Assembly: GCF_009914755.1 (NCBI RefSeq)
Contig: NC_060929.1
Length of the DNA stretch: 64,000 bases
Strand: one strand, 5' to 3'
Source of the DNA: the human T2T-CHM13v2.0 reference genome, Homo sapiens
Part shown: in pieces, positions 1 through 64,000 of the stretch
Position numbering within the stretch: the stretch's first letter is position 1
Layout: each line of letters begins with the position of its first letter
Notes under the pieces: model-generated
What the model was told of the DNA's origin: nothing
Database searches by the model: none
What the model saw: only the letters and a program-made list of their open reading frames with translations
Position numbers and translations under genes: made by a program

Positions 1-109
1 CCTTGCTGTTAAATATTTCAGGCCCAGGGGCCCTTTCACATGCTGTTTCCTTTGCTTAGAACGCATCTTTCTTCTTCCTGCCCCACCCTTGTTAGATACG
101 CATTCATCT

Positions 110-248
110 GGCCAGACCTGATGGCTCATGCCTGTAATCCCAGCACTTTGGGAGGCCGAGGCAGGAGAATCACTTGAACCTAGGAGTTCGCAACCAGCTC
201 GGGCAACATAGTGGCACCCTGTCTCTACCAAAATAAAAATAAAAAGAA
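110..248 (+). mobile_element. Alu monomer (FLAM-like)
   Basis: ggctcatgcctgtaatcccagcactttggg; TSD agatac(g/a)cattcatc on both sides. Confidence 0.85.
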
Positions 249-1646
249 AGATACACATTCATCCTTTACGTTTCAACTTAAACATTAAAAGATTATTTCC
301 TCAGCCTTTTTATTATGGAGCCTAATCCCAGGTCTAAGTTAAGTCCACCTATTATATCACCCTGTGGTTCTACATAGTTCATCTATCTTTGCTCCAATCT
401 GTACGCTCTTCATAAAGACAGTGACTGATTTTTGTTCACTGTCTCTGTATTTTGCCACTGTTGCAGGTGAATGGAGGAAAATTTTCCTAAATATGATTTG
501 GATTTTCTTTAACCAAATTAATTTTCACTTACCTACATTCAAACATGTCTGTCATTCCTGCTAGTAATAAAGTTTTGCATAAATCTTCCTACATTTAAAT
601 CCCTTGGCTTGGAATTCTTGACCCACGACAGAACTTTGTTTTACAAACTTGCAGATTCTTCTGCATATTGAACTTCCCAGATCACTTATTAAAAATATTA
701 ACGTACTGGCTGTCTTGCAGATGAATGACCTAATTAGACTTGTAGTATCCAAGAATTGCCTGTTTATATTCATCTTTTTCTTTCTGAGTCCCGTGATGAT
801 TAATATTTGATGAATTATATTTTGAATAGCCTCCACATGCATTTTTCTCTTTTGTTCACTTCCTCACCATTTTGCTTCACTTTTTTTTTAACTGCTTCCT
901 TTGTGTCTTTCCCATTCCTTTACCTTTGTTTTCTCCTTGACTTCCTATTGTTGGCCATTGTGGGCATTGTTTAGCATTTTCAGTGGAAAGAATCAGGGGA
1001 AAGAAAATACTAAATCTTAGTATAGTTAATATTTGATATTATCAACGAGAAGTAAGAAATGTTTTGAAAAACACAAATCAGTAGTTTTATATAACTTAAT
1101 AAATTGAACAGATGATCATTTTTTGTAAAAAAAAAAAAAAAAAAACTTTTTAGTTTTTCTTCATGCACAGTTTCATTTAAAGGCATCCGTATTCCTAAGG
1201 GTAATTATTTGCCAAAAAAAAAAAATTAAAGTAGTTAGGCCACAGTGTATGACAGTAAAGAGTGTTTATAAAGCCCTAATAATAATAATAAGTTACCTTT
1301 TTCTGCTTATGTTCACGAAGAACTAGTGTTAGAAAATAGCCTTCTTCACTGTTGGCAAGGTGCAGTGTATATGCAGTAAATAGAAAATAATTATTTCGCT
1401 CAGCAAGATAAGGGGCTGGGGGTGGAGAAACTGGCATAAAATGGAATAATTGTCAGTTGTACTTTATAAATATATTATACAGAAGTTCTTTATAACAGTT
1501 TTTGTAGCTTATAATTCTAAAGGCAAATTTAAACCATATATTCTCATTGATTGAGTTTTTTTTTCCTAGTATTTAAGTTACCAACTTGGTACCAGTTTGT
1601 TTTATTTTAGATGATTGTCTTTTTCCTCTTGCCCTTTTTAAATTAG

Positions 1647-1786
1647 GGGGACTACAGGCCATTGCAGAATTATTGCAAGTGGACTGTGAAATGTACGGGC
1701 TTACTAATGACCACTACAGTATTACACTAAGACGATATGCTGGAATGGCTTTGACAAACTTGACTTTTGGAGATGTAGCCAACAAG
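1647..1786 (+). CDS. APC: APC internal coding exon (c.1409-1548; exon 12 in NM_000038 numbering), armadillo region
   Basis: ttttaaattag|GGGGACTA...AACAAG|gtatgt; 140 nt; translates GLQAIAELLQVDCEMYGLTNDHYSITLRRYAGMALTNLTFGDVANK, the APC armadillo sequence. Confidence 0.98.
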
Positions 1787-2468
1787 GTATGTTTTTATAA
1801 CATGTATTTCTTAAGATAGCTCAGGTATGAGTTAATTTACTTTCATACAAATACATTTTACTGATTTTCTTTTTTTTCACTCTCCTCATTAAACAATGAC
1901 TGATAAAAACCTGTGCTTCACATTCGCTTATCTTTACTCATTTGTTTGTCTTATGCCTAAACAAAGGCAAAGGTACATCTACAGATGGAACACAGTAGTG
2001 AATTTATGTAATTGCATTAAAAACACCATTCATAAGAATATACTTGTAGGGATCATTTCTGTGATCCATTACTAGAGAAGTTTTAACTGTGTAGAATTAA
2101 AAAATAAAAGATAAAACACTTCCTAGGAATGGGATTAAAAATCTAAAAATTCTTAAGACCAAGGCAAGTGTTACACACACATTGATTCCATCCAAATAAG
2201 AGGCTTTACTCTAAAACCTGTTGCTTATCATTTCTCACCACTTATTCACTTTATTTCTCTAGTTTGACAAAGGAAGAACAGATAGCAAAGAATTAGGAGA
2301 ATATTTGTCTTTTATTTAGGTAATCTTATTCTAGATTTTTTATGAGTGAAGTATCAGTTATGATTAAAACAAAATAATGAAAACTGAATTAGACATTTAG
2401 TAGCCAAAAATAAAGCTTGGCTTCAAGTTGTCTTTTTAATGATCCTCTATTCTGTATTTAATTTACAG

Positions 2469-2546
2469 GCTACGCTATGCTCTATGAAAGGCTGCATGAG
2501 AGCACTTGTGGCCCAACTAAAATCTGAAAGTGAAGACTTACAGCAG
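2469..2546 (+). CDS. APC: APC coding exon (c.1549-1626; exon 13)
   Basis: tttacag|GCTACG...CAGCAG|gtact; 78 nt; ATLCSMKGCMRALVAQLKSESEDLQQ; phase 0 matches neighbours. Confidence 0.98.
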
Positions 2547-2594
2547 GTACTATTTAGAATTTCACCTGTTTTTCTTTTTTCTCTTTTTCTTTGA

Positions 2595-2858
<264 letters not shown>

Positions 2859-3394
2859 TGATTTAGATTGTTGCTCAGTATTTAGTATCTCATGTATAAA
2901 AGATAGTTCCATTAACACTAGAAAAAGAAAAATAATTATATTGTGGTTAGACTGTAGGAAATCTTTTTGGCACTGTAGTAGCATTTAGGAGGAATTTAAA
3001 AAAAAAAAAAAAACAGGATCTCCCTCTCTTGCCCAGGCTGGAGTGCAGTGGTGCGATTATGGCTCACAGTAACCTCAAGTTCCTGGGATCCTCCTGCTTC
3101 AGCCTCCCAAGTAGCTAGAACTACTGCAGGCGCATGCCACCATGCCCAGCTAATTTTTAAAAAGTTTTCATAGAGACAGGGTCTCACTGTGTTACCCAGA
3201 AGGTCTTGAACTCCTGGTCTCAGGAGATCCTCCTGCGTCAGCCTCCCAAAGTGATAGGATTACAGGCGTGAGTCACCACGGCTAGCCAGAATTTCTTTCT
3301 TAATAGATTTCTATTCTTACTGCTAGCATTAAAAACAAAAAAGCAACTAGTATGATTTTATGTATAAATTAATCTAAAATTGATTAATTTGCAG

Positions 3395-3511
3395 GTTATT
3401 GCAAGTGTTTTGAGGAATTTGTCTTGGCGAGCAGATGTAAATAGTAAAAAGACGTTGCGAGAAGTTGGAAGTGTGAAAGCATTGATGGAATGTGCTTTAG
3501 AAGTTAAAAAG
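3395..3511 (+). CDS. APC: APC coding exon (c.1627-1743; exon 14)
   Basis: ttgcag|GTTATT...AAAAAG|gtacc; 117 nt; VIASVLRNLSWRADVNSKKTLREVGSVKALMECALEVKK. Confidence 0.98.
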
Positions 3512-3529
3512 GTACCTTTGAAAACATTT

Positions 3530-3690
3530 AGTACTATAATATGAATTTCATGTTTGGCTTTTTTTTGCTGCCTTCTTTTAGCCATGAGATTTCCTAATTT
3601 CTTACCTGTGTATTATTCAGTACTATAATATGAATTTCATGTTTAGCTTTTTTTGCTGCCTTCTTTTAGCCATGAGATTCCCTAATTTCT
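3530..3690 (+). repeat. 89-bp-period tandem duplication at the start of APC intron 14
   Basis: agtactataatatgaatttcatgttt...gccatgagatt.cctaatttctt at 3530 and 3619. Confidence 0.95.
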
Positions 3691-4085
3691 TTTTTGAGAT
3701 GGGATCTCTTTCTCTCGCCCAGGCTGGAGTGCAGTGGTCTGATCTTGGCTCACTGCAACCTCCGTCTCCCATGTTCAAGTGATTCTCCTGCCTCAGCCTC
3801 CTGAGTAGCTGGGATTACAGTGCACGCCACCACTCCCGGCTATTTGTATTTTTAGTAGAGATGGGGTTTCACCATGTTGGTAAGGCTGGTCTCGAACTAC
3901 TCCTGACTTTGTGATCTGCCCAACTCGGCCTCCCAAAGTGCTGGGATTATAGGCGCAAGCCATCACGCCCAGCCTAGATTCCCTAATTTCTTACCTGTTT
4001 ATCTCACCAGTCCATAGTTTTAGAGTACCGCAAACTCCTAAAGTACTAAGGTAGAAAAGATTATATAAGGGGATTTAATGTATAT

Positions 4086-4310
4086 CAGGGTTTCTCTGCC
4101 TCAGCACTATAGACATTTTTGACCAGATAATTCTTCGTTTTGCTGGGGCTGACCTGTGCACTGTAGATTGTTTAGCAGCATCCCTGGCCTTTGCCAACTG
4201 GCTGCCAGTATACCCTCCCCCTAGTTATGCCGATCAAAATTGTCTCCAGATACTGTCAGATGTCTGTGGGAGGGAGGAAGGACAACGTCACCACCAATTA
4301 AGAATCACTG
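4086..4310. mobile_element. MER20 hAT-Charlie element
   Basis: CAGGGTTTCTC...AGAATCACTG ends; internal ttagcagcatccctggcct...aaaattgtctccaga. Confidence 0.85.
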
Positions 4311-4789
4311 GTATAAGTGTACCTTTGTGCTCTCCAAACCTCAATCCCCTCAAATTTTGATGGTCAACTTATCAAGAGGTGATCAGAGCCAAGGGTGAGG
4401 AATCATCAAATAATAATTTGTTTACAGAAGGAAATATCTCCAGGCAGTCCATCTGCTTCAGAAACTAGGCTAAATTTAAAAAGAAAAAAAAAAGTAAACT
4501 TGAAATCTGAGAGGGACCAAGCAAGTTGTCTTAGCTAGTCTAGGTTTCCTTTCACCCAGCTAGTCCTCCTATACCCACAGCCTACATGTTCTTCTTCAAA
4601 ACTTTCCTCTTCAGAGAAGGCAAAAGGTTTGTTTTTTTTTGGTTTAGTTATGCATTTTTGGTAAAGTATATTATTTTGTTCTTGGAAAACCCTTGAAAAT
4701 TTATTAGATAGAAAAGCATTCAGCTAAATTATTAGTTATAAAGATAATATTCAAATATACTTAGCATCTGCATAAAAATACCTGTATCA

Positions 4790-5500
4790 CTGTTGAATGG
4801 AGAGAAGACATTTAAGAAAAGAACATGGCCGATAAGCCCTTGAAAAGATACTTAATATCATTAATCATCAGGGAATACAAATTAAAACAATGAGATACCA
4901 TTATGCATATCATATTGGTTAAAATTTAAAAGATTGACCATGCATTTTCAAGGATGTTGAGCAGCTGGAAATCATGTATTCTGCTAGTGGGAATATAAAA
5001 TGGTATAATCACTTTGGACAACATTTGGCAGTGTTTTTAAGTTAAACATACACCTGCCATATGACCCAACCATTCCACTTCTAAGTATTTACCCAAGAGG
5101 AGCAAAAGTGCTGACACGAAGACTTACACACAAACATCCACAATAATTTATGATAGTCAAAAACTAGAAATAACTATGTCTGTCAGCAGGTGAATGGTAA
5201 GCAAATTGTGGAATATTTGTACAAAGTAATAGGATTCGGCTGTGAAAAAGAATGACTATTGATACATGCAGTAATCTGTAATGACAGAAAACAGATTAGT
5301 GGTGGCCTGGGGTTGGGAGTAGAAGAGAAGGGGAGGATTATGAGAGGGTAGGAAACTTTTGGGGATGATATAAATGTTTGTTATCTTGATTGGACTGGCA
5401 GTTTTATGGGTGTATACATGTATGAAAAATTATCAAATTGTAAACTTGAAATGTGTGCAGTTTACTGTTCTTCAATTATATTTCAATAAAGTTCAAAAAA
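4790..5500 (+). mobile_element. Ancient L1 (L1M) 3' fragment
   Basis: L1 ORF2-end/3'UTR motifs (aaacaatgagataccat, attccacttctaagtatttaccc), ending AATAAA 5485-5490 plus A-tract. Confidence 0.75.
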
Positions 5501-5648
5501 ATTAGTGCTTGCACACTTAAGTACTCCTACTCTAATAACCCTGTGTAGTTTCAGAAGGATTTAATGTGTGTGTGTATTATGAGAATTTGCACTGCTGCTA
5601 ACTGGTTCATGACTTAATTCTCTCTCAAGGACCTAAACTCTTCTATAA

Positions 5649-11528
<5,880 letters not shown>

Positions 11529-12084
11529 AAGAGCACTCGTAAGAAGGATGGCAGTATCACAAAATCAAGCCAGAGATACAGAGATTACTCTAAAAAGTAA
11601 GTGTTCTAATCTAAGATCTTATAATGTGCACTGACTGCAGAAAAATCTTCAATCAATTCTATCTACCTCTTCCAAGATAACTCAATATCAATATCAGAGT
11701 GGCACCCAACCATAGATTAAATTACCACAAAGTTCCTATTCAACATAGGATTTCATGATACAGTTTTTAAATTGGGAAACTGTTATATGAATAGAGTAAA
11801 TGTATGTGCCCCACCCCCTGCAAATGTTTTAAGCTATTGGGTCAGAATAGGAAATGTAGAATTGACAAAAAATAACACCTTTACTTTTTTTAGTGTGACA
11901 GATTAGTACTTTAAAACATTAAACATTACATGAAATTAGAAAGAACAAAAGGAGATGTGGAATACTTGGAATTTATAGGATAATTGGTACAATCATATTA
12001 TGCCTTTTGTCTTCTATCCTTTTATTTGTTGTTACTGCATACACATTGTGACCTTAATTTTGTGATCTCTTGATTTTATTTCAG

Positions 12085-15000
12085 GCAAATCCTAAGAGAG
12101 AACAACTGTCTACAAACTTTATTACAACACTTAAAATCTCATAGTTTGACAATAGTCAGTAATGCATGTGGAACTTTGTGGAATCTCTCAGCAAGAAATC
12201 CTAAAGACCAGGAAGCATTATGGGACATGGGGGCAGTTAGCATGCTCAAGAACCTCATTCATTCAAAGCACAAAATGATTGCTATGGGAAGTGCTGCAGC
12301 TTTAAGGAATCTCATGGCAAATAGGCCTGCGAAGTACAAGGATGCCAATATTATGTCTCCTGGCTCAAGCTTGCCATCTCTTCATGTTAGGAAACAAAAA
12401 GCCCTAGAAGCAGAATTAGATGCTCAGCACTTATCAGAAACTTTTGACAATATAGACAATTTAAGTCCCAAGGCATCTCATCGTAGTAAGCAGAGACACA
12501 AGCAAAGTCTCTATGGTGATTATGTTTTTGACACCAATCGACATGATGATAATAGGTCAGACAATTTTAATACTGGCAACATGACTGTCCTTTCACCATA
12601 TTTGAATACTACAGTGTTACCCAGCTCCTCTTCATCAAGAGGAAGCTTAGATAGTTCTCGTTCTGAAAAAGATAGAAGTTTGGAGAGAGAACGCGGAATT
12701 GGTCTAGGCAACTACCATCCAGCAACAGAAAATCCAGGAACTTCTTCAAAGCGAGGTTTGCAGATCTCCACCACTGCAGCCCAGATTGCCAAAGTCATGG
12801 AAGAAGTGTCAGCCATTCATACCTCTCAGGAAGACAGAAGTTCTGGGTCTACCACTGAATTACATTGTGTGACAGATGAGAGAAATGCACTTAGAAGAAG
12901 CTCTGCTGCCCATACACATTCAAACACTTACAATTTCACTAAGTCGGAAAATTCAAATAGGACATGTTCTATGCCTTATGCCAAATTAGAATACAAGAGA
13001 TCTTCAAATGATAGTTTAAATAGTGTCAGTAGTAGTGATGGTTATGGTAAAAGAGGTCAAATGAAACCCTCGATTGAATCCTATTCTGAAGATGATGAAA
13101 GTAAGTTTTGCAGTTATGGTCAATACCCAGCCGACCTAGCCCATAAAATACATAGTGCAAATCATATGGATGATAATGATGGAGAACTAGATACACCAAT
13201 AAATTATAGTCTTAAATATTCAGATGAGCAGTTGAACTCTGGAAGGCAAAGTCCTTCACAGAATGAAAGATGGGCAAGACCCAAACACATAATAGAAGAT
13301 GAAATAAAACAAAGTGAGCAAAGACAATCAAGGAATCAAAGTACAACTTATCCTGTTTATACTGAGAGCACTGATGATAAACACCTCAAGTTCCAACCAC
13401 ATTTTGGACAGCAGGAATGTGTTTCTCCATACAGGTCACGGGGAGCCAATGGTTCAGAAACAAATCGAGTGGGTTCTAATCATGGAATTAATCAAAATGT
13501 AAGCCAGTCTTTGTGTCAAGAAGATGACTATGAAGATGATAAGCCTACCAATTATAGTGAACGTTACTCTGAAGAAGAACAGCATGAAGAAGAAGAGAGA
13601 CCAACAAATTATAGCATAAAATATAATGAAGAGAAACGTCATGTGGATCAGCCTATTGATTATAGTTTAAAATATGCCACAGATATTCCTTCATCACAGA
13701 AACAGTCATTTTCATTCTCAAAGAGTTCATCTGGACAAAGCAGTAAAACCGAACATATGTCTTCAAGCAGTGAGAATACGTCCACACCTTCATCTAATGC
13801 CAAGAGGCAGAATCAGCTCCATCCAAGTTCTGCACAGAGTAGAAGTGGTCAGCCTCAAAAGGCTGCCACTTGCAAAGTTTCTTCTATTAACCAAGAAACA
13901 ATACAGACTTATTGTGTAGAAGATACTCCAATATGTTTTTCAAGATGTAGTTCATTATCATCTTTGTCATCAGCTGAAGATGAAATAGGATGTAATCAGA
14001 CGACACAGGAAGCAGATTCTGCTAATACCCTGCAAATAGCAGAAATAAAAGAAAAGATTGGAACTAGGTCAGCTGAAGATCCTGTGAGCGAAGTTCCAGC
14101 AGTGTCACAGCACCCTAGAACCAAATCCAGCAGACTGCAGGGTTCTAGTTTATCTTCAGAATCAGCCAGGCACAAAGCTGTTGAATTTTCTTCAGGAGCG
14201 AAATCTCCCTCCAAAAGTGGTGCTCAGACACCCAAAAGTCCACCTGAACACTATGTTCAGGAGACCCCACTCATGTTTAGCAGATGTACTTCTGTCAGTT
14301 CACTTGATAGTTTTGAGAGTCGTTCGATTGCCAGCTCCGTTCAGAGTGAACCATGCAGTGGAATGGTAAGTGGCATTATAAGCCCCAGTGATCTTCCAGA
14401 TAGCCCTGGACAAACCATGCCACCAAGCAGAAGTAAAACACCTCCACCACCTCCTCAAACAGCTCAAACCAAGCGAGAAGTACCTAAAAATAAAGCACCT
14501 ACTGCTGAAAAGAGAGAGAGTGGACCTAAGCAAGCTGCAGTAAATGCTGCAGTTCAGAGGGTCCAGGTTCTTCCAGATGCTGATACTTTATTACATTTTG
14601 CCACAGAAAGTACTCCAGATGGATTTTCTTGTTCATCCAGCCTGAGTGCTCTGAGCCTCGATGAGCCATTTATACAGAAAGATGTGGAATTAAGAATAAT
14701 GCCTCCAGTTCAGGAAAATGACAATGGGAATGAAACAGAATCAGAGCAGCCTAAAGAATCAAATGAAAACCAAGAGAAAGAGGCAGAAAAAACTATTGAT
14801 TCTGAAAAGGACCTATTAGATGATTCAGATGATGATGATATTGAAATACTAGAAGAATGTATTATTTCTGCCATGCCAACAAAGTCATCACGTAAAGCAA
14901 AAAAGCCAGCCCAGACTGCTTCAAAATTACCTCCACCTGTGGCAAGGAAACCAAGTCAGCTGCCTGTGTACAAACTTCTACCATCACAAAACAGGTTGCA

Positions 15001-18000
15001 ACCCCAAAAGCATGTTAGTTTTACACCGGGGGATGATATGCCACGGGTGTATTGTGTTGAAGGGACACCTATAAACTTTTCCACAGCTACATCTCTAAGT
15101 GATCTAACAATCGAATCCCCTCCAAATGAGTTAGCTGCTGGAGAAGGAGTTAGAGGAGGAGCACAGTCAGGTGAATTTGAAAAACGAGATACCATTCCTA
15201 CAGAAGGCAGAAGTACAGATGAGGCTCAAGGAGGAAAAACCTCATCTGTAACCATACCTGAATTGGATGACAATAAAGCAGAGGAAGGTGATATTCTTGC
15301 AGAATGCATTAATTCTGCTATGCCCAAAGGGAAAAGTCACAAGCCTTTCCGTGTGAAAAAGATAATGGACCAGGTCCAGCAAGCATCTGCGTCGTCTTCT
15401 GCACCCAACAAAAATCAGTTAGATGGTAAGAAAAAGAAACCAACTTCACCAGTAAAACCTATACCACAAAATACTGAATATAGGACACGTGTAAGAAAAA
15501 ATGCAGACTCAAAAAATAATTTAAATGCTGAGAGAGTTTTCTCAGACAACAAAGATTCAAAGAAACAGAATTTGAAAAATAATTCCAAGGACTTCAATGA
15601 TAAGCTCCCAAATAATGAAGATAGAGTCAGAGGAAGTTTTGCTTTTGATTCACCTCATCATTACACGCCTATTGAAGGAACTCCTTACTGTTTTTCACGA
15701 AATGATTCTTTGAGTTCTCTAGATTTTGATGATGATGATGTTGACCTTTCCAGGGAAAAGGCTGAATTAAGAAAGGCAAAAGAAAATAAGGAATCAGAGG
15801 CTAAAGTTACCAGCCACACAGAACTAACCTCCAACCAACAATCAGCTAATAAGACACAAGCTATTGCAAAGCAGCCAATAAATCGAGGTCAGCCTAAACC
15901 CATACTTCAGAAACAATCCACTTTTCCCCAGTCATCCAAAGACATACCAGACAGAGGGGCAGCAACTGATGAAAAGTTACAGAATTTTGCTATTGAAAAT
16001 ACTCCAGTTTGCTTTTCTCATAATTCCTCTCTGAGTTCTCTCAGTGACATTGACCAAGAAAACAACAATAAAGAAAATGAACCTATCAAAGAGACTGAGC
16101 CCCCTGACTCACAGGGAGAACCAAGTAAACCTCAAGCATCAGGCTATGCTCCTAAATCATTTCATGTTGAAGATACCCCAGTTTGTTTCTCAAGAAACAG
16201 TTCTCTCAGTTCTCTTAGTATTGACTCTGAAGATGACCTGTTGCAGGAATGTATAAGCTCCGCAATGCCAAAAAAGAAAAAGCCTTCAAGACTCAAGGGT
16301 GATAATGAAAAACATAGTCCCAGAAATATGGGTGGCATATTAGGTGAAGATCTGACACTTGATTTGAAAGATATACAGAGACCAGATTCAGAACATGGTC
16401 TATCCCCTGATTCAGAAAATTTTGATTGGAAAGCTATTCAGGAAGGTGCAAATTCCATAGTAAGTAGTTTACATCAAGCTGCTGCTGCTGCATGTTTATC
16501 TAGACAAGCTTCGTCTGATTCAGATTCCATCCTTTCCCTGAAATCAGGAATCTCTCTGGGATCACCATTTCATCTTACACCTGATCAAGAAGAAAAACCC
16601 TTTACAAGTAATAAAGGCCCACGAATTCTAAAACCAGGGGAGAAAAGTACATTGGAAACTAAAAAGATAGAATCTGAAAGTAAAGGAATCAAAGGAGGAA
16701 AAAAAGTTTATAAAAGTTTGATTACTGGAAAAGTTCGATCTAATTCAGAAATTTCAGGCCAAATGAAACAGCCCCTTCAAGCAAACATGCCTTCAATCTC
16801 TCGAGGCAGGACAATGATTCATATTCCAGGAGTTCGAAATAGCTCCTCAAGTACAAGTCCTGTTTCTAAAAAAGGCCCACCCCTTAAGACTCCAGCCTCC
16901 AAAAGCCCTAGTGAAGGTCAAACAGCCACCACTTCTCCTAGAGGAGCCAAGCCATCTGTGAAATCAGAATTAAGCCCTGTTGCCAGGCAGACATCCCAAA
17001 TAGGTGGGTCAAGTAAAGCACCTTCTAGATCAGGATCTAGAGATTCGACCCCTTCAAGACCTGCCCAGCAACCATTAAGTAGACCTATACAGTCTCCTGG
17101 CCGAAACTCAATTTCCCCTGGTAGAAATGGAATAAGTCCTCCTAACAAATTATCTCAACTTCCAAGGACATCATCCCCTAGTACTGCTTCAACTAAGTCC
17201 TCAGGTTCTGGAAAAATGTCATATACATCTCCAGGTAGACAGATGAGCCAACAGAACCTTACCAAACAAACAGGTTTATCCAAGAATGCCAGTAGTATTC
17301 CAAGAAGTGAGTCTGCCTCCAAAGGACTAAATCAGATGAATAATGGTAATGGAGCCAATAAAAAGGTAGAACTTTCTAGAATGTCTTCAACTAAATCAAG
17401 TGGAAGTGAATCTGATAGATCAGAAAGACCTGTATTAGTACGCCAGTCAACTTTCATCAAAGAAGCTCCAAGCCCAACCTTAAGAAGAAAATTGGAGGAA
17501 TCTGCTTCATTTGAATCTCTTTCTCCATCATCTAGACCAGCTTCTCCCACTAGGTCCCAGGCACAAACTCCAGTTTTAAGTCCTTCCCTTCCTGATATGT
17601 CTCTATCCACACATTCGTCTGTTCAGGCTGGTGGATGGCGAAAACTCCCACCTAATCTCAGTCCCACTATAGAGTATAATGATGGAAGACCAGCAAAGCG
17701 CCATGATATTGCACGGTCTCATTCTGAAAGTCCTTCTAGACTTCCAATCAATAGGTCAGGAACCTGGAAACGTGAGCACAGCAAACATTCATCATCCCTT
17801 CCTCGAGTAAGCACTTGGAGAAGAACTGGAAGTTCATCTTCAATTCTTTCTGCTTCATCAGAATCCAGTGAAAAAGCAAAAAGTGAGGATGAAAAACATG
17901 TGAACTCTATTTCAGGAACCAAACAAAGTAAAGAAAACCAAGTATCCGCAAAAGGAACATGGAGAAAAATAAAAGAAAATGAATTTTCTCCCACAAATAG

Positions 18001-18658
18001 TACTTCTCAGACCGTTTCCTCAGGTGCTACAAATGGTGCTGAATCAAAGACTCTAATTTATCAAATGGCACCTGCTGTTTCTAAAACAGAGGATGTTTGG
18101 GTGAGAATTGAGGACTGTCCCATTAACAATCCTAGATCTGGAAGATCTCCCACAGGTAATACTCCCCCGGTGATTGACAGTGTTTCAGAAAAGGCAAATC
18201 CAAACATTAAAGATTCAAAAGATAATCAGGCAAAACAAAATGTGGGTAATGGCAGTGTTCCCATGCGTACCGTGGGTTTGGAAAATCGCCTGAACTCCTT
18301 TATTCAGGTGGATGCCCCTGACCAAAAAGGAACTGAGATAAAACCAGGACAAAATAATCCTGTCCCTGTATCAGAGACTAATGAAAGTTCTATAGTGGAA
18401 CGTACCCCATTCAGTTCTAGCAGCTCAAGCAAACACAGTTCACCTAGTGGGACTGTTGCTGCCAGAGTGACTCCTTTTAATTACAACCCAAGCCCTAGGA
18501 AAAGCAGCGCAGATAGCACTTCAGCTCGGCCATCTCAGATCCCAACTCCAGTGAATAACAACACAAAGAAGCGAGATTCCAAAACTGACAGCACAGAATC
18601 CAGTGGAACCCAAAGTCCTAAGCGCCATTCTGGGTCTTACCTTGTGACATCTGTTTAA
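12085..18658 (+). CDS. APC: APC terminal coding exon (c.1959-8532; exon 16): last armadillo repeats, 15- and 20-aa beta-catenin-binding repeats, three SAMP axin-binding motifs, basic domain, EB1-binding region, C-terminal PDZ ligand VTSV
   Basis: ttttatttcag|GCAAATCC; open to TAA at 18656-18658; 6574 nt fits c.1959-8532; SAMP codons at 14867-14878, 15314-15325 and 16259-16270; repeated TPxxFSxxxSLSxL motifs. Confidence 0.99.
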
Positions 18659-20771
18659 AAGAGAGGAAGAATGAAACTAAGAAAATTCTATGTTAATTAC
18701 AACTGCTATATAGACATTTTGTTTCAAATGAAACTTTAAAAGACTGAAAAATTTTGTAAATAGGTTTGATTCTTGTTAGAGGGTTTTTGTTCTGGAAGCC
18801 ATATTTGATAGTATACTTTGTCTTCACTGGTCTTATTTTGGGAGGCACTCTTGATGGTTAGGAAAAAAATAGTAAAGCCAAGTATGTTTGTACAGTATGT
18901 TTTACATGTATTTAAAGTAGCATCCCATCCCAACTTCCTTTAATTATTGCTTGTCTTAAAATAATGAACACTACAGATAGAAAATATGATATATTGCTGT
19001 TATCAATCATTTCTAGATTATAAACTGACTAAACTTACATCAGGGAAAAATTGGTATTTATGCAAAAAAAAAATGTTTTTGTCCTTGTGAGTCCATCTAA
19101 CATCATAATTAATCATGTGGCTGTGAAATTCACAGTAATATGGTTCCCGATGAACAAGTTTACCCAGCCTGCTTTGCTTTACTGCATGAATGAAACTGAT
19201 GGTTCAATTTCAGAAGTAATGATTAACAGTTATGTGGTCACATGATGTGCATAGAGATAGCTACAGTGTAATAATTTACACTATTTTGTGCTCCAAACAA
19301 AACAAAAATCTGTGTAACTGTAAAACATTGAATGAAACTATTTTACCTGAACTAGATTTTATCTGAAAGTAGGTAGAATTTTTGCTATGCTGTAATTTGT
19401 TGTATATTCTGGTATTTGAGGTGAGATGGCTGCTCTTTTATTAATGAGACATGAATTGTGTCTCAACAGAAACTAAATGAACATTTCAGAATAAATTATT
19501 GCTGTATGTAAACTGTTACTGAAATTGGTATTTGTTTGAAGGGTCTTGTTTCACATTTGTATTAATAATTGTTTAAAATGCCTCTTTTAAAAGCTTATAT
19601 AAATTTTTTTCTTCAGCTTCTATGCATTAAGAGTAAAATTCCTCTTACTGTAATAAAAACAATTGAAGAAGACTGTTGCCACTTAACCATTCCATGCGTT
19701 GGCACTTATCTATTCCTGAAATTTCTTTTATGTGATTAGCTCATCTTGATTTTTAACATTTTTCCACTTAAACTTTTTTTTCTTACTCCACTGGAGCTCA
19801 GTAAAAGTAAATTCATGTAATAGCAATGCAAGCAGCCTAGCACAGACTAAGCATTGAGCATAATAGGCCCACATAATTTCCTCTTTCTTAATATTATAGA
19901 ATTCTGTACTTGAAATTGATTCTTAGACATTGCAGTCTCTTCGAGGCTTTACAGTGTAAACTGTCTTGCCCCTTCATCTTCTTGTTGCAACTGGGTCTGA
20001 CATGAACACTTTTTATCACCCTGTATGTTAGGGCAAGATCTCAGCAGTGAAGTATAATCAGCACTTTGCCATGCTCAGAAAATTCAAATCACATGGAACT
20101 TTAGAGGTAGATTTAATACGATTAAGATATTCAGAAGTATATTTTAGAATCCCTGCCTGTTAAGGAAACTTTATTTGTGGTAGGTACAGTTCTGGGGTAC
20201 ATGTTAAGTGTCCCGTTATACAGTGGAGGGAAGTCTTCCTTCCTGAAGGAAAATAAACTGACACTTATTAACTAAGATAATTTACTTAATATATCTTCCC
20301 TGATTTGTTTTAAAAGATCAGAGGGTGACTGATGATACATGCATACATATTTGTTGAATAAATGAAAATTTATTTTTAGTGATAAGATTCATACACTCTG
20401 TATTTGGGGAGAGAAAACCTTTTTAAGCATGGTGGGGCACTCAGATAGGAGTGAATACACCTACCTGGTGCCTTGAAAATCACATCAAGTAGTTAATTAT
20501 CTACCCCTTACCTGTGTTTATAACTTCCAGGTAATGAGAATGATTTTTTTTAAAGCTAAAATGCCAGTAAATAAAAGTGCTATGACTTGAGCTAAGATAT
20601 TTGACTCCAATGCCTGTACTGTGTCTACTGCACCACTTTGTAAACACTTCAATTTACTATCTTTGAAATGATTGACCTTTAAATTTTTGCCAAATGTTAT
20701 CTGAAATTGTCTATGAATACCATCTACTTCTGTTGTTTTCCCAGGCTTCCATAAACAATGGAGATACATGC
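18659..20771 (+). other. APC: APC 3'UTR
   Basis: AT-rich sequence after the stop with no recognisable interspersed repeat; AATAAA at 19490, 19652, 20252, 20357 and 20570; CATAAA at 20750 followed by a U-rich tract. Distal end inferred from recalled transcript length. Confidence 0.8.
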
Positions 20772-23039
20772 ATATAGGTCATACTGGTTTCCTTTCATTT
20801 TTTGATTTTCTATTTCTAATTTTCTGAATTACTGCATGCCAGTTGTTGCAAACCACTTCAAGTACTTCTATGGAAAGAGATGGATGTTAGTCAATTAGAT
20901 AAACTTGCCTTTTAATTCAAATAAGGAAGAAAATATAAATGCTGAAAATGAAGAGTTCATTCCACATGCCAGAAAAGTGGAATTTTTGTAGGCAACACTT
21001 GAGTGGGGGGAGACGGGCCAGTCTATACTACCCATTGAAGTAAAGACTGCTGGATGAGGCCCTCTGTTAGAGTTAGTGGTTCTGAATTAGTAAAGGGGCA
21101 AATCTCAATTCTAATTATAGATGTTCACAGGGTGCTGCTATAATCGATAGCAGGCCAAATATTCCCAGTTTATGCTTGTTAACAAATGGCATACTAAGCC
21201 CAGCGTGGGAATTAGTCAAGAGTTACGATGCCTGTTTAGAGAGGAGTGGGGGAGGGAGAGTTACCTAACGTAAGGCACTTCAAAGGAGTGCGTTGGGATC
21301 ACCAGGAGTGCTTAACAAGACATAGCTGGGCCATACCCCCAGTTTGATTCAGGATGTTTGGAATGGGGCCTAAGAACTTGCATATCTAACAAGTTCAAAG
21401 GTGAGGCTAATGCTGCTGGTCTGGAGACCACACTTTTTGAGAATTACTGCCCTAAGATCACAGTGAAGCTCCTTGAGTGGTTGCCTTCAGCTCTAGCGAT
21501 TCCTCCCAACAACTGGACCCTTAATCTGACGAAGTATAGCAACAGATAAAAGACTTCCCCTAGGCATAAAAGATTTCAATATTAAGCCATCCAATTTCAT
21601 AATGCTCATCTCAACTCCTGACAGCAGACAAACTTAGCCAGACATGAACAAACAAGTAATTCTAAAGACAGTGATTATATTTGAAGGATCAGTTAATGTT
21701 CCCTTTGAGACTGTCATTATAAAAAGCAGTAACTTCAGCAAAGATCTAATTTGAATTTTCAATAAGATTAAAAGACTATGAAAAGGGAACTTTGAGATGA
21801 GAGAAGGTTGATTTCAGATGAAAATATCCAGTTTTTTAATATACAGTGGAAGTGATCAATAATTAGCAAATAAGATATTTGAGGACAACTTTACAGATTA
21901 CCAGGGTAATGAAAAGGAAGTAATCAAAGATAAGCCCCATAAGGATCAAATAGCACTGTAAGTACAGTAAAATGTTTCTTGATTAAAATATGGATCGTGT
22001 TGCCACAGGTTAATTACATGAAAGAATGAATCTCTTGCAGAGGATGGGAGCCAGTTGCACAATATCTGAATATATGTTATCCCAGGGTTTCTTGGAATCT
22101 AAGGAAAAAAGCAGAGCACCAGAAATGCAAAAAGTAAATTGCCCATAGTTAAAGGAACATCTGAGTAGTCAGATCATTAAAATTTATGAAACAATTATTT
22201 TTCACAAGTCATGGTGGCTGAAATAGAGTGTATAATTTTTTTCCTTTCAAATAAGCGTATTTTCCTCATATTACACTGACTTAAAATTTAAAAATTACTT
22301 TGTAATGTTGAAACCTATAGACTGTGGCTCCTGTAAACCCCAGGTCATTTTCCTGCCATTCTTACAACTCTGTCTAAGATCTATAAAAGTATATTCTGCT
22401 TTTTGTTAGGCCATTCATGCTTTTTTCAACCTGTACATTCTATGTATATAATATTGTTCTTGGTGCTAAATACACTTTCTTTTATCTGATATTCAGGATA
22501 ATTCTTTCTCTACATTTGTGACTATCCACTTATTTTCTCGAATAATTAAAAATATTCAACATAATGTATGTTAGTGAAGGTGACCAATGAATATAAAGCA
22601 GCATTAGTGAAAAATAACTATTGAAAAAAATGCCAAACATTAACTTCCCTACCTACACCACCTTTTGGAATCCAGACCCTTAGCCTCATTCACTGGTCAC
22701 TGAACTACGTACCCAGTCTTTCTCCCTGACCTTGGCTATTTGTACCAGAGTTGTATCTGACCTAGAGGAGACTCATCATCAGCTGGTCAGTGACCAGAGA
22801 CTTGTATAGCACTGCTTGGAAATAAAAAAATGATCAGGCCAATCAATTTGAAATAGTAACAAAGGACATTTCTGGCCGGGTCTTGAGTGCTGGAACTGAA
22901 AGAGCACGCACACAGTTAAGGCTCAAATTACTATGACTGGCATCATGAAGCTTAAACTAAGAGGAAGCCACCTAGTGGAGAAAGAGGAAAAGGGAACAGA
23001 TACTGGGAGGACACATAGTGAGAGAGAGACAAGAATCAC

Positions 23040-27604
<4,565 letters not shown>

Positions 27605-28020
27605 TTATCAGAAACTGGGCAGTGCCTAAGTGGGGACTCTACTCTCAGGAGTTCTTGATGTCCAGAAGTTGCACTGCATTCCCCTAGATGTGGCAAGAAC
27701 ACCTGTCCTCCACTTTGGTATTAACATTTTCCCATAAGATTACCAAACCAGTACTGTTTGTGTTCAAATGCCTTAAGGTATTTTTAATGAAATAGTTTCA
27801 TTAAAACAGATTTTAATGATAGCCTATTCTCCTAACTCAAAATATAGATATGAATCCTCCAGGGTCTGGATATGGAACACATACAAATCTTAGTGACAAA
27901 CACCATGTTGTGCTCTGACAGTTTTCCCCCAGATGGTGACAGTTTTGTCATTGGGTCAAGCTGGTCTTCATAACTCTTAGTTGTTCTAGGGTAAATTCTG
28001 TGTTCTGTGGAATTGACTTC

Positions 28021-28905
28021 TGACAGAATGGTAGAACATATTTCCAAAAATGGCACACTATCTCCCATTCCACGTGCTTTTTTTACAGTACAAATCTATT
28101 GCCCCTCCTTTGAATCTGAGTTGGTCCTGTGATTGCTTTGACCAATAGGATGTGGAGAAAATGATCTTCTGGGACTTCCAAGACCAGGCATTAAAAAAGC
28201 CTAGCAGCTTCTACTTTGCCATCTGCAGGAAACTTGTTAAAACTGTAATGAAGACTTTTCTCAAGACTTTGGCAATTGGGGTATTGCAATAGGGGAAAGG
28301 GATTAGCAGCTAGAGATTTATAGCCAAAGGGGTAAGTGGATGGAAAATTGCTAAGGGAAGACATCAAGGATAGGGTGATCCTTGCTAACCTGACTTAACA
28401 GGTTCTTGCTGTAAGCAGGCCAAAGCCTTTTACATTAAAGGTGGGGGATGAGAAATCTGATTAGATTTCAAGGGTAGGGAAATTCTCACTAAACTTAGCA
28501 GGATTCTTGCTAAAACTAGGTTGGGCTAGACAGGTCAAAGAGAAGACTGGGGCCAAGGTCGAGACCTAGTTGAGAAGAGGATTCAGAGGAGACTGTTTAA
28601 TGTTTGGTCAAGGAGAGAGTCTTTATCAAAGCCCAATCTAACCATATGGAGATGCCACACCACATGGAGATAGAGATATCCAACCAGCCTTCAGCTGTTC
28701 AAGCCATCCCAACTGAGGCAGACATAAACATAAAGTCATTGTGGACTTTCTAGCCCCAGCAGATGCCACATAAAACAGAGACAAGCTGGTCCTGTTTATC
28801 TACCCTACCCAAACTGCACTTTCATGAGCAAATAAATTTTTGTTGTTGTTTTAAAGCAGTAAGTTTTAGAGTGCTTTGTTACACAGCAACAGACAAGTGA
28901 GACAG
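28021..28905. mobile_element. MLT1-type MaLR LTR interrupted by a MER31-type LTR (~28230-28628, minus)
   Basis: tttgaatctgag...gctttgaccaatag and ttgttgttttaaagc...gttacacagcaa (MLT1); reverse complement at 28628 reads TGATAAAGACTCTCTCCTTGACCAAAC (MER31). Confidence 0.65.
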
Positions 28906-29059
28906 GCAGCCATCCCCATTAGCTAACCAAATATGCCCAAGCGTGCCATGAATTTCCCAATAGACTCAACTCAAGCTCAGTCTGGGGTGATCCTGCTATG
29001 GCTGTATGCATATGAGTCTCACTCTTAGACCTGTGAGCAACTTGAACTAGATTCTTCAT

Positions 29060-30560
29060 GTTAGGCTTTTGAAAGTTTAATTATAATGTGTCTTAATGTG
29101 GGTTTTTTTTTTTAGTTAATCTTACTTGGAGTTCACTGAGCTTCCTGGATGTTTATATTAATATCTTTCAACAAATTTGAGAATTTTTCAGCCATTATTT
29201 CTTCAAATATTCTTGCTGTCCTTTCTGTCTCTCTTCTCCTTCTAAAACTCCCACAATGTGTATATTGGTCCACTTGATGGTGTTCCAACAGGTCCCTTAG
29301 AATTTGTTTGCTTTTCTTATTTTTTTTTCTTTTGGTTCCTCAGACTCAGTAATTTCCATTATCTTCAAGTTTGCTCATTCTTCTGTCCGTTCAAAACTGC
29401 CTCTGACTCCCTCTAGTGAATTTTTCATTTTAGTTGCTGTATTTTTTCACCTTCAGAATTTCTTTTTTGTCTTCTTTTTAGATTTTCTGTCTCTTTATTG
29501 TTATTTCCATTTTGTAAATACATGGTTTCCTCAACTTTCTCCACATCCTCCTTTAGTTCTTTGAGCCTCCTTAAGACAGTTGTTTTAAAGTCTCTATCTA
29601 GTAGATCTACCATCAGATCTTTTTCAGAAATAGTTTCTGTCGATATCTTTTATTTACTTTTTCTCTTTTCACCCCTACTCTGAGATTTACCAAGATTTTT
29701 TCTCTTTGAATGAGCCTAATTTTCCTGTTTCTTCGTATGCCTTGTGATTTTTTGTTGAAAACTGGACATTTGAATCCAATGGCACTTGTTTTCAAACCTT
29801 ATTTTTTATAAAACCATCTTCCTTTTCTTCAAACACATGTGCCACTAAATCCAACATATTAACCTTGGTTGAGGCTGCTGGCTGGAGATGGGGTTCACAA
29901 AGACAGAGAAGATCAAGGTAAGCAGGAGATGTGGTAACTCTGGAAATCAAATTCTCCCCTTCCCTGGGTTTTTTGTTTGTTTAATTGTTATAGGCTCTCT
30001 CTGTGCCAAGGTTCAACGTGAGGTGTACACTCGAGGTCTTCTCAGGTTTTTCTGATCCTAGTGTTTTCCTCGGAATGCATAGTTACTTTCTAATTTTCCT
30101 CATATATGCCATTGTTTTTGGATGTCCTAGTCTTTAATGCCTGCCTCCCAAAAGAAAAAAAAAAAGAGAGAGAGAGAAAAATTAAGGAGGAGGGGCACCA
30201 GTCCTTTAAATCCCCTGGAAGTCACTTCAGCTGGAGAGAAGGGGTTTGAACCAATGAGGGGAGGTGCAAAATCCATGACCATCTGCCTCTTTGTCTGCAC
30301 TTATATGATCAGAAGCAGCAATCAATGACCAGTGTACAGATGCCCAGTACTTGGAAGACAGGGTGCTTTTTGCCCACTCTGGGTCCCATAGGCTGTTCCT
30401 GGAATGCGTATACAGCTGACTATCACAGGGCTGGGGATGGGCATGGGTAACTGCTACTGTATTAAGAACTGACACTGACCAAAAATAACTCCAATTTACT
30501 TTTAAATTCTTCCCCTGGAAGTTGCAAGCCTTCAATAGGCTCCATAGTTTCTAAATAGTT
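29060..30560 (-). mobile_element. Ancient L1 5'/ORF1 fragment
   Basis: Minus ORF 29425-29613 (DFKTTVLRRLKELKEDVEK...) resembles the L1 ORF1p coiled coil; T-rich plus strand. Confidence 0.7.
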
Positions 30561-31826
30561 ACATGTCACAGATTCTGCTAATGTAATCATTGTTGTGGTG
30601 GGAAGATGGATTCCTGGTTCTTTCTACTCCACAATGTGCTCAGAATACTCTCTCAATTTCTACTCAACTAAGGAAAATTTCTCTTGTTTACCTTGATCTT
30701 CTCTTTCTACCTTTGTGAACCCTACCTCCAGCCAGCAGCCTCAATCAAGGTTGATAAGTTGAATTTAGTGGCACATTTGTATGAAGAAAAGGAAGATAGT
30801 TTGATAAAAATAAGATTTGAAAACAAGCGCCATAATTCTATAAAGCCCTTTCATCATCTCCACAATTTTTCCATGTCCATTTTCATCCTCCTTTAATTCA
30901 GTCTGCCTTTCCACGAGCATAAGCATTTAAAAACTTCATATTTGGCTGAAACTTTCATTGTCAGTGTGGTAACAATATTGCATTCTTTCTCTCTTCCTCA
31001 CCCCTCCTCTCTGTAGTTGTACAATATCTCAGCAATGGTGTGGAGTTTAATAGGAGTGTGGATTTGGCATTGAATGACACTAAAAAATATTAGCTCTGTC
31101 ATTAATTCTCTTAATTCTCTTAGTATATATGAACCAGGACATGTTACTAGCAATTATAATATTGACCTTTTTGTCTCCAATTACTTAGATGGCTCTACAA
31201 AAACAATTCCATGGTAAGTAGGCTACTTGCATGTATTAAGCCTCAGGCTACCTCATTCATTTTCTACTTTTTAATATGTGTATGCGTACCCTAAGGCAAG
31301 AAAATTATGTATTTTAAAGTTTGGATTCATTTCATCTCTAAATGTACTCCTCAATTTTAGGTCATTGCATGACACTGTTTTAACAGGACTCATATACACT
31401 TTAGAAAGAAGTAAACGTTATTTATTTACATCAGGAGCAAACTTAATTTTGTGCTAAAAAAAAAAAAATACATGGAAGATTGAGAGACATAAGTGAGAAC
31501 ATGAAGGAAAGTCAGGGGCTTCCAGTCAGACTAGCTGACTGGAGCATCTATGCTCAGCCATTATTAGCATGAATGGGCTAATTATTTAACCTCACTGAGA
31601 CTCAAACTTTCATGAAGATTTTTGTTGGTTGAGTTTGGTTTTTCAGTTTGTCTGCTTTTTTATCTGTAAAAGAGAAAACCTATCTCACTTTGCCTGGCTT
31701 TTTGAAGCATGTCTTTGTAGGTGTGGAATAAACATCCATTATTAAAACAGGAACGAAGGTAGGTTTAGTTGAATGGAGATGCTGAAATACTACTTTGCAA
31801 TCAATCTAAGTTATGCAAAAAATATA

Positions 31827-35324
<3,498 letters not shown>

Positions 35325-35619
35325 AAAAGGTGAATAGCTAAGTTTCTAACGCAGAGCACACTGAAACACAACGTCTATAACTTTGCTAGTTCTACCACTA
35401 CAAAAATCCATTTTGCCAAACTGAAAGCAAGCTCTAGAGCCCAGGAACGGAGAAAAATTAAACGTAAGGAGTATTTCCTTCCCTGTCTAACATATATTTG
35501 CATCCTGAACCACACAGATTCCCCTCGTGGCACAGTCTTCGCCCCTTAACAGAGAGTAGCTAGTACCACCCATACTCGCTGAGAAACTGGAAACGAGGGA
35601 GGGTCGAAGTTAAACCCTT

Positions 35620-36200
35620 TTTAGTGGCGGTGCATGCGCCCCACATGGTCTTCCCGGCTTGGGAAAGGAATGAGAAGCTTTCATGATTCTCTCGCGAGAA
35701 GGGAAGTCTTCATGCCACGTCAGAGACTAGAGATCCTGGCGCCGAGCGACAGGTGCCGGAACAAACAGGCGATGAGAAATCGCGGACGCGGCACCATTTC
35801 TTGGGCAGGACTTCCGGCGGAAAAGCGGGCTGTCTCGGAAACTCAGAGCCGGGTTCCTCCCGGGTTTCTGCCGGGTTTCTCCCTGCGGCTCCTGGGTTGT
35901 TGAGACTCTTGTGAAGATGGCTTGCGCTGCCGCGCGGTCCCCGGCCGACCAGGACAGGTGGGTTCTGAGGCGGTGGGTCCTCCGAAAGGAAGGGGCTTGC
36001 TGTGGTGCTGCAGGTGCTACACCGCGCTTCTCCGCTCCGCGGCCTCCAGAATGGCCTAGCTGATCCAACTCGCTCTGTACGGGCCCCGCGCCTCTCCCTG
36101 GCAGCTCGTTTTTCTGAATCCTGCAGCAGCCACCAGGCTCTTCTCAGGGCTCCTGAAATTCCGACCATAGGTAGCCTAGTGTTTATCTGTACGCGAGACA
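35620..36200 (+). promoter_or_regulatory. SRP19: SRP19 CpG-island promoter / exon 1 region
   Basis: High CpG density; NRF1-like GTGCATGCGC 35630-35639, TCTCGCGAGA palindrome 35690-35699, TGCCACGTCA 35713-35722, ETS ACTTCCGG 35810-35817, YY1-like AAGATGGC over the ATG. Confidence 0.9.
35917..35957 (+). CDS. SRP19: SRP19 exon 1 coding part (signal recognition particle 19 kDa protein)
   Basis: aagATGGCT...GACAG|gtgggt; MACAAARSPADQD(R); 41 nt. Confidence 0.96.
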
Positions 36201-36580
36201 AGGATTTTGGGTGCTACGTGGACATGATATCAAGTAATATAATCACAGTGTGAGAAATGTGTTCTTTTTAAGTATTGTTGCGTTCAGAAAGGCTCATTTG
36301 TGAAATTTTAAGGTTTTTAATACCTCGGACACTTTATATAAGAGGGCGGGCCCATTCTCAGGAACTTTTGACGGGCTGCTCTGTCTAATGTAACAGTTAC
36401 CCAAGTCGTTTTGTTTCTATTCCTGTGGTTTTTTTCCATCCAAGGTAGTGGATAAAGTTTATTTTTAAATAAGTTAAAGGGAGGTAATTTAAAGAAATAA
36501 CATTAAGCAAATAATAGCATAGGTGTACCAGCAATGATGACGACTACCACGGACCGAAAGAATGTATTTTTGAAAATACT

Positions 36581-37003
36581 TGTTATCTGTTGAGTGTAGT
36601 TGTCCAGGTTCTTGGCGTTTTGAATAAGGAATTGAACAAAACACACAAAGCAAGGCAGCGAAAGCAGATTTATTTTAAACAAAAGTACACTCCACAGGGT
36701 GGGAGCCGGCTCCAGCAAGCTACCCAAGAGCTGTTGGTTACAGAATTTTCTAGGGTTTAAATACCCTCTAGACGTTTCCCATTGACCTGTGCCAGTCTGA
36801 TTGGTTGAGGGAGGGGGATCAATCAGAATGAGGAGTAGGCCCGCGGCCAGTCTGATTGGTTGCTCGAGGGGACCACTCCGAGGTACTTTGATTTTTCAAC
36901 TGCCACGCAGAAAAAGGGGTTGAAAAGGGAGTACCCATCTGATATCTAGGCAGCATGAATTGGCCTTTGGTTCCCTGCCACCCGACCCTTTTCTCCTGCC
37001 TCT
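36581..37003 (-). mobile_element. MER61-type ERV1 solo LTR in SRP19 intron 1
   Basis: Reverse complement starts GAGGCAGGAGAAAAGGGTCGGGTGGCAGGGAACCAAAGGCC (MER61-like); 4-bp TSD TACT at 36577-80 and 37004-07. Confidence 0.8.
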
Positions 37004-37044
37004 TACTGCTCTAGTGATACCACTTATGCTATTGTCTATGGCAG

Positions 37045-37120
37045 GTTTATTTGTATCTATCCTGCTTATTTAAATAATAAGAAGACCATCGCAGAGGGAA
37101 GGCGAATCCCCATAAGTAAG
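37045..37120 (+). CDS. SRP19: SRP19 exon 2
   Basis: ggcag|GTTTATT...AGTAAG|gtaagc; 76 nt; FICIYPAYLNNKKTIAEGRRIPISK (conserved YP and GRR motifs). Confidence 0.97.
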
Positions 37121-37894
37121 GTAAGCAAGATGGCTGGCACCTTGATCCTCGAGGGAATGGGGGGTGTCATCCTGGTCGGGCCACGTAATCTTGTTAGAGC
37201 CGCAGGGGGTTCTCTTCACTGCATTTATTTAGGGCTTGAGAACACAGCCAAGAATTGGGGTGCGTTCCTCAGTGTTGGTGAAACCAGAAAGGCATTAATT
37301 CATAGCTGAAGGGATATTTTTTTAACGTCTCTTAATGAGCCTTTGTTTGTAAAGGAGTGGGGGCAGAGTGTAGAGTTCACATGTTTTTAAAACAAAGGTT
37401 ATGACGGTGTTTCCCTTGATATAGGAAATCAAAATTATGACATTGTACGATACATTAATAATGTTCAGAATGTAGTTGAGATTTTTTTAAGTGTGTGAAG
37501 AAGACATGCAGAAAGTTCAGCCCTGTTGAGTTTTATTAAAGTGTCATTTGTATTTTGTAATATGACAGATTTAAGACACCTAGGTTTGATGCAGTGAATT
37601 CTCCCATGATGAGTACATCTGGGTGGTAACAAGCACTCAAAAAAGAAAACACTACAAGCATCCAGGAAGATTGCTTTATGTTCCCTCTCAGTCACTGTCG
37701 CCTCCGCATATGCTCAAAAATACCAGGATGACCACCGTTATGACTTCAACACCATAGATTACTTTTGCTGCTTTTTCAGTTTTCTGTAAATGGAATTACA
37801 CACTATGTAATTTTGTATCTTTTTTTCACTGAACTTTAAGCTTTTGAGATTTACCTACATATTTGAATGTAGTTGAATTTTCATTGCTCTATAA

Positions 37895-38142
37895 CAGGGT
37901 TTGTCAATAGCAGCACCATTGCCGATTTGAGCTAGATAATTGTTGTTGGGGGTTGTTCTGTGCATTTTAAGATGTTCAGCAGTATCCCTGGCCTCTACCC
38001 ACTAGATGACAGGTCAGCCCCCTCCAGCCCCCCATCCCATAGTTGTGACAATCAAAAATGTCTCCAAGCATTGCTAGATGTCTTTTGTGTGTGGGTAGGG
38101 GTAGGGAGGCTGAGGACAGAATTTCCCTGCTCAAAACTACTG
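37895..38142. mobile_element. MER20 element in SRP19 intron 2
   Basis: CAGGGTTTGTCAA...catccctggcctctacccactagatg...aaaaatgtctccaagcattgc...ACTACTG. Confidence 0.85.
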
Positions 38143-38219
38143 CCCTGTCTCCTCTATAGTATCGCATGGTGTGAGTATGCCAAAGTCTTTTCTACCTTCT
38201 TTTTTGTTTGTTTTTTTAA

Positions 38220-38438
<219 letters not shown>

Positions 38439-38993
38439 TGATCTGCTGGGATTACAGGTGTGAGCCACCACACCTGGCCCTTTCTACTCTGGATGGAAAA
38501 TTGGATTATTTCTATTAATAGTTTGAGGCTATTATAAATAGATGTTTTTTAGAGAACATATTTTTGCTTTTTTGTAGAACGCATCTGGGAATGGAATTGC
38601 AGGGCCATAGAGAATGCATATATTCAGCTTTAGTAGATACTAGCAGTTTTCTAAAGTGTTTGTATGTGTAATTGTTTAAGCAGTCAATAATCATTGAGCA
38701 CCTACTATGTTGAGAGTACCATGCTAGGTGCTGGGGAATACACTGGTTAACAAAACAAAGCCCCTGCCCTCAGAAGTTTATGTTCTGTTGGAGGGGAGAT
38801 GGGCACACAGTTATGCATTAGTGTTATTCCTAGGAATTTTTAAAATTACAATAGAAGCATCTGTACTAAATGAAAAAGGAAACCTAGGGTTTTGGTACTT
38901 GTTTGATTATAGTATTTGAAATTATTTACCCAACACTGTGGCAGTGTCCACTTAAAGCACATATATTTAGTGTTTATGTTTTTAACTGTTCAG

Positions 38994-39065
38994 GCTGTTG
39001 AAAATCCTACAGCTACAGAGATTCAAGATGTATGTTCAGCAGTTGGACTTAACGTATTTCTTGAG
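38994..39065 (+). CDS. SRP19: SRP19 exon 3
   Basis: gttcag|GCTGTT...CTTGAG|gtatga; 72 nt; AVENPTATEIQDVCSAVGLNVFLE. Confidence 0.97.
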
Positions 39066-39157
39066 GTATGACGTGGTTCTTCACTATTTTCCATACTCAT
39101 CTAATTGATGTAATAACTTTCTTAAGTCCTGTTTTTCTTTTGTTTCGTTTATGTTAG

Positions 39158-39269
39158 AAAAATAAAATGTACTCTAGAGAATGGAATCGTGATGTCCAAT
39201 ACAGAGGCAGAGTCCGGGTCCAGCTCAAACAGGAAGATGGGAGCCTCTGCCTTGTACAGTTCCCATCAC
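39158..39269 (+). CDS. SRP19: SRP19 exon 4
   Basis: tgttag|AAAAAT...CATCAC|gtaagc; 112 nt; KNKMYSREWNRDVQYRGRVRVQLKQEDGSLCLVQFPS; preceding intron is only 92 nt. Confidence 0.97.
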
Positions 39270-40158
39270 GTAAGCTTGTTTAAATGAATCAGTGGGGCTC
39301 AGGGATAGGTTTCTCCTACACAACACAAAAAAGGTTCTAAAACTGAAAGGTAAAAGTCAGAATTTGCATTCTGAAGATTAATTTAAAGACAGGACTACTG
39401 CTCATGGAGAGAAGCAGTAGTTCTAATTTCTTTGAGGTGAATGACCTCTTTGAAAATGTAATGAGACCCACTAAACATTTTTCAAAAAAATTGTTGTGTG
39501 AACATTTTATAAACCTCTGGAAGTCTGTCATTGCTCCCAGGTTAAGAATATAAAATTATTAAATCGTTGGATGTTAATTGCCATTTCAGATCCTAGAGGT
39601 CCTTGAGGTCTGTTAATATCTATAATATCTAATGATTCTATCATTAATAAATCTGAAAAGCAATATTGACTGAAAAAAGCAAGAGATATACATAGTGTGG
39701 TACCACTTAGGTAAATTTAAATACAAAATATTACTATTTATTGATAGATGCATATGTAATGTTGCTTATTGGCATTTTTTTGAAATGCTCTGTAAGGAAA
39801 CACTCATTCTTAAGAGAGTAGTCACCTAATGGTGAGCGGGGTAGAGAGTAGAGACACGGGTTGATGGTCATAGAAGACTGTTGCATCATCTCTGGTGTTT
39901 TATTTTATGAAAAACAATAGCAAAACGACATCAGTATAACAGAATGTTCTGAATATTAGGAAGATAAGTTTTTGTTTGCATGTTGTTTATTTTTCTGAAT
40001 TTTCATCTCTGAAAATTTTAATTTTTTAAAACAGAGCTATTAATTTTTTCTTTCAGTTTAATAACCCCCTCAGTTTAATTAAACTGTCATTAAATTTACT
40101 TAAAAATAATGAAATCGTCAGACAAACTGACAGCTTGTTTGATTTTTTTTTTTTTTGA

Positions 40159-40365
<207 letters not shown>

Positions 40366-40757
40366 TGATCCACCCACCTCGGCCTCCCAAAGTGCTGGGA
40401 TTACAGGCATAAGCCACTGCCCCCGGCCTGATTTTTTTAAAATAGAGAGACAAGGGTCTCACTGTGTTGCCCAGGCTAGTCTCAAACTCAAGCAATCTTC
40501 CCATCTTGGGGAGATCCCAAAATGCTGAGATTACAGGCGTTTGCCACCATGCCCAGCCTGCATGTTTGAACTTTTATTTTTAAAGACAAGGTCTCACTCT
40601 GTCATCGAGGTTGAGTGCAGTGGCACGATTATGGCACACTGCAGTCTTTTTTCTTTTTTTTTTTTTTCTGAGACAGAGTTTTGCTCTTGTTGCCCAGGCT
40701 GCAGTGCAATGGCGTGATCTTGGCTCACCGCAACCTCCGCCTCCCGGGTTCAAGTGA

Positions 40758-41030
<273 letters not shown>

Positions 41031-41939
41031 TGATTTTTTATTTTTTCTAGAGATGGGGTTTTGCTATGTTTCCTAAGCCAGTCTCAAACTCGTGGACACA
41101 AGTGATCCTCCTGCCTCAGCCTCCCAAAGAGCTGAGATTACAGACATGACCCACTGGGCTCAGCCTAAAATAGATTGTTTTTTATATACTAAAACCCATC
41201 AGGATTGGTAGGTATTGCTAGATGCTTCAGGTTGTGACTAAGGAGTGACATCATATTCTGATATGTTTTTTCTCCTTAACATTTTCCTATATTATATCTC
41301 AAAAGACCAAAAACAAACAAAAACTTGTAATTAACTAGTAGATAAAATAGGGGTAGAAGTTGTGGTGAGAACATGTCACTTCCTATTTCCAGTAAGACCC
41401 AAGTAAGATAGTAAAAAGAAAGCAGAGCTGAGGAACTTGGTCTGTTGGGGGTGAAGGTAGCTGGTTGTAGGTGTGCAGAGCAGGAATGCATGTAAGTGTA
41501 GATCATCTGATCTTACCCATCGGATCGCTTGTAACTTGATGATACTGTTTTTTTGTTGTAAGACTGAGAAAACCCTGTATTTCAGTGTCTTAAGATACAG
41601 TGATATTCTGACTCTGTTTCTACCTGAGGTATATTTGGATACATACTCCTTAGATCTTCAAGCTGATTACTAGGACCAAACCAAAATTTTTGTTTCATAC
41701 TTAGTGTTTTGCCTTTTGATTTTATTCATTTAAATATTTTCAGCATTATTCTCACTCTCAGTACATTTCCCCCGACTTGAGCTAGTCAGTGTCTTCAGTC
41801 ATTTGATTTTTGATTTTTTAAAAAAGTTATTTTCCATTTTCTTGATGTGATAGTTTCTTACACTTTGTGATATTCAATTTGATGACTTTTTATGTCTTAT
41901 TTCTCAGATTATACACTAAGCCTAACTTCTGGTTCCTAG

Positions 41940-42073
41940 GTAAGTCAGTAATGTTGTATGCAGCAGAAATGATACCTAAACTAAAAACAAGGACACAAAA
42001 AACAGGAGGTGCTGACCAAAGTCTTCAACAAGGAGAGGGAAGTAAAAAAGGGAAAGGAAAGAAAAAGAAGTAA
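41940..42073 (+). CDS. SRP19: SRP19 exon 5 coding part
   Basis: ttcctag|GTAAGTCA...AAGTAA; (R)KSVMLYAAEMIPKLKTRTQKTGGADQSLQQGEGSKKGKGKKKK*; five exons total 435 nt = 144 aa. Confidence 0.96.
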
Positions 42074-42392
42074 CCTAGTATCAGCATCAAGTATGTGGTA
42101 CTACTGTAAGAGACATGAATGGAGACTTCTAATTTGTATCGGAGGGAAACAGAAGCTTTTTGTTTGCATCATTTAACTGAACTGTGAACCCTTGTGCCTC
42201 TCATCTTTATCATCGGAGTTGACAGTGAAACAAATTTACATCAGAAGTTTGCATCTCGCGTATATGCCGTATAAAAGAATTTTTTTGTCTTTCAATGCAG
42301 TTTTTTGGAAGAAAATATTTTTAAATGGACAATGGACTGTACAATAAGTTACTTGAAATAAGTTGTTTCAGATAAATTTCAATTAGATTTAA

Positions 42393-42501
42393 AATAAACA
42401 TTATGTCCACCTTTTAAGTTAATGAAATAAAATTTGAAACTGACTTTTGCAGCTTTTGCTTATATACTAATGCTAGGAGAGGAGGGATAATTAAGAATAA
42501 A
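42393..42501 (+). terminator. SRP19: SRP19 proximal polyadenylation signal cluster
   Basis: AATAAA at 42393, 42426 and 42496, 320-430 nt after the stop. Confidence 0.7.
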
Positions 42502-42955
42502 ATATGTAGTGAAAGTTTCCATAGTGTGAGGCTAAAACTAGAAGAAACTGTGGTAGGTCCTTTTGTGGGTGGGGGACAGGGGAGTCTGTAAAAAGCCAGT
42601 CTGTAGATGATATTTTAATATATTATTGTAATCGAATCGTTCAGTTGTTTTTTGACATGGAAAGTCCTGGATTTTAAGCTTTAAATTTGCTTATTTTGTA
42701 GGTTTAAGAACATGATTTTCATGGGAGTTGTAAAATTAACTGTGCTTTAGCACCTTGAGGTACACTTTCCTTCAACAAATGAAATTGGATTGGTGCTCCA
42801 GAATTTCAGAGCGGTTTCTGAAAGTAGTGATTTTGAGCTATCCCAATTCCTGTTCTTCCTGAGGCCTGGTTTAGCTCTTCCTTGAATTCTGCAAGCTATC
42901 TCATATTTTCAGTAAATTCCATTTTTTTTAAGTTTGTTTGTTTGTTTGTTTTTGA

Positions 42956-43114
<159 letters not shown>

Positions 43115-44007
43115 TAGTAGAGACAGGGTTTTTCCATGTTGGTCAGGCTGGTCTCGAACTCCCGACCTCAGGTGATCTGCCCACCTCAGCCTCCCAAAGT
43201 GCTGGGATTACAGGCATGAGCCACCGTGCCCGGCCTTCTTTACATTTTTATTGCTCACAGTCAAACATTCCTATTGATTGTAAAATAAGCAAACCTAGAG
43301 TTGTGGAGATTTATATGTATTTATTTATTTGAATTGAGACAGGGTCTTAAACTCCCAGGCTCAAGTGATCCTCCTGCCTCAACCTCCCAAAGTGCTGGGA
43401 TTACAGGCATGAGCTAGCTGGCCTGTTGACTTTTTTTTTTTAACTCTAACAATTTCTGTTTTATAGTGAACATAATAGTATAAGACTTAGTTTATATATT
43501 TGACTTACAAATAAATCCTGGGGAGAGGGGAGTATGTGTAAAACATAATTCAGAGCAGCCTTCTTTGAGAAAGTGGGTGTGTTTGGCTGTGTAACAAAAC
43601 AATAAGGGGATGTGTTTGCTGTGTAACAAAACAATGAAGGATTTAAGCAGGATATTTTTGCCTCATATGTTAAATCCAAGTGAGGTTGCTGTGGTGGTTG
43701 GTTTAGCTCTCAGTGATGCCTTTTTTGTATTTTTACGCTCTGCTGTCCATGACATATTTCTAACACCTTTATGATTATTGTTCCTGCTTGTAAAAGGGCT
43801 GATATTTACATGAGTGCAAGGCAGGAAGAAAAGGTAGCTGTGCCAGCCACTTCTGGCAAGCAGTTCTCCCACCTTAGCCTCCCAAGTAGCTGAGACCATA
43901 GGCATGAGATTTCTCAAAATTCCTCCCAGCAGGCTTTCACTTAGTTTCATTGTTGAGAACTGTGACAGGTCCATCTCTAGCTGCAAAGGAGGCTGAGAAA
44001 GTGAACA

Positions 44008-44676
44008 CAGCAGTCCTCCTTATCCTTGGGGAATACATTCCAAGACTGGATCCCTGAAACAGCAGATAGTACTGAACCCTATATATACTATGTTTTTGCC
44101 TATGTATATATACTTGATATGGTTTGGCTGCTACCCCACCCAAAATCTCATCTTGAATTATAATCCCCAAATCCCTATGTGTTAAGGGTGGGACCAGGTG
44201 GAGATAATTGGATCATGGGGGCAATTTCCCCTGTGCTGTTCTTGAGATAATGAGTGACTCTCAGGAGATCTGTTGGTTTTATAAGTGCCTGGCGTTTCCC
44301 CTGCTTGCAGTCACTCCATCTTGCTGCCCTGTGAAGGTGCCTGCTTCTCCTTGCCTTCTGCCATGATTGTAAGTTTCCTGAGGCCTTCCCAGCAATGCGG
44401 AACTGTGAGTCAGTTAAACCTGTTTCCTTTATAATTAATCAGTTTTGGATATTTCTTCATAGCAGTGTGAGAATGGATTAATACATACCTATGATAAAGT
44501 TTATAAATTGGACACAGTAACAGATTAACAATAAAATAGAACAATTATAATAATATACTATAATAAAATGTATGTGGAAATTGTCAGTCTCTCTCAAAAT
44601 ATTGTGCTATACTCACCTGTTTTGGGACCAAGGTAACTGAAACCACAGAAGTGAAACCACAGATGAGGGATGACTG
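44008..44676. mobile_element. MER44A (Tigger7-derived) element split by a THE1D/MST-like LTR
   Basis: CAGCAGTCCTCCTTATCC...GATGAGGGATGACTG termini; MER44 sequence resumes at 44486 after the LTR. Confidence 0.75.
44115..44485. mobile_element. THE1D/MSTA-like MaLR solo LTR
   Basis: TGATATGGTTTGGCTG...GGATTAATACA termini; typical ccatgattgtaagtttcctgaggcc core. Confidence 0.85.
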
Positions 44677-45112
44677 CATAGCTTTTTCAGTCCTGACAGC
44701 CAAGGCAGCTAAGGAAGAAAGTAGTTGAGAATGCATACTGGGTCAGGTACAGTGGCTCACACCTATAATCGCGGCACATTGGGAGGCTGAGGCAGGAGGA
44801 TCACTGAAGTCCAGGAAGTCGGGACCAACCTGGGCAACATAGTGAGACTGTCTCTACAAAAAAAAGAATTAGCTGGGCATGGTGGCACATGCCTATAGTC
44901 TTAGCTACTTGGGAGGCTGAGGTGGGAGGACTGCTTGAGCCCTGGAGGTGAGGCTGCAGTGAGCCGTGATCATGCTATTCCACTCACCTCAGCAGAGCTG
45001 GACCCTGTCTCAAAAAAAAAAACGTACTGTGGTAGCCAACTGAAAAGATTTGTCACAGAAAGATGGTTGAAATCTGGAAATGGTTTACTTTTGGGGCAAT
45101 AAGGATTGTCAG

Positions 45113-45710
<598 letters not shown>

Positions 45711-46855
45711 TTTCAGAACTATTGCTGTAACAATATATTGCTGTTTCTTCACATTATTGCAATTGGTGCAATCAGTGAATTTTTTTTTTTTTTTTTTTTT
45801 TTTTTTGCCAGTTGTTAAGTGAAAACTGTAATCTTTTTAAAACAGCCCAAAAAATGTTTTTTTGAGACAGGTCTCTCTTTTTCACCCAGGCTAAAGTGCA
45901 GTGGCACAATCACGGCTCAGTGCAGCCTCAACCTCCCAGCCTCAAGTGATCCTCCCATCTCAGCCTCCTGAGTATAAAAGTTTGTAATTAAAAAAATTTT
46001 TTTTTAGAGGCCAGGTGTGGTGTGGCTCATGCCTGTAATCTCAGCACTTTGGGAGGCTGAGGCGGGCAGATGACTTGCAGTCAGGAGTTCGAGACCAGCC
46101 TGGCCAACATGGTGAAACCCTATCTCTACTAAAAATAACAAAAACTAGCCAGGCGTGGTGGTGGGCGCCTGTAATCCCAGCTACTCGGGAGGCTGAGGCA
46201 GGAGAATCACTTGAACCGTGGGAAATGGAGGTTGCAGTGAGCCAAAATTGTGCCACTGCACTCCAGCCTGGGTGACAGAGTGAAACTCCGTCTCAAAAAA
46301 AATTTTTTTAAGAGATGAGATCTCACTCAGGCTGTTCTTATACTCCTGGGCTCAAGCAATTCTCTCAAGTGGTTGGGACTAGAGGTACATGGCACCACAC
46401 CTAGCTGAAAAAGGGAATCTTAATGAGACAGTTGAGTATTTATGTAGATGTTGAAGTGCTTTTCGTATTTATGAACTGAGTTCGCATCCTCTACTCACTT
46501 CTTAAGGAATCTGTTATCAGAATTATATATAATTTTAAAAGCCAGCTAGTTTTAATAGTGTGTTTCTGTTTTAGGCATTAACTTCCATTTGTAGAAGAAG
46601 AGGATTTAGTTTTTCTTCTCTACCATATGCTTGCATATTTCCTATCTTCCTAGCCTACCAATATATTTCATAATTTAACCACTATTCAGAGTTTACATTA
46701 TACATTCTGTTCACAGCTCAGCCGTGTAGTACATTTGCTACTAAAAGTATGGTTGAAGGACCAGCAGCACTGGCCTCTGGTGAAAGATTGTGAAAAATGC
46801 AGTATCTCTGGCCCCAGCCCAGAATTCAGATGTGTTTAATGAGATCCCCAAATGA

Positions 46856-47104
<249 letters not shown>

Positions 47105-47781
47105 TGATCCGCACACCTTGGCCTCCCAAAGTGCTGGGATTAGGTGTGAGCCATTGTGCCCGGCCTCATCATTTTAAAATCTTTTCTGTAGTCCTTTGCC
47201 TGGCTCTGATCTCTTACCCTTTAGACCTAGTGCACAACTTCACTCTGGGTTCTCACCATTGTCTGGAGTGACTCAAGCCACTGCTTTGCTGTTTTGGGGA
47301 TATCTGTTGTGTATCCCGTGTATTCCTCTTTTTTATGTTACTGCTTTGTTTTGTATATCTTGTTCTCAGGATCTTCCCCAGAAAAGTGCAAGAGAGGTAA
47401 ATGTTCTTAGACCTTGCATATTTGAAAATTTCATCATTCTACCCTTACATTGTTTGGCTGGATATAGAATTACCTTTGGAGTCATTTTGTTTAAGGAATT
47501 CAAGGGAATTGCTTTTTGGTCTTCTGACCTCTTGTAGCTGAAGGGAAGTTGTAGCCATTCTAGTTTATTATCATGATCCTGGTTCCAGTATTCTGAAATA
47601 TAACAGTTGTGTGCTTTGTGTGGGTCTTTTTTTTTTTTTTTTGCCCATCGTGCTGGGCAGCTAAGTGGGTTTTCAGTCTGGGAATTTGTGTTTTCAGCTC
47701 TGGGAAAGTTTTTTGAAAATTTCATTGATAATTTTTCTCCTCTTTCTGACCTTTCTTGGTACTCTTTTATTTGACTATTAG

Positions 47782-48192
<411 letters not shown>

Positions 48193-48591
48193 TAACTTCT
48201 TTAAGCTCTTGTCATCTGCATGTTCCCTTTTTCTAGCATTCTATTCTCAGTTCATGGATGTAATTTATTTCTCAGAAGGTGAGATTTATAGTCTTATTGT
48301 TTCCAAGTTCCTTTTTTTTCTTTCTGTTTTTATTTTGATCCCTATCATGTTAAGTAGCTTTGTTTCGGTTGCTGGTTTTTAAGATAGAAGGACCAAAAGG
48401 TTGATTATAAGTTGAGATCTGGCCTGGGTGCTGTGGCTCACACCTGTAATCTCAGCACTTTGGGAGGCTGAGGCAAGAAGATCACTTGAACCCAGGACTT
48501 CAAGACCAGCCTGGGCAACATAGGGAGACTCCCTCTCTACAAAAAAAAATAAAAAATTAGATGTGCCTGGTGGCACATACCTGTAGTTCTA

Positions 48592-48852
<261 letters not shown>

Positions 48853-48964
48853 TCATTACTAGTTTCTACCAGTGGGTCTCAACCCTGGCTCCATACTAGG
48901 ATCCATACTAGTATCATTACTAGTCTCTACCAGTGGGTCTCAACCCTGGCTCCATACTAGGATC
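48853..48964 (+). repeat. 51-bp direct duplication with a 10-nt spacer
   Basis: tcattactagt.tctaccagtgggtctcaaccctggctccatactaggatc at 48853 and 48914. Confidence 0.95.
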
Positions 48965-49310
48965 ACCTACAGAGTTGTTAAAGCATACTGGCACCTGGGT
49001 ACCATGGTAGACTAATTAAATCAGCACTTTGTTAGTGGAGGCAGAGATCAATATTTTTGAAAAGGTCCTCAGATGATTCCATTGTGCAGCCAGGTCCGAA
49101 AACCTCTGTGTATTAAGATACAAAGATAGCATTTACCTAACCCAGTGGTTTTATCTCAAAGTGCAGTTCCTGGACCCAACATTGCCTGGGCTGTTTAATA
49201 ATGAAGAACTTTCAGCCCCACCCCAGACTTCCTGAATCAGAATCTGAGAGGACAGTATTCTTTTTTAACAACACTCCTCTCCATCCCCATCCTCCATCAG
49301 TTCTGATGTG
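48870..49310. mobile_element. MER5A/B hAT elements
   Basis: cagtgggtctcaaccctggc; ccccaccccagacttcctgaatcagaatctg; similar MER5 fragments at ~21290-21450 and ~46750-46855. Confidence 0.65.
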
Positions 49311-49363
49311 CGCCAATTTTTTTTTTTTTTTTGAGACGGAGTTTCGCTCGTCTCCCAGGCTAG

Positions 49364-49720
<357 letters not shown>

Positions 49721-50940
49721 TAATATCCTCAAATATGTTTACTTTCCAGCCATGCTATATAGAACTGTAATCTTTGATGGGTAAAGATCTGAATTGTACC
49801 TGTGTTACTCTAAACACCATAATTCTAGACATGCAGACATCAAAAAGCAGATGTAGGTGACCGTGCGGACCAGCGCATACCTTCAGAAGTACGTTTTGTT
49901 TTTGTTTTTGGTTTTTTTTTTTTTGAGACAGGGTCTGGCCCTGTCGCCCAGGCTGGAGTGCACTGGCACCGTCTTGGCTCACTGCAGCCTTGACCTCCCA
50001 GGCTCAAGTCCTCCCACCTCAGCCTCCTGAGGAGCTGGGACTACAGGTACGTTCCACCACACCTAGCTAATTTTTTGGTATTTTTTGTAGAGGCAGGGTC
50101 TCACCATGTGGCCCAGGCTAGTCTTGAACTCATGCACTCAAGCAATCCGCCCACCTCGGCTTCCCAAAGTGCTGGGATTACAGGTCCGCTAGGCCAGAAG
50201 TGGGTATTTTTATCAAAATTCTCAAGTACTCCTTTTCTTGATCTCTTCTGAAAACAAGTACAGCATAATTTGGAGGCACATGTAAAAAGTTTACTACATC
50301 AAAGCCAGGCGCGGTGGCTCATGCCTGTAATCCCAGCTCTTTGGGAGGCCGAGGCGGGTGGATCATGAGGTCAGGAGATCGAGACCATCCTGGCTAACAT
50401 GGTGAAACCCCGTCTCTACTAAAAAATACAAAACAGTAGCCAGGCGTGGCAGCGGGTGCGTGTAGTCCCAGCTACTCGGGAGGCTGAGGCAGGAGAATGG
50501 CATGAACCCGGGAGGCGGCTGAGATTGCGCCACTGCACTCCAGCCTGGGTGACAGAGCAAGACTCCATCTCAAAAAAAAAAAAAAGTTTATTACATCAAG
50601 ATGCATGCAATACACTATCTTAAGTCACAGGAGACTTCTTTGTGTGTAATGCAATACACAGGTTAAAAAAAAACAGTGGATTCGGTTTCCTTTAAATGTA
50701 GTGCTAATTATTGGTAGAAACTTTTTGAGTTGGTATGTTTTCTTTAGGACAAGTCTTTTCCTCTGGTAGGCAAGAACCACCAGGAGAAAACTACAAGCCA
50801 TGTGAGGAATAGAGTTAATAAAGAGCAGTGTTCATGGCTCATTTATCTGTATTTACTTAAAACTTTCCTTAAATAATTCTGGGTTAGGAAAAAAGCCCCA
50901 CAAAATAAAATGAAATATAACAGTTAAATGAGAACTCAAT

Positions 50941-50960
50941 TTTATTTACATCTATTTATT
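50941..50960 (-). terminator. REEP5: REEP5 distal polyadenylation signals
   Basis: TTTATT on + at 50941-50946 and 50955-50960 (AATAAA on -), at the end of a long stretch free of interspersed repeats. Confidence 0.7.
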
Positions 50961-52515
50961 TCCATTCAGTGTATCACATCTTCAGGATAGGTAATAACAG
51001 TGTGAAGGGTGTGCTCATTTTCTTCAGCTGTGAGTAGAGGAGTCTTCCCGAGAGTAGCAGTTGTTGATCCAAATGATTGAAGCCTTCAGGTAAGGGAATA
51101 ACTGCTGCAGGAATTCTTTCTTGAAGAATTTAAGCTGTTTGGTAGGAATTCTGTAACTACATACCTTTGAAACACTATTCACATTCAAATAAACGCTTGT
51201 TTTCTAGCCAGGCACAGGCTCAATTAGTTTTTCAAACTCTAGCCAAGGCAGTATTTCATTTGGGAAATCATGCAACAGAACTGCTCAATTCTTAACTTCT
51301 CCTGCTGTTAACATTTACACTTAGACTGCCAGCAACAGTTAACTTAAATTTTGGTCTCAAGGGAACAAAAAAAAATTGCATTCAGAATTTAATATAGTAT
51401 TTTAAAACTAATTTTAGCCTGTAAGTCATTATGAGCAATAGTAACTTTTATACCTCCTCATCTTGTCTGATAATATATTCTATATGCTGTCAATCTGATT
51501 ATATAGTCTATATGCTAGAAGTTGCTGATTTTCATTCTGCCACCAAGAAAACTGTACTTTTATTTATGGGAAAAGGATTTAAATACTCCTAGATACTTAA
51601 AATTTTTTTAATCTAAAAGTTGATTTTCTCCCAAGAACAATTTTGTTTGCTTTCTACAAAGTTTTAAGTTTAATAAAATGCCGGTAATCACCACTGTTTT
51701 CCTCCCCAAAATAAATGCTCTGATCCATATTATATTAGAGTGATACTGTCACTTAGTATTGATATCTTTAATATTTTTTACATCATGAGACATTGTTATG
51801 ATCTTACCTGATTGTTATCTCAAGGTGAGCTAATCATCTTTATTTGCCTTAAAAAATACTGTACTGGCTGGATATTTAATCTTGTTAGTTTAGTTATACA
51901 CTTGTTTTAGTCTAGTTTAATTCAAAAGGACTCTTAACAGTATGGTGTAAAACTCAGATTTTCTAGTCCAGACAAATTGCTCTCTATAACGATTTGGCAG
52001 ATCAATGGAGACATCCGTTTTAACTTTACTGTTCTGTACTTACTATGTAGTCATGTGCAGCTTATCAACACAAAGAATACGGATGAGGGCATTTAAATGG
52101 ACTACAAGTGACTCTGACTTGTAAACTAGGGAAGCCTCTTGTGTTTGACCTTAAAGGCCAGAGAAAAACTGAAGATAGATTGACTTAACTATTGCCAAGC
52201 AGATTATGGGTTACTTTATACTTCCTTTCATTCTCCCAGAATTGCTCTTAGAGCTAGGTGTCGTCATTAGCATGTTGTTGCTAATGATACAAACAAGAAC
52301 ATACATGTAATCAGAGGTGGACAAATCTTCAGAAGTTCCTTAAACTGGTTTAAAAAAGAAGATTGGGAAAGAAGACTAAATCAACATGTTTCTCCGCTTT
52401 GAAGATAAAACCAGAAATGGTTTCCATTGTAGCATCTTGACAATAGACAAATATGTAAAGTTTATAGCAGATAAGACAGTATTACTAGTTTTTCAGGGAA
52501 TTGAGAGTTACAGGT

Positions 52516-52520
<5 letters not shown>

Positions 52521-52549
<29 letters not shown>
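52521..52549. repeat. (TG)14 microsatellite = marker D5S346
   Basis: Flanks AGCAGATAAGACAGTATTACTAGTT (52466-52490) and CGATTTATCACTAGAGTGAGT (52558-52578) match recalled D5S346 primers; 113-bp amplicon. Confidence 0.9.
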
Positions 52550-52554
<5 letters not shown>

Positions 52555-53308
52555 TCCCGATTTATCACTAGAGTGAGTAACTAACTAACTGCTTTATAAA
52601 GCTATCCTGGTATTCATATGCCATATACTAGGGAAACAACCAGGCCAATCTCCATTCGATTTCATTTCTCACTTTGTTCACTTGCATATTAATCACGTAT
52701 TTCCTAAAGTATTATTTAGTAGACCACACCAGCACAATGGTTCCTCCAGCTTTTGGCAGGTGGTCTTACTGTACAGAAGTTATAAATGACACATACAACC
52801 TTCCCCTGCTCCCTCCCCATGAGCATGATGCATGTTGTAGTCAGACAGTAACATTTCCATATGTACATGTGCACAAATACATTAAAAACATTTCAGAATT
52901 ATATAAAATTGTACATTATAGGAAGTAGAACCATAAAGATTATCCTAAATGTAACTACAGAGAAAATGCGTGCAGGGAGAGCCCAGTAAAGTACACAGCC
53001 TGTGGGGTATATAATTTTATTTTAAGTTTATATTTCCTGCAGGATAGCAACATACATCTTTTCCTACCCAGAGGCAAAATACATTTTCCAAAAACGTGGA
53101 CACTGCCCACTGCATTAAGTTTAAAGTGCTCCCTATATATATAGACAGTAAAAGTAAGCAAAGAAACTTACAACACATTCCAATCTTTAATATCTCAAAA
53201 ATGTTTCCAAGGCAACATTATTAAAATAATTATACCACAGTCCCTAATATAACATCAAGCTCCAGTAGGAAGGTACAGAGAGGGCAGGAAGTTTCCATCC
53301 AGTCTGGT

Positions 53309-53358
53309 TTAGGTGCTCTTCTTTTCTTCACCCAGTAAATTCACGGTAGCTTTCTTCG
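53309..53358 (-). CDS. REEP5: REEP5 last exon, coding part
   Basis: On -: aaacaaacag|CGAAGAAAGCT...ACCTAA; (A)KKATVNLLGEEKKST*; 50 nt; phase matches exon at 61537-61705. Confidence 0.96.
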
Positions 53359-53823
53359 CTGTTTGTTTGTTAGGAGGGAAAGAAAAATATATCAAAGCTC
53401 TTTCTTTGGAATGCAAGCTTGCAAGCTTTGTGCCTAATGTAGCTACTAGATAACAAAACTTGGATGACTCATGTTCAGGTGCGATCATGTTGGGGTTTGT
53501 GGTCTGGGCTAAGAGGGTTTCCAGGAAATGGAGAAGGTACCTCTTAGAGCACAAATCCTAAATACTTGAGCAAAATACTTGAAGGTCATCTAGCCTAGCC
53601 CCTTGTTGTGACAGTGTCACCGAAACTGTCTGCCCTCTATTCTCCTTTAAGCATTGAAAGAAGCAGAGATTCCTTAAGAGTAGTGTTCAAATTCTATTTG
53701 TATCTGTGTGCTTGCCTGTAAGATTTCACTTATCAATATATTATCAATCTGATGACAACTAGGTCATCATATTTATCCCATGGCGACAAATCAGAGAAGT
53801 CCTCATTCCCAGCACTAGAAATA

Positions 53824-54560
<737 letters not shown>

Positions 54561-54653
54561 TTGTGCCACCATTCTCTCCTATGATGAGAAGAGTTTGCTC
54601 TAAGTCTTTGAGTTGGTGACAAGACACTACATTCATCAAGAAAACATTCTGTC

Positions 54654-55712
<1,059 letters not shown>

Positions 55713-55849
55713 TTAAAAAATACCTAAAACATATTCAAGTAGACTGGATTTGTATGCCCAAAAATAGGAGTCCAGAGAAGAGAGGTCTGTGAGGGAGAAA
55801 TGGGGAACATACCACTTCTGGGGCATCAGTGCTGCTGGAGAACTGTCTT

Positions 55850-58800
55850 GGGATTTTACTTCCCCATGGTCAGGCAACCTCACAACTCCCATGTCTAACT
55901 ACCACAGAGCTCTAAAACACAAAAACCTTTCTCCAATTTCTAAAATCTGAGTCCCTCTGGAACTCAAGACCCATCACTGGCAAAATCTATATCCTCATCC
56001 ATTCCTCCGAATGTTTCCTTTACCTTCTTGCTCTTAGAGAAAGCTGGCTGTGCCCTGAGGACACTGCTTTCTCAAGTGGTGGCTGTTTCTTTCCTCTCAT
56101 GACCCTAGTACAAATGGATCTGGTAGGTGTTGTTTTTGTTCTTCATTGCCACTTTCAGAATCTCATGTCATCAGATTCTATCACTGAGTAGCCTTCCCTT
56201 TCCCTGTCATCCCTGACTCTTGGGCTACTTTGCCTTAGTTCTTGAAGATTTTAGCTCCTAACTTAATGTTCCTTTCTAACACTACTCCTATTATTTATTT
56301 ATTTAGAGACAGGGTCTCACTCTGTCACCCAGGCTGGAATGCAGTGATGCCATCTCAGCTCACTGCAGCCTCAACCTCCAGGCTCAGGTGATCCTCCCAT
56401 CTCAGCCTCCTGAGTAGCTGGGACTACTGGTACGCATCACCACATCTGGCTAATTTTTGTGTTTTTTTTTTTTTGTAGAGACTGGGTTTCACCATGTTAC
56501 TCAGGCTGGTCTCAAACACCTGAGCTCAAGCAATCCACCCACCTTGACCTCTGGAAGTGCTGTGATTACAGGTGTGAGCACTGCACCTGACCTACTACTC
56601 CTATTTTAATTATTGATGATTTTAATATCCATGTAGACATATGTGATGATCTTCTAATATCCTGACCTCTTAGTTCCTCCCCTCCAATAACCCTTATATT
56701 CCACCCTACATATGGCACTGACTCCCAGGATCCCTGTTAGTACCAATACTGCAGTCCCTCCATAATCTTGTATCAAGCATCCCACTCAGCCACCATCACC
56801 TTTTATCTTTGTAGTGCACTCCCCACCCTGCTTTTTTGCTCATTGTAGATGATGATGGAGTATTCCCGCTATTATCCTGATTCAGAGTTCTTCCACCACC
56901 ACTTCCCACCTTACTCAGGTTAAATTCCATTGTCAAGCATTAACCACTCCACAGTCCCACCCTCACTTCATAGTTCTTGCTGGAAATCACAACCTTGACA
57001 CAACTCTCCACCTACTCTGTAGCTATACCCATGTAGCTGAGTATGGCTGGAGAAAAACATAAACAAGAACTGGTTTCACTATAAATTCATGAACGCAAAT
57101 CTCAAGCATGCCTTTAACACTGCCTGACAGTCCATTTACTCTCCAACTGTCCTAGAGGGGCCAGCACACTGCAGCCAAACTCGCTTATGTAGTGTCCATG
57201 GCTGTTTTCACACTACAATGGCAGAGAAGAGTAGCTGCAACAGAGACATGATAGCCCACGAAATTTAAAACATTTGTTATCTGGCCCTTTACAGAAAAAG
57301 ATGAGCAGTCCCTCTCCTTCGCAACTATTTCATACCTTCTCTTTCCATTGTCTCCTTCCCCATCCTCTCTCAATTGGCCTTCCTACTTTACTGAGAAATA
57401 TGAAACAATTAGAAAGTCACTTCTGTAGGCTCCCATAGTCACATGTGCTCACAGCATACCATAAAACCTGATTTCCCTGCTGTTACCATAAACTTCCAGC
57501 TCTTCGACCAATCCCTCTACTGTATACTGGATCCTTCACTGGTCAAGGACAGAGCTCCAACAATTCACCCTCTCACTCCTATCATCATTTTTTGCTCTGT
57601 TGAATTATTCCCATTAATTTTCAAACAGGCTTTGTTTCTCCTACCTTAAGAAAAAAACTTTTAAAATTTCAGGACCATAATTCCTTCTTCCAGTTATAGC
57701 CCCATTCTTCTGCTCTCCTTTGCAGGAAATTTCTCAAAAGAAAGATCTATATTCTCTCATCCCTTTTCTCTCATTCTCTCAAATCCATTGCAATCAGGAG
57801 TTTGATATCACTCCACAAAATCTGTGTTATCAAAATCACTAGTACCTTCCTCATTGCTAAATCTGCTCAGTTCTCAGTCCTTATCTTACTTGACCTGTTG
57901 ACAGCATGTAACATGACAGATCACTTCTCCTCTCTGAAAGAAAAACTTTCTGTTCTTGGCCCCAGGGATACCACACGCTCATGGTTTTCTTGCTACCTCA
58001 ATTGGCCACTCCTTATCAGTCTGCTTTGCTAGTTGCTTCTCATCTCTCCAGTCTCTAAACCTTAGACTCCCCAGCGTTCAGTCTTTGGACCTCCTGTTTC
58101 CTAACTACACTACCTTCGTGATCTCATCTAGTCTCATGCTTAATATGTATAAGCTTGTGGCCCCCAAATTTATATCTCCAGTCCAGACCTGTTTCTTGAA
58201 CTCTTGACACCTGTATCCAACTAGCTATTTGACTAATCCTTGTAGGTATCTAACAAACAGACACCTCAAACAAATGTCCAGGACTAAATTCCATATCCTC
58301 CCACCCACCACAACCTCCCACCCCAACAAAACCTGTTCTACCCAGTCTTCTCCAGCTCAGTGGCAATTTTATCCTTCCATCTGTTCAGGCTAAAAAGCTC
58401 GTCCTTGTCCTTAACCCCTCTGACCCATGCCCAATCCATAAGCCAATCCATAAGCAAATCCCATTACTTCTACCTTTGAAATATATCAAGAATCTGATAC
58501 TTCTTACCCCCTACTGCTACACAAGGAACCAAGCCACCATCATCACCTCCAGCCAGATCACTGCAAGAACCTTTTAACTGTTCTCCCAACTTCCTGCCTT
58601 ACCCCTTCAGTCTGTTCCTAATACAGTGGCCACAGGCATCTTATTAAAACACAGGACAGATCATTTTGCTTCTGTGGTTAAAAGTCCCCAGTACCTCCAC
58701 ATCTCACATAGAGTAGAAGCCAAACCTTTACAATGGCCTATAAGGCATTATGTGATACGTCTTCCAGCCTCCATTCGCAACTTCTTCCACCTCATCTCCT

Positions 58801-59520
58801 CCTGCACCCCTCTAGATCACTTCTTTTGTTGCTCCCACCTCCGGACTTCTGTATATGCAGCTCATTCTAAAGTATGATTCCCCATGGTTCCTTCTTTTAC
58901 CATTTTCTATTTTTTTTTTTTTTTAGGGGGATAGGGTTTTGCTTTGTAACCCAGGCTAGAGTGGCACAGCTCACTTGCAGCCTTGATTACCTGGGCCCAA
59001 GTGATCCTCCTGCCTCAGCCTCCTGAGTAGCTGGCACCACAGGCTTGCATCACAACGTCCGGCTAATTTTTAAATTTTTGTAGAGAGCGGGTCTCCATAG
59101 GAGACCCTGTCACAAACAAGCTGGTCTCAAACTTCTGGCCTCAAGTGATCTCCTGCCTTAGCCTCCCAAAATGTTGGGATTACAGGCTGAGTCACTGTTC
59201 CTGATTCCTTTACTACTATTGAGTCTGATTCAGTAGAGCCTTCTGGTATAGATTTCCTAAACGTCTCTATTTAAAATCATAACCATCCCTCCAGTCCTTG
59301 GCCCCCCCCCATCTTTCTACTTGCTTTATTTTTTCCCTATATTATATGGTAAATATACTATCTAATTTTCAATTTTACTGCCTATCTCTCAACTAGACTG
59401 TAAGCTTCATGAATTCAAGGAGTATGGTCTCTTCGGTATGCTGGTTCACTGCCAGTGTTATGAACATGCTTGGCACATATTAAACACCTCAATAAATAAA
59501 TATTTATTGAGTGAATTAAT
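55850..59520 (+). mobile_element. L2 LINE remnant with Alu (56290-56592, 58910-59205) and MER58A (~57157-57312) insertions
   Basis: CT-rich L2 body; L2 3' end ggcacatat...aataaatatttattgagtgaat; MER58A core atctggccctttacagaaaaag. Confidence 0.75.
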
Positions 59521-59600
59521 CAGAGCTGAGAGTGGACATTCTTTTGTACCCATAACAAAAACTGAACAGCATACTGAACCGATCAATCTGAACTGAATCA

Positions 59601-61230
59601 GGCTGGCCGTCAGGGCCTCCAAAGTACTGCTTCTGTCTGGTCAGCCTGCTGCTACAGCCTTGGCCAGCTAGGCCCTGCTGCTCATGGTGCCAGCCCAGAG
59701 AGGAGCCAGCCAGGAGATGGTGAGTGCTGTGGGGGTGGGGAGCCCCAAGGAGAAGGCACTGAGGAGGAAAAACAGGATTAGCAGCTCAAACTGCCAGAGA
59801 CAGAAAGCAAGCTCAAATGAGTGACCTGAAACAGCAAGTGGTAGATTTAGAACAGAACCAAAAACTTTTGCTAGAAAATCAGTTTTTACAAGAGAAAATG
59901 CATGGACTCGTAGTTGAGAACCATGAGTGAAGACAGCACTTGGGGATGGATGCTCTGGTTACTGAAGAGGAGGCGAAAGCCAAGATAATTCCATCTATTT
60001 GATGCTTGACATCCCTAACTAGGCAGATGAGGGTAGAAGTTAGTTGTGGTGGGGTTGGAAGTAAACATCAACTACCTTCCCAGTATGATATCCTGTTGGG
60101 CATTCTGGACAACTTAGACCCACTAGTGTTCTTCAAATGTCCTTCCCCAGGGTCTGCCAGCCTGGAGCAGCTCCCAGAGGTCTACTCAGAAGGACCCAAT
60201 TCCTAACCAGCCTCCCTTTCTCTGTCAGTGGGGACATTATCAGCCAAGCTTGAAGCTATTAATGAACTAATTAATTTTGACTACATATATGCCAAGCCCG
60301 TAGTCTGAGACAGAGAGCCAAGCTAATGCGGTAGTGAAAATCAAGGAAGCACCTCTCAGCCTTTTAGAGAATGATCACCCAGAATTCGTGGTCTCAGTGA
60401 AGGAAGACTTTGTGGAAGATGACTTCATTCCAGACCTGGGTATCTCCAATCTACTTCCATCCAGCCACTGCCCGAAGCCATCTTCCTGTCTACTGGATGT
60501 TTACAGTGACTGTGGGTATGAGGGCTCCCCTTTCCCCTTCAGCGACATGGCCTCTCCACTTGGTGCAAACCATTCTAAGGAGGAGACTGGCCAATGAACT
60601 CTTTCACCAGCTGGTTAGTGTCTAAGGAGTGATCCAATACTGTTGCTCTTTTCCTTGACTATTACACTGCCTGGAGGATAGCAGAGAAGCCTGCCTGCGC
60701 TTCATTCAAAACGTCACAGAGTGTACAGTCCTAGAGAATTCCCCTATTTACCTGTTTAAACGTCATAGATAACCCCAAGTATTGTCTTTTGGCATCCAGC
60801 AGTCCAAGGTATTCGATATGTTACAATTCAGAACTATAGGTTTTGAGGTTGTACTTTTTCTAAAGAGTGGTAGTTTGCCCTAAATATTTATTATGTGAGG
60901 GTGATTAGACAAGTGTCTTAGAGTAGACATGGAATTCATGAATGGCTCTTTATCATTTCTCCTCCCGCTTTTTGGCATCCCAGGCTTGTCTCTAGTTTTA
61001 GGTCCTTTAGTTTTCTTCTGCAAGTGGAGAGAACACATACCTGAGGGGGCTCTTTTCCCCTCATGTACAGTTCAAGTAAAGATCAAGAATTTTTTGTAAA
61101 ATTATAGAAATTTACTACGTAAATGCTTGATGGAATTTTTCCTGCTAGTATAGCTTTTGAAAGGTGCTTTCTCCATTTATTTAAAACTACCTATGTAATT
61201 AAGTATAATACAAAAAAATTAAATAAACAA
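59601..61230 (+). pseudogene. XBP1P1: Processed XBP1 pseudogene, antisense in REEP5 intron 4
   Basis: Degenerate KVLLLSGQPA, bZIP (EKALRR..QQVVDL..NQKLLLENQ), DILLGILDNLDP and ANELFxQLxSV* (stop 60623-60625); exons 1-3 joined without introns; XBP1-like 3'UTR ending in an A-rich remnant ~61212-61230; several stops and frameshifts. Confidence 0.93.
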
Positions 61231-61285
61231 TTAGAAGAGATGGACTTGCATATCAATATAGATGATTCTCTAAAATCGCTGCCTA

Positions 61286-61777
<492 letters not shown>

Positions 61778-63345
61778 TCACTACTCTGGGGATGGGAGAT
61801 GCCTCTGTTATTTTCCCCAAAGGCATTACCAGTGTTTTCTGCAGGTTAAAGGTGGGCTTTCTTTAGATGGAAAAAACATGATGAGTAATGAGCTGGTAAG
61901 GAAAAGCTGAGACTAAAAAACAAAAGGTAAAACACACCAGGTCCAGGAGCTTAACTATCTTCCTAACTTGGACCACGTTTTAGTATATAGCTGTAAGAGG
62001 CTTTTATTAATCATAACTCTTAGAAATCAATTTAAGAAAATATAGTACTTATCTGCATGTATAAAGCCCTGTACAGATAAGCCTAATATCTAGGAGGCCT
62101 GTGCTTGGTAGGCTTATCTTGGTAAGTTTATCACATTTATTCATCCTATTATGGAAAAAATACCTTGTCCATTCCTGAATTCTTCCTTTGGTGGACCTCA
62201 GTTTTGGGTAGATCTTAGCCTTCAAGGAATCTTTACAGTTGTTCTTCATCTTTCATCTTGAATGTAGTTATTATTCCTAACTCCTTCTTTACAGCTCTAC
62301 TTTGCCATTGAGATTTTTTTTTAATTGACAAGAATTCTGCCCTAATTACTTAAATAAGGATTTTCACACTATGTCCAAAAAATTTTTACTGTTGATTCAA
62401 ATAATAAATACCAACTCGTCACTTCAAGTCATCCATGCAATTTACTCCTTTTTAAGATAAAAAGAAAAGCAGAAGGAAAAGGAATATTCAGAGTAATCTG
62501 CCCATTTCCCTAGAAAGTTTAATAAACAATATACTGAGTTATTTTAGTTTAAAAGATTCTAACCACATTGTATTCCACACAGCCTAGGTGACTCTACAAA
62601 AAAACAGAAGTCACTTACAGAGATTCCAAATCAGTATTTTTTACAACTTCTCCTTAGTGTAAAAACATCTTAATTTCTCATGCTTTAAATTTAAGTCTTA
62701 GTCCTTATGATTCCAAACCAAGGGATGTACTCATAATCAACAAGCTATGATGGTTTTCTAAGACAGTCTTTCAGGTGTTTTAGAGATACAAAGCTGATAA
62801 AGGGCTAACACTAATGACAAGAGTTTCAGTTTAAAATGCACAAATAGCTCACTCCATCAGCACCATGTTGGCTCTGAGAAATTTATACTAGACTTTGAAC
62901 TTGTATAACACTCAAAATAAAAAACAAAACCCAAGTTCTCAACAATATCTCCAGATTATTCTTTCTGAGAGTCTTGCTCTGTCACCCAGGCTGGAGTGCA
63001 GTGGCATGAACATGGCTTACTGCAGCCTTGAACTCCTGGGTTCAAACAATCTTCCCACAGCCTCCCAAGTAGCTGGGAATGACTGCAGGCATGAACCACC
63101 AGGCCTGGCTAATTTTTTATAACTTTTTTTTGTAGAGACAAGTGTCACAATGTTGTCCAGACTCCCCTTATCTCAACTACAGTAAAAAGTAACTCTTGAA
63201 ATGTAACCTTTGTGAATTAAAATTTGTTACACATGCACAAGAGTTTTTAAGACAGAGACTTGCTAGGCATGGTGGCATGCACCTGTAGTCCCAGTGACTT
63301 GGGAGGCCAAGGTGCAAGGATTGCTTGGGCCCAGGAGTTGGAGAC

Positions 63346-63721
63346 TGACATGGTTTAGCTGTGTCCCCACCCAAATCTCATCTTGAACTGTAGCTCCCAT
63401 AATTCTCATGTGTTGTGGAAAGGACAGGGTGAGAGATAACTGAATCATGGGGGTGGTTTCCTGCCATACTGTTCTCATGGTAGTGAATAAGTCTCACGAG
63501 ATGTGATAGTTTTATAAGGAGTTTCCCCTTTCGCTTGGGCTCTCATTCTTTCTTGCCTGCCGCCACCATGTAAGACATCCCTTTGCTTTTCCTTCATCTT
63601 CCACCATGATTGTGAGGTCTCCACAACCATGTGGAACTGTGAGTCAATTAAACCTCTTTCCTTTATAAATTGCCCAGTCTCGGCTATGTCTTTATTAGCA
63701 GCATGAGAACAGACAAATGCA
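63346..63721. mobile_element. THE1-type solo LTR inserted in an Alu monomer (~63266-63775)
   Basis: TGACATGGTTTAGCTGTGTCCCCACCCAAATCTCATC...ACAAATGCA; 5-bp TSD GAGAC at 63341-45 and 63722-26. Confidence 0.88.
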
Positions 63722-64000
63722 GAGACCATCCTGGGCAACAGAGCAAGAGCTCATCTCAAAAACAAAACAAAACCCAGACACTATAGGACTAAATTTTTTA
63801 TAAAACCCCAAAACTATAGCTGTATGCTTAAGAAACATACCTACAACAAAACCAAATAGGAACACTGAAAATAAAGTTATGGGAAAGATATATCAGACAA
63901 ACACCAACTCCCAAAATAGCTCATTAGCAATATTAATACATACAAATTACTTAAGGCAAAATAAGTAAATAGGATGATAAAGAAGGAAAGCAATTCACCA

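What the first reader, a model, noticed from the sequence alone, without database searches (positions are those of the whole stretch)
59985..60083. XBP1 retrocopy may preserve an IRE1-independent isoform in the XBP1s frame
Seen: the pseudogene reads ...GAAGAGGAGGCGAAAGCCAAG (end of XBP1 exon 3), then a 99-nt segment ending in an acceptor-like ACCTTCCCAG, then TATGATATCCTGTTGGGC (start of exon 5). XBP1 exon 4, with its two IRE1 stem-loops and 26-nt unconventional intron, is absent. Known: exon 3 ends in phase 0, and exon 5 is read as SDILLGILDNLDP only in IRE1-spliced XBP1s. Since 99 = 33 codons, exon 5 falls in that active frame; the insert has a single stop (TGA 60000-60002). Inference: the retrotransposed mRNA skipped exon 4 and used a cryptic acceptor 99 nt upstream of exon 5. 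This would be a spliceosomal route to an XBP1s-frame product that bypasses IRE1, or an unproductive isoform if the stop is ancestral.
Basis: partly seen in the sequence, partly recalled or inferred. Interest (0 to 1): 0.8.

Follow-up and report, generated by a model that had tools for sequence, protein, structure and literature searches.

The report
XBP1 pseudogene preserves a premature-stop splice isoform
The extra 99 bases in this dead XBP1 copy are a small alternative exon from inside XBP1 intron 4 that replaced exon 4 in the copied mRNA, but it carries a stop codon shared with the parent gene, so it records an unproductive splice form and not a hidden way of making active XBP1.

Summary
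XBP1P1 reads exon 3, then a 99-nt insert (59985-60083), then exon 5, and exon 4 is absent.

In the whole T2T genome the insert matches only itself and one other place, inside XBP1 intron 4 on chr22 (92% identity, E 2e-31). So it does come from an alternative XBP1 mRNA.

The proposed mechanism is wrong in two ways.
- **Position.** The segment does not adjoin exon 5. It is an internal cassette exon, 40 nt after the exon 4 donor and 168 nt before exon 5. In the parent it has its own AG acceptor and a CAG|GTAATA donor.
- **Coding.** The TGA at cassette codon 6 is also in the parent, so the copied mRNA already had it. The modern parental cassette is 106 nt, not a multiple of 3, and has stops in all three frames.

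The 40-nt spacing is below the ~50-nt donor-to-branch-point limit (PMC7969005). This explains why using the cassette forces exon 4 to be skipped.

The best reading is a 5'-truncated, heavily disabled retrocopy of a premature-stop XBP1 isoform. That isoform would be a predicted NMD target or a 156-aa bZIP-only product. Whether the cassette is still used or is conserved could not be tested here. Interest is modest.

The parts
59601..59766 (+). XBP1 exon 1-derived part of the retrocopy. It is 5'-truncated, with homology starting about 8-10 codons after the parental ATG, so no start codon is present.
   Evidence: K2P 0.188, several frameshifting indels including a 28-nt deletion, and CAG>TAG at 59669.
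59767..59855 (+). XBP1 exon 2-derived part (basic region of the bZIP domain).
   Evidence: 88.6% identity; 6-nt deletion, 1-nt insertion and 3-nt deletion; translation of 59763-59927 gives a weak bZIP_1 match, E 2.6e-4, 21.5 bits, below the 27.6-bit cut-off.
59856..59984 (+). XBP1 exon 3-derived part, ending exactly at the parental exon 3 donor.
   Evidence: 117 of 129 identical, no gaps. TTA>TGA at 59928.
59985..60083 (+). 99-nt copy of a cassette exon that lies inside XBP1 intron 4 (parent chr22 T2T 29257294-29257189, minus strand, 106 nt there).
   Evidence: 92 of 99 identical plus 1-nt and 6-nt gaps. It is the only intronic piece of XBP1 present in the window.
60000..60002 (+). In-frame TGA at cassette codon 6, shared with the parent.
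   Evidence: parent LIPSV*, pseudogene IIPSI*.
60084..61212 (+). XBP1 exon 5-derived part (XBP1s-frame C-terminus and 3'UTR), starting at the first base of exon 5.
   Evidence: K2P 0.119; stop at about 60204-60206 in the XBP1s frame, a 14-nt deletion near 60304, and further frameshifts.
61213..61231 (+). A-rich remnant of the poly(A) tail, immediately after the parental 3' end.
   Evidence: homology with the parent ends here and an A-rich tract follows.

Best explanation
XBP1P1 is a dead, 5'-truncated processed pseudogene. It was reverse-transcribed from a minor spliceosomal isoform of XBP1 in which exon 3 was joined to a ~100-nt cassette exon inside intron 4, and that cassette was joined to exon 5.

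Exon 4 cannot be included together with the cassette. Only 40 nt separate the exon 4 donor from the cassette acceptor, and the best branch-point-like motif (CTGAC) sits 15 nt after that donor. Using the cassette acceptor therefore forces splicing from the exon 3 donor, which skips exon 4 and its IRE1 sites.

The cassette has an in-frame TGA at its 6th codon in both copy and parent, so the source mRNA had a premature stop. It is predicted to be an NMD substrate, because the stop lies 81-88 nt before the last exon junction. If translated, it would give a 156-aa product containing the bZIP domain only (151 aa plus LIPSV). It was not a route to an XBP1s-frame protein.

Shown here: the origin of the insert, the AG/GT flanks, the 40-nt spacing, the shared stop, and the absence of exon 4. 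Inferred: steric exclusion, NMD fate, and an age of tens of millions of years.
For: The insert matches only XBP1 intron 4 (E 2.2e-31, 92%). With the whole 314-nt intron 4 as query, the genome returns only the intron itself and the pseudogene, which aligns to query 39-141.

Of the seven parental pieces tested (introns 1, 2 and 3, exon 4, first 40 nt of intron 4, the cassette, last 168 nt of intron 4), only the cassette matches the pseudogene (E 1e-36). Intron 2 matches only repeat copies elsewhere in the window.

In the parent the cassette is preceded by ..aaccag| and followed by |gtaata. Its donor scores 7 of 9 against MAG|GTRAGT, compared with 6, 6, 8 and 6 for the four constitutive donors.

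The outer ends of the insert coincide with the last base of exon 3 and the first base of exon 5. Intron 4 holds 23 AG and 25 GT in 314 nt. Both inner boundaries falling at AG and GT by chance is therefore roughly 0.07 x 0.08, which is my arithmetic.

The spacing is 40 nt, with a CTGAC branch-point-like A 25 nt before the cassette. A steric 5'ss-to-branch-point threshold of ~50 nt is stated in PMC7969005 (passages read).

TGA at codon 6 is present in both sequences.

Retrocopy hallmarks: no introns, an A-rich tail, 5' truncation, and many stops and frameshifts.
Against: The 3' boundary is ambiguous. The copy's ..CCTTCCCAG aligns either to the parent's ..CCTTCCTAG with one mismatch and no gap, which would place the boundary 6 nt before the GT, or to ..CCTTCC[6 nt]CAG with a 6-nt gap, which places it exactly at the GT. 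I prefer the second only because it gives a canonical donor.

The cassette acceptor is weak: 9 of 20 pyrimidines against 15-17 of 20 for the other four acceptors.

No target-site duplication of 8 nt or more was found.

I examined no transcript evidence for this isoform in living cells, and no other species was available. One retrocopy shows that a single such mRNA existed in a germline cell. It does not show that the isoform is regular or regulated.
Confidence: 0.85

Rival explanations
1. One reading: the copied mRNA skipped exon 4 and used a cryptic acceptor 99 nt upstream of exon 5, giving a spliceosomal, IRE1-independent XBP1s-frame coding isoform.
For: The 99-nt length keeps exon 5 in the SDILLG.. 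frame in the copy, and the insert has only one stop there. The insert is intron 4-derived and has an upstream AG.
Against: The matching parental segment ends 168 nt before exon 5 and is followed by GTAATA. The true exon 5 acceptor region (..gcctcttacag) is absent from the copy. TGA at codon 6 is shared with the parent. The parental cassette is 106 nt and has stops in all three frames.
Confidence: 0.02
2. The source was an intron 4-retaining (or unspliced) transcript. Two later deletions in the pseudogene removed exon 4 plus 40 nt, and then the last 168 nt of the intron.
For: The pseudogene has many indels, including deletions of 28, 20 and 14 nt.
Against: This needs two independent deletions of 186 and about 168 nt. 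Their four ends would have to fall exactly at the exon 3 end, after an AG, at or within 6 nt of a GT, and at the first base of exon 5. Introns 1-3 were cleanly removed.
Confidence: 0.03
3. The origin is as in the best explanation, but the isoform was a one-off splicing error or low-level noise that L1 machinery happened to capture. The cassette has no biological role.
For: The acceptor is weak (9 of 20 pyrimidines), the stop is premature, and only one retrocopy was found in the genome. No paper describing such an exon turned up in seven XBP1 searches.
Against: Both splice sites and the shared TGA are still intact in the parent. The cassette is no more diverged from its copy than the exons are: 7 of 99 against 126 of 1413 exonic non-CpG sites and 18 of 138 four-fold sites. 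The difference is not significant (Fisher P 0.2-0.7).
Confidence: 0.55

Closest known systems
Processed pseudogenes as fossils of alternative splice variants (Shemesh et al. 2006, PNAS 103:1364). I saw only the reference-list entry in PMC7290577 and PMC5470649. The paper itself is not held, so its content is recalled.
   Same: An intron-less retrocopy whose exon composition differs from the main mRNA of its parent, and which therefore records an alternative isoform present in the germline.
   Different: Here the recorded isoform removes the one exon that carries the IRE1 cleavage sites and replaces it with an exon from inside the following intron. I could not check whether XBP1P1 is in that paper's lists.
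Poison (premature-stop, NMD-coupled) cassette exons
   Same: A cassette flanked by AG and GT, with an in-frame stop more than 50 nt upstream of the last exon junction. NMD sensitivity is expected from the 50-55-nt rule, which is established knowledge and recalled.
   Different: Inclusion, NMD sensitivity and cross-species conservation are all untested. Classic poison exons are added between constitutive exons, whereas this one replaces exon 4.
Sterically enforced mutually exclusive exons (alpha-tropomyosin exons 2/3, OGDH exons 4a/4b; PMC7969005, passages read)
   Same: The donor of the upstream exon lies closer to the downstream exon's branch point and acceptor than the ~50-nt threshold. Here the whole interval is 40 nt.
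   Different: The two exons are unrelated: only 6-7-nt matches between them, and lengths of 146 against 106 nt. One of the two is non-productive. The branch point has not been mapped.
IRE1-mediated unconventional splicing of XBP1 (Rfam RF04247)
   Same: Both events change the reading of exon 5 and act on or around exon 4.
   Different: The isoform recorded here is spliceosomal (AG/GT), removes the RF04247 element entirely, and does not yield an open XBP1s frame.

Membership tests
Processed pseudogene (L1-mediated retrocopy) | Colinear with the parental mRNA and lacking its introns | tested here: met
   exon 1, 2, 3 and 5 matches are contiguous in the window. Introns 1 and 3 and the flanks of intron 4 have no significant match. 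Intron 2 matches only repeat copies elsewhere in the window.
Processed pseudogene (L1-mediated retrocopy) | Poly(A) tail at the parental 3' end | tested here: met
   an A-rich tract at 61213-61231 directly after the end of homology.
Processed pseudogene (L1-mediated retrocopy) | Target-site duplications | tested here: not met
   no exact repeat of 8 nt or more, and no 12-18-mer with 1-2 mismatches, between 59500-59625 and 61190-61320. Decay with age is possible.
Processed pseudogene (L1-mediated retrocopy) | Disabled reading frame | tested here: met
   no ATG, stops at 59669, 59928 and 60000, and many frameshifting indels.
Poison / NMD cassette exon | Canonical AG acceptor and GT donor in the gene | tested here: met
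   The donor boundary depends on accepting a 6-nt indel.
Poison / NMD cassette exon | In-frame premature stop more than 50-55 nt upstream of the last junction | tested here: met
   TGA at cassette nt 16-18, which is 88 nt (parent) or 81 nt (copy) before the junction with exon 5.
Poison / NMD cassette exon | Inclusion in transcripts and stabilisation when NMD is blocked | not testable with these tools
   No RNA-seq or transcript annotation of XBP1 was available. The retrocopy is the only, indirect, evidence of inclusion.
Poison / NMD cassette exon | Conservation across species | not testable with these tools
   No other mammalian genome is held. The parent-to-copy divergence of the cassette is low but not significantly so.
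Sterically enforced mutually exclusive exons | Upstream donor less than ~50 nt from the branch point used by the downstream exon | tested here: met
   a 40-nt interval, with the CTGAC A 15 nt after the exon 4 donor. Threshold from PMC7969005. The branch point is predicted, not mapped.
Sterically enforced mutually exclusive exons | Exactly one of the two exons present in mature mRNAs | tested here: inconclusive
   The retrocopy has the cassette without exon 4. Modern transcripts were not examined.
   TGA at codon 6 in both parent and copy. The parental cassette is 106 nt and has stops in all three frames.

The most novel reading that the evidence does not exclude
The intron 4 cassette is a conserved, regulated poison exon that is sterically exclusive with exon 4, the IRE1-target exon. 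It would be a nuclear, spliceosomal switch that diverts XBP1 pre-mRNA away from both XBP1u and XBP1s, towards decay or towards a 156-aa bZIP-only protein with possible dominant-negative action. On this reading it has been in use since before the retrocopy was made, tens of millions of years ago.
Probability: 0.15. Interest if true: 0.65.

Novelty: new member of a known kind. Interest (0 to 1): 0.33.

Why it matters
XBP1 is the textbook case of cytoplasmic, IRE1-driven mRNA splicing. The retrocopy shows that the ordinary spliceosome has also produced an XBP1 mRNA lacking the IRE1-target exon, and that the splice sites used are still intact in the human gene. As it stands, this corrects an attractive but wrong idea: there is no hidden route to active XBP1s. 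It also gives exact junction coordinates that can be looked up in RNA-seq data. If the exon proved to be conserved and regulated, it would add a nuclear layer of control to the unfolded-protein response. If not, it is an ordinary fossil of unproductive splicing.

Tried and rejected
- **Adjacency to exon 5:** rejected. The match lies 168 nt upstream of exon 5.
- **Repeat or transposon origin of the insert:** rejected. Both the insert and the whole of intron 4 hit only XBP1 and XBP1P1 in the genome. The tool warns that very common words are skipped.
- **A diverged exon 4:** rejected. Exon 4 and the cassette share only 6-7-nt matches, and no RF04247 hit occurs in the copy.
- **Reinitiation at the cassette ATG (codon 15) into the XBP1s frame:** this frame is open in the copy (MRVEVSCGG..QYDILLG), but in the parent it stops after 12 codons (MRVEVSFWWGWR*). 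Not supported.
- **Target-site duplication search:** nothing found.
- **Literature:** nine searches in all. Seven were aimed at XBP1. They found no description of the structure of XBP1P1, of an intron 4 exon, or of an XBP1 poison exon. 'XBP1-003' / ENST00000405219 (PMC9448868, passages read) is described as lacking an N-terminal fragment and is not this isoform. The hits for 'XBP1 exon 4' and 'poison exon' that I opened were unrelated co-occurrences or concerned the 26-nt intron (PMC5000506, PMC13651863, PMC6323120, PMC11839196, PMC10796970; passages read).
- **Constraint test on the cassette:** underpowered. 7 of 99 differences against 18 of 138 at four-fold sites, Fisher P 0.20 without CpG sites and 0.05 with them.
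- **Unavailable:** The Shemesh 2006 paper is not held.

Full report
**1. The observation**

One search shows the end of XBP1 exon 3 (..GAGGCGAAAGCCAAG) finishing at window 59984. A 99-nt insert follows at 59985-60083, ending ..ACCTTCCCAG, and TATGATATCCTGTTGGGC starts at 60084. In phase 0 the insert reads IIPSI*CLTSLTRQMRVEVSCGGVGSKHQLPSQ, with one stop at 60000-60002. The description and the coordinates are correct.

**2. Where the insert comes from**

The window's own genome is a 3.1-Gb, 24-contig assembly, and it could be searched. The 99-nt insert matches only itself and chr22:29257195-29257293 on the minus strand (92% identity, E 2.2e-31).

The whole pseudogene, used as query, matches chr22 piece by piece in gene order:

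| Piece | Parental position (chr22, T2T) | Identity |
|---|---|---|
| Exon 1 | 29261795-29261678 | 78% |
| Exon 2 | 29260447-29260363 | 88% |
| Exon 3 | 29258496-29258354 | 90% |
| Insert | 29257296-29257194 | 91% |
| Exon 5 | 29257023-29255861 | 85% |

No other XBP1-like locus was reported.

**3. Anatomy of the parent**

These positions come from reading L009 on the gene strand.
- Exon 3 ends ..GCCAAG|gtaaat at 29258365.
- Exon 4 is 146 nt (29257480-29257335) and ends ..TTCAGAG|gtaggg.
- Intron 4 is 314 nt.
- Exon 5 begins after ..cctcttacag| at 29257020.

The segment matching the insert lies inside intron 4. It starts after ..ctatataaccag| at 29257294, which is 40 nt after the exon 4 donor. 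It ends ..CCTTCCTAGTTCCAG|gtaatata at 29257189, which is 168 nt before exon 5. So intron 4 divides as 40 + 106 + 168 nt.

With intron 4 as query, the genome returns only the intron itself and the pseudogene, and the pseudogene aligns only to query 39-141. I also ran seven parental pieces against the whole window: introns 1, 2 and 3, exon 4, the first 40 nt of intron 4, the cassette, and the last 168 nt of intron 4. Only the cassette matches the pseudogene (E 1e-36). Exon 4's best hit is 17 nt at E 1.0. Intron 2 hits only dispersed repeats elsewhere in the window.

Rfam RF04247, the non-canonical Hac1/Xbp1 intron, hits the parent inside exon 4 at 54.7 bits against a cut-off of 41. It is absent from the 8 weak matches listed at E<=10 in window 59400-61400.

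**4.

The insert is not the last 99 nt of intron 4. It is an internal cassette with its own AG acceptor and its own GT donor.
- **Donor.** CAG|GTAATA matches the MAG|GTRAGT consensus at 7 of 9 positions, compared with 6, 6, 8 and 6 for the four constitutive XBP1 donors.
- **Acceptor.** It is weak: 9 of 20 pyrimidines against 15-17 of 20 for the other four acceptors. A CTGAC branch-point-like motif has its A 25 nt upstream of the cassette.

The 3' boundary is not clean. The copy's ..CCTTCCCAG fits the parent in two ways:
- as ..CCTTCCTAG with one mismatch, which puts the boundary 6 nt short of the GT;
- as ..CCTTCC[6 nt]CAG with a 6-nt gap, which puts it exactly at the GT.

I take the second because it gives a canonical donor. 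An outgroup is needed to decide.

**5. Why exon 4 is missing**

Only 40 nt separate the exon 4 donor from the cassette acceptor, and the candidate branch point lies 15 nt after that donor. PMC7969005 (passages read) gives a steric threshold of ~50 nt between a 5' splice site and a branch point for simultaneous U1 and U2 recruitment, citing the alpha-tropomyosin case.

By that rule exon 4 cannot be spliced to the cassette. Use of the cassette acceptor requires the exon 3 donor, with a 1070-nt intron, and this skips exon 4. That is an inference from spacing, since the branch point is not mapped. The two exons are unrelated in sequence.

**6. The coding claim**

Exons 1-3 carry 453 coding nt, so exon 3 ends in phase 0. 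Exon 5 in phase 0 reads SDILLGILDNLDP... through ..FPQLISV. Three results go against the coding idea.
- The parental cassette reads LIPSV*CLTSLTRQMRVEVSFWWGWR*.. in phase 0. TGA at codon 6 is shared by parent and copy, so by parsimony it was in the copied mRNA.
- The parental cassette is 106 nt, not a multiple of three. It is one T longer in a T-run and 6 nt longer near its 3' end.
- All three frames of the parental cassette contain stops.

The stop lies 88 nt (parent) or 81 nt (copy) before the last exon junction. By the 50-55-nt rule (established knowledge, recalled) the mRNA should be an NMD substrate. If translated, it would give 151 + 5 residues holding the bZIP region and no C-terminal domain of either XBP1u or XBP1s. 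The pseudogene's exon 2-3 translation still gives a weak bZIP_1 match (E 2.6e-4, 21.5 bits, below the 27.6-bit cut-off).

**7. State and age of the copy**

Homology begins near 59601-59605, about 8-10 codons after the parental ATG, so the copy is 5'-truncated. It has stops at 59669 and 59928, many frameshifting indels in the exon 1, 2 and 5 parts, and an A-rich tail at 61213-61231. No target-site duplication was found.

| Segment | K2P distance |
|---|---|
| Exon 1 | 0.188 |
| Exon 2 | 0.124 |
| Exon 3 | 0.100 |
| Cassette | 0.075 |
| Exon 5 | 0.119 |

| Site class, non-CpG sites only | Differences |
|---|---|
| Cassette | 7 of 99 |
| Codon positions 1+2 | 45 of 575 |
| 3'UTR | 50 of 555 |
| Four-fold degenerate sites | 18 of 138 |

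The cassette is therefore no more diverged than constrained exonic sites, although it is intronic in the parent. This is not significant (Fisher P 0.20 against four-fold sites, 0.7 against all exonic sites). I treat it only as a hint.

About 8-12% divergence implies an age of tens of millions of years. This uses recalled primate substitution rates and was not checked against other genomes.

**8. Rivals**

- **Two later deletions from an intron-retaining transcript.** All four break-points would have to fall on splice-defined positions. Intron 4 has 23 AG and 25 GT in 314 nt, so the two inner ends alone have a chance of roughly 0.006, which is my arithmetic.
Contradicted by sections 3, 4 and 6.
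- **Regular regulated product or captured splicing noise.** This remains open, and I lean towards low-level unproductive splicing.

**9. Comparison with what is known**

The general phenomenon is known: retrocopies that record alternative isoforms (Shemesh et al. 2006). I saw only the reference entry, and the paper is not held.

Seven full-text searches aimed at XBP1 found no description of the exon composition of XBP1P1, of an intron 4 exon, or of an XBP1 poison exon. The published 'XBP1-003' is an N-terminal variant (PMC9448868).

I could not consult transcript annotation or RNA-seq for XBP1, and supplements were not searched. The cassette may therefore already be annotated without my knowing.

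**10. Verdict**

| Question | Verdict |
|---|---|
| Observation | Confirmed |
| Isoform origin | Supported |
| Mechanism | Corrected: a cassette exon that is sterically exclusive with exon 4, not a cryptic exon 5 acceptor |
| IRE1-independent XBP1s-frame product | Refuted for the copied mRNA |
| Interest | Modest. It would rise if the exon proves conserved and NMD-coupled. |

Noticed in passing
window 59985-59996 against parent intron 3 start (chr22 29258364-29258354): The BLAST match of exon 3 runs 11-12 nt past the exon 3 donor, because the first bases of intron 3 resemble the first bases of the cassette (window 59853-59996 against par 3505-3647). This is probably chance.
   Followed up: no
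window 59601-61231 relative to REEP5 exons 53309-53358 and 61537-61705 (minus strand): The retrocopy lies antisense inside a REEP5 intron, according to the hub's gene table. The 164-aa stop-to-stop frame at 61283-61777 on the minus strand overlaps the REEP5 exon at 61537-61705.
   Followed up: no
whole genome G000: Only one XBP1 retrocopy was detected. The pseudogene query returned itself plus five XBP1 pieces on chr22 and nothing else. The tool scores only the best candidates, so this is a lower bound.
   Followed up: partly
L009 (chr22) intron 2 of XBP1; window 8492-9075, 25881-26234, 40647-40954, 49317-49613: XBP1 intron 2 carries a dispersed repeat, with 748 BLAST hits to the window at 72-83% identity over about 300-630 nt. 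The hits coincide with stretches masked as repeats in the hub's table.
   Followed up: no
window 59849-59855: At the exon 2/exon 3 junction the copy has ..TTT---AGAACAG where the parent mRNA has ..TTTAGAAGAAGAG. This is a 3-nt deletion plus a G>C change. No alternative splice site in the parent explains it, so it looks like a later mutation.
   Followed up: partly
window 59763-59927: The degenerate exon 2-3 translation still gives weak bZIP_1 and bZIP_2 Pfam matches below their cut-offs.
   Followed up: yes
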